Positions 1 through 64,000 of a stretch of DNA of 64,000 nucleotides are shown here, one piece after another. The translations under genes were made by a program, and so were the position numbers. The notes under the pieces are model-generated. The model saw nothing but the letters and a program-made list of their open reading frames with translations. It did not search any database and was not told the DNA's origin. How positions within the stretch are numbered: the first letter of the stretch is position 1; every line of letters begins with the position of its first letter. Source of the stretch: Acidobacteriota bacterium (GTDB lineage Bacteria; Acidobacteriota; UBA890; WLXD01). The stretch covers positions 448,001-512,000 of the forward strand of contig CBDBHB010000007.1 of the NCBI GenBank assembly GCA_965205505.1, in the 5' to 3' direction.

Positions 1-1884
1 CACGCGATAGTCCACTGCACCGTGTACGAAGAGCGTCGCCGCCTGCACGCCTCCCGAGTTGAGGTAGGCAGACTGGCGGATCATGACATCAAGCGCCTCG
101 GGGTCCCACGGGGGCCCGAGGAACTCGAGCTCCTTAGTACGCGCGACGTCGGACAAAGCGTAGTTGCTCGTCCAGTTGGAGGCGCCGGCACCGGAAACCG
201 CCGCCCTGAAGCGGTCCGGGTACCGGGTGATGAGCCAGTTGGTCAGGATCCCACCGTACGAATGACCCGTCGAGCCCACTCGGGCCCGATCCACGGGATA
301 CCGCTCGATCAGATGGTCCATGCCGGCGAGCACGTCCTCGCCGTCGTTCGTCCCCCATCCTGCCCACGTACCCCATTTGAAGTCGTCCCCGTAGCCGGTC
401 GAGCTGCGGAAGTTGGCAAGGAACACGAAGTAGCCGTTCGCCGTGAAGTACAGGTTCTTGAAGTTGAATCCGTACCCCGAGGCGGAGTGCGGACCGCCGT
501 GGTTGACGACGATGAGCGGGTACGATCCCTGCGGGTCGTAGTTGTGTGGATAGAGCAGGAATCCCTCCACCGGTGTCCCGTCGAAGCTCTCGTAGAGGAT
601 CCTCTCCGACGGGCGACTCGCGAGCTCGACCTCGGCGAGAAACTCGGCGTGCACGTTGGTGAGCCGGCGCTCGTTGCGCCCGTCGATGTCCGAGACGTAG
701 ACCTCGGAAGGCCGTTCGAACTCTCCTACGGTGTAGGTCATGCGTTGGAACGCCGGATCGATGTCGAGATCTCCGATGCGACGTTGGCCCGTCGTCACCT
801 GCTCTACTTCACCGCCCTCCGGAGACACACGGAAGAGGTGGCGCGCACCCCCGATACCGGTGGTGAAGTACATGTAGCGGCTGTCCGGAGCCCACATCGG
901 CGAGCCGGCGTCGAGATCCCAGTCGCCCGTCAGGTTCACCGGCTCGCCACCACCGGCGGGCCGGACGTAGAGATCGCGGGGCCCACCGTGTCGAAGGTCC
1001 TGCTGCGTGATCATGTCTGTGCCGAAGGAGCGGACGTACGAAACCCAGAGCCCATCCGGCGAGAAGCTCGCCCCGGAGTACACGTAGCCGTCGTCGGTGA
1101 CTCGGGTGAGCTGCCCCTCGATCGTTATCAGGAAGAGATCCGACCTGCCATACGCGAGCTCGTCGAGCACGGACTCATCGGCGGTGAACAGCAAGCTCCT
1201 CCCGTCGGGGTTCCAGCTGATGTTGCCGGGTCGGAGGCCGAGACGCGTGAGCTGTCGCGCCGGGGCGCTCCCCTCGAGGGGATCGATGAAGATCTCCGTC
1301 AGCGGTGCCTCGTCTGGCGCGGGTAGTGGGAACCTCCGCCCGTCGCGCCTGAACGGATACCAGTCGAAGTCCTCGCCCACGAACCTCGACTGGTGCCGCC
1401 GCTCGAACTCCGTCATCTCCGGCGCTGGGGGCTTTGGCAGCTCCATGTCTTGTGTGCGGGCCACCCAGCGGCCGTCCGGGCTCACGGCACCCTCGGGCGT
1501 GAAGCTCCGGTCACGGACTGCCAGCTGCGTGGGTCGAGCGGGGTCGACGAGCCAACGAGCCCCCCGGTGAGTGAAGCGCAGGCGGCCGTCCTCGGCCCAC
1601 TCCGGATCCGCCACGTCTGTACCCGTGTGCTGAACGCGCACGGGCTCACCGGAAGCATCGGCCCGGACGATCCACGACGTGGTCTCGGTCCCGTTCGTCG
1701 CCTCGATGCGCACGGAAACGGTGTAGGCGACCCATTCCGCGTCCGGCGAGATCTGCAGGTCGCCGACCGACTTCACCCGGTAGTAGTCCTCGAGAGCCAA
1801 GGGGCGCCCTTGAGCGAACACCTGGGCGGCGACCGAAACAGTGCCGACGAGTGATAGACCGAGACAGAGGAGCGTGCGTCGCAT
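1..1884 (-). CDS. S9 family (prolyl oligopeptidase/acylaminoacyl) peptidase, secreted; 3' end beyond window
   Basis: Manual translation of the minus strand, not in the ORF track because it runs off the edge. Signal peptide MRRTLLCLGLSLVGTVSVAAQVFA; LEDYYRVKSVGDLQISPD; nucleophile motif TGHSYGG; LFVHGAVDYRV. Confidence 0.9.
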   Translation of the reverse strand, partial: MRRTLLCLGLSLVGTVSVAAQVFAQGRPLALEDYYRVKSVGDLQISPDAEWVAYTVSVRIEATNGTETTSWIVRADASGEPVRVQHTGTDVADPEWAEDGRLRFTHRGARWLVDPARPTQLAVRDRSFTPEGAVSPDGRWVARTQDMELPKPPAPEMTEFERRHQSRFVGEDFDWYPFRRDGRRFPLPAPDEAPLTEIFIDPLEGSAPARQLTRLGLRPGNISWNPDGRSLLFTADESVLDELAYGRSDLFLITIEGQLTRVTDDGYVYSGASFSPDGLWVSYVRSFGTDMITQQDLRHGGPRDLYVRPAGGGEPVNLTGDWDLDAGSPMWAPDSRYMYFTTGIGGARHLFRVSPEGGEVEQVTTGQRRIGDLDIDPAFQRMTYTVGEFERPSEVYVSDIDGRNERRLTNVHAEFLAEVELASRPSERILYESFDGTPVEGFLLYPHNYDPQGSYPLIVVNHGGPHSASGYGFNFKNLYFTANGYFVFLANFRSSTGYGDDFKWGTWAGWGTNDGEDVLAGMDHLIERYPVDRARVGSTGHSYGGILTNWLITRYPDRFRAAVSGAGASNWTSNYALSDVARTKELEFLGPPWDPEALDVMIRQSAYLNSGGVQAATLFVHGAVDYRV

Positions 1885-2226
1885 GGATGTATTCCTCCAG
1901 CGCAAGCTTCGAAGAAGGACCGAGAATCAGGCTCCGCATTCTAGATTGCGAGGCCTTGCCGGACCATGGACGCCCGTTCAAGTGGGGTCACTTGCCTGGC
2001 TGTTGACACTCGTCGACGAGGAAGGGAGCCCAGGGCTTGAAATAGGCTGGGTGGGGCGTTACGGCCCAGGGCATCCTGACGCCAGCGCAGCGCGGTGGTC
2101 CTTCTCCGTGGATCTCCGCGCTCACCGGCGATAGGCTTCAGGCGCTCACCCTGCTCGGGCAACACCATGCGCTCGCGCACCACACCAGGCCCCTACGATC
2201 AATGCACCCCACCCCACGGAGGCGAG

Positions 2227-3564
2227 ATGGCCAAGCATGAGATCGATCGACGCGCTTTTCTAGCAACGTCGGCAGCCACAACAGCGGGAATGCTCACCGC
2301 TGGCACGGTGAACGCGGCCCCGAGCGGCGGCTTCACGGCCCGCACGGTGGTGCCCGGAAGCACGATCGGAGCCCATCCGCCACCGCCGTTCTCCAAGGCC
2401 GAGTATCAGGAGAGGCTGCGCCGCGTGCGCGGACGGATGGCGCAGGACAACATCGACATGTTGTTCGTCACCATGCCCGAAGACATGTGCTACCTGCACG
2501 GTCTGGAGCTGAGCTGGTATCAGCAGAACTGTCCCGAGAGCTGGGCCCCGAGCTCGATCACCGCCGTGCACGTCGACCACGAAGACCTCATCCACTTCGA
2601 CAGCCACGACGAGCTCATGGCGGCGACCTCCGTCGCCACCGATATCCGGCGTCCCCGACCCGGTGGTGAGCGCGCCTGCGAGGGGCACGCCATGGAGCTG
2701 GAGGCGTCCGGGTGGCTCAACGGCACGGTGGGGCTGCAGTACAACAGCTATCGTCCGCGGCCCCTCCACATGAAGCAGATCGAGGCCGTGTTCCGCGATC
2801 GTGGTTGCGAGCTCATCGACGCTTCCGGCGTCATGATCGATGTCAAGGTGCACAAGTCGCCGGCCGAGATCGAGGTGGTCGAGGAGGCGGGCCGCATCGC
2901 CGACGTCGGCCTGCAGGCAGCCAGGGACAACGTCCAGCCCGGCATGACGGAGCTGGAGCTCTACGGCGAGATCGTGCGCGCCATGACCCGTGCCGGCGGT
3001 GGGATGTCGGGCCTGCTGTGCGCCGTCAAGGCAGGGGGCAACCATTTCATCCACGGCATTGCATCGGAGCGCGTGATCCAGGAGGTCGATCACGTCGTCG
3101 TCGATGTCTGCGGGGTCAAGAATCGCTACCACTGCAACACCTGCCGGGCCTTTTTCGTCGGTGAGCCGCCCAAGGAGATGGTGGATCTGTACGCGATGAA
3201 CGGCCGGGCCATGGACGTTGTTCACGCTACCGGCAAGCCCGGCCTACCGCTCAACGAGCTGACCCGGACCTTGCGAGAGTTCTACAAGGAAACCGGTGCC
3301 TGGCAGCTGGCCCAGCAGGGCAAGATAGATGGCTGGCTCGGTGGCTATGAGCTGGGGATCAGCTTTCCGCCGGATTGGTGCGGTTGGTGGACCTTCACCG
3401 TCGGCGAGGAGGATCGCTCGGATTGGGTCATGCAAGAGCGCCAGGTGAGCAACTACGAGAGCTTCGCGACCGGAAGCACGGGACTGATCGATACCTTCAT
3501 CTACGAGAAGGGTGGATGCCGCTCGCTCACGACGATGCCGCCGGAGCTGATCGTGGTCGCCTGA
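2227..3564 (+). CDS. M24 (Xaa-Pro peptidase/creatinase-like) family protein with Tat signal
   Basis: GGAGG RBS before the ATG at 2227; DRRAFL twin-arginine motif; FSKAEYQERLRRVR creatinase N-domain; HKSPAEIE and PGMTELEL pita-bread motifs. Confidence 0.85.
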   Translation: MAKHEIDRRAFLATSAATTAGMLTAGTVNAAPSGGFTARTVVPGSTIGAHPPPPFSKAEYQERLRRVRGRMAQDNIDMLFVTMPEDMCYLHGLELSWYQQNCPESWAPSSITAVHVDHEDLIHFDSHDELMAATSVATDIRRPRPGGERACEGHAMELEASGWLNGTVGLQYNSYRPRPLHMKQIEAVFRDRGCELIDASGVMIDVKVHKSPAEIEVVEEAGRIADVGLQAARDNVQPGMTELELYGEIVRAMTRAGGGMSGLLCAVKAGGNHFIHGIASERVIQEVDHVVVDVCGVKNRYHCNTCRAFFVGEPPKEMVDLYAMNGRAMDVVHATGKPGLPLNELTRTLREFYKETGAWQLAQQGKIDGWLGGYELGISFPPDWCGWWTFTVGEEDRSDWVMQERQVSNYESFATGSTGLIDTFIYEKGGCRSLTTMPPELIVVA

Positions 3565-3764
3565 CGCGAGGCGTCCGGGGCACCGTGCCCGAGGTGGCTC
3601 ATACCCGGCTGAAACGTCTCGTCAATGGGTCGATGGCCAAGATCGGCGATGCGTGCCGAGTAGGTGTCCGTCAACATGCCAAGAACGGCGAAATCCGGCT
3701 ACAAGCGGCGAACTGCCGTTGTTAAACAACGCGCCGTAAACTGTTGAAAACACTGGGTATCAAA

Positions 3765-3808
3765 GGCGCGCCCGGAAGGATTCGAACCTTCGACCTGCGG
3801 ATTAGAAG
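3765..3808 (-). pseudogene. 3' half of tRNA-Arg(TCT); att-site duplication
   Basis: Minus strand reads CTTCTAATCCGCAGGTCGAAGGTTCGAATCCTTCCGGGCGCGCC: anticodon loop, T-arm and acceptor 3' strand. No D-arm or 5' anticodon stem upstream. Confidence 0.85.
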
Positions 3809-3974
3809 GGCGTCACGGCTCGTTCCCGCAACTGGTTAGAAACAAAGGGAGAGCCTTGCGTGACGCTGCTTCTCCGCTCTCAAACGAGTCGATTCTATCG
3901 ATAGGTTTCGACCGGTTTCTACGCGCCAACCGTGAAAGAAACCGTGTAACGCTCCCGGAACTCAAGAGGACGGC

Positions 3975-4553
3975 GTGAGCGACCCCAAGCCACAGGGCGC
4001 CCGAGACGCTGAGCCTCGGCGGAGCCGCGTCGAGAAGTGGCGAGACGAAGCTCGGCGACTCAAGGCCCCGAGATTCGGCAGCGACGAGGAAGGCAGGCTC
4101 GTACTCGCCAAGGAAGACCGGTCGACGCACGTCGAGCTTTCGGAGACCACGGGGCTTCCGGCCGGACCAGGGAGTGCGCATCTAGTGCAACAGGTGGCGA
4201 CATGTCTCGCGCATCAACTCGGTGACCCGGTAGAGGCTGCGAACCGTGCAGCCGAGCTGATGCGCGCCGTCGAGCCGAGGGACGCTGTAGAAGGGATGGT
4301 TGCGAGTCAGCTCGTAGCGACCCACCACGCCGCGATGGAGATGCTCTCTCGGGCTCTCCACCCAGACCAGCCGAGCGACATCAGCAACTCGTGCTCGTAC
4401 CGAGCGGAGCGACTGCTCAAGCGATCGGCGGAGTTGATCGAGGCGCTCGCCAAGTACAGGGGGCGCAAGACGGAGCAGAAGGTGACGGTCGAGCACGTCA
4501 CCGTGAGCGATGGCGGTCAGGCGATCGTAGGTGCCGTGGCGAAGAACGAGTGA
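3975..4553 (+). CDS. Hypothetical protein of the type found beside HGGxSTG genes in phage-related islands
   Basis: EPRDAVEGMVASQLVATH and C-terminal QKVTVEHVTVSDGGQAIVG motifs. Confidence 0.7.
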   Translation: MSDPKPQGARDAEPRRSRVEKWRDEARRLKAPRFGSDEEGRLVLAKEDRSTHVELSETTGLPAGPGSAHLVQQVATCLAHQLGDPVEAANRAAELMRAVEPRDAVEGMVASQLVATHHAAMEMLSRALHPDQPSDISNSCSYRAERLLKRSAELIEALAKYRGRKTEQKVTVEHVTVSDGGQAIVGAVAKNE

Positions 4554-4577
4554 CCCGGGGGGGGAGGAGTATCGAAC

Positions 4578-4901
4578 TTGAGAAAACAAGCCCATGGACG
4601 CCGCGGATCGTGTGGCGCCAGGACTCGGAGCGGTGCCCCGTGCAGGCGCAGTCCAGGCAACGTGAACTCTCGCTGCCACTACCACGGCGGTGCTCCAGGA
4701 ACAGGAGCGCGGCCGGGTAACACGAACGCACTGAAGTCGGGCCGATTCACCCGCGAGGCGATCGCTCGACGGTCGGGAGAGCGTCACCTGTTAGCGGAGC
4801 TCGACGCTCTGACCGCCGATGTACTCGAGCGGGCGAGGTTCAATTCACCTCGAACTGGCGGAACAGAACGGCAGCGCGAAGACGACCGACGAGTTTCATG
4901 A
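4578..4901 (+). CDS. HGGxSTG domain protein
   Basis: CGARTRSGAPC...RCHYHGGAPGTGARPGNTNALKSG. Confidence 0.75.
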   Translation: MRKQAHGRRGSCGARTRSGAPCRRSPGNVNSRCHYHGGAPGTGARPGNTNALKSGRFTREAIARRSGERHLLAELDALTADVLERARFNSPRTGGTERQREDDRRVS

Positions 4902-5805
4902 GGCCGAAGATCAGACGAGGACCCAGATAGTCGAGTAGCCATAGCCCGAAGATCGCTAGCGCGACACTGGTGACCTCGTTCTGTAGCACCCACGAGCCTA
5001 CGTGCCCGTCAGGGGCAATCGCGTAGCTGATTCCGAGTAGCAGGAGCAACGCACCCGCGAATGTGACGGCCGTATTCATGGGTGCGTGATACCCGAGGAA
5101 GTTGATGCGTTCCTCGACCACCAATCGCGGCGTCTTCTCTGAGTAGCCACCAAGCGACGCGATGAACTCGTTCGAATCACGAAGCTTCCGCCCGAAGAAG
5201 ACCCGAAGCGCCCAGTGGCCGGAATCCAACAGGCTGGACAACACGCGGAGTGCGATCGACTTTGCTCTCAGTCGTGAGCGGATGCTGGCTTTCCGAAGTC
5301 CCATTGAGGTGCGGCAGTGCAGATCGAACAACTCATCCAAGACCTGACGCCCAGCTAGGGACCGGTTCTTCTTGTCGAAGAAGAGATCTACGTCATGGTT
5401 GAACGCGAGGTCGTCGGTTCTCTGCAGCGGCACAGGTTCCGGGGTTTTGCGACTGTTCTCGACCGACTCCAAAGTCGGGAACTCGTCACTCGTGGGGTCA
5501 TAGAAGGGGCTGCGGACCCACGAGTAGCAGAACGTGCCTATCCAGACGCGGACCGGCGCTGCCTCTCGCGTGGAGGTGATATCCGGGTCGTCAGGGTCTT
5601 CGTAGACGACGTGGATGATCGCGACCACGTCGGGGCTACCGTCGCGATACCTAGGCGGCTTGTACGGAAGAGAGTGGGGGTACTCGCGCTGGACGCTGAA
5701 CCCCGCCTTAACGTCCGATAAGACCGTAGGCTGGAAGTAGTCACTGTCATCGAGGTCGAAGTGTTCGAGGAGCTCTTCGCCTGCGGTGAACGGGAACTTG
5801 CTCAT
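4840..5805 (-). CDS. Hypothetical protein with two C-terminal TM helices
   Basis: 321-aa ORF; hydrophobic segments AVTFAGALLLLLGISYAI and VALAIFGLWLLDYLG. Confidence 0.6.
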   Translation of the reverse strand: MSKFPFTAGEELLEHFDLDDSDYFQPTVLSDVKAGFSVQREYPHSLPYKPPRYRDGSPDVVAIIHVVYEDPDDPDITSTREAAPVRVWIGTFCYSWVRSPFYDPTSDEFPTLESVENSRKTPEPVPLQRTDDLAFNHDVDLFFDKKNRSLAGRQVLDELFDLHCRTSMGLRKASIRSRLRAKSIALRVLSSLLDSGHWALRVFFGRKLRDSNEFIASLGGYSEKTPRLVVEERINFLGYHAPMNTAVTFAGALLLLLGISYAIAPDGHVGSWVLQNEVTSVALAIFGLWLLDYLGPRLIFGLMKLVGRLRAAVLFRQFEVN

Positions 5806-5831
5806 CGCTAGTTAAGTTCCTTCCCAGGTGT

Positions 5832-6320
5832 TCAGAACAGACGCTCCTTCCAAGCCTTGTACCCTTCGCAATTCGCCGCCAGGTCGGCGATCTCCTCCGA
5901 CGAGAATCCCAGTTCAGCCAGGAAAGAGAGCTCCAACAAGACTCGCATCACGAAGTTGTATCGAAGGTAGTCCTCTGAGCCCGCGAAGACCTCGCCGTCG
6001 GGCGGCAGATGCGTAAGCCAGTTGCGAAGATCCACGATCTGGCCGGTCACGGACTTGGCGTCCGGCACGATCCGCTCTAGGGCCGCCTCGTGTTCCCGAA
6101 CCAGAAGGCCGAATCGCTTTCGAAGTGAGTAGTCGTAGCCGTATTTCAGCCTGGCCTTGAGGGAGCTCTTGAACGACTGCTCTAGATCGCCGGGGATGGC
6201 GCCCGCGAGGCTCGGAAGTACGTCGTTCTCGTAGTTCGCGGGGTCCATGTGCGTTCCGCCGTGAAAGCGTCGGTGAAGTGCCTCCACCGCTTGCGTAAAC
6301 GCGAGGAAACGGCCCTCGAG
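5832..6320 (-). pseudogene. ApeA-like HEPN domain protein, 5'-truncated
   Basis: FLAFTQAVEALHRRF and IVDLRNWLTH (RxxxxH). N-terminal part is missing. Confidence 0.65.
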
Positions 6321-7331
6321 TCTGCCCGTATCAATCTGCACCTGGCGAGGAGAGAGGCTTGTACCCGAACCCCTGCGTAGACTCAGCTTCGAGCCACCTC
6401 TTGGATCGGGCAACGCAGCGACCCTGGACTCCAAGAAGGTGGATCAGTTCGCGAGGGAAGCCACCGTGTACATCTTCGCCGTTTGTCCGGAACTGAGAAT
6501 TCAGCCGCACCGAATCGCGATTGATGCCCCAAGCGCTCCACGCAGGCAGGGGATCCCGCGCAGGACCGCCGAAGTTGCCATGAATGCGTCCGGCATAAGT
6601 TGCTTCGGAACCCCGTCCGCATCTGAGTTTGACTCGATTCGAACCAAGGTGAGCGCACACCTGGCGTCGGGTGGGGCTGAGAGTCACATGCCACACGCGA
6701 ACCAACTTTGGATGCTGGTAGGTTTTTCTCTCTTAAGCACCTCAGCGAAGTCGCCCCTTGCATCGAGGTCTTCCCCCAGGCCACGGCAAGGGCGCTGGAG
6801 ACGGGGCAGATCCACAAGTCAGACGCACGCGGTCTCGCGGCTCAGCTCAGTCACGCATCGTCACAGACCGGCTGGCCCTCTGACTGCCCGGATGACCCAG
6901 ACTTTGAAGAGATCGCGTGGGCTCCGGCGCCCGACAGGCTGGACGCGTACCTCTGCGCCTGGGTAGCCGCCCTTCCTGAGGAGAATCGAGTCGCCTTCGG
7001 GGACCCGCCTGACGATGTCATCTGGGTGCCGAAGATCGACGTGGTTCCCCCGGGCGCGTTGTGGTCGCCAGTGCGGCAAGTCGGACATCGCCGCGTCGAA
7101 GTCAACCGAACTCGCCCTAGCGTTCGCGCCACGCTGCTTTGCCCCGCCTGCTCTGCACACGAGTTCAAGCGCTGGCCGTGGGGCTGGGATTCTCATGCCG
7201 CGTTCCGATGCCGGGGTCTCGCTGGCCAGGACCCTGGGGAGCGGAAGCGCGAGTTCCGACTTCGGTTCGGCGATCTGCTGCCCCGACAGGACACGCACAG
7301 GGCCGAGATGGCGCGACACGGCCTACGCTGA
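6321..7331 (+). pseudogene. DUF429-like (RNase H-fold) protein, 5'-truncated and frameshifted near 6730
   Basis: IAIDAP in one frame, then IEVFPQA and DRLDAYLCAWVA in the next; C-terminal CPAC...H...C Zn-like motif. Confidence 0.6.
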
Positions 7332-7660
7332 GCAAGACGACCGCAGATCCCTTCCCTGGAAGCTACGGAACACTGGCTCGGCAACAATCTTTGTCTGCAT
7401 GCCTGACCCAGTTCGTCATAGTGTTCTCTCTGGGGGGAAGCAGACGCGACCTATTAGTCTCCTCGCGGGCCGTCTACCAACGTTCAAATTGCGGCGCTAA
7501 ACCGGCTACATGCGCCGTATCGGAGGAGAGGTGCGATGGCCCTCCAGCCAGATTGAGGCACGGCCGCCGTCCTCATCGGGCTATCTCTCGCGTCAGTCTC
7601 TGCCAGTCCAGCTGCCACGCAGCCAACGATTCACTGCGTCTCGGTTTGGCAAGGTGCCGC

Positions 7661-8071
7661 ATGACATCAGGGTCCCTTTTCGACACGCCCTCCGAACGCG
7701 TCCTGCGCGCCCTCCCCGCGCCCGTAACCTCAATTGTCGAGGGATTCCTCGCCGAAGACCTGATCCCAGCCAGAGATCTTCGGGCCCGGATTCCCGCCTA
7801 CATCCATGAACTCGAGCAAGCCAAGAGTGCCCATGAGTTCCTCGACATCCATCTAGCCAAGAAACTGGCCGATCAGTGCCTCCAGCTTCTTGACGGCATC
7901 GACATCGATACATCCGCGGAATCGCGTCGGTTGATCCAGGCCGCAATCCAGTACTTCCTCTTCGACGAGGATGCCGACAGCGACAAGCGCTCGCTGATCG
8001 GTTTCGACGACGACGACCTCGTCGTCGAGCTTATCGCTCGAGAGATCGGCCGGGAGGACGTCCTTGGCTAG
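7661..8071 (+). CDS. YkvA/DUF1232-like small protein
   Basis: LIQAAIQYFLFDEDADSD...IGFDDD motif; overlaps the start of the helicase gene. Confidence 0.55.
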   Translation: MTSGSLFDTPSERVLRALPAPVTSIVEGFLAEDLIPARDLRARIPAYIHELEQAKSAHEFLDIHLAKKLADQCLQLLDGIDIDTSAESRRLIQAAIQYFLFDEDADSDKRSLIGFDDDDLVVELIAREIGREDVLG

Positions 8072-10949
8072 GACGGCTTCCAGCGAACCACTCGCCCCTG
8101 GCGCCCGCGTCGAGATCCGCGACGAAGAGTGGATGGTGAGAACCACGAAGCACGCGCTTCCGGGAGGTCGTGCTGTCCACGCTACAGGCATGTCGGAGCT
8201 GGTCCGCGGCAAGGACGCCATTTTCCTTTCGGACCTCGACGAAATCAAAGTCCTACGACCCGAGGAGACATCACTCGTCCACGACGATTCGCCCCGCTAC
8301 CGCAAGTCCCGCCTGTACCTGGAAGCCCTCCTCCGCCGCACACCGCCGACCGACACGGACGCCACGATCTACATCGGCCACCGCGCCGCGATCAACCGCA
8401 CCGACTATCAACTCCAGCCTGCCGCCAAAGCTCTTCGCCAGCCGCGCCCTCGGATCCTCATGGCCGATGGCGTCGGCCTAGGAAAAACGATCGAGGTCGG
8501 CATCCTGCTGTCGGAGCTGATTAAGCGCGGCAGAGGCGAACGGATCCTCGTCGTTGCACTCAAGTCCGTGCTCACGCAGCTGCAGGAGGAGTTCTGGGCG
8601 CGCTTCACGATCCCGCTAGTGCGACTCGACTCGGTCGGAATTCAGCGGGTGCAGTCGGTGATCCCTTCCAACATGAATCCCTTCTACTTCTACGACCGCG
8701 TGATCATTTCGGTCGACACGCTCAAGCGCGACCAGAAGTACCGCCGCTATCTCGAGGAATGTCACTGGGACGCAATCGTTATCGACGAGTGCCAGCACGT
8801 CGCCGTGCGGGCGAAAGTAGGCGGCCTGCAGGAGTCGCAGCGTGCACGCCTTGCCCGCCTGCTCTCGCGTACCAGCGACGCGCTCATCATGACCTCGGCA
8901 ACCCCGCACGATGGCCGCCCGCAGAGCTTCGCCAGCCTCATGCGGCTGCTCGAGCCTACGGCCGTCGCCGATGATGAGAACTACACGAGCGAAGAGGTCG
9001 AAGACCTTTTCTTGCGACGCTTCAAGAAGGACATTGCGCACGAGGTCCGCGATGCCTTCAAGGAACGCGAGACGGCACTCGAGAAGCTGGATGCCTCCGC
9101 CCGCGAGAACGACGCGCTCGAGTGCCTTTCAAAGATCGAGTTCAGGACCATCGCGCGGAAGCTCGGCAGCGTGAAGGGCGGCAGAGGCATCCTATTTCGG
9201 ACGCTGCTCTTGAAGGCCTTCCTGTCGTCCCCGGCGGCCTGCTCCTCGACCATCGAAAAGCGCCTCAATCACAAGGCCCTCGAGGTAGACCATCCCGACA
9301 CCGCCCACGATCGCCGGGTCCTCGGCGAGCTCAAGCAACTAGTCGACGCCATCACGCCCGAGGAATTCCAGAAATACGTTGCTCTCCGCAGGAAGCTCGC
9401 TGACCTCGGAGTCGGCAAACGCAACAACGACGAGCGGGTCGTTGTGTTTTCCGAGCGCATCGACACCATCAAGTACCTGGCCGAACGCCTGAAGAAAGAC
9501 CTCAAGCTCAGAGCCGACCAAGTCGAGGTGTTCCATGGCACCCTCGACGACGTTCGCCAGCAGGGGCTGGTCAAGAGCTTCGGCACCGAATCGAGCCCGA
9601 TCCGCCTGCTCATCTGTTCGGACGTTGCCTCCGAAGGCATCAATTTGCATTTCTACTGCCACCGCATGGTGCACTTCGACTTGCCGTGGTCGCTGATCAC
9701 GCTCGAACAGCGCAACGGACGCATCGACCGCTACGGTCAAACCAACAAGCCGCTCATCGACTACCTCCTCACCATTCCCGCTGACCCCAAGCTCAAGGGC
9801 GACCTCCGCGTACTCGAACGTCTCATCGAAAAGGAGGAGCACGCCCATAAGAACCTCGGCGATGTCGCGTGGCTGCTGGCCCTGCATGAAGCCGAAGCCG
9901 AGGAAGATCACATCGCGCGTGGAATCGAAACCGGCGAGCCCGCCGAAGAAGTCATCCCTGATGATCCCGAGCACACCGATTTCATGGCGATGCTGTTTGG
10001 CCAGGACGTGCCGAAGGAAGCAACCCCCGATGTGCGCGAGCAACCTCTGAGCCTCTTTCTCGATGACCTCACCTATGCCCGTGAGGCCTTTGGCGAGATC
10101 CTTGCCGACGACAGCGACGGCATCGAGTGGCACGACCACCTGGACGGATTCACGCTCAGCCCACCAGACGACCTCGCGCTTCGCTACAAGTACATGCCAC
10201 GCGAACTGCAGACGAAGTCGGGTGAGCTCAAGCTCACGACCAGCGCTGCCTACGTCATGCAGTCGTACGACGAGTCGCGCCAAGACGAGTCCCGCTGGCC
10301 TGAATGGCAGCTCTTCTGGGAACAGCATCCGGTAGCCGAGTGGCTCAATGACCGCGTACTCGGAAGCTTCGAGCGCCACGAAGCTCCCATTCTCCGGGTA
10401 GACAAGGGCCTGGAAGCAGGCCAGCGCGTCGTCGTGTTCCAAGGTGTTATTTCGAATCACCGAAGCCAGCCAGCCGTCATCGAGTGGTTCGGTGTGCGCT
10501 TCGATTCCGGTCATTCCGTGGACATCGCGTCGCTCACCGATCTCATCAACGAGACCGGCCTGCAGGGCGACATTGCGAACCCCGGTACGGGCGTTGCCGA
10601 CGAGCTCAGCGAGGAACTCGCCCATCTCCTTAAGCCCGCCGTTGGGCATGCCGAACGGCACATGGAGGAGCTGCGCGCACACCGCGCCGGGGAGCGTGCC
10701 GAACCGCTTCGTGAAGGCATGCGCAAGCTAAAGCGTTGGTACGACAAATCCCTCGAAGATCTCCAAAAGTGGGAGAGCGCAAGATTGGCTCGGGGCATGC
10801 GAAAAGACGAGCGGGAGCGCTTCGCACGCCGTAAGACGTACATCGAAAAGACCTATGAAGAGCGCCAGCTCTTTGTAGACGAGGCCATGAAGACGGTGAG
10901 AGAACCCTACCTTCGCGTCGCCGCCGTTCTCATCCCACTGGAGCGCTAG
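8064..10949 (+). CDS. SNF2-family helicase, DISARM DrmD-like
   Basis: ILMADGVGLGKT, IVIDECQH, MTSATPH, SEGINLH and EQRNGRIDRYGQ; immediately upstream of an adenine MTase. Confidence 0.85.
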   Translation: MARTASSEPLAPGARVEIRDEEWMVRTTKHALPGGRAVHATGMSELVRGKDAIFLSDLDEIKVLRPEETSLVHDDSPRYRKSRLYLEALLRRTPPTDTDATIYIGHRAAINRTDYQLQPAAKALRQPRPRILMADGVGLGKTIEVGILLSELIKRGRGERILVVALKSVLTQLQEEFWARFTIPLVRLDSVGIQRVQSVIPSNMNPFYFYDRVIISVDTLKRDQKYRRYLEECHWDAIVIDECQHVAVRAKVGGLQESQRARLARLLSRTSDALIMTSATPHDGRPQSFASLMRLLEPTAVADDENYTSEEVEDLFLRRFKKDIAHEVRDAFKERETALEKLDASARENDALECLSKIEFRTIARKLGSVKGGRGILFRTLLLKAFLSSPAACSSTIEKRLNHKALEVDHPDTAHDRRVLGELKQLVDAITPEEFQKYVALRRKLADLGVGKRNNDERVVVFSERIDTIKYLAERLKKDLKLRADQVEVFHGTLDDVRQQGLVKSFGTESSPIRLLICSDVASEGINLHFYCHRMVHFDLPWSLITLEQRNGRIDRYGQTNKPLIDYLLTIPADPKLKGDLRVLERLIEKEEHAHKNLGDVAWLLALHEAEAEEDHIARGIETGEPAEEVIPDDPEHTDFMAMLFGQDVPKEATPDVREQPLSLFLDDLTYAREAFGEILADDSDGIEWHDHLDGFTLSPPDDLALRYKYMPRELQTKSGELKLTTSAAYVMQSYDESRQDESRWPEWQLFWEQHPVAEWLNDRVLGSFERHEAPILRVDKGLEAGQRVVVFQGVISNHRSQPAVIEWFGVRFDSGHSVDIASLTDLINETGLQGDIANPGTGVADELSEELAHLLKPAVGHAERHMEELRAHRAGERAEPLREGMRKLKRWYDKSLEDLQKWESARLARGMRKDERERFARRKTYIEKTYEERQLFVDEAMKTVREPYLRVAAVLIPLER

Positions 10950-10951
10950 CC

Positions 10952-13900
10952 ATGGCCCTCGACCTCGGCGGCATCCAAAACGTGGAGTTCTACTCCGGCC
11001 ACTACCTTGACGCGGTGCTCGAGGGCGACCTCAAGGCCCTTTTCAGGCGCTGGGCCGACGACAAGAAAGAACTCGGCACCCGACAGCCGCAGGAGCGGCT
11101 CAACGCACTCGCCGAGCGCTACTTCAACTCCCGTGCTCAGGTCGAGGGCGAGCGCGACACCGTCGAACGGTGGCGCCTCTGCCGCGACTTCCACGTCCAC
11201 TTCATCCAAGCTCTCGGCTACGAGCACAAACCCAGCGCGGAGCTGCTCGACGACGACACCGTATGCCCGACGCTGCTGGCGCTACGGCGCGACGGCAACC
11301 CGTTCCTTTGGATCATCGACGCCCCCTCCGCACTTGAAGACGATGACGACCCGCTCGTCGCCAGGCCTCTCTCAGCACAACTTCCGACCGATGCAGAGGG
11401 CCGCAAACTTCCCAAGCTTTCCTGGCGCGAGTTCTTAGGGGAAGTCCTGTTCCGCATGGACTCCTGCCCGCGCTGGGTGCTGTTCCTGGCCGGCACCGAA
11501 GCCCTTCTCATGGAACGCAACAAGTGGCCGCAGGGTCGCTACCTGCGCTTCGACTTCGGCGACCTCTTCAGCCGCCGCGAAGCCAAAGCTCTGCGAGCCA
11601 CCGCAGGCCTGCTGCACCGCGACGTGCTCGCCCCCGACGCCGGCGTCTGCCTCCATGACACGCTCGACGAGAATTCCCACAAGCACGCCTTCGCGGTTTC
11701 CGGGGACCTCAAGCACGGCGTGCGCCGCTCCGTCGAGTTACTCGCCAACGAGGCGGTCTACTACCGCCGAGAAGTGCAGAAGCTCGGTGTCTTCAATGAA
11801 GAGGAGCTGGCTCGGAAGCTTACGTCCGAGTGCCTCACCTGGCTCTACCGCATGCTCTTCCTCTTCTACGTCGAGGCGCGCAGCGCCGAGCTCGACGTCG
11901 TTCCCATGGGCTCCAACGCCTACCGTGAGGGCTACAGCCTCGAGAAGCTCCGCGACCTCGAGCAGGTCCCGCTCACAACCCCCAAAGCGCAGAACGGCTA
12001 CTACATCCACGAGAGCCTGCGCACGCTGTTCCGCATCGTTAACCAGGGCTTTCCCGAAATCAGGGAGGACGGGCATCTCTACGAGGGCACGTCCCATAAC
12101 TCCATGGAGATCGACGCCCTGAACAGCCCGCTGTTCGACGATGACCGCCTCGAGATTCTCAAGGGCGTCAAGTTCCGCAACCACGTTCTCCAGGAAGCTC
12201 TTCAACTCCTCTCCCTCTCAGCCCAGAAGAGGAGGAAAGCCCGTGGCCGCATCTCCTACGCGCAGCTCGGCATCAACCAACTTGGCGCCGTCTACGAGGG
12301 CCTCCTCTCCTACACCGGTTTCTTCGCCACCGAACACCTCTACGAGGTGGCTGCCGAGAAAGACTGCAAGCGGCTCTCAGGCAAGCCCGCTGCCGAACGC
12401 GAGGCGCTCAAGACCTACTTCGTGCCGGCAAGACGCATCGGCGGCTACAACGAAGGCGAGATCGTCAAGGACGAGAACGACAAGAAGGTCGTGCACCTGA
12501 GAGGCGACTTCATCTTCCGCCTCGCCGGCCGCAATCGCGAGAAGTCGGCCAGCTACTACACGCCGGAAGTCCTGACCCGGTGCCTCGTCAAGTACGCTCT
12601 CAAGGAGTTGCTCTGGGAGGAAGGCGAAGAAGGTGCAAAGCCCACTCCCAAGAAAACCGCCGACGAGATCCTCGCCCTCACCATCTGCGAGCCTGCCATG
12701 GGCTCGAGTGCCTTCCTCATCGAGGCTGTGGACCAGCTGGCCGACGCCTATCTCGATGCCCGCCAGGAGGAGCTGGGCGAGACCATCCCGCCCGAGAACT
12801 ACCAGCGCGAGAAGCGCCGGGCGAAGGCTCGCCTCGCCACCAACAACTGCTACGGCGTGGACCTGAACCCCACCGCCGTCGAGCTCGCCAAGGTCTCCCT
12901 CTGGCTCGCCACCCTCCGCGAGGAGGGCAAGTGCCCCTGGTTCGGCCTGCGCCTCGCCACCGGCAACAGCCTGGTGGGCGCCCGCCGCGAGGTCTTCAGG
13001 ACGGATGATGTCACGCGTCCCAACAAGAGAGACAACCCCAATTGGCTCGGCCTCGTTCCCGAACCCGTACCGCTCCATCATGGTTCGAGCAGGGGAGCTC
13101 GCCCCGAAGCAGGTGGCAGGCCCGCCTCGACCGAAGGGGAAGATTGGGAGCACTGGACCGCGCCCCCGCGCCCGAAGGGCACCATCTACCATTTTCTGCT
13201 CCCGGCCGAGGGCATGGCTGCCTTCGACAGGGACGATGTCATCAAGCGGCTCGCGCCCGAGTCTGTGAAGCACATCAAGGAGTGGCGCAAGGAGTTTTGC
13301 AAGCCCTTCAACAAGAAGGACGCGGAACGCCTCGAGCAGATCTCCGATGCGGTGGATCGCCTCTTCGCCCAGGTGGTGCGCGAACGGATGCTGGCCACTC
13401 GGGAGACGAGCGACCGCATCCCCGTCTGGGGCGAGCCCCCGAGCGCCGAGCAGGCCCGCCTCCTTGTGCGCGATCAGGAAGAAGTGGCAGCGTCCCTGGA
13501 GCATCGCAGTTCAGCCTACCGCCGCCTCAAGGTCGCGATGGACGCCTGGTGTGCGCTCTGGTTCTGGCCCATCGAAGAAGCGAGCGTCCTGCCCGACCGC
13601 GCCACCTGGCTTGCCCAGCTGGAGGTGATTCTGAAGGGACAGATCACGCACGAACCAGTCTACGAGCAGGGCAATCTCTTCGCTGCTCTGGCACCCGCGG
13701 CGCAGGGCGAGGCCGCGGCGAGCCGGAATGTGGAAAGGGAAATCGCGTCGTTAGGTGGGGACGGGGCCGAACGACTGAGACGGCTGCGGGCGTTGTCGGA
13801 CGTCTTCCGCGACCGTCGGGCGAATTACCTCGAAGAGTGCGGGCTAGCGGACATGGACGCAGTGCTCGAAGGGGACACCAGCCTATGCACCACGCAGGTC

Positions 13901-14092
13901 ATTGCGGACCGACTCCGCTTCCACCATTGGCAATTGCGCTTCGCAGAGGCATTCGCGGAAGGGGGGGCTTTGACCTGACTCTTGGGAATCCGCCATGGGT
14001 CAAGATCGAGTTTGACGAGATTGGACTCGTATCGGATACCGATCCTCGCCTTGGCGTCCGCAAGGCCAGTGCGTCAGAGATTTCCGGGCGGA
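10952..14092 (+). pseudogene. N6-adenine DNA methyltransferase (DrmMI/type IIG-like), frameshifted at a G-run ~13965 and truncated by IS3
   Basis: LGAVYEGLL, REKSASYYTP, CEPAMGS and YGVDLNP; FDLTLGNPPW lies in the shifted frame and is followed by the IS end at 14093. Confidence 0.85.
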
Positions 14093-14126
14093 TGACCTGA
14101 CCCCACGGTTAGTACCACGTCTTATC

Positions 14127-15040
14127 TCAGTAACTCGGTGCTGACAAGGGGTTGTTGAGGCCGGCGAAGCGGAGCGTAGCCGGCTTCAACAACAGCGCCT
14201 CCGGGGCCGGTGGTCGGTAGCCCAACGAGCTGTGCGGTCGCATGCGGTTGTACTGCTGCCTCCATCTCTCGATCAGAACCTTTGCCTCCTTGAGCGTGTA
14301 GAAGATCTCGCCGTTGAGCAGCTCGTCTCGGAGCTTGCCGTTGAAGCTCTCCACGTAGCCGTTCTCCCACGGCGAGCCCGGCTCGATGAACAGCGTGCCC
14401 ACACCGAGCCTACCGAGCCAGTCGCGAACCGCCTCGGCGGTGAACTCCGGTCCGTTATCGGACCGGATGTGCTCAGGTATGCCCCGGTGCACGAACAACC
14501 ACCCGAGCCGCTCGAGCACGTCCTCACAGTTGAGCTTCCGTGCCACGTCGATCGCCAGGCTTTCTCGTGTGTACTCATCGACGATCGTCAGCAGCCTCAT
14601 AGCCCGACCCTCGTGCGTCCGGTGATGAACGAAGTCATACGCCCAGACGTGATCTTTGCGCTGTGGTCGCAGCCGGATGCACGAGCCATCGCTGAGCCAC
14701 AGCCGGGCTCGTTTGGGCTGCTTTGTCGGTACTTTCAGCCCCTCACGCCTCCAGATACGCTGCACTCGTTTGTGGTTCACCCACCAGCCCTCCATACGCA
14801 ACAACGCCGTCACTCGCCGATACCCGTAGCGCCCGTATTGTCGGGCTAGATCCACGATCCGCTCCGTCAACATCTGCTCATCGCCCGGTTCTCTTGGCAT
14901 GTACCTGTGTGTCGTGCGTGGTTGTTTCAGTACCCGGCACGCCCGCCTCTCGGAGACGCCCAGCCGCCCCTGTACATGCGCCACCGCCTCGCGCCGTCGA
15001 GCTGGGCTCAGAAGTTTCCCTCCGCGACTTCCTTCAGGAT
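14127..15040 (-). CDS. IS3 transposase OrfB (DDE)
   Basis: [31 protein letters not shown] and RPHSSLGY. Confidence 0.9.
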
Positions 15041-15286
15041 CGACAGGTCGAGCTCTTTCTCCGCCACCAGTTTCTTGAGCCGGGCGTTTTCTTTCTCCAG
15101 CTGCTTGAGCCTTCTGGCCTGGTTGACCTTCAGCCCCCCGTACTCCCGCCGCCACCGATAGTAGGTGTGCTCGGTGATCGCTAGCTTGCGGCAGGCATCC
15201 TTGACCGTCCCGCCTTGCGCCTGCTCCACTTCAGCCTCCCGGAGCTTGCGTACGATCTGCTCGGCGCTGTGCCTCTTCGTCGGCAT
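15008..15286 (-). CDS. IS3 transposase OrfA
   Basis: [19 protein letters not shown]...[11 protein letters not shown]...[10 protein letters not shown]. Confidence 0.9.
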
Positions 15287-15352
15287 TCTGACCTCCCCTT
15301 TTCGACCCAGATCGTGAGATTACCTCTGGATCCGTTTTGGGGGGTCAGGTCA

Positions 15353-16340
15353 GGCCCAACCCTCGACAAAGCGCCGCGTCGTCAGAGTAGGGGGCCGACC
15401 GCCTCCCGAAACAAGATCCCAGAATGCGCTGAGATCCCAGGCGGCGAGCCGCTCGGCACGTTTCGCTTCTTCAACCGCCCATTGCTCCAACGAGCTCGTA
15501 TAGGTGTCGATCCAGTCCTCATGCCCGCGCGCTTCGGCCAGCATCAGGTTGTACAGCAGGCTGGCTCCGTGCATGACCTCCGAGAAGATCCGCGCGTGTG
15601 TCAGCTGCCGACGGAGGCGCGTTGGGAACTCCGCCGCTGCCACGTGCTCCCAGGCAAAGCCCACGCGATCCCAGGGCTCTTGCACCTGGTCCACGAGGTG
15701 GGCCAAGAGCGTGCAGGAGTGCTGCGCTCAGGATGCGCTCCCGCAGATACTCGGCCTCACTGAATCGGAGCCTAAGCTCGGCGCCCTCCGGAAAACCGGC
15801 TGGCGGGTCAGGGATGTGTGGATGCCAGTTGGTGGGCTCCGGGCTTGAAGCTTCGTTTTCACGATCCCGCGCTTGACGACCCTTGAGTCGAACATAGAAC
15901 TCGTCGAGGCTGCGGTGGTATTGAGCCTGGGATCCCTGAAACTGCAGAATCCCCCAACGCCGAAGCCCCGCCCAGTAGACGCTGCTAGGCATCCGCTTCA
16001 CGGCTGCTCCTGCCTCGCCGCCGATGACACCTTTGACGTCGTCGCTCTCAGAGAGGTGCTTGATCAGACGTCCTTCGGCGCGGCGGAAGCGAATCCCGAT
16101 GCGTGAGCTCCGCACCGCTCGCCGCTCGAAGTCACGACACATCCAGGGGATGAAAAGGAAGTACCGGGCGCGGGTCTGGATCGTCGTCGTGCCAGGGAAC
16201 AGCAACTCGGCCAACGGGTCCCGAACCCCTGCCAGGCCGAGCTCGTCGCGCGTGTCACGTACCTGGAACAGCGAGATGACGTCGAGCGCGCGGCGTCGCT
16301 CCTGTTCCGAATAATCCAGCCACGCGAAGCTAGAAGTCAT
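15353..16340 (-). pseudogene. DUF6361-family protein, frameshifted and truncated by IS3
   Basis: MTSSFAWLDYSE...DTRDELGL...LFPGTTTIQTRARYFLFIPW; continues in another frame as HARIFSEVMHGASLLYNLMLAE. Confidence 0.75.
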
Positions 16341-16435
16341 CGCCTCAGATCCGTCTAGGCTCCGGGAAAGGCTGCCGTCCATTGACCCTGTCTTTCGGAG
16401 CGGCGCTGATGCCGGTTCGGTGGCTCGAACTCCAT

Positions 16436-16565
16436 CTGAAGCGCAGGTGGTACCAGCCGCCCTTGTTGAGCACGTGGGCTGTCGGGTTGTCCTCGTGGAG
16501 CCGCTGCATAATCATCACGTGCGCTGCGCCCCTCGAAGCTCCGCGCGTCGAGAGCGTCTGACTGG
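16436..16565 (-). pseudogene. Phage terminase large subunit remnant
   Basis: TLSTR...VMIMQRLHED...HVLNKGGWYHL, matching the IMQRLHEDD terminase motif. Confidence 0.5.
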
Positions 16566-16636
16566 CGCGGCCCTGACTTTCGATGCCCCCGGTTGAACAG
16601 GCATACGCAGGTGTGCGGAGACGCCGGCCAGCGGCC

Positions 16637-16810
16637 GACCAGAGGCAGGGTAAGCGCAAAACGGCCCGCAAGGCACCTCAGCAGCGTATACACAGGCAAA
16701 AACCTCGTGCGGTGATGCGGGATCCTCCCCCATTATGGCTGCGTCTGTCGAGGTCGTGGAGAATCTCCACCCGGACAAGACAAGAATTCGGCGCGCTGCC
16801 CGCGCTCAAG
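16637..16810 (-). repeat. Diverged inverted copy of the upstream region and 5' end of the ABC-6TM gene (19987-20158)
   Basis: TTGTCCGGGTGGAG..TCCACGACCT.GAC.GACGCAGCCA.AATG shared; VYTLLRCLAGRFALTLPLV versus VHTLLKRFAGRFALTLSLV. Confidence 0.75.
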
Positions 16811-16910
16811 AACTTACGATCTCCTCCAAGAGCGCCCTGGTCGATGAACCGCAGTCCAACCGCCGGCACGCCGCGGGTCCGAAACCACCGCCGTGGGCCG
16901 TGCGTTCGCT

Positions 16911-17279
16911 CTAGAACGCGATCGCACCTGCCCTCAGCAGATTGGTCAGGTGGGCAACCGCGTTCGACTTCCGTCTCTTGAAATAGAAGACTCGTCCTTG
17001 CTCGTTGTCGCTCACGTGATAGCAATTCCAGCGCTCCAGCCCCATGTCATTGAGCCGTCTATCCAAGTCCTCCAGATCAGCGTTTGCTACCTTGAGTGAC
17101 GTGTACTCGATGGCCCAGAGGTCCTGGAGCTCCTCTGCCGACAGGTCACGCAATTCGCTTGCCCTCGTCCGCGCTTCATCAAGTATCTCCTGAGCATCCT
17201 CTTGCAACTCAGCCAACGGAGCCTGCTGACACCCGACAGAAAGCACCATCATTGACACGACAATTCGTATGGTTCGCAT
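16911..17279 (-). CDS. Putative lipoprotein
   Basis: MRTIRIVVSMMVLSVGC lipobox; LNDMGLERWNC DUF4177-like segment. Confidence 0.6.
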   Translation of the reverse strand: MRTIRIVVSMMVLSVGCQQAPLAELQEDAQEILDEARTRASELRDLSAEELQDLWAIEYTSLKVANADLEDLDRRLNDMGLERWNCYHVSDNEQGRVFYFKRRKSNAVAHLTNLLRAGAIAF

Positions 17280-17309
17280 ATCGTTCTCACCCTATCTAGC
17301 CAGCGACAG

Positions 17310-17416
17310 TGACCTGACCCCGCGGTTAGTACCACGTCGTATCTCAGTAACTCGGTGCTGACAAGAGGACGTTGAGGCCGGCGAAGCGGAACGCAGCCGG
17401 GTTCAACAACAGCGCC
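17310..17416 (-). mobile_element. Orphan, diverged right end of the same IS3 as 14093-15352
   Basis: TGACCTGACCCC(G/A)CGGTTAGTACCACGTC.TATCTCAGTAACTCGGTGCTGACAAG closely matches 14093-14199. Confidence 0.85.
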
Positions 17417-17451
17417 TTGATCGGCCCTCAGGCTCGCCCACAGCGCGCCGC

Positions 17452-17700
17452 GTTCACTACCTGGAGCGGGTATGCGTCGTGTGCCACGTGGTACGCCACC
17501 GGGTTGAGCACGATGCTCGTCTTGCCCCATTGGCTCGATTCCCATCACGACGACGTGTCGATGCCGGGCTCGCGGAAGGCGTCGAGGACTCCGCGTTGAA
17601 ATGGCGCGTGTCGGAAACGGTCCGCTGGCGCGGCAGTTCGAGTGCGCGGGCCCAGAGGTCGCGGTGACCTCGAGCTCGGCGCGCACCGCCTTCGGGCCGC
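17452..17700 (-). pseudogene. Lambda GpA-type terminase remnant
   Basis: Across frameshifts: RAELEVTATSGP, APFQRGVLDAFREPGID, VVMG, SQWGKTSIVLNPVAYHVAHD (Walker A like SAQxGKT). Confidence 0.55.
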
Positions 17701-17773
17701 CCCATGCGCGCGGCTCGTGCCACCCGGCTTGAGATCGTGGCCGGCCAGGCGAGCATGATCGTCTTGCAGCTGA

Positions 17774-17887
17774 TGGTGCGGTTCATCGAGGAGCATCGTG
17801 ACGGCTACTCGGTTGAGCCGATCTGCGCGCAGGTGCCGATCCACCTCGTCCAGGTACTATGAGCACAAGAGTCGTCAGGCAGATCCC
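17774..17887 (+). pseudogene. IS3 (IS51/IS629-like) OrfB N-terminal fragment
   Basis: MVRFIEEHRDGYSVEPICAQVPI, then SRYYEHKSRQADP. Confidence 0.6.
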
Positions 17888-17979
17888 ACGAGCGCATCGG
17901 GGCTGCGCGAGATCCTGGGGCGCAAGGGTGCCGCATCAACGCCAGTTTGGGAAGCTTGCCGTCGATGTGTGTCAGACGG

Positions 17980-18310
17980 ATCACGCGATGCGCTCCAGCG
18001 CCAGCAGCTCTTCGAGGCGCTCCTCGACCTCAGCGCGGGTTAGGTCCTCCCCGAGGTACGACCACGCGTACCAGCCAGCGACGTACGGTTTGAACCACCT
18101 TGAGTGCTCGAACAGGTCCGGCTGCTCGAGCACGACCTTGTGCTGCACCTGGAGTTAGCAGCGCTGGCAGAGTGCCACGAGGTTCCACCGCACGGTCAAG
18201 CAGTAGCCGGCGTCCGGGTCGTGGCGGTGGTCACAGCGGATGCAGTGCCAGAACGACGCCTGCTTCACGCGGCGCGCGATCGCCGGCCAGTCGCGCGGGT
18301 AGTCGTTCAC
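17980..18310 (-). pseudogene. Phage HNH endonuclease remnant (internal deletion, stop codon)
   Basis: YPRDWPAIARRVK..HCIRCDH...CLTV, WNLVALCQRC, then VLEQPDLFEHSRWFKPYVAGWYA. Confidence 0.55.
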
Positions 18311-19029
18311 GCGGTGCTCTGCCGAAGCCGTTAATACCAACCAGATACCAACCGCCCCTGCCGGATACGTCGTTTCAGGCCGATTTCAGTGGGCCTATGC
18401 CCCGCCGGTACGGCGCGCGGTGTACGGGTTACAGTCGGACTCTTCGCGACGAAACGCGTTCGGTCCACGGCCAGTGGGATCCCCAAGGTGGGGCACAAGC
18501 ACCCAAAGATGGGGAGTTCGTCCGCCGGAATCCCCACGCGCTGCAACGCCCGAGCGCCCAAAGATGGGCCCGGGCTGGGCTCCCCGAGCCGGGTCACACT
18601 CGGGGTGCTAGTGCCGATGGCGCTGGACTAGCGCGTCCTCGAGCGCCTAGGCGGAGAAGATACGCACGGCGAACTCGATCCTGGACCGTGGCGAGGCACG
18701 ACTCCAACCTGCGGCGCTTCGTGTTCCAGGACATCGGGGTGCCGATCCACGCCGCGCGGGTGATAGATAGCGAGCCAGCTGAGCGCACGCACCGTAGGCT
18801 TGATGGCTATTGGTGAGGCGAGCCAGGAGCGCCGACCGAAAACAAGTTCCCGCTCGGACTGGGACAAGCTCCCTAAACCCAGGTTCGGGAAAAGTTGAGA
18901 GGTTGACTCGGAAGGGTTCGCGCAGGAGTCCGAATGCGACGTTGAAGGCCACTCGAATGCCACTTGCGCGTGGCCGATTTGTCGGTTCTACCCGCAACGG
19001 TCGCGACGCGCCGCCGCCGATCATGGTCC

Positions 19030-19575
19030 CTACCGATTGCCGGTGCGCTGCAGCAGCAAGGCCGCGAAGCCCGGGAAGAACGCCACACACCAGCTCACGA
19101 GGTTACGCCAGTACAACGGCCCCGGGTCATGGGCGCCCAACCAGATGTCGGAGATCATCCAGAATGCCAAACTCGCGACCACCGCGGCGATGGCCCCGCG
19201 CGTGACCGTGCGTGATGCGCTCTCGCTATCGCGCGCGACGCCGTTGCCCACGAACGCGAAGGCGATCCACAGTCCCATCCAGGCGATCACCATGGCGGTA
19301 ACGAAACCGACAAGCGGGGACAGGAGATAAAATGCCGCCGCCGCGAGCACGCCGATCAATAGGCCCGCGAGGGCCGCGAAACCGGTCCGTCGACAGCCGG
19401 TTGCGCACGCGGTCACGGCGCCCATTACGGCGAGCAGCAGAGCTCCGTGCGTTAAGCCGTACAACATGCGGTGCTCGGAGATGGCTGCGGCCCAGAAGGC
19501 ATCTGCCGCGGTGCTGGTGACCGCCATCACAAGGGTGGCGATCAAGCTTTCACGAAGTCCTGAAACCGCTCGCAT
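19030..19575 (-). CDS. Membrane protein (~6 TM)
   Basis: GAGGGGAG RBS; a series of hydrophobic segments. Confidence 0.7.
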   Translation of the reverse strand: MRAVSGLRESLIATLVMAVTSTAADAFWAAAISEHRMLYGLTHGALLLAVMGAVTACATGCRRTGFAALAGLLIGVLAAAAFYLLSPLVGFVTAMVIAWMGLWIAFAFVGNGVARDSESASRTVTRGAIAAVVASLAFWMISDIWLGAHDPGPLYWRNLVSWCVAFFPGFAALLLQRTGNR

Positions 19576-20101
19576 GGGCTCCCCTCCTCAGCGGATTAGG
19601 TACAGATCGGTCCGACGCCGTAGCGACCAACGTCGTTGTCCCCACGGCGTCACCTCGGTTGCCCGCCTCTAGCATCATTCGTACGCGCTGCCTGTCCCAC
19701 TCCGGGACCGGCGTCGTTCGAGAACCTGCAGCTCGGGAGAAAATATACTGGCCAGCTCGAGGTCATTTTCTCAATAGTAATCCCTGGGGTACGGGTACTG
19801 GATTGTGGCGGGTCCCCGGCCGGCCCCTAGGGGGGCTCGGAGGGCGGGTGGTGGTCCCTTGAGGGCATCGCCAGCGGGACGGCAGGCGGGATGGGGGAAG
19901 CCACCAGCCGGGAAGCTCTAACCCATGGCACTAGCGGGATTCCGCGCATACACTGGCGGATGGACTGTCCGCTGGCACTCACGCTCCTTGAGCGCTGGCA
20001 GCGTGTCAGCTTCCTGCTTTTGTCCGGGTGGAGGTCGTCCACGACCTAGACGGACGCAGCCACAATGGTAGGAGGCCGCATCATCGTCGGGGGTCTCGCC
20101 T

Positions 20102-20935
20102 GTGCACACGCTGCTGAAGCGCTTCGCGGGTCGTTTCGCGCTCACCCTGTCGCTGGTCGTGTTGGAAGCCGCGGGATGGACCCTGTTCCCGCTGGCCATC
20201 GGCCGGGCCATCGACGGGGTCCTGACAGATTCGCCGCGCGGGCTCTACCAGTTGGCCGGGCTCGGTATCGTCGCCATGGGGATCGGGATCGCCCGGCGGA
20301 TCGTCGACAGCAGGGCATACGCCCGGATCTACGCGCGGCTGGGGGAGGAGCTTCTCGAGCAGCATCCCGAGACCGGGACATCGACAACGACGGCGCGTCT
20401 AGGGATGCTGCGGGAGATCGTCGAGTTCTTCGAGAACTCTCTGCCCGGGCTCATCACCAGCCTCGTCGGACTCGCCGGGACGATCCTCATCCTGTCGGCC
20501 CTGAACTTTCCGGTCTTCCTCGCCTGCCTAGCCGTCACAGGCGCCACGATTGCCCTGTACGCGCTGACCGGAGGGCTGACCACGCGCTACAACGAAGGGC
20601 TCAACGACGAGCACGAACGGCAAGTCGACGCCGTCGCCAGCGGTGACGCCGTCCGTGTCGGCTTACACCTTCGCGACATGATGCGCTGGAACATCAGGCT
20701 CTCGGATCTGGAAGCCGCCAACTTCGGGATCGTGTGGCTGTTCATGATCGGCTTGCTGGTGTTCACCATCGGAGAGGCAGCGGACCAGACCTTCGAATAC
20801 GGAATGGTCTTCGCCGTCGTGATGTACGTCTTCCAGTTCGTCGAATCGGTCATGTTGCTTCCCTTCTACTACCAGCAGTGGCTGCGCTTGCGGGAGATCT
20901 CGGGTCGGCTCTCCGCCATCGGCCTGGCGACCTGA
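20102..20935 (+). CDS. ABC transporter six-transmembrane domain protein
   Basis: PLAIGRAID, RRIVDSRAYARIY, REIVEFFE and IRLSDLEA motifs. Confidence 0.8.
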   Translation: MHTLLKRFAGRFALTLSLVVLEAAGWTLFPLAIGRAIDGVLTDSPRGLYQLAGLGIVAMGIGIARRIVDSRAYARIYARLGEELLEQHPETGTSTTTARLGMLREIVEFFENSLPGLITSLVGLAGTILILSALNFPVFLACLAVTGATIALYALTGGLTTRYNEGLNDEHERQVDAVASGDAVRVGLHLRDMMRWNIRLSDLEAANFGIVWLFMIGLLVFTIGEAADQTFEYGMVFAVVMYVFQFVESVMLLPFYYQQWLRLREISGRLSAIGLAT

Positions 20936-20990
20936 GAGAGGGCGAGCCGACGGCACTTGCGGCCGATCTCTAAGCCAGCCCGTGCCAGGC

Positions 20991-21662
20991 TCAGGTCCGC
21001 GGATGCTTCCGGACCGCGAGTTCGGCGGTACGCAGGACCTGGGCGCATCGGCTTTGGGACCACAGCAGGACTCTCCCCGCAGAAACGCCCGCGAGGGCTG
21101 GACCGGGTTTCTGGTCGCACACATACCGCAACGGATCGAGGAAGCCTATTACGGCACCGACGTTCTTCCACCCGGCCATTGTGGCCCGTACGTGGTCGAG
21201 CGACTCGGGGTATTCAACGTCGCAGACGTGGATGGCTATCGACGGGATCAACCCAGGGAGAATTTCTTGGACCACCTGCTCGATACCACGCAGGGACGGA
21301 ATGGCGTCGCCGTAGTGACCAGGATCGACGTCGTTCGCCCAGAGATGCAATTTCGCCTGCCGCAAAGTCGCTAGCAAGCTCACGATTAGAGCCCCGTTCG
21401 CCCCGCAGTCGGGCCGATGCCTCAGACAGCGTCTGATGACATCGACGAAGTCGCCTCCTCCGCTGCTGTCAGCAATCTGCTGGAGCGCGCCCGACGAGAT
21501 CCCGACAGACTGCGGATGGGGGCGCCACTCCGAAAGAGCGGGCATCGCGAAAGCCGTTGCGAAACCGAGACTCTCGCCGGGCTCAATCCGATCCAGAAGC
21601 AGCGCAGCCGTCTCAGCTACAACCAGGTTTTCGAGAAGAGTACCGACGTTCTGAATCGGCAT
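20991..21662 (-). CDS. Hypothetical protein, possibly a Rossmann/MTase-like fragment
   Basis: 223-aa ORF; LHLWANDVD and VIGFLDP segments; ends uncertain. Confidence 0.35.
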   Translation of the reverse strand: MPIQNVGTLLENLVVAETAALLLDRIEPGESLGFATAFAMPALSEWRPHPQSVGISSGALQQIADSSGGGDFVDVIRRCLRHRPDCGANGALIVSLLATLRQAKLHLWANDVDPGHYGDAIPSLRGIEQVVQEILPGLIPSIAIHVCDVEYPESLDHVRATMAGWKNVGAVIGFLDPLRYVCDQKPGPALAGVSAGRVLLWSQSRCAQVLRTAELAVRKHPRT

Positions 21663-21745
21663 GCCCGTTGGTCCGGCTAGCAGTATGGGGTCTCAGCTGC
21701 GGGCCGCGCGGCGGACCGTCCGCTGCGAGCGCTGGCTAGGCGACG

Positions 21746-22509
21746 TCACGCCAAGTATCCAGGCGTCCCATAAGTGAACCGCTCTCTCCATATGAGCTCC
21801 AGTACGTCGTTGGTGAAACGACGCGTGGCCACGTTACAGAAAGCGTCGACGATCGCAGAGCTGCCAGACCCGCGGCCCTCGATCACGTCCATCCAGAACG
21901 CGGGCTTGTAGCGGACGAGATTCCCGAGGATGTAAAGGCCGGCATAGAGGACAGCGGTTGAGGATACGATTCCGCATTCATGCCGTTCGACCAAGAAATA
22001 CCGGCTGTCGATCGCGTGCCGCGTGATCGACAGGTTCGGCGGCAGGTCAGGCCCAGGCTCCGAGCGAAGAAACGCCGTTTGTGAGCCATCGGCGGTTTCT
22101 TCAAAGCCGTCGGCAAGGGCAGGCAAGTGCTCGGCTATCTCCGCGTGCGGAAGTCCGCAGGCCGTGATGATCAGCAGGTGGCCCGCGTCCGTTGGCCGCG
22201 GCTCGTGGCGCAGCTTTATCATGGGTGGCTTCGCGCCATAGTGACGATAGTGCAACGGCATCAGGTCGGGTATTCGGCCGACCATTTCTTGAAATCGAAC
22301 AGCTACGTTCTCCTCAAGCGGGCCGTCGCCCACAACGGAGCAGAGGCCGGGGAACACTCCCGCCGCCTTGGTGACACCGAACTCGGCTTCGACTGACCAA
22401 TCTCCGGGAGACTGCACGTAGTCTGTCAGCCGTTCGCTGTTCGGTCGCGTGGCGAGCCCGTGGTATCTGATTTCGTGAAGTTCAGCGCCTTCCGACGAGG
22501 CGAGGATCG
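21746..22509 (-). pseudogene. YaaC-family protein, 5'-truncated
   Basis: YHGL and AVLYAGLYILGNLVRYKPAFW; the 5' end is replaced by the DUF2924 repeat. Confidence 0.6.
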
Positions 22510-22654
22510 CGCGGGGCCGATGAGATGGCCGCCCTTCAGGAGCGGATCGCGGCGCTTGGGGCGATACAGCTGCCCACGCTGCGTGATGAATGGTGGCGTC
22601 TTTACCAGACACCCCCGCCCCGGCGGCTCGGCCGCGATCTGCTGATCCGGGGCA
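22510..22654 (+). repeat. 145-bp direct repeat copy 1 (5' end of DUF2924 gene; copy 2 at 28807-28951)
   Basis: Identical to 28807-28951 apart from two substitutions that I could see. Confidence 0.92.
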
Positions 22655-23010
22655 CGGTCACCGTCGCCGACCTGATGGACCGCTTCCTCGATGACTACCT
22701 CCAGAACAAGAAACGGCCGCCGAAGGCGTCGACCTTACGGAGCTACGACAGCCTGATCCGCTGCCATGTTGTGCCTACTCTGGGGAAGAAGCGCGTGGCC
22801 GAGATAGCCATGGCGGACCTGGAGCGAATGCACCGGCGAATGCGGCGACTCCGTACGTGGCGAACCGCACCCTGACCGTCCTACAGCACGCCTTCGACCT
22901 GGCCGAGGGCGCCAGCCCTGGCGCCTGCGCTGCCATTCGCGTCGCCTTCTGGACGGGCTGGCGGATCGGCGAGGTGCTCGCCCTCGAATCGGACAACCTC
23001 GATCTCGATT
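22655..23010 (+). pseudogene. Tyrosine integrase remnant (deleted and frameshifted)
   Basis: TVADLMDRFLDDY...STLRSYDSLIRCHVVPTLG; ANRTLTVLQHAFDLA; VAFWTGWRIGEVLAL. Confidence 0.7.
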
Positions 23011-23102
23011 CGAGGCTCGAGGGGTCGCCGACGGGCATCGACGAGCGACGACGGACAACTCTAGGATTATCATTGGCTAGGAAGAGAACCGGAGCTGCAA
23101 CC

Positions 23103-25119
23103 ATGCCGGACACGATCGACGGCTACGAAATCCAAGGCTCACTTGGCTCAGGCGCTTTCGGGCGGACCTATCGGGTGACGAAGGGCGGCAACGTCTACGC
23201 GATGAAGGTGCTCAAGCCCGAGGCGATACGCACCGAAGTCGACCGCGAGCGTTTCCAGCGCGAGTGCCGGGCCCTGCAGAAGATCGAGAGCGAGTACGTC
23301 GTCGCGTACTATGACCATGGAGTCTTTGACGACGACGGCCGCGAAACCTACTACATCGTCATGAGCTTCGTCGAGGGCACCGACTTCGACCGGCTGCTGC
23401 GCCGCGAGAGCCCTCCCCGTCCCGAGGCGGAGATCCGCGCCGTGCTGGGACAGGTACTCGCTGGTCTGGCCGACATCCACGAGTGCAACATCGTCCACCG
23501 AGACCTCAAGCCGGCAAACATATTCGTCGCGAAGGACGGCGCGGTGAAGATCGGCGACTTCGGCCTCGTGAAGATGATCGACTACACGACGTTGACGATG
23601 ACGGGCGAGACCCTTGGCACGCCACTGTACATGTCGCCCGAGGAGATGCTCGACCGAGAGATCGACCACCGCAGTGATCTGTTCTCATTCGGCGTGCTGC
23701 TGTACCAGCTTCTGACTGGCCACTTCCCGTTTCCTGCGGGGAACATCATGCAGCTGATGCATGCTGTCACGCAGTATCCGCCGGAACGGCCGACGCTCCA
23801 CAACCCGGATTTGTCTAACCGCCTGGAGAACTTGGTACTGCGGCTTCTCGAGAAGGAGCCCTTCCTCCGGCCGTCCAACGCGGCGGAGGTGGCGGAGTTG
23901 CTGGAGCGTACGCCCTTCTACCGGGCGGATGAAGCTCCGGCACCGGAGGCCGAGGCGTGGAGCTTCGGCAAGCGGATGTGCTTCATCCGACTGCTGCACA
24001 ACGAGAAGAGCGTGACCGAACGGTTCCTGTCGGACCACACAATCGACGGGGTGGTCTTCCAGGCCAACTACATCCCACGGTACCGAGGGCAGCTGGAGGT
24101 GCTGCGTGACCACGGCGTGCCGTATCTCTTCGATCCGAGCACGAACCGCCTGACGTACTCGAAATTCAGCGAGACGAAGGGCCTGCGGGAGCTGCCGTAC
24201 GTGCTGGACAAGATGAGTAGGCTGACGCCGGCGAAGCTGCGCTCGATCGCCGACATCCGCAGGTATGTCAGGGAGGTGCTGAACTGGCAGATCCAGCATC
24301 GATGCAGGTACCTGGTCGCTCCGTTTCACTTCAGCAAGACGCTGACCTCGGAGTGGATGGAGATCGACCTGAAACTGATCTCGGAGGCTCGTGAGTACCT
24401 ATCGTCGAAGGGGCGCGAGGAGCGGCTGTTCGCGGCGGTCTGCACGAACCTCGAGGACCTTACGGACAAGGAGAACCGACGGCACTTGGTCAATCGGTAC
24501 TCGAAACATCCGGTAGACGGTTATCTGTTCTACATCGACCTCGTGCAGGAGCAGACGAGCGTGCCGGGTCAGCTGTACGGGTACCTGAACATGCTCGTGG
24601 ACTTCAGAGCGCTGGGAAGGCCCCTGATCGCCTGCCGGGTGGGCAACCTAGGCCTCGGCGTGGTGTCGCTCGGCATCGACGCCTTCACTACTGGAATCGC
24701 ATCGCTGAGCTTCTTTTCGGAGAAGACGCTGCTGGAAGATCGTCCGACCGGGTACACGATGCAGCTCAAGTACTACCTGCCGGAGTTGCTGTCGAACGTC
24801 CAGATCGGCGCCGCGATCGATGTGCTGAGCTCAGGTCAGTACGCGAGGCTCGTCTGTGGCTGTCCATACTGCGGTGGCCGTGTGGACGAGGTGACCTTGA
24901 GCAGGGCCGCCAAGCCGCATTTCCTCTACCGCCGGCGTCCAGGAGATGGAGGCCATCAACGCCACGAACGACGGCGCGCGGCTCGGCGATTTCCTAGACA
25001 AGACAGAGCAGGCGCTGAAGTTGACGACCGAGATCCGGCACAAGCTGGGTGTCGCCATCCCCAACCAGCATTTCAAGACCTGGCTCGAGGTCTTTCCCGA
25101 AGTGGCCAAGCGGCTCTAG
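23103..25119 (+). CDS. Hanks Ser/Thr kinase fused to a C-terminal TIM-barrel-like (TGT/beta-family-like) domain with CxCxxC...H; apparent +1 frameshift near 24935
   Basis: GSGAFG, YAMK, HRDLKPAN, DFG and GTPLYMSPE; C-terminal YLFDPST, LVAPFH and CGCPYC..HFLY; tail VQEMEAIN...WLEVFPEVAKRL* in the shifted frame. Confidence 0.8.
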
Positions 25120-25784
25120 CAGCGTAAGCCAGTGGCGTGGATCTGCTGCCAGATTCGCTCGTTGGTCATTAGGAACATCTCTTCGCTGCGCGGCTTGCGG
25201 CGGCGCGGGTGGAACACGATCTCGGCCGCGTCGTGGGAGACGGTCATCAGTCCGACGTTGTGCTTGCGGAGGATCTCGTCGCGCACGCGAGCTCGATGCC
25301 GCGCGGCGATGGCCAAGTAAGTCTTGTGGGCGAAGTGCTGGTAGCGCTTGGCCTGGCACAGTCCCTCGAACCAGTTCTTCATCTTGGCCTCAACGGCCCA
25401 GATCTCCTCGGCCACGGGTCTGTACTCGCCGAGGAGCTGGAAGGTGTCGTCGTCGGTCCTCTCGACGAAGTTCTCGGCGAGTAAGAAGCGCAGCACGTCG
25501 TAGCGGAGGCGCCTGGCCGAGATACCGGTGTGTTCGAGAAGCCGGTCGAAGGTCGCCCCCTCGAACTTCCGTAGCGCGTGGACGACCTGGACCTCGGCCC
25601 GGCGGGGCAGGGTCGTGGTCTGACGCTGGCGGAGCCGCTGGCGGACTCCATCGTCGCAAGGCCGGGCGGCAACGACATCGGCCACGCCGTAGCCGACGCC
25701 AAGCTCCTCGACCACGATGCTGTCTGCCCACAGCCCAGCTAGACAGGCCTTGATCGGCTCGATCATCTCGCTTTCGTAGCGCAC
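25116..25784 (-). CDS. PD-(D/E)XK nuclease with inserted wHTH (sce7726/MmcB-like)
   Basis: VEELGVGYGVADVV...WAVEAKMKNW..GLCQAKRYQHFAHKTY...VGLMTV; HTH-like ATFDRLLEHTGISARRLR; GTG start inferred. Confidence 0.7.
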   Translation of the reverse strand: MRYESEMIEPIKACLAGLWADSIVVEELGVGYGVADVVAARPCDDGVRQRLRQRQTTTLPRRAEVQVVHALRKFEGATFDRLLEHTGISARRLRYDVLRFLLAENFVERTDDDTFQLLGEYRPVAEEIWAVEAKMKNWFEGLCQAKRYQHFAHKTYLAIAARHRARVRDEILRKHNVGLMTVSHDAAEIVFHPRRRKPRSEEMFLMTNERIWQQIHATGLRC

Positions 25785-25952
25785 AAGCGTGTTCCTGTCG
25801 TCGCTCGAGAGCTGATTCTCGTTGCCAGAGTATATGCCGATGAAGCCGGCGGCGCGAAACGGCACCGCCCCTGGCAACGCACCGCCCGGGAAGATCCCCT
25901 GCGGTCTCCGGCCGCCTCTTGACCCGTCTTGGAGTGGCGCATCGGCCCTGAC

Positions 25953-26063
25953 GTGCGCTCCATCAAGTACGCGGCGGTGGCGGACAACGGCGAGCGGCTG
26001 CAGGACGACGCGGTCCCTAGAAGCGAACTTCGGCGCCCGCGATGGGGCGCTGTTCGTGGCGCT
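25953..26063 (+). repeat. Diverged remnant of the satellite primase gene (homologous to 34120-34232)
   Basis: ADNGERLQDDA and GARDGALFVAL coding sequence shared with 34120-34232. Confidence 0.75.
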
Positions 26064-26508
26064 ATACGCGGAGCACGCAGGCAAGGTGTTGCGGGTGTTC
26101 TTCGTGGATGCCGGCGGCTCGCCGGGCTTGGCCCATGGGTGCGCGGCTCGCACCATGGCATCAAGCGGGCCGCCGAGCTGGCGGGACTGCCTGAGCGCAG
26201 AGGAGATATCCGGTGTTGTGCGATGCCGTTGTCGCTGAGCTCCGGCACCGGCCTGAGGTGCACGGCTTTCCTACTCAGTAGGCCCTCGCGCCTCGTTGCC
26301 GGTCGGCGGCGTAGATGATGTGGTCCGAGACTGATGCCGGGATCAGATGCGCGGTCCAGTTCAACAGCGTCAGCGCGCGACTCAAGCGGGCCGGTATGGA
26401 GCGGAGCAATGCTTCGTTCGTGGCACGGGCTGCAGAGGGCGACGACAAGTCGGTACGGCTCGGCCAGAGGATCTGGATAGATCCCCAGCAGGGGCCTACG
26501 ATATCTCC

Positions 26509-26883
26509 ATGACCAGCTTCCGGATTTTAGTGACGGTGCTCGCCGTGATTCACGCGGTGTTCACAGGATTCACGGCCCTGGTTGGAACATTCGCGAACGG
26601 TGGAGACGTTTGGCAACGGTTGCTGCTGATCCTCCTTCACCCTCTTGGCGCTGCGGGAGTGCTTCTGCTTGTGTTGCGGCCCCGCCTCACCACGACGACG
26701 ATCCTCGCCCTAGTGGCGCTCCTGATGGCGAACGTGATCGCCGACCTAGGCGTTGCGCAGCTGATGGCCGCGGGCAGAGTGCGGGGAGATTGGGAGCTTG
26801 CGCTGACATTTTCGGTGGTTCCGGCGATCGGGATCGTCTACGCGCTGGCCCTGCTGCGCACGGCTCGCGGAATCGCCGGGTAA
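26509..26883 (+). CDS. Small membrane protein (4 TM)
   Basis: Four hydrophobic segments. Confidence 0.65.
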   Translation: MTSFRILVTVLAVIHAVFTGFTALVGTFANGGDVWQRLLLILLHPLGAAGVLLLVLRPRLTTTTILALVALLMANVIADLGVAQLMAAGRVRGDWELALTFSVVPAIGIVYALALLRTARGIAG

Positions 26884-27254
26884 AGGCACGCCGCCGGATC
26901 GATATAGTCGATGTGGCAGCGGCGACGGCGAGGACGGAGAAACGGGGAAAAGACACTCCCCGCACAAATGGACCCGGCCTAGAGGCGTTGATCAACACGC
27001 GGTCCTGGTCGGTGAGCACTATCGAGGCGCTCGTCAACGAGGGCATGGCTCTTCTGCACGAGCGCGTGAGCAAGGAGAACGCCGGTCCGGTGGAGGTCCT
27101 GGAGTCAGTTGAATGCCGGTGACTAGAAACGGCGCGCCTCGCGTGTCTTGCCTAACGGCGATCGCCTGCTAGGTGATGGCCCCATAGACCGAGCGCTTGA
27201 GATGACGATCTGTTCCAGAGTGGCGGCGTTAACCACCCTCGCCGATCCGCGTTC

Positions 27255-27290
27255 AAGATCCGCCTCCAGAGGAAGATCCGCCTCCAGAGG
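27255..27290. repeat. 18-bp tandem duplication AAGATCCGCCTCCAGAGG x2
   Basis: Seen directly in the sequence. Confidence 0.85.
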
Positions 27291-27320
27291 AGAGGCCTAC
27301 CCAGGATCGGGGCGGGGTGG

Positions 27321-28073
27321 TCAGTCGAAGACGTGGACCCCTAGAGAGAAAGACACAACGCCGTCCGCCGCGTACCTGTAGTCGAGCCGCGCCCCCTCAT
27401 CGACGACTATCCAGTCGGTGAGCGAGCGCGAGTAGCGGACCCGGAAGTCCAGCGGCCACTTCAGGTGTAGCGTCGTACCCACGCCGATCGCCCACGGCCA
27501 TCTTGCGAGGCGCTCGCGGTCTTCACTGGCCGTTCCGGTCTCGGGATTCGTCGCTCCGGAAGCGAACTCGGTCCACATTCGACGGATTCCACCGAAGAGG
27601 TAGACCCGCGAGCGGCCGTCCCCTAGCCCGCGCCCGAATAGGATGTTGCCACCCGCCCCGTACAGGTCGCTGAAGTCCCACTGGCCGGGCCATACATCGT
27701 GAACGTTCCCGTTCGGGGTCGGAGAAATCGCGCCCTCAAGCTTGCGTCGGCTGGAGACGGCACTCTCGACCTCGCCGCCCACGAGCCAGTTCCCCGGGAG
27801 CTCCAAGAGTAGCCCGACCGAGAGGTTGCCGGCGAGGGCGATGCCCGAAGAGGACGATGTGCTTGAACTCGATCCTCCCTGGATGGTTACTTCCTTGGTG
27901 TGTTCGACCGTAATCCGGCTTACCTCGGGAGCCAGGCGCACAAAGAAGACGGACTGCGCGTGGGCTTCGCCCACCCCAATGCACAGGCTGGCAACCGCCA
28001 GCAAGCCAATCAGTGCCCCTAGTCCACGCTCGTGAGTTTCCAGAATGCTTCGCCTCTGTTTCCAGTGAACCAT
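27321..28073 (-). CDS. Putative outer-membrane beta-barrel protein
   Basis: Signal peptide ending AHA-Q; alternating amphipathic strands; C-terminal SFSLGVHVF. Confidence 0.6.
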   Translation of the reverse strand: MVHWKQRRSILETHERGLGALIGLLAVASLCIGVGEAHAQSVFFVRLAPEVSRITVEHTKEVTIQGGSSSSTSSSSGIALAGNLSVGLLLELPGNWLVGGEVESAVSSRRKLEGAISPTPNGNVHDVWPGQWDFSDLYGAGGNILFGRGLGDGRSRVYLFGGIRRMWTEFASGATNPETGTASEDRERLARWPWAIGVGTTLHLKWPLDFRVRYSRSLTDWIVVDEGARLDYRYAADGVVSFSLGVHVFD

Positions 28074-28259
28074 GATTGATCGATAAATCGAATGGCCATC
28101 CTAACGTACAGTCGGTGCCAGGAGGCGCTGATCCGACAAGTACTCGAAGAGTTCCGTCGATGCGAGGATGCCAGTGGCGCGGCGTGGGGGCTCGTGGGTC
28201 GCAGGAGGGGTCTTTACGGTCGTCGGTGGCCGTCGTTCTCGTCCGCGAGCTTGTTGATT

Positions 28260-28598
28260 TGCTTGGCATTTCGCCCGATCGCCCTCGCGAGCTCTCCGAT
28301 CTTCGCCCGCAGCTCCTTGATCTCCGCCTCCCGAGAGACCTCATCCCGCTCTTGCTTGCCCGAGAAGCCGGGCCAGTACCTTCTGCCGAGCCTTCTTCTT
28401 CCAGTTGGCGATCAGGTTCGGATGCACATCGTAGCGGGCTGCCAGCTCCGCCATCGTCGCTTCCTCCCGAAGCGCCTCCAAAGCGACCTTCGCCTTCAGC
28501 TCAGCAGGATAACTTCGTCTCTTCCGTGGCATTCCAGACTCCTTCTCCTTGGTCTGGATTCCACCTTAGCAAGCTGTCCGAATTTCGGGGTCCACCTC
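28260..28598 (-). pseudogene. IS3-family left end plus frameshifted OrfA fragment
   Basis: IR-like GAGGTGGACCCCGAAATTCGGACA; MPRKRRSYPAELKAKVALEAL...HPNLIANWKK; EIKELRAKIGEL in the next frame. Confidence 0.75.
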
Positions 28599-28773
28599 TG
28601 TATAGAGCGACAGCCGCAACGTAGAGCAGAGCGCAAGTACCGCCCGCCGCGGCGGCCAGCTCGTGGCGTACCGATGAGACTCCGGTCGCCAAGACCACGG
28701 CCTTGGACTGGACTTGTGCCGGCAAACGAGCGTCACTGTGGGTGCCTTCGGCCGACGGTTCCGGACCGAACAT

Positions 28774-29271
28774 ATGTGCACGAAAACCCAACCCGGCATG
28801 GCCCCACGCGGGGCCGATGAGATGGCCGCCCTTCAGGAGCGGATCGCGGCGCTTGGGGCGATACAGCTGCCCACGCTGCGTGATGAATGGTGGCGTCTTT
28901 ACCAGACACTCCCGCCCCGGCGGCTCAGCCGCGATCTGCTGATCCGGGGCATCGCCTACAAGCTGCAGGAAAACGCCCACGGTGGCTTGAGCAAGGCCAC
29001 CCAGCGCCGCCTTCGGACACTGGCCAAGACCTTCGCCCAGACCGGCCGTGTGGCCCCCGGGAGGGGTCCGCGGCTGCGCCCTGGCGCGCGGCTGGTGCGG
29101 CAGTGGCGCGGTCGAACCTACGTGGTCACCGTCACCGAAACTGGCTTCGAGTACACCGGTAAGCTGTATCGCTCCTTGAGCAGTATCGCCCGGCGTATCA
29201 CCGGCGCCCATTGGTCCGGCCCCCGCTTCTTCGGCGTTCAGGGAGCGCCGCGCGCCAAGGGCTCGCCTTGA
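28774..29271 (+). CDS. DUF2924 domain protein
   Basis: LRDEWWRLY, IAYKLQE, PGARLVRQWRG and SLSSIARRITGAHWSGPRFFG. Confidence 0.88.
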   Translation: MCTKTQPGMAPRGADEMAALQERIAALGAIQLPTLRDEWWRLYQTLPPRRLSRDLLIRGIAYKLQENAHGGLSKATQRRLRTLAKTFAQTGRVAPGRGPRLRPGARLVRQWRGRTYVVTVTETGFEYTGKLYRSLSSIARRITGAHWSGPRFFGVQGAPRAKGSP

Positions 29272-31007
29272 ACGAGGCGACTGCTCCTGCCTGCCGCAAC
29301 GGCAACTGGCGCGTGCGCTGCGGTATCTACACCCGCAAGTCCCACGAGCATGGGCTGGATCAAGCCTTCAACTCCCTGCAGGCGCAGCGTGAAGCTTGTG
29401 AGGCCTATATCGCGAGCCAGAAGCACGAAGGCTGGATGGCTCTACCCAATCACTATGACGATGGCGGTGTATCCGGCGCCACGATGAATCGGCCAGGGTT
29501 GCAGCGTCTGCTGGCCGATATTCAAGACGGGCGGATCGACGTCATCGTGGTGTACAAGGTGGACCGGCTGACCCGGGCGTTATCGGACTTCGCCCACATC
29601 GTGGAGGTGTTGGACCGGTACGAGGTGTCGTTCGTGTCGGTAACCCAGCAGTTCAACACCACCAGCTCGATGGGCCGGCTGACGCTCAACGTGCTGCTGT
29701 CATTCGCGCAGTTCGAGCGCGAGGTCACCGGTGAGCGCATTCGCGACAAGATCGCCGCCTCCAAGAAAAGAGGTCTGTGGATGGGAGGCAACCCGCCCCT
29801 GGGCTACGACGTCCAGGACCGGAAGCTGATTGTCAACGAGCCGGAGGCCGGAACCGTCCGCTATATCTTCCGCCTGTACCGTCAGCTCCGATCGGTGCGG
29901 GAGCTACGTGAGCGGCTCGGGGCCGAGGGCGTCACTAGCAAGCGCCGGGTGCTGCGCGACGGCCGCGTCACCGGTGGCAAGCCCATCAACCGGGGGGCGC
30001 TCTACTACCTGCTGCGCAACCGCATCTACCGGGGACAGATCGTCCACAAGGACAAGGCCTATCCCGGCGAACATGAAGCCATCATCGATCGGGAGCTGTG
30101 GGATGCGGTGCAGGCGACCCTGACCGACAACACCCGGGGCACCCGCCGCCGGGGCTCCCGGCGGCCCAGCCTGCTTACGGGCCTGCTGGTGGACGAGCAG
30201 GGCGAAGGCCTCACGCCCACCCATGCGGTTAAGAAGAACCGGCGCTACCGCTATTACGTCTCCCGCCACCTGATCATCGAGGGCAAGCAAGCCGACCGCA
30301 AGGGGTGGCGCATCCCAGCGGCGGATCTGGAGGGTCTCGTCGTGGCCCGTCTGCGGGAATGGCTCGGTGATCCGGCAGCGGTGAGCGCTGTGGTGCAAGG
30401 CGACCGCCCCGATGCAGCAGCCCTAGCAGCTTTGATCGCCAGCGCCAAGAAGCTCGCCGAACGGTGGCCGAGCCTGAAACAGGATCAAGCCAGGGCGTAT
30501 CTCAAGAGCCTCCTGCGGCGCGTCATCATCCGGTCCGGCAGCATCCAGATCCAGATCGCCGCGGACCGGGTCACCGAGGCGGTGTGCTCGGAGCCCGATG
30601 GCGGGCCGGTGCTGCCATCAACCCTCACCCACGACACCATCACCCTGGAGATCCCCGCCGTGCTCCAGCGCGCCGGCATGGCGGTGAGGCTGATCGTCCC
30701 CGGCGCCGGGGACGAGCCCCGGCCGGACCCGAGCCTGATGCGGCTGCTCGTGCGCGCCTTCGGGATCCGTGATCGACTGGACCGCAACCCCGATCTCACG
30801 ATCCAAAGGATCGCCGAGGCCGAGGGTGTGGTGGCCTCCTACGCCACCCGACTGCTGCGGTTGAGCTTCCTGGCGCCGGACATCGTCGCGGCCATCCTCG
30901 AAGGCCGCCCGCCGCTGGAGTTAACCGCCAACAAGCTCATGCGCGACACGCGACTGCCTCTGGAATGGACCGCGCAGCGGCAGCGTCTAGGGTTTCCGAC
31001 CGCTTAG
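29268..31007 (+). CDS. Large serine recombinase
   Basis: CGIYTRKS, NSLQAQREAC, VYKVDRLTR and FAQFERE; C-terminal LSFLAPDIVAAILEG; TTG start overlaps the DUF2924 stop. Confidence 0.92.
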   Translation: MNEATAPACRNGNWRVRCGIYTRKSHEHGLDQAFNSLQAQREACEAYIASQKHEGWMALPNHYDDGGVSGATMNRPGLQRLLADIQDGRIDVIVVYKVDRLTRALSDFAHIVEVLDRYEVSFVSVTQQFNTTSSMGRLTLNVLLSFAQFEREVTGERIRDKIAASKKRGLWMGGNPPLGYDVQDRKLIVNEPEAGTVRYIFRLYRQLRSVRELRERLGAEGVTSKRRVLRDGRVTGGKPINRGALYYLLRNRIYRGQIVHKDKAYPGEHEAIIDRELWDAVQATLTDNTRGTRRRGSRRPSLLTGLLVDEQGEGLTPTHAVKKNRRYRYYVSRHLIIEGKQADRKGWRIPAADLEGLVVARLREWLGDPAAVSAVVQGDRPDAAALAALIASAKKLAERWPSLKQDQARAYLKSLLRRVIIRSGSIQIQIAADRVTEAVCSEPDGGPVLPSTLTHDTITLEIPAVLQRAGMAVRLIVPGAGDEPRPDPSLMRLLVRAFGIRDRLDRNPDLTIQRIAEAEGVVASYATRLLRLSFLAPDIVAAILEGRPPLELTANKLMRDTRLPLEWTAQRQRLGFPTA

Positions 31008-31216
31008 TCTTTGAATGGGCACCGTCAACGGCCAAAAACCCGTACCACCGCAAGGGGCTCGAGAGACATCGGCGCCGCAAGCTGGCGCCGGAGCGCACCG
31101 TGGTGTCTCTGTTGGCTTCAGGGGCAGCATCGAGTACCGCTAAAGTCCTGAGAATAAAAGGGATATAGGCGGCGGTCTTGATAACTCCCGCAGTAATCTC
31201 AATGGCTCAAGTGGTA

Positions 31217-31229
31217 GGCGGAGAGGGTG
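31217..31229 (-). other. Possible att core: tRNA-Ser-like 3' end CACCCTCTCCGCC
   Basis: GGCGGAGAGGGTG lies between the LSR unit and the tyrosine integrase; the match is short. Confidence 0.45.
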
Positions 31230-31377
31230 TCCGCAGACATAGGGTTTCGTCAGGGTTCGGGAAGTTCCGATAGGATCGTATATCGTATTGATAGTCAGTC
31301 ATTTATGGTTCCTTGATGCTTCAAGGCGTTTCGGGTAGTCTCACTTTCTATGTGGGATATAGAAGGGGGACAAAACG

Positions 31378-32559
31378 ATGCCTCGAAGCGGCAAGAAACT
31401 GTCGGCGGCGTTCGTCAAGACGGTCACGAACCCCGGCAAGTACTACGATCAGAACGGCTTGATCCTACGGGTGCTGCTCAACGGCGGCAAGCAGTGGGTG
31501 CAACGGCTGGTCATTCACGGCAAGCGCCGGGACCTGGGGCTGCGGACCTATCCGCTAGTGTCGCTGGCTGAAGCACGCCAACAGGCATTCGAGAACCGAA
31601 AGCTGGCACGTGCCGGCGGCGATCCGGCGGTGCGCCGTCCCGACATGCCGAGCTTCGCGCAAGCCGCCGAGAAGGTCATCGAGATGCACCGCGCTTCCTG
31701 GAAGGAGGGCGGCAAGAGCGCGGCGCAGTGGGAAGCGTCCCTTCGCGACTACGTGTTGCCCCGCATCGGAGACAAGCGCGTCGACCAGGTGAATACGGCG
31801 GACGTGATGGCCGTGTTGCTGCCGATCTGGTCCGACAAGCCGGAAACCGCACGGCGGGTGCGCCAGCGCATCGGCGCGGTGATGAAGTGGGCTGTTGCTC
31901 AAGGCTTGCGGCAGGACAACCCGGCCGGCGACGCTATCGCCCAGGCACTGCCACGGCACCACAAGGTCAAACAACACATGCGCGCCTTGCCGCATGGTGA
32001 AGTGGCGGGCGCCATCGCGGTCGTGCGTGCCTCGAACGCTTCGGTGGCTGTGAAGCTGGCCTTCGAGTTTCTAGTGCTGACCGCGTGCCGGTCTGGCGAG
32101 GTACGGCTTGCGACGTGGGATGAAATCGACATGGACGCCCGCGAGTGGACGGTTCCGGGCGAGCGGATGAAGTCCAAGCGTCCGCACCGGGTACCATCAT
32201 CCGGGTCTGCTGTCGAGATCCTGGCCAAGGCGCGGGTGCTGTCGGACGGGACGGGCCTGGTGTTTCCGTCACCGACAGGAAAAGCGCTGTCCGACAACAC
32301 GCTGTCCAAGCTGTTGCGACAGCTCAACATCGCCGCCGTGCCGCACGGGTTCCGTTCATCGTTCCGGGACTGGGCGGCGGAATGCACGAACGCGCCCCGT
32401 GCCGTCATGGAAGCGGCGTTGGCGCACGTCGTGGGAGGCGTCGAAGGCGCTTACGCGCGTTCGGACCTGTTCGAGCGACGGCGAAAGCTTATGGACGACT
32501 GGGCAGCTTATCTGAGCCAGGAGCGGGGCCAGATGATCGCTATGGTGCGCCGTGGATAG
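31378..32559 (+). CDS. P4-like tyrosine integrase
   Basis: Arm-binding N-terminus (GKYYDQNGLILRV); catalytic R (TACRSGE), K, HGFR, H (LAH) and Y (AYAR) all present. Confidence 0.93.
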   Translation: MPRSGKKLSAAFVKTVTNPGKYYDQNGLILRVLLNGGKQWVQRLVIHGKRRDLGLRTYPLVSLAEARQQAFENRKLARAGGDPAVRRPDMPSFAQAAEKVIEMHRASWKEGGKSAAQWEASLRDYVLPRIGDKRVDQVNTADVMAVLLPIWSDKPETARRVRQRIGAVMKWAVAQGLRQDNPAGDAIAQALPRHHKVKQHMRALPHGEVAGAIAVVRASNASVAVKLAFEFLVLTACRSGEVRLATWDEIDMDAREWTVPGERMKSKRPHRVPSSGSAVEILAKARVLSDGTGLVFPSPTGKALSDNTLSKLLRQLNIAAVPHGFRSSFRDWAAECTNAPRAVMEAALAHVVGGVEGAYARSDLFERRRKLMDDWAAYLSQERGQMIAMVRRG

Positions 32560-33229
32560 GAACCGCCGCAAGGCTTGGGACGCAGCATTCGCCAAGCTCG
32601 ACGAGGGATCGAAGGTTTGGGAACTGCCGACCGAGGAACAGCAAGCGTTGCTTTGCCCTGGCCTGTTCGAGGGATTGAGTGATGTAGAGGCCGCCGAGGA
32701 GGCGGCCAACGTCGTGTGCTACTGGCTGCACGGGCGGAACCTATCCCCTATTAAGACGCGCGGTTCGGTGGAAGCGGACAACTGGTTCGCAATGAAGGCG
32801 GTGTGGGGCGAGGAGCGCCAAGCCGAGAAGTTGCGGAACATGATCGAGGCTAGCGTTGTCGATCCCGACTATTGGGAGGCGCTGAAACTTATTGTGGTTC
32901 GCCTGCTTGGGACCGGCCAAATGTTTCCCGATGACCTGGCCGACTGGGCCATCGCGTTTTTTAAGGATGAGCTGAAACCGCCCCCGAAACACAGGGGAGA
33001 CAAGGGGCACCCGTACTATGCGCAGGAGAATCGGAACTTCGCGATTGCGGAGGTCTTCAACCTGCTCGGGTATTTGGGCTTGGACCGAAAGATGGTTCGC
33101 TATTGGGTGCTGAGCAAGCGCTTCGGTCTTGACGAGCGCACCGTGATGAACGCGATCGATTCCGCCGCCAAGCTCGACGGGAAACTCCCGCTGCCGTGGG
33201 AATGTTGGCCGCCCCCGCCCAACCGATGA
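32552..33229 (+). CDS. Hypothetical protein (satellite)
   Basis: 225-aa ORF overlapping the int stop, upstream of alpA. Confidence 0.6.
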   Translation: MDRNRRKAWDAAFAKLDEGSKVWELPTEEQQALLCPGLFEGLSDVEAAEEAANVVCYWLHGRNLSPIKTRGSVEADNWFAMKAVWGEERQAEKLRNMIEASVVDPDYWEALKLIVVRLLGTGQMFPDDLADWAIAFFKDELKPPPKHRGDKGHPYYAQENRNFAIAEVFNLLGYLGLDRKMVRYWVLSKRFGLDERTVMNAIDSAAKLDGKLPLPWECWPPPPNR

Positions 33230-33328
33230 CCCAGCGCGTCCATTTGAAGGCTATCGGCAGATAGCCCGCTAACGCTCGCACCGTCTCTTCACCAATCATG
33301 TGGTCCATCTTGTCGAAAGGAGGACCGC

Positions 33329-33532
33329 ATGTCTGAACCGAGGATTATACGGCGGGCTGAAGTTGAGCGACGGACCGGGGTAGCGAAAGCGACGCTCTAC
33401 AGAATGATGGCGGCGGGAAAGTTCCCGCGCCCGGTCCAGCTGAGCGTGCGCTGCGTTGGTTGGCGCCTGGATGAAATAAACGAGTGGATCGCGTCCCGCG
33501 AGCGGGCTGGCACCGACCGGCCGGCAGCCTAA
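33329..33532 (+). CDS. alpA: AlpA-family regulator/excisionase
   Basis: IIRRAEVERRTGVAKATLYRMMAAGKFPRPVQL..VGW; AGGAGG RBS. Confidence 0.9.
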   Translation: MSEPRIIRRAEVERRTGVAKATLYRMMAAGKFPRPVQLSVRCVGWRLDEINEWIASRERAGTDRPAA

Positions 33533-33621
33533 GCGCGTCCCGTGGAGAAGCTCGAGGCGCGCTTGAGAGGAGTTAGTTACCCTCGACGCGCAGCGGTGCG
33601 GCGCCTAGTGACGAGGCCGCG

Positions 33622-34488
33622 GTGCCAGTGAGATCCCGGCGCGACGGCGCCGTGCTCGCCGCATGCCTCGACCTGCGACGCGTCGGCCGCGAGTGGAGTG
33701 GACCCTGTCCGCGCTGCGGCGGCCGCGACCGGTTCCACGTGCGCGCCGACGGCCTGTTCGGCTGCCGCGGCTGCGGCGAGGATTCGCGCGGCCTGTACCG
33801 CGCCGTCTTGGAGGCGGCCGGTGAGTGGAGAGCCCGCCCCGAGACGCGAACGCGCCGGCGGCCGCCCTGCGAGCGCAAGACCAAGCCAGCGCTAGGCCGT
33901 CGCCGCCTGGCACGCGCCGCCTGGACCGCGGCCAGACCCGCTCTCGACACACCGGCCGAAGCGTACTTGCGACGGCGCGGCGGCTGGCGCGAGACGTTGC
34001 CGCCGTCAGTGCGGTGGCTTCGACTGGCCGACGTGCCCGCGGCCATGATGCCCCGCCGACTCACCGAGCCCGCCGCGGTCACTGGCCTGGTGCTGTTCGC
34101 TTACACGCGCGGCACCGCCGTGCACAGCGTTAAGTGCGAGGCGCTGGCCGACAACGGCGAGCGACTGCAGGATGACGCCGGCCCCTACAAACGCAACTAC
34201 GGAGCCCGCGACGGTGCGCTGTTCGTGGCGCTCGATGCGCCCGGCGGCGACTGGCACCTGACGGAGGGGGAGGCCGACGCGCTGGCCGTGGCGGCCGACC
34301 TGTCAGAGCGCGCCGAGCCTGGCCTGAACGCCACGTCGCGGCTGTTATCCGAGCTCACCCGCGCCGGCAAGTCTGCGGCCGTGCGCCCCTGCTACCAAGC
34401 CGACGACCCGGCCGGCGAGATGGAAGCACCACGCGAGCAAGCGGGCAGCGCTGCTGCCAGGTCCCCAGATAAGGAACGCAATGTCTGA
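33622..34488 (+). CDS. P4-type Zn-ribbon/TOPRIM primase-like protein (TOPRIM possibly shortened)
   Basis: GPCPRCGGRDRF..GCRGC; TPAEAYLRRR; LTEGEADALAV. Confidence 0.75.
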   Translation: MPVRSRRDGAVLAACLDLRRVGREWSGPCPRCGGRDRFHVRADGLFGCRGCGEDSRGLYRAVLEAAGEWRARPETRTRRRPPCERKTKPALGRRRLARAAWTAARPALDTPAEAYLRRRGGWRETLPPSVRWLRLADVPAAMMPRRLTEPAAVTGLVLFAYTRGTAVHSVKCEALADNGERLQDDAGPYKRNYGARDGALFVALDAPGGDWHLTEGEADALAVAADLSERAEPGLNATSRLLSELTRAGKSAAVRPCYQADDPAGEMEAPREQAGSAAARSPDKERNV

Positions 34489-35710
34489 GCGCGATCACCC
34501 GCGAGACAATGAATCCCAGGCCGACAACCTGCGCGCGGTGATTCTCACCGCATTGACGACGGACGCAGATCGCAGCGACCGGCTAGACGCCGTGCGCCGT
34601 GTCTACGAGGCCACGCCGGAGACACCGCTCGAGCGCGACGAGGACCTAGTGGCGCGCATTGTCGGGCCGGCGCTCGATGCAGACCGCACCGGCAAGACGC
34701 CGGAGGGCACCGAGGCAGAGGCGGCCGCTCTTGCCGCCAAGCTCATAGCAGCCCGTCCGGCGGAACCGTGCCCGGCGCTGGTGAAAGACCTACCGCGTTC
34801 GCTGCCCGAGGCTCTGATCCAATACTCGCCCGATGTGGCCGACGGCGCGCTGCTCGTGGCGGGCACCGTGACCGTGATCTCCGGCGCTGGCGGCGTCGGC
34901 AAATCTCGCCTCGCACTGCAGCTCGCCATGACCGTCGCCGGAGCGCCGCCCGGCGCATGGGCGAGCACCGGATTCGGGCTCGACGTGCGCGGCGGCCCGG
35001 TGCTCATGGCCGGCTACGAGGACGACCCCGGTGTCGTGCGCTGGCGGTCCGAGACCATGGCGTCGGCCGGCGTCGTCGAGCACCTGCGCGCCGGGTTCGA
35101 TGGCGACGCGCTGTACCACCTGAACATGTGCGGCCATCCGATCTTCGGCCCCGCCGAAGACAGCCGCGGCCTGTACAACGCGCGGCCCGGCAAGCTGCCC
35201 GGCTGGAAGGTGCTGTGGCGGCATGCGCGCGAGCTCCGCGCCCGCCTGGTGATCGTTGATCCGGCCACGTGCGCTTACGTCGGCGAGAGCAACGCGCTCG
35301 CCCCGGTGCGCGAGTTCCTGCACGCGCTAGCCAACGAGGCCGGCGAGATCGGCGCCGGGGTCCTGCTAGTGACGCACGGCAACAAGGCGAGCCGGAGCAA
35401 GGACGCACCGCGCGACGATCCCGGCCGTGTCGGTGGATCGGCGGCATGGGTAGACGGGGCACGCGGTGCGCTCACCATGGCCCCGACCATGCGCGACAAG
35501 ACCAACGCTAAGGGCAAGGGCAAGACGGACCGCGAGCGAGTGTCCGGGCGATGGGATCTCGTGGTGGCGAAGGCCAACTACGGGGCGACCGGTGTGTGCC
35601 TGGAGCTCGACGAACTCGCCGACTCCAAGAAGCGACCCGTCGCCTACCGCCAGGCGACCGCAGTGGGCCTCGACGCAGTGGCGTCGGTGGACTACGGGAG
35701 TCACCTGTGA
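34481..35710 (+). CDS. RepA-type (AAA_25) replicative helicase
   Basis: GAGGVGKS, YEDD, LVIVDP, LVTHGNK, GSAAWVDGAR and KANYG. Confidence 0.85.
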   Translation: MSERDHPRDNESQADNLRAVILTALTTDADRSDRLDAVRRVYEATPETPLERDEDLVARIVGPALDADRTGKTPEGTEAEAAALAAKLIAARPAEPCPALVKDLPRSLPEALIQYSPDVADGALLVAGTVTVISGAGGVGKSRLALQLAMTVAGAPPGAWASTGFGLDVRGGPVLMAGYEDDPGVVRWRSETMASAGVVEHLRAGFDGDALYHLNMCGHPIFGPAEDSRGLYNARPGKLPGWKVLWRHARELRARLVIVDPATCAYVGESNALAPVREFLHALANEAGEIGAGVLLVTHGNKASRSKDAPRDDPGRVGGSAAWVDGARGALTMAPTMRDKTNAKGKGKTDRERVSGRWDLVVAKANYGATGVCLELDELADSKKRPVAYRQATAVGLDAVASVDYGSHL

Positions 35711-37356
35711 GCGGCGATCGGGCGGCCCTGCGCGCTGCCACGATGAAGGCACGCCACGAGGCCGAAGCCTACGCGGCGCTGCACGCTGAGCTCGTAGCGG
35801 ACGGCGAGGCCGATGCGGGCGACCCGCCCCCGGAGCCGGAGCAGATTCGCCGCTTACTCACCACTGGTCGTGACCCGGTGGCCGTGCTCGGGATGTTGCA
35901 CACCGCCGTCCCGGATCTGCCAGCCCCGCCGCGTGACGGCGTCACCAGCGTCGCCCTCTCAGTGTTGCGGCGCGCCGAGGGCCTGGTCCGACCTAATCTT
36001 GGGACGGAGCACGTTGTGCTGACGCTCCAGTGCACGCCTCCTCCGCTGCCGGCGGCGGTACTGACGATCGCTATCGGGCTCGACGTGTACGGTGTGAAGG
36101 TTCCCCACATCGCGGACGGGGATCCACCGGTGCGGATGCTCCTTGGAGAGGATCTCCACCAGTTGTGGACCCTGACACCCGAGCTCAAACACCCACTCGC
36201 GCCGCTCGTGCGCTGGTGGTGCAAGCGGCCGCAGCCGCTCGATCGGCGCCACCTGATCACGCCGGCGATCCTGCGCGGCGATGAGCCTCGGCCACTCGTT
36301 CGAGCGCCGGCCGTTGTGGACCTGTGCATGCTCTCGCCTGTCGAGGCGGTACTGGTCGATGACATCCCGCTCGCCTCAGCGGCGCCGGCCATGCAAGCGT
36401 ACCGCCGGCGACCGATGCGACGCCCCCCCAATCAAGGCGAGCTCAGATTCGCAGGACCTCGCAGCGTAGGCCGTGTGCCGGTGGTGAATCCGATCATCGC
36501 CGCGGTAGAGTCGCTGCCGCTCACCGGCGACGAGCACAACCTGATTCGGGCCGACGTGATCCGACTCGCTGAGCTTGCATACGCGCTCACCGGCCCGGCG
36601 ACCGTGCCCGACGATGCCGGCGCTCGATTCATCGCCGGCGGTGCGGTGACCGATGCCACGCTGCGTCGGTGGTGGAATGCCTGCGCGGTGTTTGGGACCG
36701 CGCTGATGACAATCAACGAGCGCACAAGGGAATGGCTCGACCTTGGTATTGCAACGCACACGCCTGATCTCGGTGTCGTCGAGCTGAGCCCGCCGGCCTG
36801 GTGGCACGGCAAAGGCAAGTTCGTACGGTGGCGTCTGTCCGGTGGCCTGTGGCGCCCGGCGCTCTCGGATGGCAAGCGTGGCGCAGGCGGTACGGCAGAA
36901 CGTCGATCTGCCCTGCATCGAACCGTGGCCGGCCTGGAGTCGCGCCTCGCGTACACGCCGGCTGCCGGCCGCGGCAAACATGGGCGCATCCCCTCCGCGC
37001 ATCGACCGGTACGGCCCGGACGCGCAGGCCACCAGGTGTTTGTACCGTGGCGCGAGGTGCTCACGCTGGCTGGCGAGCACGTGCCACCAGATGCGGGCGC
37101 CAAGTCGAAAGACGGGCGCCGATACGGACGGCGCGTTGTGGCGCTCGTCGAGACCGGCTATCACGTGCCCGTCACCGGCGGCGCAGCACCGGCCGGCGAC
37201 ACGGTGGAGATCGTCAAGCAGGTTCGAGGCGGCCGCGGCCGCGAAGCCGGCTTGGTGATCCGCGCATCGGCGCTGTTCTGCGAGGCCGTCCTGCGCTCGC
37301 AGCGGCGCTCGAACTGGGAGCGTATCCCGGCGGTTCGAGTGCTCGGCGAGAACTAG
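35707..37356 (+). CDS. Unknown 549-aa protein, last gene of the satellite replication operon
   Basis: GTGA overlap with the helicase stop; long open frame with no recognisable motif. Confidence 0.65.
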   Translation: MSGDRAALRAATMKARHEAEAYAALHAELVADGEADAGDPPPEPEQIRRLLTTGRDPVAVLGMLHTAVPDLPAPPRDGVTSVALSVLRRAEGLVRPNLGTEHVVLTLQCTPPPLPAAVLTIAIGLDVYGVKVPHIADGDPPVRMLLGEDLHQLWTLTPELKHPLAPLVRWWCKRPQPLDRRHLITPAILRGDEPRPLVRAPAVVDLCMLSPVEAVLVDDIPLASAAPAMQAYRRRPMRRPPNQGELRFAGPRSVGRVPVVNPIIAAVESLPLTGDEHNLIRADVIRLAELAYALTGPATVPDDAGARFIAGGAVTDATLRRWWNACAVFGTALMTINERTREWLDLGIATHTPDLGVVELSPPAWWHGKGKFVRWRLSGGLWRPALSDGKRGAGGTAERRSALHRTVAGLESRLAYTPAAGRGKHGRIPSAHRPVRPGRAGHQVFVPWREVLTLAGEHVPPDAGAKSKDGRRYGRRVVALVETGYHVPVTGGAAPAGDTVEIVKQVRGGRGREAGLVIRASALFCEAVLRSQRRSNWERIPAVRVLGEN

Positions 37357-37368
37357 GTCGATGTTGTT

Positions 37369-37485
37369 CCGAATGCCGTCCACCAAACTCCCGAATGCCG
37401 TCCACCTATCTCCGGTATATCCCCCACCAGCATTGAAAGTCGGTGCACCCCTACGTCTCTACGACCCTAGGAGTGAGACGTAGGG
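37369..37485. promoter_or_regulatory. Putative replication origin: two 16-bp direct repeats plus an 11-bp inverted repeat
   Basis: CCGAATGCCGTCCACC at 37369 and 37391 (22-bp period); CCCTACGTCTC...GAGACGTAGGG at ~37448-37485. Confidence 0.5.
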
Positions 37486-37819
37486 ACGGCCTGACGGCCG
37501 GCCGCCCTACGCTCTGAAAACCTACCAGAACAACCCGCCGGAACACCGAAAGGGTGAGACCTCGACGCGGCCGAAATCTCGGAAATCACAGCCCCCTATA
37601 CCCGAGTGAGCCCCTGTCGAAAGTGCGGAAAAGTGCGCCCCCTGGCTCGGCGGGCTTGAGATCACACCATGCCGCGGGCGGCGGTGTTGCATAAAACCGC
37701 ACCAGTCGGTGTGCGCAACGGTGATCAGCGATGTCGCAAAGATGTTGCAGCGTGGGCACTGGTGATCGATGTCCGCTGCACCACCCCCCGAGCTGGTAGC
37801 ACTTCCATGAGTAACACCG

Positions 37820-38542
37820 CGGGACGAACTCATCCTGGCTCTCGACCTCTATTTCCGAGAACCGGCTGCTAGAGGCAGCAAGTCCCACCCAGCTGTGATT
37901 GAGCTCAGCGGGGTTCTCAACGCGTTGCCGGTTCACGCCGGGAAGTTGCTCGATACGGACTTCAGGAACGCGAACGGCGTCTCGATGAAACTCAGCAACT
38001 TCCTGCGATTCGATCCGGACTACGAGGGATCTGGTTTGACAAGAGGATCCCGGCTCGAGGAAGAGGTATGGGGAACGTTCGCGGACGACCGCAACCATCT
38101 CGGAAGAGTCGTAGCCGCAATCCGGGAAAACATCGGGAGCCGGTCTATTGAACCCACAGGCGCCCTGGCTGGCAACGACACGGTCGAGGCTGAAGAAGGC
38201 CGAATCTTGTCTCGGGTGCATCGAACTCGCGAACGCAGCCGGAAACTTGTGCGGAAGAGGAAAGACCAGGTGATTCGCGCTACCGGCCGGCTTGCATGCG
38301 AAGCTTGCCAATTCGATTTCCGAGCCGGGTACGGTGAGCGCGGCGATGGCTACGCCGAGTGCCACCACACGAAACCTCTAAGCGAGTTGAAGCCCAGTCA
38401 GAAGACGCGGCTAGACGACCTGGCCATTGTTTGCGCCAACTGCCATCGAATGATCCATCGACGTCGACCATGGCTTACGATCGAAGAGCTCAGAGAAGTG
38501 ATCGATCAGCGTGAACGCCGCCTGACAAGGACCAGCCGCTGA
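37820..38542 (+). CDS. McrA-like HNH endonuclease (start codon region damaged or uncertain)
   Basis: RDELILALDLYF, RNANGVSMKLSNF, EEGR..HRTRER, CEAC, ECHH and VCANCHRMIH. Confidence 0.8.
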   Translation, partial: RDELILALDLYFREPAARGSKSHPAVIELSGVLNALPVHAGKLLDTDFRNANGVSMKLSNFLRFDPDYEGSGLTRGSRLEEEVWGTFADDRNHLGRVVAAIRENIGSRSIEPTGALAGNDTVEAEEGRILSRVHRTRERSRKLVRKRKDQVIRATGRLACEACQFDFRAGYGERGDGYAECHHTKPLSELKPSQKTRLDDLAIVCANCHRMIHRRRPWLTIEELREVIDQRERRLTRTSR

Positions 38543-38641
38543 CCCGTCGCGCTTCTCACTGCCGCTGCATGCGCAGCGCTCGCACGAATCGGAGCTTGGC
38601 CGGAGGCGCCCGTAACTCGCCGAAACGCAAAGCAGCATCGC

Positions 38642-39433
38642 CTAAGTCGGCCACCCTCGGAGACCCTCGACGATTTCCGTCCAGCCGGCGGCGTCCTCTT
38701 CCTCCAAGCTCTCCCGGATTGCCTCGACGTACGCGCGTAGTCTCTCGGGAGACGGCTCGCCCGTGTGTACCAGCCACGTGAGAAACACCAGAAGTGTGTC
38801 GAGACAGTCGAGCTTGCAGTATTCCTCGACGATGCTGTCTTCGCCCCCCAAGATATGGTCGTAGATCGGCTCCGTGAGGAACGCCTTGCCCGGAATGCCG
38901 AACAGCTCACACATCCGTCCGAGCCCGACACGATGGGACGCTCCGTAGCCTGAGAGAACATCCATGAGGTCGACGTGCATGTCGTGGAAGCGACTCTGGT
39001 AGTTGTTCCACTTCCACTCCCCGTCCGTTCGGTAGAACTTGGGTGCCGAGATGCCGTGCAGCATGGAGCGGTAGCGAATCACCGGTAGGTCGAAACCGTT
39101 GCCGTTCCAGGAGACCAGCCGTGGTTGTTTGTCAGCCCAGCGGAACATCGAGAAGAAGCCCTCGAGGTGGCTGCGTTCGTCCATTGCCTCGCCACCCAGA
39201 ACCGCAAGCCTGAAGCTGTTGGACTCCGGGTCCAGGCACGCGACCCCGATGGTCACCACCCGATGGAAGGGGAGCTGCGGGTACTCTGTACGCCCGTCCG
39301 TCTCCTCCATCCGCAGGCTGACCATCTCGTGGACAACGGCGTGGTCGTCTCCGGCCAAGCCGAGCACCCGGCGTCCGATGTCGGGATCGGGGATGGTCTC
39401 GATGTCGAAGGCGACGATGGGGCGGTCGAGCAT
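38642..39433 (-). CDS. PolB-type 3'-5' exonuclease (DnaQ-like)
   Basis: AFDIET, SWNGNGFDLP, HVDLMD and EYCKLD. Confidence 0.85.
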   Translation of the reverse strand: MLDRPIVAFDIETIPDPDIGRRVLGLAGDDHAVVHEMVSLRMEETDGRTEYPQLPFHRVVTIGVACLDPESNSFRLAVLGGEAMDERSHLEGFFSMFRWADKQPRLVSWNGNGFDLPVIRYRSMLHGISAPKFYRTDGEWKWNNYQSRFHDMHVDLMDVLSGYGASHRVGLGRMCELFGIPGKAFLTEPIYDHILGGEDSIVEEYCKLDCLDTLLVFLTWLVHTGEPSPERLRAYVEAIRESLEEEDAAGWTEIVEGLRGWPT

Positions 39434-39762
39434 AGTGCTCTGCGGCTGAGTGTTCGGGCACAGGCACGGGCTGACCGTTAGCTTAGGAGATCCGGGCCGT
39501 CGACGCGAAGGGTTGGAGACATATGGAGATGGCCGATGAGGTGGTCGCCAACTCCAACAAACTAGGCCGTCTGGTGCGTCCGCCCGTCCACTTGTCGAAT
39601 TGCAGGGTCAGCTTGCGGGGCGGCTTGGGAATGAACTCAAACCCACGCCAGGAACGCGAACTCGGCTTGCGCTCCTGGCATGCTGCTACTTGGCCGGAAG
39701 ACTCGAGCGCTGTCTAGGCCATCCCGTGACCCGATCGAGAGGACACGTCATAGACAGGCCGG

Positions 39763-40674
39763 TTGATCCGAAGGCTTGGTGCGAGGGGCAGCGTGATGGC
39801 GACATCCTGTATCGACCTGCTTAGCGACGAAACGTGTCGCGCGTATGTCGAAGCGCGCGAGCGAGAAGTCTACTACCGGTCTCTTTCCCACAAGCGTCCG
39901 ATACGCGACTTCAGGGACTCCGGATTTGGCCCGATCCGCTCGTTCCTCGAGATGACCACATCGAGGTCGATTGAGCAGAAGCTAGACCGAGAACTCTTTC
40001 AACACAGCTTGTCCAGTTTTGAGTTTATCCCGGACTACAAAGAGCCAACCGAAGAATTGCTCTGCAGATATGCCAGCTGGACCGCACCAACCGCATACAG
40101 ACTGCTGCATGCATCCGCGATGCCCAACTTCGGGGCGCTCCATTCGCGATATCAAGTTGCGCGTCGCGAGAACCTGCTGGAACCCGATGATCCGTCGTGG
40201 GATGAGCTCAATCGGGGGTTCAAGTTTCTGCACGACGTATTGTGCATTCGCACATTGCGTTCGAACCTCTACTACGAGACATCGGGCGGACTGCTTACAA
40301 TCGCCCAGACGAGCGACTACTCGGTGAGTCTATGGAGCTTGCTCTTCGACGCTGCCGTCGACGACTGGGCGCTGGACGAAGCCCTTTCACTCCTTGTCGA
40401 GCGTCCTGGCGGCCAGTTCCCCGAAATGTTCGACTTCTTCGGCGAACATGAGTATCGGCAGCTCATCGACAGCCTGGCACGGCTAGCGAGCCGCCTTGTC
40501 ACGGCCGGCGACACAGACAACGCGCGCTTAGTGGTGGCTCAGCTTCAGGACCGCGTATCTGACACGTTGTTCAGTGACAACTCCCTGGCGATCGGGCTCA
40601 CGGAAACGCTGGCGGAGGCTCATCAACGCGTTTCCCGCGGACAAGGGGATCGGATAGTGGTCAGGACCCCCTAG
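39763..40674 (+). CDS. Hypothetical protein
   Basis: ~300-aa ORF of lower GC; no motif recognised. Confidence 0.55.
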   Translation: MIRRLGARGSVMATSCIDLLSDETCRAYVEAREREVYYRSLSHKRPIRDFRDSGFGPIRSFLEMTTSRSIEQKLDRELFQHSLSSFEFIPDYKEPTEELLCRYASWTAPTAYRLLHASAMPNFGALHSRYQVARRENLLEPDDPSWDELNRGFKFLHDVLCIRTLRSNLYYETSGGLLTIAQTSDYSVSLWSLLFDAAVDDWALDEALSLLVERPGGQFPEMFDFFGEHEYRQLIDSLARLASRLVTAGDTDNARLVVAQLQDRVSDTLFSDNSLAIGLTETLAEAHQRVSRGQGDRIVVRTP

Positions 40675-40696
40675 CCAAGCCAACAATCTCCTCAGA

Positions 40697-41962
40697 TTGG
40701 GCTTGATCGATGACACTCGTTTCCAGAAGGCGACCGCTCGATGGCACACAGACACAGAGCGCAATTCGGCCGAGCACTTGTATCGACGATTCCGGTCTTC
40801 AAGTGTTCCCCGGTGGCGCACATTTTACCCGAATTTGGATAAGGCAAACAGCGAACAACGGCGGTTCTACGAGGATTGGGTCAAGCAGGTCGAGAGAGGG
40901 GACTTCATCGATTTGGAAGGTCAAGTGTCCTACGCATATGCGTACCTCTACAGCGCGATCGATCGCTTCCTACGGAGGAAGAACCTTAAGGCGTTCCTGC
41001 GCGCCGTTCGGTTGATCGACGAGGGCTACGGATCCGATCCAGGTCTCTCCCAGTACTTGGCGAGATGGGCCGCGGATGCGTGCGTAGTCGTTGGTGATGC
41101 CGAACGAGCTTGGGCGTTTCGATGGCAGGACGTACTCAGAGGTCGCTGGCTTGCATGCGGTGCTGGGGAACGACTCCCGGAGCGCGTTGATGGTCCCATG
41201 CTCTTGGGGATCCTCGGTTCCGAGAGAGGACTCACGGAGGTCGGTAAGGAACACGTGGATCAGGTGAACCACAAGGCGACTAGCGTCCTCGATCAGTTCG
41301 CGCGTCAATTTGGCGACGACCTTCTTGGCTACTTCGTCCAGGGCTTCGGTCCTGACGCCGCCGAGATCCCAACTGAAGAGATCCATGCGAACGCCCGCGC
41401 GATAGGCATTGACGTGGATCTCGGGGCCCCGCAGGAGTTTGAATCCCGCGATCCGGATTCCCCGACCCTGCTCTTCAATGGCTATCCGGGCGTTAACAAG
41501 CCCTCCGCAACGGTGGCAGCTGCCGGGTGGCCCTCAGCGCCCATCGTGAACACCTTCCTGAACGTCGCGAAGGGAATCGTTCGCGAGGCAGAGAACCAAG
41601 TACGCGAGGATCTTGAATTACCGCGCGTTGGAGAGGGCTGGATAGGCGAAACGCAGCTCTTCAACCGAATCCGCGCAGAGTTCCCAGAAGAACGTGTAAT
41701 CGCTCACGGACGGCCGGGGTGGCTTGCTCCGCAACACCTCGATGTCTACCTACCTGATCGGAACATTGCCCTGGAGTATCAGGGGCTCCAGCACTATGAG
41801 CCCGTGGACTTCTTTGGGGGCGAGGCTCAGCATCGGCGGCAGCTCGAACTGGACGAGAGGAAGCGAGGCCTCTGTCAGGCCAACGACTGCGTTCTTCTTT
41901 GCCTACGGGACGGTTACGATATCTCTGAAGTCGTCGAACGCATCCGCGGCCGGATTCCTTAG
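40697..41962 (+). CDS. TerB N-terminal-like domain fused to a C-terminal PD-(D/E)XK nuclease
   Basis: FYPNLDKANSEQRRFYEDW..SYAYAYLY; GEGWIGETQL..WLAPQHLDVYLP..IALEYQGLQHY..DERK..C. Confidence 0.65.
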   Translation: MGLIDDTRFQKATARWHTDTERNSAEHLYRRFRSSSVPRWRTFYPNLDKANSEQRRFYEDWVKQVERGDFIDLEGQVSYAYAYLYSAIDRFLRRKNLKAFLRAVRLIDEGYGSDPGLSQYLARWAADACVVVGDAERAWAFRWQDVLRGRWLACGAGERLPERVDGPMLLGILGSERGLTEVGKEHVDQVNHKATSVLDQFARQFGDDLLGYFVQGFGPDAAEIPTEEIHANARAIGIDVDLGAPQEFESRDPDSPTLLFNGYPGVNKPSATVAAAGWPSAPIVNTFLNVAKGIVREAENQVREDLELPRVGEGWIGETQLFNRIRAEFPEERVIAHGRPGWLAPQHLDVYLPDRNIALEYQGLQHYEPVDFFGGEAQHRRQLELDERKRGLCQANDCVLLCLRDGYDISEVVERIRGRIP

Positions 41963-42057
41963 TAACTTCGACTCCCGCCGGGACCGCGTGAAGCACCGAC
42001 GTGCCGCTGTGGCCGCACACTGCGAGAATGCCTCATCCACCCGTATGGTTGCCTTGG

Positions 42058-42825
42058 TCAGGTTCCTCGCACGGGCGCCATACCACCTCCACCCTCGACC
42101 AAATCCACCACGTCCACATCCAATCCCTGGCGATGAACCTCGAATCCGGGAGACTGCCGGAGATCATGGGCGCGCAGGCTCACGTCGAACGGGAAGAACG
42201 CCGGGTGCCTCACGGCTTGTTCCACTGGCAGCGCATTGCCCTCGTGGATGAGAAGGCCTTCGAGAAGAAGTTTCGCGAGGCGGCCGTTCGCGGCCGTTCG
42301 CCTGGCTGTCTCGACATGGACCCCCATGCGGGTGGTGGCGACCAGCACTCCCCACTGGACCATTGACTGAACCACGCACTGCGTGGCGCGTTCCACGGTC
42401 CCCCGCTCACCCCAGCTCTCCTGCATTCGCCGGGTGATCTGAGGAGTCGCGAAGTTACCCTGAAGAGAGAGCAGGCGACCCGCATTGCTCGCGAGATCGC
42501 CGAAGAATGGATACCCCGCCAGTAGCATCGACCAGTGCACCGTCAAGCGCTCGCGCGGGGAAAGAGTCGGGAGAGTCTGGACGGCACGATCTCGAAAGCC
42601 CGCGATCTCCGTAGGTACTGTCACCCATATGCGGGCGAGGACGCCCACGGTGGCGTGGCACGCCGATCCCCGCCTTGTTCCTCCGGTCAGCTGTCCGTCG
42701 AGGAGATCGAAAAGCGTCGCCCGGATAGAGTCGAGACCTGCTCCAGCCGCCACCTGCGCGGCGACGGCATCGAGCCACCCGATATCTAGCCGACGGCCGA
42801 GTCCGATGCCGGCGCGGCTGGTCAC
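42058..42825 (-). CDS. brxA: BREX type III BrxA
   Basis: IGLGRRLDIGWLD, VLARIW, HWSMLLAGYPFF and WGER; GTGA overlap with pglZ. Confidence 0.75.
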   Translation of the reverse strand: MTSRAGIGLGRRLDIGWLDAVAAQVAAGAGLDSIRATLFDLLDGQLTGGTRRGSACHATVGVLARIWVTVPTEIAGFRDRAVQTLPTLSPRERLTVHWSMLLAGYPFFGDLASNAGRLLSLQGNFATPQITRRMQESWGERGTVERATQCVVQSMVQWGVLVATTRMGVHVETARRTAANGRLAKLLLEGLLIHEGNALPVEQAVRHPAFFPFDVSLRAHDLRQSPGFEVHRQGLDVDVVDLVEGGGGMAPVRGT

Positions 42826-44921
42826 CTGTCCCCTCCGCGTATCTTCACGAAAGGCACGATGACCTCTTCCATGGCAATGCCACCGTGGCCGACGGTGTGC
42901 TGCCCTTGGGGCACGAAGGCTCCTCGTCCCGGAGCCAGTAGCGCCCGCCACGTCTCTGGTAGGCCGATCTGCGGCCACACGATGGCGTTCGGGTAGTCTC
43001 TGGCGACTCCGGCACGGGTGTTCTCGTCGTTGAAGACGTGGGCACGCTCGCCGCGTTCATCGGCGACCACGCCGACCTTCGGCTTGCCGATCCCGCGCCC
43101 GTGGATGTTGCCGTGGTCCGCTGTCATGGCGAGCTCGTAGCCCTGGTCGAGCAACCGGCCGAGGAGCCGGCCCATAGTCCCCGAGCGGGCCCACTGCCGC
43201 ACCATGGCGTGCAGCCCACCGCTACCGGTCTTGATGCCGTGCATGGACTGGTCGACCTTGCCGACCACGACCCCTAGCATTCTCATCTTGGGGTGGTCGG
43301 CCAACTTGAAGACCTGCTCGAGGAAGTCGTCGTCCGCCTGGTCCTTGCCCTCGCGGACGTAGCCGATCTCCGCTCGCTTGGCGCCGCGCTCCTCCCAAAA
43401 GCGCGTCCAGTGAGTCTTCTCCTTTGAGGTATTGCCGAGGCTGCTGGCGAAAAAGAGCGGCTCGGTGCCGGCAAAGATGGCCTGCCGCGACACTCCCGTG
43501 AGCGTCGGCACCCAGGCGAAAGAGCCGTCCTGCGCTACCTGCACATCTGCGTCGAGTTGAGCCAGGACGATGTCGCGCAACACGACCCACTGGTCGAATG
43601 CCAGGCCGTCCATCACTATGAGCGCGTGTTTGGTCGGCGGTCCGGTGCCTGCCGTTCGAGCCCCGGTCACCGTGAACGCTTGGGCCATATGCAGGGGGAT
43701 GTGGTGCACCATGGCTGGACGAGCGTAGGGCGAGAGATTGTGTAGCGATGCGTAGTTGCGCACCATCCAGTCTGCGAAGTTCGCCTCAATGCGGTCATGC
43801 AGTCGCTCGCAGTCGTCGGTCGCCACATCCGCTCCCGCATCGACGAGCTCCCAGCGAAGCGCCGACCACTCGGCCCATGTCTGCGCGAAGTCCACCCAGC
43901 CTCGGTGGCTGGCATCCTCGACGGGAAACTCGGTCTGAAGGCGGGCTAGAAGCCGCTCGAAGCGCACCGCTCGATCGTCGCCATCACCGCCCGCCACACC
44001 CACGCGCATCCATGCCTCGGGCACCTGGTCGGCGGTGTAGTCGTCCACCGGCTTGAGCTGCCCCTCCTGAAAGAGGTTGTCGATGTAGATCTTCACGTCG
44101 TCGTGCCCGAAGGGCAGCTCGGTGGGGCCGGAGAAATGAAGGCCATAGGCCTCGGTGGGCTCCGCGACCGCGTAGCCTTTGGCCTCGACAGCACGCTTGA
44201 CGAAATGCGGCCAACGCTCACTGAGGAAAGCCAGAAAGGCGGCGCGATTCGGTACGATCTCCATCAGCGGCCAGTCCATCCAAAGCCCACCTTTGTTCAG
44301 CACGTAGATGAAGCGTTCGTCCAGGCCGGGAGGAAACGAGATGCCGCGGTAATGCCGCCGCAGTAAGACCCGCATCAGGTTGGCTGGAGTCTTAATGAGC
44401 TCCGGGGCGATCTCGAAGACGTGGCGAAGCACGAAATCCTTGGTGGCGTCCACGCCGAGGCGCTCAGAATCGTCCTGTGCCTGGGCGGCGTAGAGCGTGT
44501 CGAAGCAGTCCCGCGTCAGAGCCAGCACGACATTGGGCACCAGTTTCGGGAAGAGCTGACCCACGGAAAAAGACAAACACCGCTCCTGGTACCTGGCCTG
44601 CTCCAGCAGATCGTAGGGCAATGCGTCGAGGTCGCCTGAGGCGCTTCGCAGCACTACCACCAGGGTGGTCTTCTCCCCCCGGTCCCAGATCTGCCGATAA
44701 CGGCTCTCATAGGCGAAGCGGAAGGCCACGTGGTCTTCGAACGGCACCAAGTCGAAACCTCGTTCCCGCAGTTCGGTGAGGATCTCCTGCTCGGCCAGCA
44801 GGTAGTCGGGGTCAGCGACGATGGTCAGCCGCGTAGCTTCGGCGATCTCGGGCGTAAAGTGCTTGAGGATAGGCGCGCGCCACCCGAGCGTACGCTTGAG
44901 TGTTCCCGCCGCAGCACTCAT
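42822..44921 (-). CDS. pglZ: BREX type III phosphatase PglZ
   Basis: LTIVADPD, LIVMDGL, FAWVPTLTGVSRQAIF, TADHGN and HGGIAMEEVIVPF. Confidence 0.92.
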   Translation of the reverse strand: MSAAAGTLKRTLGWRAPILKHFTPEIAEATRLTIVADPDYLLAEQEILTELRERGFDLVPFEDHVAFRFAYESRYRQIWDRGEKTTLVVVLRSASGDLDALPYDLLEQARYQERCLSFSVGQLFPKLVPNVVLALTRDCFDTLYAAQAQDDSERLGVDATKDFVLRHVFEIAPELIKTPANLMRVLLRRHYRGISFPPGLDERFIYVLNKGGLWMDWPLMEIVPNRAAFLAFLSERWPHFVKRAVEAKGYAVAEPTEAYGLHFSGPTELPFGHDDVKIYIDNLFQEGQLKPVDDYTADQVPEAWMRVGVAGGDGDDRAVRFERLLARLQTEFPVEDASHRGWVDFAQTWAEWSALRWELVDAGADVATDDCERLHDRIEANFADWMVRNYASLHNLSPYARPAMVHHIPLHMAQAFTVTGARTAGTGPPTKHALIVMDGLAFDQWVVLRDIVLAQLDADVQVAQDGSFAWVPTLTGVSRQAIFAGTEPLFFASSLGNTSKEKTHWTRFWEERGAKRAEIGYVREGKDQADDDFLEQVFKLADHPKMRMLGVVVGKVDQSMHGIKTGSGGLHAMVRQWARSGTMGRLLGRLLDQGYELAMTADHGNIHGRGIGKPKVGVVADERGERAHVFNDENTRAGVARDYPNAIVWPQIGLPETWRALLAPGRGAFVPQGQHTVGHGGIAMEEVIVPFVKIRGGDR

Positions 44922-47746
44922 GCAGCATCGTCTTTGCGATCCACCCTGAGCATGATGAGTGCTGTCAGCTCGGGCAGGGCTGAGTCTTGCTCGGCGATAC
45001 GATCTCGCCACTGGACCTCTTCTCGTTCCAATTCACGCAGCCGGTGGTCTCGTCCTGGGGCAGACCGATGCGCTCGACGGCCTTGCGTCTCGCGGCGAAG
45101 GCTCGGCGCCCCTTCTGGCGTTGCTGGGTCTGGCGCTCCCGGTGGGCGTCCGTCAGCTCGGAAAACACCGCGCGACCGTGACGTTCGGCCTCAACTAGCG
45201 CCTGATCGTAGGCAGCCACGGCGTCATCGCCGGTGACAGCCGCGATTTGAAACCCCTCCGCTGGGTCGCCGAGGTCGACAAGCCGGTCCCACACAGCCCG
45301 TGCGGTCGGCGCGAGAGCACGCCCGTCGTCGCTGATGAAGAGGGGCATCACCCGCTGGGACTGTCCGTCCTGGGTGCGCAGCGCAATCCGCCAGAGCGAC
45401 CACGTCCCGCCGACCTTGTCGGAGATCCCCTCGAGGATCACCGCTCCGAGAGGCTGGCCTGGCGCAAACTGCGCCAACCGCGTCATCAGGCTGCGGACGC
45501 GTGGGTGCTCGAGGGAGAGCAGCGTGGTGCCTGCCTGCTCCGCCTCATGGCGTGAGAACATGGCCCTTCGTTGGGTATCACCGTCGGGCCATTGGAGCCG
45601 GTTGCCCACGTCGTCAGCTTCGGCGTGTCCGCCCGGAGACTCCTCCATCCTCAGATAGGACAGCGTCATGCGCTCCGTCCAATAGGGCAGCTGGTGATGG
45701 GCGATCTTTTGCGCTGCGCTCGGGTCCAAGGGGCTGGTGCTTCCGAGCACCTTGGAGCCCTCCTTTGATGCCGCCGCACGCTCGCGCACGCGCCCGGCCA
45801 GCTCCTGTGCCCGTGCCTCGGCGTCCTCTGGCGTGATCAGGGCGCCTACATAGAGACCCTCGAAGTCCACGCCTCCTTCCTCGGAGTCGAGCACGTCAGC
45901 CAGCTTGTCGACGCCGAACTCCTCGAGGATCCGCTCGAGCTTCTCCTCCAGCACCTCGCGCACCCGGAGCTCCACGGTGTCCTCCAGCGCGAAGTTCTGG
46001 GCCCGCACGACGTGGGATTGGCCGATGCGGTCGACGCGCCCGATGCGCTGTTCGATCTTCATCGGATTCCAGGGCAGGTCGTAGTTGAAGACCACGTGGC
46101 AGAACTGCAGGTTGAGCCCTTCGCCCCCCGCGTCGGTGGAGACGAGCACCTGCGCCTCGTCCGAGAAGGCCCGCTGCACCTCGTGGCGCTCATCGAGGTT
46201 GAGCGAGCCGTTCAGGCAGACCACCGGGAAGCCCCTGTTGCCCAAGAACTCCGCGAGCATCGACTGCGTCGGCACGAACTCCGTAAAGACCAGCACCTTG
46301 AGCTTGGGGTCGTTTTCCTCGCGCTGCAGCTCGTGGATCCAGTCCATCAGCGCTTGCGCCTTGATGTCGGGGCCCTTGGCCTCGCAGCGCCGTGCGGCCG
46401 AGAGCAGGAGCTCTACCTCGGCTCGCTCGTTCTTGAGCCCTTTCATACGGCTACCGAGCATCGACTCCATCTGCTCCTGGGAGTCGAGGCTGGCCCATTG
46501 TTCTCCCACGTCTTCGCCGAAGAAGCTGCGCTGACCTTGGGGGAGTTCCAGCACCTCGAGTCGGCGCTCTAGCGAGGTGCGAATGGCGCGCACGCTCGAG
46601 GTGACCAGGCGCTGAAACAGGATCATCAAGAACCCAATGGCTGTGTTCTTCTCGCGCCGGGCCTGGTTGTAGCCGTCTCGCACATAGTCAGTGACCGCGT
46701 CGTAGAGCACCCTCTGGTCTTGGTGGGTGTCGGTCCACGGCACGGATACGAGTTGTGTGCGGCGGAGCTTGAAGAGCGGGTTGCCGTCGGCGTCGATGGC
46801 GTTGCGCTTCTCGGTGCGGATCACGTAGGGCGCGACGTTGTCCTGGTTGATCGTGTCATCGTCGGGGAAGGCTTCGTTGTCGAGGAAGCTCAACAGGCGC
46901 CGGAAGGCATCGGTCTTTCCCTGGTGGGGCGTCGCCGAGAGCAGCAAGTAGGTAGGGCGCGGCCTGGGACAGCGCCTCTCCCAGCTGGTAGCGGGCTACC
47001 TGCCCGGTGCTGCCGCCCAGGCGGTGGGCCTCGTCAAGGATGATGAGGTCCCAGCCGGCCGTGACCAGGTCTTCAAAGCGCTCGCGGTTGTAGCGGGCGA
47101 CCTGCTCGCCGCTCCAGCCGCGCCGGGAATCCATGGGTTTGACCGAGTCGAGCGGGCAGACAACCTGGTTGTGCAGGCGCCAGAGGTTCTCACCGTCGTC
47201 CACGGCGGCGATCTTGCGCCAGGTGGAGAACTCACCGGGGATGACCAGACAGAAGTCCTCATTGAAGTGGGTGCGCATCTCGCTGACCCATTGGGTGACG
47301 ATCCCGGTGGGCGCGACCACGAGGACTCGCTTGATCAAGCCGCGGATCTTGAGTTCTCGCAGGACCAGGCCCGCCTCGATCGTCTTGCCCAGGCCTACTT
47401 CGTCGGCCAACAGGTAGCGCACGCGGTCGCCGAACATCGCGCGGGAGAGGGCATGGATCTGGTGCGGCAGCGGGATGACGGTGCCTTCGAGTGGGGCCAC
47501 CAGGGCGTCGCGCTGCAGCGCATCCTCGATGCGGGCCGCGGCGGTCACATAGGCGATACGTTCTGCCGAGACGGCAGCACGGCCCGAGAACGAGACCAGA
47601 GCTTCTTCGGCGAGCCTGACGGTCGCATCGCATCCGGGAAGCCAGGCCAACACCGTGCCTCGACCCCATAGACGGCGGACCTCGACCAGTCGGCAGGGCT
47701 CGTCGTGTTCAACGCTCCAGGCCCAATCTCCTGCCGCCCACGCCAT
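44918..47746 (-). pseudogene. brxHII: BREX type III SNF2 helicase BrxHII, frameshifted near 46950 and 45045
   Basis: LLADEVGLGKT and LDEAH; then LSATPHQGK, STDAGGEGLNLQF and EQRIGRVDRIGQ in another frame. Confidence 0.85.
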
Positions 47747-50033
47747 ACGGCTCCTCCCTCAATCGCCCAGGCGCATCGTGGCGACGTCGTAGTACATGAG
47801 GAGCTTCGCATCCTCCTGGATGACCTTCTCCGGGAGTTTGGCCGCCACGTCAACGATGGTCTGGTAGTCCTGCTCGTCGTAGCAGTGCTTGAATCCGGCG
47901 CGGACCGCCTCGGTGCGGAACTGCTTGATCTTGCGCTGGGTGCTGGTGCGGTACTCCTCGAATTCCTTGAGTAGGGTGCGCGTGCGGAGTTTCTCGAGGT
48001 CGCCTTCCTTCTTGGGGTCCGGCACGTACCAGCGGTCGACCGCCTTGTCCTTGAGCCGATCGTCTTCTTTGTCGAGCTGGCGCAGATCCTTGAAGTTGGT
48101 GGACAGATAGCTGTGAACTTGGCTCGGGACCGGGCCCTTGCCCTCGTAACGGAGGAAGTTGAGTTCCAGGATCTCGGTCAACTCGATCGTCTTCTCGTGC
48201 TTGGCCCAGGATTGCAACTGCTGCATGAATTGTGGCTGCATGTCCTGGAAGGTCTGCGGCTTGTTCTGAAGCTTGCTGCCGCAGCCACTGCGTGGCGCTT
48301 GCTTCGTCGGAGACGAAGAGATCGAGTTGGCGCAATTCGCCGACCGTGGTGCGCTTGCGGTCGTACTCCGAGACCTGGTCATGCAGGAAGTACATGCCAT
48401 CTCTCCTTGGATAGCGCTCGTCGAGACCAGCAAAGAAGCCTGGGCCGCTGATGGGTACGGGAACCTGGTGGCGAACAAAGAAGGCGACCAAACGGTCATA
48501 GAGCATGTGTGGCAGGCGCTCGACAACGATTTCGGCGCCAGCGACCCTGCCGGCGAAGACAGTCAACTTGTTGAGGTGCTCGTTCACGAAGGCCCAGGGG
48601 GAATCTCCCACATGGCCGTCACCGTCTAGCGCGGCAATCAAGGCGGCCGTCGGCTTGTAAGCGGAGATGACAAGGTCTCTCCGTACTGCCGTCGGAGTAG
48701 TCACCGCCTTGAAGCTCCCTTGTTTCTTGTCAAGAACGGACGAATTCGCGACGACAAAACCAGTGTTCTCCAGCGTGTTCTGGATGGCATTCCAGACGGC
48801 TGCGCTCGTATTGGAGAACTCAACGGTCGCCCATCGCCCCGGCTTGAGAACGCGGTAAAACTCAGCGAAGCACTGTTCGAGAAGCCTTTGGTACTCGACG
48901 ACCGTCTTGGCCTGGGTCCTGTTCACGATGGCTTCGCAGGCGTTGGCCGTATGTACTTTGAGCTACGATTCCCAGATGAAGTTGAGTTCGGAGTACATGA
49001 GATTGCTGCCGAACGGCGGGTCTACGAACACATAGTCGACAGACTCTGCTGGCACGTAGTGTAAATCTGAAGAACTTCCTGTAGAGATGAAAGCCCCTGC
49101 GTGCTCTGCCAATAGCCACCGCACTTTCTCCGTCTTCTCGATGTGCTCGCCTAGCATCTTCCCCAACCGGGATCTCTTTCGACAGAGACGGCACGTAGAG
49201 AGTGCCCGAAAGCGGCCCACCGCCTGCTCCCAAGCTGCCGCCCTGTGACCTGAAGCGATACATCTTCGTGGCGATCGTAGCCACGGACGTTACGTTGACG
49301 AAGTCACGTGAATCTCCCAGTTCGTGGGCGAACTGGGCCAACAGAAGGAGATTCCGCCAGGTATAGAAGTGATGGACATGCGAGATCCCCAGGCGGTCGT
49401 TTCTCCTGGCTTCGTCTCCAGCTGGCATCCGATCGGCGGGCAGGTCGAGTTCGCCACAAAACTCCCGCGCCTTGTCGGAGAGAAGGACATCCAGGGCATC
49501 CGGAGCCTTGGTGCCGCTTCCGTAGTGAACCAGCGCGGGGACGGTTTGGGCCTGCCAAATCGGAGTGCCGAGCACCGGATCGGCCACCGTCACGCCCTTT
49601 CGGGTCAAGCCGCGCTTCTTCAAGCGCGTATCGCAATTATGGCAGTGAAACTCGTCCTGAATCTCCCAGGTGCCTTCCTGGACGGCATGTGTCCAGAACG
49701 TGACATCGGCTCCGCAGGCGTCGCACAAGAACACGTCGGACCATAGAACGTAGTTCACATCCGCGAGCTCTAAGGTCGGGTGTTCTGAAAGCCCCAAGCC
49801 ATCCCGCAGAGTGCGCGCATTTTGGAGCAAGGTGGTACACGCTTCTGCAGAGTTCGCGCGCTCCACGAGGGCGGCAGCAGCGTCCACTATCTCAGGTGAA
49901 GATGAGGTCAAGGTACGAAAGAGCCAACCCCATCTCGCCTTGGCTCGGGCAAGTGCCCTGCGTGCTCGGGACCCGTAGTCGATGTCGGCGGCCCTACTGT
50001 TGTAGTTGTAGGCAACGAAGGACGCCGCTGGAG

Positions 50034-51205
50034 TGACCTTGCCCCGCTTTCCCGGACACTTAGTTAAGATCCATTGTCGTAGTCGTATTAGCGGCTGTGG
50101 GAGCTGTTGGCAACGCGGAGCGTTGTCCAAGCGACGGTGGAAATCGGGAGTCGATTTCCACGGGCGCGTCAGCTTCCACAGCTGATTGGCCGCTCTGGCC
50201 TGGCCGCCGCATTGCCGCCTCGAACTGAGCCGGACTCTGGTCTCCGATCGAGGTGTGCATGCGAGCCCGGTTGTAGAACACTTCGATGTAGTGGAACAAC
50301 TCGGCTCGGGCCGCCGCCCGGGAACTGAAGCAGCCACCGAGTTGGAACTTCAGGGTAGAGAAGAAACTCTCCATCGGCGCGTTATCCCAGCAGTCTCCTT
50401 TCCTGCTCATGCTGATGGTGAAGCCACGGTCACGCAGCTTGTCTAGGTAATCGTCGCTGCTGTACTGGCTGCCGCGGTCGCTGTGATGGAGCACTCCGGA
50501 ACCGGGACGGCGTTGCTCCAAGGCCTGATCCAGGACCGCCAGCGTCAAATCGTCCGTCATCGTCTCGCTCACCGCCCAGCCGATGATCCGTCGCGAGCAC
50601 AGATCCATCAGCACGGCCAGGTATAGCCATCCTTCCTGCGTCCACAGGTATGTCAGGTCGCCCACCCAGACGCTGTCCACGGCATCCACCGTGAAGCGCC
50701 GTGCCAGCACGTTGGGCGCCGCTGACCGGCCAGGTGTGGGCCGTGTTGTCACCTGGAACCGACGGGGTTGGCGAGCTCGAAGTCCTTCCTGGCGCATCAG
50801 CCGAGCTACCCGCTTGCGAGAGCAGCGGATCCCTCGTTGCCGAAGTTGCTTGTGGATGCGCGGACTTCCGTAACGGTCGCGGCTCTCTCGGAATGCAGCT
50901 CTGATCTGCACACGTAGACGGCGATCTTCTCGCGCTCTCGGGCTCGGCCCCCTTCCTCGCCACTCGTAGTAACCGCCGTGAGACACCTCGAGCATCTTGC
51001 ACAACCGCCGCACCGGGAACTTGCCGGACAGTTGCTTGATGATCGGGTACTTCATCGCGGGCGTTCCGAGAAGATCGCCAACGCTTTTTTTAGAATGTCG
51101 CGCTCCTGCCGTACTCGCCGCAGGTACCGCCGTCGTGACCCCATGCTTCACCTCCGAGCCCATTATCGGGCTTCCAAAGGTGTCCGGGAAATCGGGGGAG
51201 GCCCA
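50034..51205 (-). mobile_element. IS3-family element (1172 bp) with 3-bp target duplication GAG; OrfA internally deleted
   Basis: IRs TGACCTTGCCCCGCTTTCCCGGACAC / TGGGCCTCCCCCGATTTCCCGGACAC; GAG on both flanks; A7G slippery site; OrfB WVGDLTY, HSDRGSQY and CWDNAPMESFF. Confidence 0.92.
50094..50182. other. Branched palindromic (three-way junction) element at the IS3 3' end
   Basis: Outer stem GCTGTGGGAGCTG/CAGCTTCCACAGC encloses hairpins TTGGCAACGC-GGA-GCGTTGTCCAA and GTGGAAATCG-GGAGT-CGATTTCCAC. Confidence 0.7.
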
Positions 51206-51805
51206 GAGATAGCTCAGAAAGCAGTGCACGGCGCGCACCGAGCTCGGACACATGAGCTCCGGTATCGTCAGAGATCGATCCGTTGCTAGCCACCGCATAG
51301 CCGAGCGCTTCTACCTCCCGCCGGTCTGCGCACAGAGATGCGGCCACGCCCGTCATTCCGGTGCCCGCAAAACCGTCCAGTATCACTGCGTTGGGTTCCG
51401 TGTAGTGGAGGATGTAGCGCATCAGCGCGCGATGCGGCACCTTCGTGTGGTACGAGTGGGCTCGATAGATTGAGTGGTTCTTTCCTTCCGATACGTCCGC
51501 CGCAAACGGCGCACGGACCCAATCTCGATCGACGGCATTGTCCGCGCGGACTTCCGAACTAATCTCTCCGAGCCACGGGTTCGGACACGCAGTGAAGTAA
51601 GGCGGGTCGGACAGTCGCAGGATGTCCTCGTTTGTGCCGATCGGGAAGCCCGGTGTCTCGCGAAACTCGGGGTCCTTCAGCTTCTCGGCTAAGAGTCCCT
51701 GGAAGTGCTCCCGCCGCGCCTCATCGCTCTCGAAGGTTTGGCCGAGGCACTCGACCGGGCCCGTTTCCTTCTTCGCCGCCGGGAAATCGAGATCGCTTTG
51801 ATCGT

Positions 51806-53545
51806 TCATTGGAGTGCTTCCTTCAGGTGCGCCTTCAAATGGAAGCGCTCCTCGCGTTCTTCGATCAGGACCTGGTGCACCAGGAACCGGAGGGTGTCGC
51901 GCGTCTCTGCGAGGCTGGCGCCGGTCCCGGCCGCAGCCTGGTGGGCGGTTATGCCGGCAGGGTCCGTTGCGCGGTTCAGGACCGCGGCCTGGGCCTCGGT
52001 GAGTTGCACGCCGAGCTTGCCCTTCCACACCTCGTCATAGGCGTTCCGAACCTCTCTCCAGTCCAAGGTGATCGTGAAGCTGTTCCCGTCGCGGTCCGAG
52101 TCGAGGGCTGACGGGCGCCGGCTCGCCTGGCGCCAGGCGTACTGCAGCGCTCGGATGCCACTGCCTGCCAGCTCCGCAAAGCCGATCAGACGAAGCGCCC
52201 GGGCGATGAGGGGACTACGAGCCTGGCTCTTGCCTCCATCGGCTATGTGCTCCTCCGTAACGAGGCTGTACCCGGTATTGAAGAACACAGCTTTGTTCGC
52301 GCTGAGTTCGACCTGTGCAGCCGCGCTCTGATCTGAGTAATCCTGATGAATCAACTGATTGACGAGCGCCTCTCGTATGGCGATGTAGTCGGCACTGCCG
52401 CTCGTCCGGGTCAGATCGTTGACCTCGGCGGCGTCGAGTCCCACGTGCTTGGCGAAGAACTCGATGCCGACGTTCAGCATATCGAGAATGTTCTTGCTGC
52501 CGCTGACGCGTTCATCCCAGCGAGCCCCGGGCTCGGAGATCGCCCGAAAGTCGCTCATCTCTCGGCCGAGCGCTCTTCGCACGGCCTGCTCAGTTCCAAA
52601 CAGCAGCATCAACTGCAGGAGTTCGTCCCGCGACAGTCCGCTAGACCGTCCGTCAAGCAATCCAGCCGTTATGCGTTCCGGCGCAGACGTCGAACTCTCA
52701 CCAGGCAATCTTCGGGCATACCACTCGAGCGTCTCGCTGGAATAGCTGTCCCAAGGCGCCACGCCCTCGGAGTCCTTGCCGGCAGATTCGCGAACTCGTC
52801 GCTCCTCCGCCCAAGACTGCGGCAGGTTGGAACCATCGACCAAGCAGACGTCGTCGAGAGGAAGCAGCTCGCCCGCCAAAATGGCCATCAGTGCGGCGTG
52901 ATCTTCATGCCCTTCCTCAACCACATGTGACTCCTGCGTCTTGAAACGCAGGTGGCCACGTTTCACAGCATCCAGAAACGCCAACCGGTACGCGCACTGT
53001 TGGTGGATCAGGGCGAAGAGGCCTGGGGGCAACAACAGTGCGTGGTCACCGACCGCCACATAGGATAGGGTACGCTGGGTTCCAGCGCGGTCGAGAGTCG
53101 CAGCTGGTCCGGGATTGGGTCGGGACTCTCACCCATCAGGAGCAGCCGCTGCGCGACCAGCGTCTTCTTCTTGTCGATGCTCACGTTCTCGAGCACGAAG
53201 AGGGGTAGCGCCAAGATACGCTCCAGGGCGCCGAGGGCATCCAGAAGGTGCCGCTCCGGGTCCTCCTCCGCGAGGAGGGTCGCCGCCCGGGCTTCTTGCA
53301 TTGTGGCGAGGTCGTGTCCCAGATGGTTGCGCAGCGCCAACAGCGCGACCAACGGACCGTCCGCGGGACCCCGCGAACGCTGGCCGCGTTTCCCGCGCGC
53401 CCGAAATGGCTCGAGGTAGGTTTCGAGAGGATGTTTCTGGATCTTCGCCACTGCCTGAACCGTGCTAAGGAAGGTCCCGAAAGACAGTTCGCCATCCAGC
53501 GGCTGGACCGTCTCGGGAAATGCCGCGTTGCACCGGCCGGCGCGG
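51806..53545 (-). pseudogene. BREX-embedded accessory gene: RxxxxH (HEPN-like) region plus RecG-C/HATPase_c_4-like and wHTH C-terminus; 5'-deleted and frameshifted near 53060
   Basis: SFGTFL...[10 protein letters not shown]; AIREALVNQLIHQDY, FFNTG, RSPLIARALRLIGFAELAGSGI. Confidence 0.6.
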
Positions 53546-55976
53546 TAATCGAGGAGAACTGTTCGACGGAGCCGGCAACGAGCTTCTTGCCGGGGATGCT
53601 GAGCACCAGCGATCCGCTGTGGACCAGGGCGGCCAAGACTACCGCCAGGAACTCGGGCTCCAGCCGAAAGCGAGTCCAGTAGTCGATTCCATTGTCGTCT
53701 TGCACCAGTTCTGCACGGTTGAGCACCTGGCCCTTCTTCTTCTTGGCCAGCAGGTCGAGCACATGGGCCGCATAGCGAGACTGCCGCGGCTGGAGTTGGT
53801 CGCCATCGAGCAGATTCAAGGCATCGAGAACGGCCGTGCCCTGCTTGCTCTTGATGCCCCCGGCTATCCATCTAAGGGCTTCGCTCGCTGCTTGCTCCCG
53901 ATTGCGTCGGGTGATCAGCACGCTAAAAGTCGGGTAGTCGGGGCTGTTGTTCTCGAACTGCGGCGCAAGGCAGACTGAGCCGGCGATGTTGACCAGGTCG
54001 CGCACGGACGCGTGGCTCAGGCCGCCGGCCACTTTGCCTTGAATCACCTCCTGCAATGTCTTGGCGCGCCCCTCGTACGTGACTTCGAAAGCGGTCGCCA
54101 TGTGTTCGCGCATCCACTTGGTCAGCTCCCGCAGGTGGTCGGTGGCCTTCTGCTCGTAGATGCGCTTGTTCTCACCCGACGCCGTGGCCGCTTGCTCGCG
54201 CGCCCCGGCGTAGAGCTTGAGGTGGGTGTCAAGGTCATCGTCGCGCTGCTTGAGCTTGAAGAACACTTCGTCGGGCCGCTTCCCGTCCTTGTAGTAAGGC
54301 GCGTCGTGAGGCTGGAGGAAGTAGAGATAGAAGTCCCTCGGAGGCTGCGCTGTGGAACGCTCGTTGGGCGCACCGAAGAAGAGGTAGCCGCTGCGCTCTG
54401 TCTTGCGCTCGCGCCACTCCACCTCGTGCTCCCAGATCTTGTAACCGGACACGTAGGTCTCGTCGGCGGCCTCCATGACCCGCGTAAGCGCGGTGAAGTA
54501 GTGGCGGTCGAGCTGACCGGCGCTCAAGGTGTCGGCCTTCTTGGCGATGATGGAGTCGAAGTCGACGTCCTTCTTCAGGTCCAGGTAGTACTGGTTGTTC
54601 TCCTTGTTCACCGTAATGAACTGCCCGCTCACGGTGCGGAGGATCTCCACCAGCGCTTTCTCTACCAGGGTCGCCAGGAAGGCGGCGTCCTTCTCCGGGG
54701 TGGGCAAGATCAGGCACAGGTCGTCGCGCAGCTCCTCAGGAGTGGCCCCGAGCGGCGCGAAGATGTCACCAGTCGTGAGCCGGTGGACCGAGAGCGCATG
54801 GATGATGCGCAAGGCGACGCCCTTGTACCGAGGCTGGGTGTAGGCCTGCTGGATTCGGTCCTCGAGCACCTTGCTCTTGTCGATGACCTCCTTGATGTCG
54901 GGTACCGAACGGAACGACGGGTTGCTCTGGAGATTGGCCCAATAGCTGTCGTACGAAACGAGCCCCGGCTCGCTGCTAAGGAACGTCGCTGGCGATCACG
55001 CCGCGGATGGCGGCGCTTAGGGTCTTGAGCACTTCGCGTTTTTCCGCCACGTAGACCTTCTCGAAGGTGTCCAGGTAGGCGGGATGCACCGGGAAGAGTT
55101 CGACGAATTTGTCTAACTGCTCGTTCATCGATCCATAGAGCGGCGCGAACTGGGTCAAGTGCTCGCGTATCTTTCCCGCCTGCTCGGGAGTCTTCTTGAG
55201 CAGCCGCTGGGAGACCACGTAAGCGACGTCTTCTCGGGCGATGCGGACCTGGTCGAAGCGGTCTTTGACGCGCCGCAGGGTCTCGGCCACGAACTGAAAG
55301 CGCTGGTTGTCGAAGAGACTCTCCTGCACGCCGGAGATGAAGCGGAAGCGTGTCGACTTGCAGATCTCGCCCACCTCGCGGAGGAAGTTGAGGTCGAGGA
55401 TGAGTTCCTGCTCCTTGCGGGTGCGGAGGTAGTCGAGCAGCTCGTCAAGAACCAGCAGCAGGCCCTGCTTTGGGTGCGCCTCCTCGAAGGCAGCCATCAT
55501 CTCGACGAAGCAGTCTTGTTGTTGGTGACCTCGCTCGCCAGCGGGAACTGGTAGTCCACCCCCATCTCTCCGAGCCTCTCCTCGATGCTCTGGCAGATGA
55601 TGTCCCGCAGGGTCATCGTGGTGGACCCGATCTCGGCGCGTAGAACTTTGAAGCGTCCCGCGATGCTGTCTGCCTTTTTTGCCACCGATTCGTTGGTGGC
55701 TGCGGCCGCCAATTCCGTGTGTTCGGCAATGGCGGAGATCAGCGCCATCAAGTGCGACTTACCAGTGCCGTAATTCCCGACAATCAGCAAGCCCTTGTTG
55801 TCGGCGGGCTTGTCGAACTGAAGCTGTTGGAACACGAGGCCGGTGAGCAGTTCGGCCATGCGGTCGGAAATGACGAAGGTCTCCACTAGGCGCCTGGCGT
55901 CGCTCGCCTCGTCCGCTTCTCGAAGCTGGATGACAGACTCGATGGGCTCGAACTGGATGAGATCTTCGTACTTCAT
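53546..55976 (-). pseudogene. brxC: BREX type III ATPase BrxC (DUF6079), two frameshifts and 3'-deleted
   Basis: [51 protein letters not shown] and [21 protein letters not shown]. Confidence 0.88.
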
Positions 55977-56485
55977 TCCGACTCCCTATTACCTGTGAGT
56001 GCTTTCGCGCCGGGTACATCCAGGGTGGGCACAATGACTATGCCTGGTTTGTGGTACCGCCTGAACTCGGGGTGAGTCGGGTCGGCGTATGTCAGGCTGT
56101 CGCCCTCGTACACACCCGCCCAGGCAGAGATCACGGTCCGATTGCGGGCGAGCCCCTGCAGCAGCCGAAGCGGATCCTGTTTGAGTTCAGGGCTGAAGAG
56201 CACTTCGATGTTGTCGAGGATCAGTACGTCGCTGCCATGCTCCTTGGCCGCATGGCCGAGAAGGCGCGGTAGTCTGAGTGCACGCTGTCTCGACGTCAGC
56301 TCCAGCATGCGCCCCGAGAGCGAGAGGTTGACGTTGAGCAGTGGCCAGGACCGCTCGTCGGCAAGTTCACGCAGGGACGTCGTCTTGCCCGTGCGCGGGG
56401 GCCCGACGACCAGGATCAAGCGGTGGTAGAGCACGGCAGCCGCAGGAACCTGTTCCGCGATCCGGCGTGATAGTGTCCGTACCAA
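55973..56485 (-). CDS. brxF: BREX type III P-loop protein BrxF
   Basis: [39 protein letters not shown] and [11 protein letters not shown]. Confidence 0.9.
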
Positions 56486-56544
56486 CTACTTTTCCTCGGG
56501 AATTGTCAGAGTTCGAACCAGAAGCCGTATGGTGACGCGATCGA

Positions 56545-59500
56545 TCATGGTGAACCTAGCTCGTGCGCGCTAGCGCCGCTGCGCGCCACAACCTTCTCCA
56601 GATCGACCCAGATCGCCTTGGCCGTGTAGTTCTCGACCTCGTATTCGTCTGGCCGGCAGGTGAATACCAGGATCTGGGACTTGTCAGCGCAGCGATAAAT
56701 CAATTCGGCGAGACGGCTCATGCGGCCGATGTCGCTGTGGACGAGTTGGTCGTCGAGGACGACGGCGGTCTCGAGGGCCTCGGCGATGGTGAGGCGGAGT
56801 AGGGTGGCGAGCTGGTCTCGGGTGCCGATTGACAGTGACGTCTGGTCGCGGGCGGCTCCTGCCAGGGTGAGCCGGGTGCCGTCGAGATGCGGGCCTACTG
56901 AGACGGTGTCGTAGCGGCCCTGGGTGAGAGCGGCGACTCGTTCTTCGATAGGCCTCACGACCGCATCCCCGAGGTGAACGGCGTCCTCGCTCTCGGCAAC
57001 TCTCAGCGTTTCCAGGAGAAGCTGCCATGAGGAGTACTCGATCTCGGTCAGGTGCTCGAGATCGCTGATCGACTCGACGGCTTCCTCCGCTCGATCGAGC
57101 CTGTCCTGGATGTACTGCCCGCCCACCGTCTCCAGGGCGCCCTCGCGTTTACTCCGCTCGCTCTCGAGATCGCGGACGGCGTTGGTGGCTCGCTGCACCA
57201 GCTCGCGCGCGGCCGCGAGTTTCTCGTCGTCGACTTCTACCGTGGGTCGCGGCAGCTTCTCGAGCGTCTCGCGTTGCTCGGCTGCGAGAAGCTCTGCGGC
57301 TGGCAGGTCGTCGGCGTCGGCTCGTGATTTGCGCTCGTCGAGTTGTGCGACGAGCGTTGTGACCGCCGACTGGGCCTTCGATACAGTTTCGGTCTTCTCT
57401 TCGAGGTCCTGCCGCGCCTGGTCGGCCCGAGTCCGGGTGACCTCTTGCCTCTCACGAGCCGCATCGATCGTTGCACTCGCGCTCGTGCCCATCTTCTTCA
57501 GTTCCGCCTCGAGCAAGCCACGGTCCGACGTGATCTTGGCGAGCGTGCCCTCGGTGCCGGCGAGAACGTCCTGAAATGGGCCGCTCAGCCTCCCATCGGC
57601 CGTTTTGCAGTCTCGACGCTGGGCTTGGAGTTCGCGGTTGGCGGAGTCGAGGGTGCTCTCGTCCCGTGTTACCTGTGTTCGCAGTGCACCGGCCTGGTCG
57701 TTTCGCGTCGCGATGCTCTGCTCGAGAGCCTGTCTCTTCTTCTCGGTGGCTTCGGGGTCGCCGGCAGCAGCAGCCTCCTCGAGCACGCGCTCGACGGGGT
57801 CGCCAGCCGCCAGCTTCGCGTCGAGCTGCGCCCGCGCTTCTCGTTCGGACCGCTCTGCCACGGCAAGGCGCGCCTCGGCATCGCCGGCTCCCCGGGCCTG
57901 GGCTTCTGCCTGGTCTGCCTCCGCGTCCAGGGCGGCGACCTTGCCGAGGTCTTTGATCGCTCGCTCGGAGGCCTTCACCAGTTGTCCGAACGACTTGACC
58001 TTGGCAGCGCGAAGCAGGGGAGCCACCGCGTGGTCCCAGCGCTGCCGCATCTCCTGTGCTTCCTGGAGCAGGGCCGCGCTCCCGCCCGTGACCTCTACCT
58101 CGGCGATTCCCGCGAGCTCGACTCGGAGGTGTCCTTCGGCCTCGAACGTCTTCGCGTTCGCCAGATGGTGGTCGTTGGGCTCGGCCGAGTCTGCGGTAAC
58201 AAATACGTCCAGCGGTTTCTTCGGCACGATGCGCAAGGAGAGGCCAACCTGAAGTTTGCCCTCGGCAATCTGCAGCGAATGTAGTTGCTCCCCCAGCTCG
58301 TTCAGTGCTTTCTCGTCGGGGAGAGCCAGTGCTTCGATTCGCGAGCGGATGATCTTGGCTTTCTGTTTTGCGGCCGCCGCCTCGTCGCGGAGCTTGGCAA
58401 CGGACTCGGTGTCCGCGCGCGCCGTGGTCAGGTCCTCGACGGCAGCCGCCAGAGTACCGGCAAGCTCCAGTTGTTCGAGCTTGGCCAAGGCGACCTGGTC
58501 GGCAGTAGTCTGGGTCTCGGCCTGTTGCAGGAGATCACGGGCGTCCTTCAGCTGCTTCTCGCCCGCCGTGACCCCGCTGGCCAGCTCGTCGGCCTTGCGG
58601 TGCGCCACAGCGGCCAGGTTCCCGAGCTCGAGCTCCCGCTCACCGTCCTTCCTGGCCGCGTCGAGAGCGAGCAGCTTCTTCTCGAGCTCCTGCTGCTGGA
58701 TCTTCCGTTTCTGCTCGGCGCTGCCGCTTTCGAGCTCTTCCAGGAGCTTGGCCGCAGCACTGGCTTGCGCCTCGGCAGTGGTGAGCTCGGTCTTGGCTGC
58801 TGTCGCCGCGGCATTGGCATCATCGAGTGCGGCCTGCGCAGTCTTGAGGGCGGCCCCGGTTTCCTCGACAGCCGTGTAGTAGGCGTGCACCCGATCGCGG
58901 GTCTTCTCCGCCTCGGCCAAGAGGTTTGCCGCGGCGGTGAGGGCCTCGTTCTGTCGATAGGCCTCCTGCAGCAGCTGGCTCGCCGCCTCGGCCTCCGCCT
59001 GCTGGATTCTCGCTACTGCGATCTCCTCCGCGATCTCCTCGACTGCCGCACCTACGGAGAGACTGTCGTTCACGAGCTTGCGCGCGGCTTCCTGCTCATC
59101 CCGAGCGAGCTTCAGGCGGTTCTGGATGTCGGTCCAGGGCGAACCCTTGCTCCGCTTCTGCCTTCCCTTGGGGGTATAGGCCTCATCAACCTTCACCTGA
59201 GCGGCCGCGAGCACGCGTCGGAACTCGGGGCTCTCGGCCATGGCCTGCAGCGCCTGCGTGAGCCGTTGCTTGCCCGACTCGTCCGGATCCCCGTCGAGGC
59301 CGCGTTCGAGCACGGCTTCCACTTCGTCTTGGGTGCCGATAAGAGCCGTGGTGAGGAAGGTCTCCGGCCAGCCGTGCTTACCGCCCTGGCCGCCTCCTGG
59401 TTGCTTGATGCCCCACTCCAGGAGCTTGCGTACTTGCCCGTCAACGTCCGCAGCCTTGGCCTCGAGGGCGAAGCTCTCGCCGTCCTTCGAGAACTCCAGG

Positions 59501-59790
59501 AGGCTCGAACCGTCGGCCCCCGAGCCGAAGCTCTTCTTAATGCGGTAGATGCGCTGTGGCTCCGTCTCGAAGGTCAGCTCCACGCGCGGCGGCTGGTCGT
59601 CATGCCAGTCGACGAGGTTGCGATGGGCGGCGCTGCTGACGGGCAACAGCAATGCTGCGCGAATGGCCTGCACGAGCGTCGACTTGCCCAGCTCGTTGGG
59701 GCCGTACAGAACGTTCAGTCCCTGGTCGAGCTTGATGTCGGCGTGCTTGATGCCCGCGAACGAGCGCACCACGAGGCGCCGCAACCACAC
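56545..59790 (-). CDS. SbcC/Rad50 (YhaN-like) coiled-coil ABC ATPase
   Basis: GPNELGKST, long coiled coil, LSIGTRDQ signature, VLDDQLVHSD and VFTC. Confidence 0.88.
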   Translation of the reverse strand: MWLRRLVVRSFAGIKHADIKLDQGLNVLYGPNELGKSTLVQAIRAALLLPVSSAAHRNLVDWHDDQPPRVELTFETEPQRIYRIKKSFGSGADGSSLLEFSKDGESFALEAKAADVDGQVRKLLEWGIKQPGGGQGGKHGWPETFLTTALIGTQDEVEAVLERGLDGDPDESGKQRLTQALQAMAESPEFRRVLAAAQVKVDEAYTPKGRQKRSKGSPWTDIQNRLKLARDEQEAARKLVNDSLSVGAAVEEIAEEIAVARIQQAEAEAASQLLQEAYRQNEALTAAANLLAEAEKTRDRVHAYYTAVEETGAALKTAQAALDDANAAATAAKTELTTAEAQASAAAKLLEELESGSAEQKRKIQQQELEKKLLALDAARKDGERELELGNLAAVAHRKADELASGVTAGEKQLKDARDLLQQAETQTTADQVALAKLEQLELAGTLAAAVEDLTTARADTESVAKLRDEAAAAKQKAKIIRSRIEALALPDEKALNELGEQLHSLQIAEGKLQVGLSLRIVPKKPLDVFVTADSAEPNDHHLANAKTFEAEGHLRVELAGIAEVEVTGGSAALLQEAQEMRQRWDHAVAPLLRAAKVKSFGQLVKASERAIKDLGKVAALDAEADQAEAQARGAGDAEARLAVAERSEREARAQLDAKLAAGDPVERVLEEAAAAGDPEATEKKRQALEQSIATRNDQAGALRTQVTRDESTLDSANRELQAQRRDCKTADGRLSGPFQDVLAGTEGTLAKITSDRGLLEAELKKMGTSASATIDAARERQEVTRTRADQARQDLEEKTETVSKAQSAVTTLVAQLDERKSRADADDLPAAELLAAEQRETLEKLPRPTVEVDDEKLAAARELVQRATNAVRDLESERSKREGALETVGGQYIQDRLDRAEEAVESISDLEHLTEIEYSSWQLLLETLRVAESEDAVHLGDAVVRPIEERVAALTQGRYDTVSVGPHLDGTRLTLAGAARDQTSLSIGTRDQLATLLRLTIAEALETAVVLDDQLVHSDIGRMSRLAELIYRCADKSQILVFTCRPDEYEVENYTAKAIWVDLEKVVARSGASAHELGSP

Positions 59791-60947
59791 TGGCTACCGT
59801 CCCCTTCATGAGCTGGAAGAGGTGGTGCAGGGCTCGCTCGGCTCGCTCGGGTTTCCTGGTGGGCAGTTTCGACCAGTCGATCGATGGTCGACTTGAGGAC
59901 GGGGGGAAGGTCGTCGGGGAAGTCCTTCTGCCCGGGGGGCTCCAGGCGCAGTCCGGTTCGGTCCGCGAGCATGACGCCCACTCGGGGATGCGCGGCGAAC
60001 GAGCCTTGCAGCTCGTTGAGGATCGCCCCGGCTTCGTCATACTCGGTAATGGGCAGACGCATCTCAATCTGGATTTTCAGCACGCACTTGCGCAGTGAGT
60101 CATCGGCGCGCAGCGCCCTCAGCTCCTCGATGGAGCGGCAGGTCTGCTCGCGCCACTGCCACTCGCCCACTCGATGTGATTCGACGATGGCCCGGCGACG
60201 CCGATCGCGCGGGAAGAAGGTCAGGGCAACGTGGCCGGCGTCGGTTTCCCCGAACGTGGCCGGCTCGGGCGCGCCCGGATACACAGTGGGAACCGGCGCA
60301 TCGGGTTGGACGTCGCGGAAGCCGTGCGTGTCACCGATGGCGAGGTAATCGAGACCGCGTTGCTGCGCAGCGTCACGCGCGATGGGGAAATTCGTCTGGT
60401 GCCCCTCAATGTCGAAGGTCTGGCCGTGAACGAGGCCGATGCGGATGCGCTCGTCGCCGGGCGCACGGGCTGGAAGCTGCAACGCCGGGTCGTTCTGCCC
60501 GGCGTGAGAGGTGCAAGGCACCGCATAGAGCACGACGTTATCGGCGAGCTCGAGCTCGAAGTCCGGACGATCGACCACGTGCACGAACGGAGGCAGTCCT
60601 CGGCGGAAAGCGTGCCCCGGCTCATAAACAGATCCTGGAACCAGCGGGTCGTGGTTGCCGGGAAGCAGGGCCACCGGACGGGTCCACTTGCGCTTGGCGA
60701 GGTCCTCGACCACGGCCCTCCACCACTGCGAGTCCGGAGCGTACTCGTCGAATAGGTCGCCGGCGCAGAGCACTGCATCCACGCGGCGGCTCTCGGCCAG
60801 GTCGAGGATCCTGGTCACGACCTCGCGTCGAGCACGCGTAAGCTTTTGCTCGTCCTGCTCCGGGAACCTCGGGAAACGACGCCCGAGATGCCAGTCGGCC
60901 GTGTGCAGCAGTGAAAAGGCCACGTCGGGTGCCTCCGGTTTGCTCAT
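59787..60947 (-). CDS. SbcD/Mre11 (YhaO-like) metallophosphoesterase nuclease; C-terminal frame uncertain near 59855
   Basis: HTADWHLG, AGDLFD, PGNHD, HG and GDTH; ATGA overlap with SNF2. The natural-looking tail ERAERALHHLFQL is in another frame. Confidence 0.85.
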
Positions 60948-63937
60948 TCGAGAACGAACTCGACGTTGAAGAGCCGCTCGGGCTCGGGCGGCTTGTATCG
61001 ACGGGCGTGGGCGTGATCGCGCCACTTCTCGTATACGGTGTCCGCCCGCGAGTCGACCTTCTCGAGGTCGGCCTCGATGTCCTGCACGCGCTCCTCGTGA
61101 CGCAGAACGCGCTCCTGAGCAGCCTGTCGGGCCTCGGTCCCGAGGGCGCGGTCGCGGGCCATCTCGGCCTGCTCGAGGGCCGCCGCCACGTCGGTTAGCT
61201 CGCGGCGGAGAACAAGGGAGCGGTCGTCCATGAACTGATTGAGCTGGTCGAGGGCGCGCTCGAAGCGATCCTGCTCGCGTCGGGCGGCGTCCGACTGATC
61301 AAGAAACATCTCCTCGTCAACGACCTCGTCGAGGTCGCCCTTCGTCAGTTTGCATGGAGGGTCGTTGTTCGAGAGGTCCTCGCAGGGGAGGCGGAGCAGC
61401 TCGCGGGCGGCCTCGGCAGGGCGGAGCACCTCGGAGTCTTCGAAGATCGCGGTTACCACCAGTCGGTCCTCGCTCTCGTAGCCGGAGTAGGAGACCTTGG
61501 TGAGCGCCAGTCGTCCGCCGGCGCCGCGGCGGGCCTTGAGGACGGGGGAGCTGTCGTCGGCGAGGAGGAAGCGGAGCCGGAAGTCACCGGTACCGCTTTG
61601 TTGCGACTCTCTAACGGCGGCCTTGATCAGCGGGTGCCGACCATGGAGCGACTCAATTTCCTCCAGAGAGCTGGAGTGGCCCAGTGCTACCCGAATACCC
61701 TCGGCGAGGGGGGCGGGGAGCGCTTCTGACTCCGGGACCTCGATGATGCGCTTGCCGTTGTCGGCGTGGAGAGTGTGCTGTGCGCCGATGGCCTCCAGGT
61801 AGGCAGTGGCCACGCGCTCCAGGTCGCTGTCGAGTTCGGCGAGCGTCGCCGGGAGCTCTTCACGAATCTGGCGGAAGACGGCTCGCACCGACTCGTCGAG
61901 ACGGCTCTCGATCAGGCCGACCGTGTGCTCGCGTACGTCTTCGAGCGAACGGCGGCGCTCATCGACGGAGTCTCGCAGTCGACGCAGCTCGACCTCTACC
62001 TCCTGCACCGAGCGAGCGCGATCCCAGATGCGGCGGATCTCGGCCTCGAAGTCCGGGCCGAGACTCATGCCCAGCTCGGCGGTACCGTCATCGCTGCTCT
62101 CGTGCAGAACCTCGTCGGACATGCCAAGGACCGAGCCGAAGAGCTCGAGCTTCTGACTGAGGATGTCGAAGGTGAGCCGTTGAGCCTCGTTGTCCTTCGC
62201 CAGGAAGTTGATGACGGCGACATCACGGGTCTGGCCGTAGCGGTGGCAGCGGCCGATGCGCTGCTCGATGCGCTGAGGGTTCCACGGCAGGTCGTAGTTG
62301 ACGATGGTGTCGCAGAACTGGAGGTTCAGGCCCTTGGCGCCAGCCTCGGTGGAGATGAACACGCGCGAGCGGGTCCTGAACTCGTGCACCAGCGCCAGGC
62401 GCACGGCGATGTTGGGGCTCGGCCGGGAATGAGAGGGGAGGCCGTTTCCGATCTCTTCCTGCCACCTCGCGAGGGCGTCTCGGGCACGTGGGTGGCCGTT
62501 GGCGCCAGAGAAGAGAGTGATCTCGTCTTCGCGCAGGCCGGCCTTCTCCACCAGAAGGTCGCGTAGGTAACTCTGGGTCGTCAGCGACTCGGTGAAGATG
62601 ACCACCTTGTGGCTGCCGCTCTCCCTCTTGCCAATGGTCTCCACGGCAGTCACGAGACTCTGGGCCTTGCTGTCGTGGGGGAGGTCTTGGGCGCGGCGGA
62701 TGAAACCCTCGACCTCTGCGAGTTCGTTGCGAACATCCGCGGACTTGGGGGCGGAGGAGGTCTCCTCGGTCACGGCGGGGCTGGTGTCGTCCTCGTCCTC
62801 GAGGTCGGTGAGGAAGTCGGCGCTCAGCTCGGCGGTGTCGTCCTGTTCCAGGCCGCGTACAAGTTTGCGAAGGCGGTTGGCGACCTGGTGCAGGCTCGCG
62901 GCGAGAGCAGCCGTGGACGAGGCCATGCGGCGATGGAAACCGATCAGGAGGAGCTGCCGCGAGCGGCCGCGGAATGCGTGCAGGGTTGGGCGGAGCAGGT
63001 AGGCGGTAACGTCGTCGTAGAGCGAACGCTCGTCGGGTTCCATCTTGTACTCAAACAGGCGCGCGCTGCGACCGACGAACGGCTTCTCCAGGAACTCCTG
63101 AGCCTGGCGACGCAGGGTTCGATGCACCACTGATGCGAGACGACGTCGCAGGTCGGGCGATTGCTCCGGGACGATCCGGCGTCCCGCGGGATCCTGGCAG
63201 AAGAGCTTCCTGAAGGTGGGGCGAAGGCCCAGCAAGGTGCCCGATCGCTCAACGTACTGCACGAGCCCCCACAGCTCGAGCAGCGAGTTCTGCATGGGGG
63301 TGGCGGTGAGGAGCAGTACTGGCGAGGGCCCTATCAGCGCGCGCACCCTATGCGCGGTTTGCGCCTCCTTGTGCTCCTCCTGGTAGGTGCCGAGGCCATC
63401 GAATCGCCGATGAATCCCCGCGAACAGCTCGTGCGCCTCGTCGATCACGCAGAGATCGAACGGTGGGCCTGAGCCGAGCCTCTCAGAGCCGCGCTGGCCG
63501 CCGGCCCACTCGCGCCCGGCCAGGAAGACCCCAGGCCCATCGGTGTCGGTGCCTGGCTCCGACGCCTCGAACGCCGAGATCCCGAACAGCGTGAACAGCT
63601 CGTCCTGCCATTGGCCAACCAGTGCCCGCGGCAGGATGATCAGAATCCGCTCCGCGCTCTCGGCGAGCAGCTGGGCGATGACCAGCCCAGCCTCGATCGT
63701 CTTGCCGAGGCCAACCTCGTCGGCCAGGACACAACCGCCCTCGGGGATCCGTTGCAGCGCGAACATGACTGCGTCGATCTGGTGCGGGTTCGGGTCGATA
63801 CGGCCCTGCCGCTGAGACGCCGCGTAGCGCCGTGCCTCGCCGGCGCGGCGTCGTCGGACGAGATCTTCCGCGTAGTAGCGCCGATGGATCGGATGGAGGC
63901 CACCCATCAGATTCGTCTGGTTTCGGCGGGAGGCCAC
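60944..63937 (-). CDS. SNF2/RapA-like helicase
   Basis: PNPHQID, LADEVGLGKT, IDEAH, LTATPMQNSL, STEAGAKGLNLQF and EQRIGRCHRYGQ. Confidence 0.9.
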   Translation of the reverse strand: MASRRNQTNLMGGLHPIHRRYYAEDLVRRRRAGEARRYAASQRQGRIDPNPHQIDAVMFALQRIPEGGCVLADEVGLGKTIEAGLVIAQLLAESAERILIILPRALVGQWQDELFTLFGISAFEASEPGTDTDGPGVFLAGREWAGGQRGSERLGSGPPFDLCVIDEAHELFAGIHRRFDGLGTYQEEHKEAQTAHRVRALIGPSPVLLLTATPMQNSLLELWGLVQYVERSGTLLGLRPTFRKLFCQDPAGRRIVPEQSPDLRRRLASVVHRTLRRQAQEFLEKPFVGRSARLFEYKMEPDERSLYDDVTAYLLRPTLHAFRGRSRQLLLIGFHRRMASSTAALAASLHQVANRLRKLVRGLEQDDTAELSADFLTDLEDEDDTSPAVTEETSSAPKSADVRNELAEVEGFIRRAQDLPHDSKAQSLVTAVETIGKRESGSHKVVIFTESLTTQSYLRDLLVEKAGLREDEITLFSGANGHPRARDALARWQEEIGNGLPSHSRPSPNIAVRLALVHEFRTRSRVFISTEAGAKGLNLQFCDTIVNYDLPWNPQRIEQRIGRCHRYGQTRDVAVINFLAKDNEAQRLTFDILSQKLELFGSVLGMSDEVLHESSDDGTAELGMSLGPDFEAEIRRIWDRARSVQEVEVELRRLRDSVDERRRSLEDVREHTVGLIESRLDESVRAVFRQIREELPATLAELDSDLERVATAYLEAIGAQHTLHADNGKRIIEVPESEALPAPLAEGIRVALGHSSSLEEIESLHGRHPLIKAAVRESQQSGTGDFRLRFLLADDSSPVLKARRGAGGRLALTKVSYSGYESEDRLVVTAIFEDSEVLRPAEAARELLRLPCEDLSNNDPPCKLTKGDLDEVVDEEMFLDQSDAARREQDRFERALDQLNQFMDDRSLVLRRELTDVAAALEQAEMARDRALGTEARQAAQERVLRHEERVQDIEADLEKVDSRADTVYEKWRDHAHARRYKPPEPERLFNVEFVLE

Positions 63938-64000
63938 TGCTGCGTCACCCGTTGTTCTCCCGCGCAGGAACGACCAACTCGGTCAGCAGTGGCCGATGGT

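What the first reader, a model, noticed from the sequence alone, without database searches (positions are those of the whole stretch)
23103..25784. Kinase fused to a TGT/beta-like Zn domain, convergent with a wHTH-nuclease: candidate new two-gene defence module
Seen: a Hanks kinase with all catalytic motifs, fused to a ~370-aa alpha/beta domain ending in CGCPYC-x15-H. It faces a PD-(D/E)XK gene (ADVV...EAK...QAKRY) carrying an inserted wHTH, and the two stop codons overlap on CTAG at 25116-25119. Known: CxCxxC...H is the Zn site of tRNA/DNA-guanine transglycosylase TIM barrels. Beta-family/sce7725 proteins pair with sce7726/MmcB-like nucleases in defence islands, and Ser/Thr kinases act in abortive infection (e.g. 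Stk2). Inference: this is a kinase-coupled version of that pair, in which the TIM barrel senses or modifies nucleic acid and phosphorylation gates the nuclease or triggers cell arrest. I do not recognise this fusion from any named system.
Basis: partly seen in the sequence, partly recalled or inferred. Interest (0 to 1): 0.75.

Follow-up and report, generated by a model that had tools for sequence, protein, structure and literature searches.

The report
Kinase–TGT-like barrel fusion with nuclease partner
A protein kinase fused to a zinc-motif barrel domain that resembles base-exchanging enzymes sits almost always beside a DNA-cutting enzyme on mobile DNA of bacteria and one archaeon, so it is probably an uncatalogued two-gene conflict or defence module, and the copy in this window is broken by one extra base.

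Summary
23103-25119 (+) encodes a Hanks Ser/Thr kinase fused to a ~375-aa domain with no Pfam, NCBIfam or PADLOC model. 25116-25784 (-) encodes a PD-(D/E)xK nuclease with a winged-helix insert. The stop codons overlap on CTAG.

The window gene carries one extra G at 24934/24935. Contigs of three other studies lack it, which gives the 671-aa frame of the homologues.

An AlphaFold model of the C-terminal domain (pLDDT 85) finds TGT enzymes as its three best PDB matches (E 5e-5 to 1.4e-3). Profile comparisons with TGT, Beta_protein/TIM-B and sce7725 are not significant. The nuclease model's best match is 3dnx (DUF1052). 14 of 39 family members hit sce7726_fam below its cut-off.

The nuclease lies directly beside the fusion in 40 of 41 assessable loci: 29 tandem, 11 convergent. 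The same pairing occurs on plasmids of Priestia, Kocuria and the archaeon Natribaculum. No third gene is conserved. The fusion was found in none of 60 relatives' genomes.

Best reading (0.55): a mobile conflict or defence module, analogous to the TIM-B-plus-REase systems predicted in an October 2026 preprint. That preprint's TIM-B section lists no kinase. No function has been tested. Verdict: new variant of a known kind.

The parts
22510..22654 (.). Left copy of a 145-nt direct repeat. It covers 15 nt upstream plus the first 43 codons of a DUF2924 gene.
   Evidence: the repeat finder D1: copies at 22510-22654 and 28807-28951, 99% identical, 6297 nt apart. ORF translations.
22655..23100 (+). 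Remnants of a tyrosine integrase gene in two frames: a SAM-like domain and a short piece of the catalytic domain. They lie directly upstream of the kinase gene.
   Evidence: Phage_int_SAM_3 at 3.8e-7 on ORF 22525-22875. The ORF 22857-... translation shows an integrase-like stretch that runs into the kinase frame. No complete integrase is present.
23103..24935 (+). Kinase-barrel fusion gene, first frame (611 codons). The Hanks kinase domain is at about 23124-23882, a linker follows, and the TGT-like Zn-motif barrel domain starts at about 23994.
   Evidence: Homologues are 668-673 aa.
24855..24923 (+). CGCPYC-x15-H (KPHF) motif, a putative Zn site.
   Evidence: C585, C587 and C590 are at least 90% conserved and the His is invariant in 35 fusions.
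24934..24935 (+). GG where near-identical contigs of three other studies have a single G. This +1 insertion shifts the frame.
   Evidence: read-laying table 4: one letter left out at 24934 in X4, X6 and X8, not in X1. Sequence.
24937..25119 (+). The last 60 codons of the fusion gene in the shifted frame (helical tail of the barrel domain), plus the TAG stop.
   Evidence: The translation VQEMEAIN...EVAKRL* aligns to the C-termini of intact homologues. C-domain HMM positions 315-374 match at E 1.8e-15.
25116..25784 (-). PD-(D/E)xK nuclease gene (222 aa, GTG start). The stop codon overlaps that of the fusion gene.
25425..25616 (-). Winged helix-turn-helix insert (residues ~57-120), between nuclease motif II (D36) and motif III (E132-x-K134).
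   Evidence: Secondary structure of the model. Foldseek matches to MarR, Z-alpha, AspA and cullin WHB. Profile hits to HTH regulators. TrmB at 0.016.
28807..28951 (.). Right copy of the 145-nt direct repeat, at the start of the intact DUF2924 gene. A large serine recombinase gene follows at 29211-31007.

Best explanation
This is a self-contained, horizontally mobile two-gene conflict module, probably anti-phage or abortive infection, possibly an addiction module.

Gene 1 encodes an active Hanks-type Ser/Thr kinase fused to a TIM-barrel domain of an uncatalogued family. That family resembles tRNA/DNA-guanine transglycosylases in fold and carries a CxCxxC...H motif. Gene 2 encodes a PD-(D/E)xK nuclease that holds a winged-helix DNA-binding insert.

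Shown: the domain identities, the conservation of the catalytic residues of kinase and nuclease, near-obligatory adjacency in three different gene orders, variable flanks, carriage on plasmids and islands, and patchy distribution.

Inferred: the barrel domain binds or transfers a nucleobase-like ligand or a nucleic acid. In doing so it holds the kinase in check or switches it on, as proposed for TIM-B barrels and their effectors. On a cue from an invader the kinase phosphorylates cell proteins, perhaps including the nuclease, and the nuclease cuts DNA. The two act as coupled or back-up effectors.

The window's own copy carries a +1 G frameshift that cuts off the last 60 residues, so it is probably impaired in this genome. 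Near-identical DNA in samples of three other studies has the intact frame.
For: - Kinase: Pfam 4e-54, and all catalytic residues are invariant in 35 fusions.
- Barrel domain: the model has pLDDT 85.3 and pTM 0.85. The top three of 350,542 PDB chains are TGTs: 7nq4_A E 5.1e-5 TMq 0.52, 1j2b_A 1.0e-3, 1iq8_A 1.4e-3. The next matches are generic TIM barrels with E >= 3.1e-3. The Cys motif and His are conserved.
- Nuclease: D...ExK...QxxxY is invariant in 39 sequences. The model has pLDDT 94. Its best PDB match is 3dnx at E 7.6e-6, which Steczkiewicz et al. 2012 class as PD-(D/E)XK DUF1052 (passages read).
- Linkage: 40 of 41 loci with at least 700 nt beyond a complete barrel domain have the nuclease within 24 nt. 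That is 31 of 32 groups after merging loci at 95% identity, split 21 tandem, 10 convergent and 1 without.
- Distant relatives (~25% identity): the pair is convergent on a Priestia megaterium plasmid, where the two annotated genes overlap by 36 nt, and on a Kocuria rosea plasmid. On a Natribaculum (archaeal) plasmid the nuclease comes first.
- No third gene family recurs in more than 3 of 38 locus groups.
- Mobility: the pair lies in a 6.3-kb stretch bracketed by 145-nt repeats, with integrase remnants, beside a serine recombinase. The fusion was found in 0 of 60 relatives' genomes, 4 of them in the same genus. Proteins 74-78% identical carry labels of Eiseniibacteriota, Thermoanaerobaculia and Deltaproteobacteria MAGs.
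- The same logic is predicted for TIM-B systems, where a TGT-like barrel pairs with an effector and often a convergent, overlapping REase gene (bioRxiv 10.64898/2026.10.19.760177, section 33 read whole).
- Complex prediction gave weak support only. The score is 0.45 against a best control of 0.00. That mark was reached by 58 of 80 solved complexes and 2 of 110 mismatched pairs. At 0.60 or under it was reached by only 7 of those 80 and by both mismatches that passed. The runs agree in at least 89% of contacts and the partner's pLDDT is at least 86.
Against: - No experiment exists on any member.
- Among 148 neighbouring proteins from 37 loci, defence or mobile genes are few: DNA methylase 3, ResIII 2, integrase 2, HTH_3 4. 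Many neighbours are housekeeping genes such as glutamate synthase, ArgJ, DAHP synthase and ABC transporters.
- There are no relatives in 2.9 million viral contigs or 50,697 phage records.
- The barrel family's stand-alone ~400-aa members are a large family, with 988 representatives at E <= 1e-3. In the window's own order they are syntenic core genes beside fatty-acid oxidation genes in 8 genomes, with no nuclease partner. The barrel therefore need not act on nucleic acids.
- 40 of 125 full-length representatives lack a strict CxCxxC.
- The likeness to TGT is moderate: TM about 0.5, rmsd 7.6 A, and only one match at E <= 0.001. Sequence profiles do not support it.
- One divergent fusion (L049) has no nuclease neighbour.
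Confidence: 0.55

Rival explanations
1. It is a modification-dependent restriction pair in the manner of Dpd. The TGT-like domain exchanges or inserts a base in the host's DNA (or tRNA) as a self mark, and the winged-helix nuclease cuts unmarked DNA. The kinase is only a regulator.
For: TGTs are the best fold matches. DpdA-type TGT homologues mark DNA in Dpd and are proposed to do so in BREX-related capture systems (PMC12839542, passages read). The nuclease is always present.
Against: No deazaguanine-synthesis gene, DpdB/DpdC-like gene or any other third gene is conserved beside the pair. PF01702 does not match. In the non-significant hhalign alignment, the position of the TGT nucleophile Asp is not conserved (the identity of that residue is recalled). 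A fully conserved protein kinase has no place in such a scheme.
Confidence: 0.12
2. It is a DNA-damage response or repair module carried on mobile elements. The barrel acts as a glycosylase-like enzyme on damaged bases, the DUF1052/MmcB-like nuclease processes the lesion, and the kinase signals.
For: The nuclease core is most like 3dnx (DUF1052). That DUF1052 is now called MmcB-like and acts in mitomycin C repair is recalled, not tested here. On the Priestia plasmid the pair lies beside a gene annotated 'damage repair protein', a YolD-like gene and a BRCT-domain protein.
Against: That context was seen in one locus only. No such genes recur among 148 neighbours. The patchy, cross-phylum distribution fits a conflict module better than a repair function.
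Confidence: 0.1
3. It is an ordinary signalling pair. The kinase's barrel domain is a metabolic enzyme or small-molecule sensor, and the winged-helix protein is mainly a transcription regulator.
For: Stand-alone relatives of the barrel are core genes next to acyl-CoA synthetase, thiolase and FadB genes in 8 genomes of the window's order. Many flanking genes are housekeeping genes. JGI names some homologues 'predicted transcriptional regulator'.
Against: The nuclease catalytic residues E27, D36, E132, K134, Q144 and Y148 are invariant in 39 sequences down to 21% identity. The flanks vary, with no family in more than 3 of 38 locus groups. The pair is absent from the 60 relatives searched and is carried on plasmids.
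Confidence: 0.1

Closest known systems
TIM-B (Pfam PF14350 Beta_protein, phage P4 'B') systems, predicted in bioRxiv 10.64898/2026.10.19.760177 (Oct 2026; section 33 read whole, other passages by search)
   Same: Both have a TIM barrel related in fold to deazaguanine transglycosylases, coupled to a variable effector and, in P4-type versions, to an REase-fold nuclease on the opposite strand in an overlapping, convergent gene. The window has the same layout (stops overlap), as does the Priestia plasmid copy (36-nt overlap).
   Different: The barrel here is not PF14350: there are no HMM hits and hhalign gives below 1% (low power). It carries a CxCxxC...H motif. It is fused to its effector in one polypeptide. 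That effector is a Hanks kinase, which is not among the effectors listed in that section. The nuclease has an internal winged-helix insert, not terminal helical or HeH extensions. Two thirds of the loci are tandem, not convergent.
sce7725/sce7726 gene pair (NCBIfam NF033831/NF033832)
   Same: Both are two-gene pairs with a PD-(D/E)xK-type protein. 14 of 39 nucleases of this family hit sce7726_fam as their commonest NCBIfam match (best E 4e-5). The one locus I fetched has sce7726, sce7725 and a RES-domain gene in a row.
   Different: All nuclease hits are far below the cut-off (window 16.4 bits against 70). The barrel domain shows no relation to sce7725. sce7725 has no Cys motif and no kinase.
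tRNA-guanine transglycosylase / DpdA (Pfam PF01702)
   Same: They are the best fold matches. Both have CxCxxC followed by a conserved His after the last barrel strands. The hhalign alignment, though not significant, is colinear.
   Different: PF01702 does not match, and neither does any PDB sequence. The His lies 15 residues after the last Cys, whereas in 29 Tgt sequences conserved His lie 9 and 25 residues after it. Catalytic equivalence is not established. The genome has its own canonical tgt elsewhere, on contig C8.
Kinase-based phage defences: Stk2, PD-T4-6, MADS Mad6, BREX PglW
   Same: All use a Hanks-type kinase as the enzymatic core. The PADLOC models mad6 (1.7e-71) and PD-T4-6 (3.6e-68) match.
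   Different: The matches cover the kinase domain only (residues 3-277; mad6 profile positions 48-312 of 659). The generic PknB model scores higher than MADS6 in NCBIfam (219 against 157 bits). None of those systems is known to me to have a TGT-like barrel or this nuclease (recalled).
DUF1052 / COG5321 (PDB 3dnx), a PD-(D/E)XK family
   Same: It is the best structural match of the nuclease core (E 7.6e-6, TM 0.69 on the target).
   Different: 3dnx is 146 residues long, has no winged-helix insert, and is 11% identical. No Pfam family matches the nuclease at E <= 1 apart from weak HTH hits.

Membership tests
Hanks-type Ser/Thr protein kinase (PF00069) | Profile match above Pfam's gathering score | tested here: met
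   184.2 bits against a cut-off of 31.7, residues 8-260.
Hanks-type Ser/Thr protein kinase (PF00069) | Gly loop, VAIK Lys, alpha-C Glu, HRD, DFG and APE motifs | tested here: met
   Positions given. All are invariant in 35 fusions.
TGT / DpdA (PF01702) | Profile match to PF01702, or sequence match to a solved TGT | tested here: not met
   No hit at E <= 1. 0 of 40 stand-alone relatives hit at E <= 0.1. The profile against PDB sequences gives 0 hits at E <= 10. hhalign against 29 Tgt gives about 1% probability.
TGT / DpdA (PF01702) | TIM barrel with a TGT-like overall fold | tested here: met
TGT / DpdA (PF01702) | Zn site of CxCxxC plus a downstream His | tested here: inconclusive
   The motif is present and conserved in the fusions, but the spacing differs from Tgt. 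40 of 125 wider family members lack a strict CxCxxC. Metal binding cannot be tested here.
TGT / DpdA (PF01702) | The two catalytic Asp residues in the barrel | tested here: inconclusive
   In a non-significant alignment, invariant D344 (DPST) falls opposite the Asp of the DSGG motif, and the position opposite the nucleophile is variable. Which residues are catalytic in TGT is recalled.
TIM-B / Beta_protein (PF14350) | Profile match to PF14350 | tested here: not met
   No hit. No match in the whole genome at 1e-5. hhalign against 3 members gives below 1%, but the same test also fails to link Tgt and Beta_protein, so its power is low.
TIM-B / Beta_protein (PF14350) | [quoted passage not shown] | not testable with these tools
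sce7725 family (NF033831) | Profile match for the barrel domain | tested here: not met
   (0 of 40). hhalign of A3 and A5 against 27 sce7725 sequences gives below 1%.
sce7726 family (NF033832) | Profile match above the cut-off (70 bits) for the nuclease | tested here: not met
   The window protein scores 16.4 bits at E 0.0065. 14 of 39 members hit, best E 4e-5, all below the cut-off. This indicates remote likeness only.
PD-(D/E)xK nuclease superfamily | Conserved acidic residues and Lys of motifs II and III on a restriction-endonuclease-like fold | tested here: met
   D36 and E132-x-K134 are invariant. The best fold match is 3dnx, listed as PD-(D/E)XK family 92 in PMC3424549.
Catalogued defence systems (PADLOC-DB 2.0.0, 2023) | Match of the non-kinase parts to any model | tested here: not met
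   The nuclease matches 0 families at E <= 1. The fusion matches in its kinase stretch only. DefenseFinder and later PADLOC releases were not available.

The most novel reading that the evidence does not exclude
The barrel domain is an active nucleobase transferase. It covalently marks the kinase itself, the nuclease or a nucleic acid, as a deazaguanine transferase is reported to mark a SMODS enzyme in another defence system. That mark gates a kinase-plus-nuclease immune response. This would be a base-modification-controlled kinase immunity module shared by bacteria and archaea, built on a TGT-like family (988 representative clusters) that no database names.
Probability: 0.15. Interest if true: 0.85.

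Novelty: new variant of a known kind. Interest (0 to 1): 0.62.

Why it matters
If it is a defence or addiction module, it adds a new architecture to kinase-based immunity. It would also be a second, independent case of a transglycosylase-like barrel wired to effectors and a convergent nuclease, which would strengthen the idea that such barrels are general regulators of immune effectors.

It also points to a large unnamed family of TGT-like proteins, with 988 clusters at 50% identity, whose chemistry is unknown.

Copies on plasmids of cultivable Priestia megaterium and Kocuria rosea make the hypothesis directly testable.

Tried and rejected
Searches that found nothing
- Profiles of the barrel domain and of the nuclease against PDB sequences. 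The barrel gave nothing, and the nuclease gave only weak HTH hits.
- ESM Atlas: only unnamed ~395-aa clusters.
- Foldseek against viral models: nothing clear. The top E was 6e-4 for an unnamed protein, and a phage queuine tRNA-ribosyltransferase came only at rank 44 with E 0.47.
- Viral contigs and phage records: no relatives.
- hhalign of the barrel against sce7725, Beta_protein and Tgt: not significant. One search included a spurious opposite-strand ORF by my mistake and was repeated.
- hhalign of the nuclease against one sce7726 protein: 1.3% probability, with only the motif II stretch aligned.
- A relaxed search for a nuclease beside the divergent fusion L049: none.
- The window's integrase remnant is not detectably like the integrases next to the pair in L013, L010 and L033.
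- RNA evidence: no RNA holder listed.

Literature
- 'sce7725/sce7726' appears only in annotation tables (search listing).
- 'PD-T4-6 kinase' gave nothing relevant.
- 'Hanks-type, anti-phage, kinase, nuclease' found 0 papers.
- 'STY kinase, TIM barrel, conflict systems' found only the preprint already used.
- I therefore found no description of this fusion. Supplements of the preprint and of the BREX paper were not seen and may list it.

Tools that could not be used
- The two VIA-align libraries were not on the machine.

Readings considered and dropped
- The extra G is an artefact of the window's assembly. Against this, Logan's independent contig of run X1 has it too. Raw reads were not seen, however.
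- The 28-nt inverted repeat 23371/25537 (79% complementary) is a regulatory element. It is probably chance.
Full report
WHAT IS THERE

On the + strand an ORF starting at ATG 23103 encodes a Hanks-type Ser/Thr kinase. Pfam Pkinase matches at 4.1e-54 over residues 8-260. A second domain of about 375 residues follows.

The reading frame breaks at 24934/24935. After ...AKPHFLYRR the frame that continues the homology is the next one (VQEMEAIN...EVAKRL, stop TAG 25117-25119). Intact homologues are 668-673 aa and align through this point. Without one base the window gene would be 671 codons long.

On the - strand, GTG 25784 to 25119 encodes a 222-aa protein whose stop (CTA at 25116-25118) overlaps the TAG of the fusion gene on CTAG. 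One correction applies: the second domain does not end at CGCPYC-x15-H but goes on for about 65 helical residues.

THE FRAMESHIFT

Logan contigs of four runs were laid on 24500-25400.
- X1 is identical to the window and is probably its source sample. It has the extra base.
- X4 and X6 come from other studies. Each has a single contig across the whole stretch with one base fewer at 24934 (GG becomes G).
- X8 comes from a third other study. A 391-nt contig (24920-25311) lacks the base, and another contig of that run ends at 24934.
- These three also differ at 25129 (C to G).

The intact allele therefore exists in near-identical DNA elsewhere. The window's genome carries either a real +1 insertion or a sample-specific error. 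Depths are low (2.7-10) and contigs hide minor variants, so raw reads are still needed.

Other copies are also broken. L024 has what looks like an in-frame stop (two C-domain pieces 3 nt apart), L045 has a frame change, and on the Natribaculum plasmid the kinase and barrel lie in different frames.

THE KINASE

All catalytic residues are invariant in 35 fusion proteins, the most distant 33% identical to the first sequence of the alignment. They are the Gly loop, K35, E54, H132-R133-D134, N139, D152-F153-G154 and P179-E180.

PADLOC's mad6 and PD-T4-6 models and NCBIfam's PknB and MADS6 models match the kinase stretch only. The generic PknB model scores best in NCBIfam.

THE SECOND DOMAIN

It matches nothing in Pfam, NCBIfam or PADLOC, nor any PDB sequence when searched as a profile.

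A profile search of 1.84 billion representatives found 988 at E <= 1e-3. Of the 146 best that I could read:
- 27 are at least 600 aa, and all 27 carry the kinase.
- 97 are stand-alone proteins of 330-520 aa.
- 0 of 40 stand-alone proteins sampled match any relevant Pfam or NCBIfam family.

An AlphaFold2 model of the intact domain of locus L006 (86% identical to the window's) has pLDDT 85.3 and pTM 0.85, with alternating strands and helices. Foldseek against the PDB ranks human TGT first (7nq4_A, E 5.1e-5, TMq 0.52). Two archaeosine TGTs follow (1.0e-3 and 1.4e-3), and then generic TIM barrels from E 3.1e-3.

The CxCxxC and the His 15 residues later are conserved in the fusions. A strict CxCxxC is missing in 40 of 125 full-length members of the wider family. 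Profile-profile comparison with 29 bacterial Tgt sequences is colinear but not significant, at about 1% probability.

I therefore call the domain TGT-like in fold and motif, and not a member of PF01702.

THE NUCLEASE

E4, E27, D36, E132, K134, Q144 and Y148 are invariant in 39 sequences down to 21% identity. The model (pLDDT 94.2) shows a restriction-endonuclease-like sheet interrupted by a winged helix at about residues 57-120.

Its best PDB match is 3dnx (E 7.6e-6), which is the DUF1052/COG5321 family of the PD-(D/E)XK superfamily (PMC3424549, passages read). All other matches fall on the winged helix.

14 of 39 members hit NCBIfam sce7726_fam, which is their commonest family. All are far below its cut-off.

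LINKAGE

Pattern scans gave 5 loci from species-representative genomes and 46 from metagenomes. Of 41 loci with at least 700 nt beyond a complete second domain, 40 have the nuclease within 24 nt: 29 co-directional and 11 convergent. After merging loci at 95% identity the count is 31 of 32 groups. The ten remaining loci end too early to tell.

The convergent loci in this set are the clade at least 74% identical to the window. The tandem loci are 38-50% identical.

Much more distant copies lie on plasmids:
- Priestia megaterium p6_CACC119: convergent, with the two annotated genes overlapping by 36 nt. The partner matches the nuclease HMM at 1.3e-35.
- Kocuria rosea: convergent, with the partner unannotated in the plasmid table (2.7e-19).
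- Natribaculum breve, an archaeon: nuclease first, then kinase, then barrel, all on one strand.

Of the 4 plasmid records that match the nuclease, 3 are these. The fourth is a weak hit on an Rrf2 regulator.

Adjacency kept through three gene orders, and from Bacteria to an archaeon, is strong evidence that the two proteins work together. No third gene is conserved: no neighbour family occurs in more than 3 of 38 locus groups. A complex prediction gave weak support only (0.45 against controls at 0.00, with the caveats given in the For line).

CONTEXT

The window is contig C7:448001-512000 of a 5.98-Mb genome. The pair lies in a 6.3-kb stretch between 145-nt direct repeats (22510-22654 and 28807-28951, 99% identical). 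These repeats duplicate the start of a DUF2924 gene that precedes a large serine recombinase.

The stretch begins with integrase remnants. From my own reading of the translation, it ends with what looks like an IS3-type transposase fragment at 28341-28532.

None of 60 relatives' genomes has the fusion. Four of these are of the same genus and 46 are of good quality. They have only the stand-alone relative. Proteins 74-78% identical are labelled as coming from Eiseniibacteriota, Thermoanaerobaculia and Deltaproteobacteria MAGs. This speaks for horizontal transfer.

The flanks elsewhere are mixed. Among 148 neighbours there are 3 DNA methylases, 2 ResIII, 2 integrases and 4 HTH_3 proteins, beside many housekeeping genes. 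This is not a clear defence-island signal. No copy was found in viral contigs or phage records.

A CAUTION

The stand-alone relative in the window's own genome (C5, L064 6420-7595) is syntenic in 8 genomes of its genus, family and order. There it lies divergent from an acyl-CoA synthetase-thiolase-FadB cluster and has no nuclease. The barrel family as a whole is therefore not confined to conflict systems.

COMPARISON WITH WHAT IS KNOWN

PADLOC-DB 2.0.0 does not hold the non-kinase parts.

- One sce7725 locus (1 of 301 genomes of the phylum) has sce7726, sce7725 and a RES-domain gene in a row.
- Neither 27 sce7725 sequences nor 3 Beta_protein sequences (4 of 401 genomes) show any profile relation to the barrel domain. 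That test has little power at such distances.

The nearest published idea is the 'TIM-B systems' section of a preprint of October 2026. It unifies Pfam Beta_protein (phage P4 B protein) with deazaguanine-transglycosylase barrels. It pairs that barrel with many effectors: HigB, an REase, Pol-beta, GNAT, sirtuin, RES, caspase and 2TM proteins. It notes a convergent, overlapping REase gene in P4-type versions. It proposes that the barrel keeps the effector off until infection.

The module here has the same logic, with three differences. The barrel family is different and bears a Cys motif. The barrel is fused to its effector. The effector is a Hanks kinase, which that section does not list. Supplements were not seen.

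MECHANISM

I commit to a conflict module in which the barrel domain is the sensor or regulator of the fused kinase, and the winged-helix nuclease is a coupled or back-up DNA-targeting effector (confidence 0.55). Only the parts list and the linkage are shown. Ligand, substrates, trigger and phenotype are inferred. Rivals are a Dpd-like modification-restriction pair (0.12), a repair module (0.10) and an ordinary signalling pair (0.10).

LIMITS

- No structural alignment or coordinates could be inspected, so active-site equivalence with TGT is open.
- Only 5 genomes among the species representatives were found, by a pattern scan of limited reach, so counts of hosts are lower bounds.

Noticed in passing
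window 22510-22654 and 28807-28951; 28714-31007: A 145-nt direct repeat (99% identical) duplicates the 5' end of a DUF2924 gene. The left copy is fused in frame to an integrase SAM-like fragment. The right copy starts an intact DUF2924 gene followed by a large serine recombinase. This looks like nested or decayed mobile elements.
   Followed up: partly
G000 contig C5 (L064 6420-7595) and L065-L071: A stand-alone ~400-aa relative of the barrel domain is a syntenic core gene, divergent from an acyl-CoA synthetase-thiolase-FadB cluster, in 8 genomes of the window's genus, family and order. It belongs to an unnamed family of 988 representative clusters with no Pfam model.
   Followed up: partly
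L072 461-3319 (-): sce7726, sce7725 and a RES-domain gene lie in a row. This matches the 'TIM-B with RES toxin and REase' layout described in the 2026 preprint, although this sce7725 protein does not hit Pfam Beta_protein at E <= 1.
   Followed up: partly
L023 3-2788; L024 2387-3502; L045 2941-4079; L110 3889-5984: L023 holds a second kinase fusion starting about 180 nt after the first pair, so two modules sit in tandem. L024 (apparent in-frame stop), L045 (frame change) and the Natribaculum plasmid (kinase and barrel in different frames) have interrupted fusion genes, like the window.
   Followed up: no
window 25125-25130: The window's nuclease is 3 residues longer than its closest homologues (ends ...HATGLRC rather than ...HATA). 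The C-to-G difference at 25129 in three other samples changes that Gly to Ala.
   Followed up: partly
window 20991-22612 (-): A YaaC-like protein (PF14175, 3.5e-15) and an adjacent 223-aa ORF with no family lie just upstream of the repeat. The start of the YaaC-like ORF overlaps the left repeat copy.
   Followed up: no
window 28341-28532 (-): A 63-aa ORF reads like the N-terminal HTH part of an IS3-family transposase. This is my own reading of the translation and was not scanned. It is a fragment inside the repeat-bracketed stretch.
   Followed up: no
L108 (NZ_CP140272.1 22970-33902): On the Priestia plasmid the pair lies between a gene annotated 'damage repair protein' with a YolD-like gene on one side, and a zinc-ribbon protein and a BRCT-domain protein on the other.
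   Followed up: no
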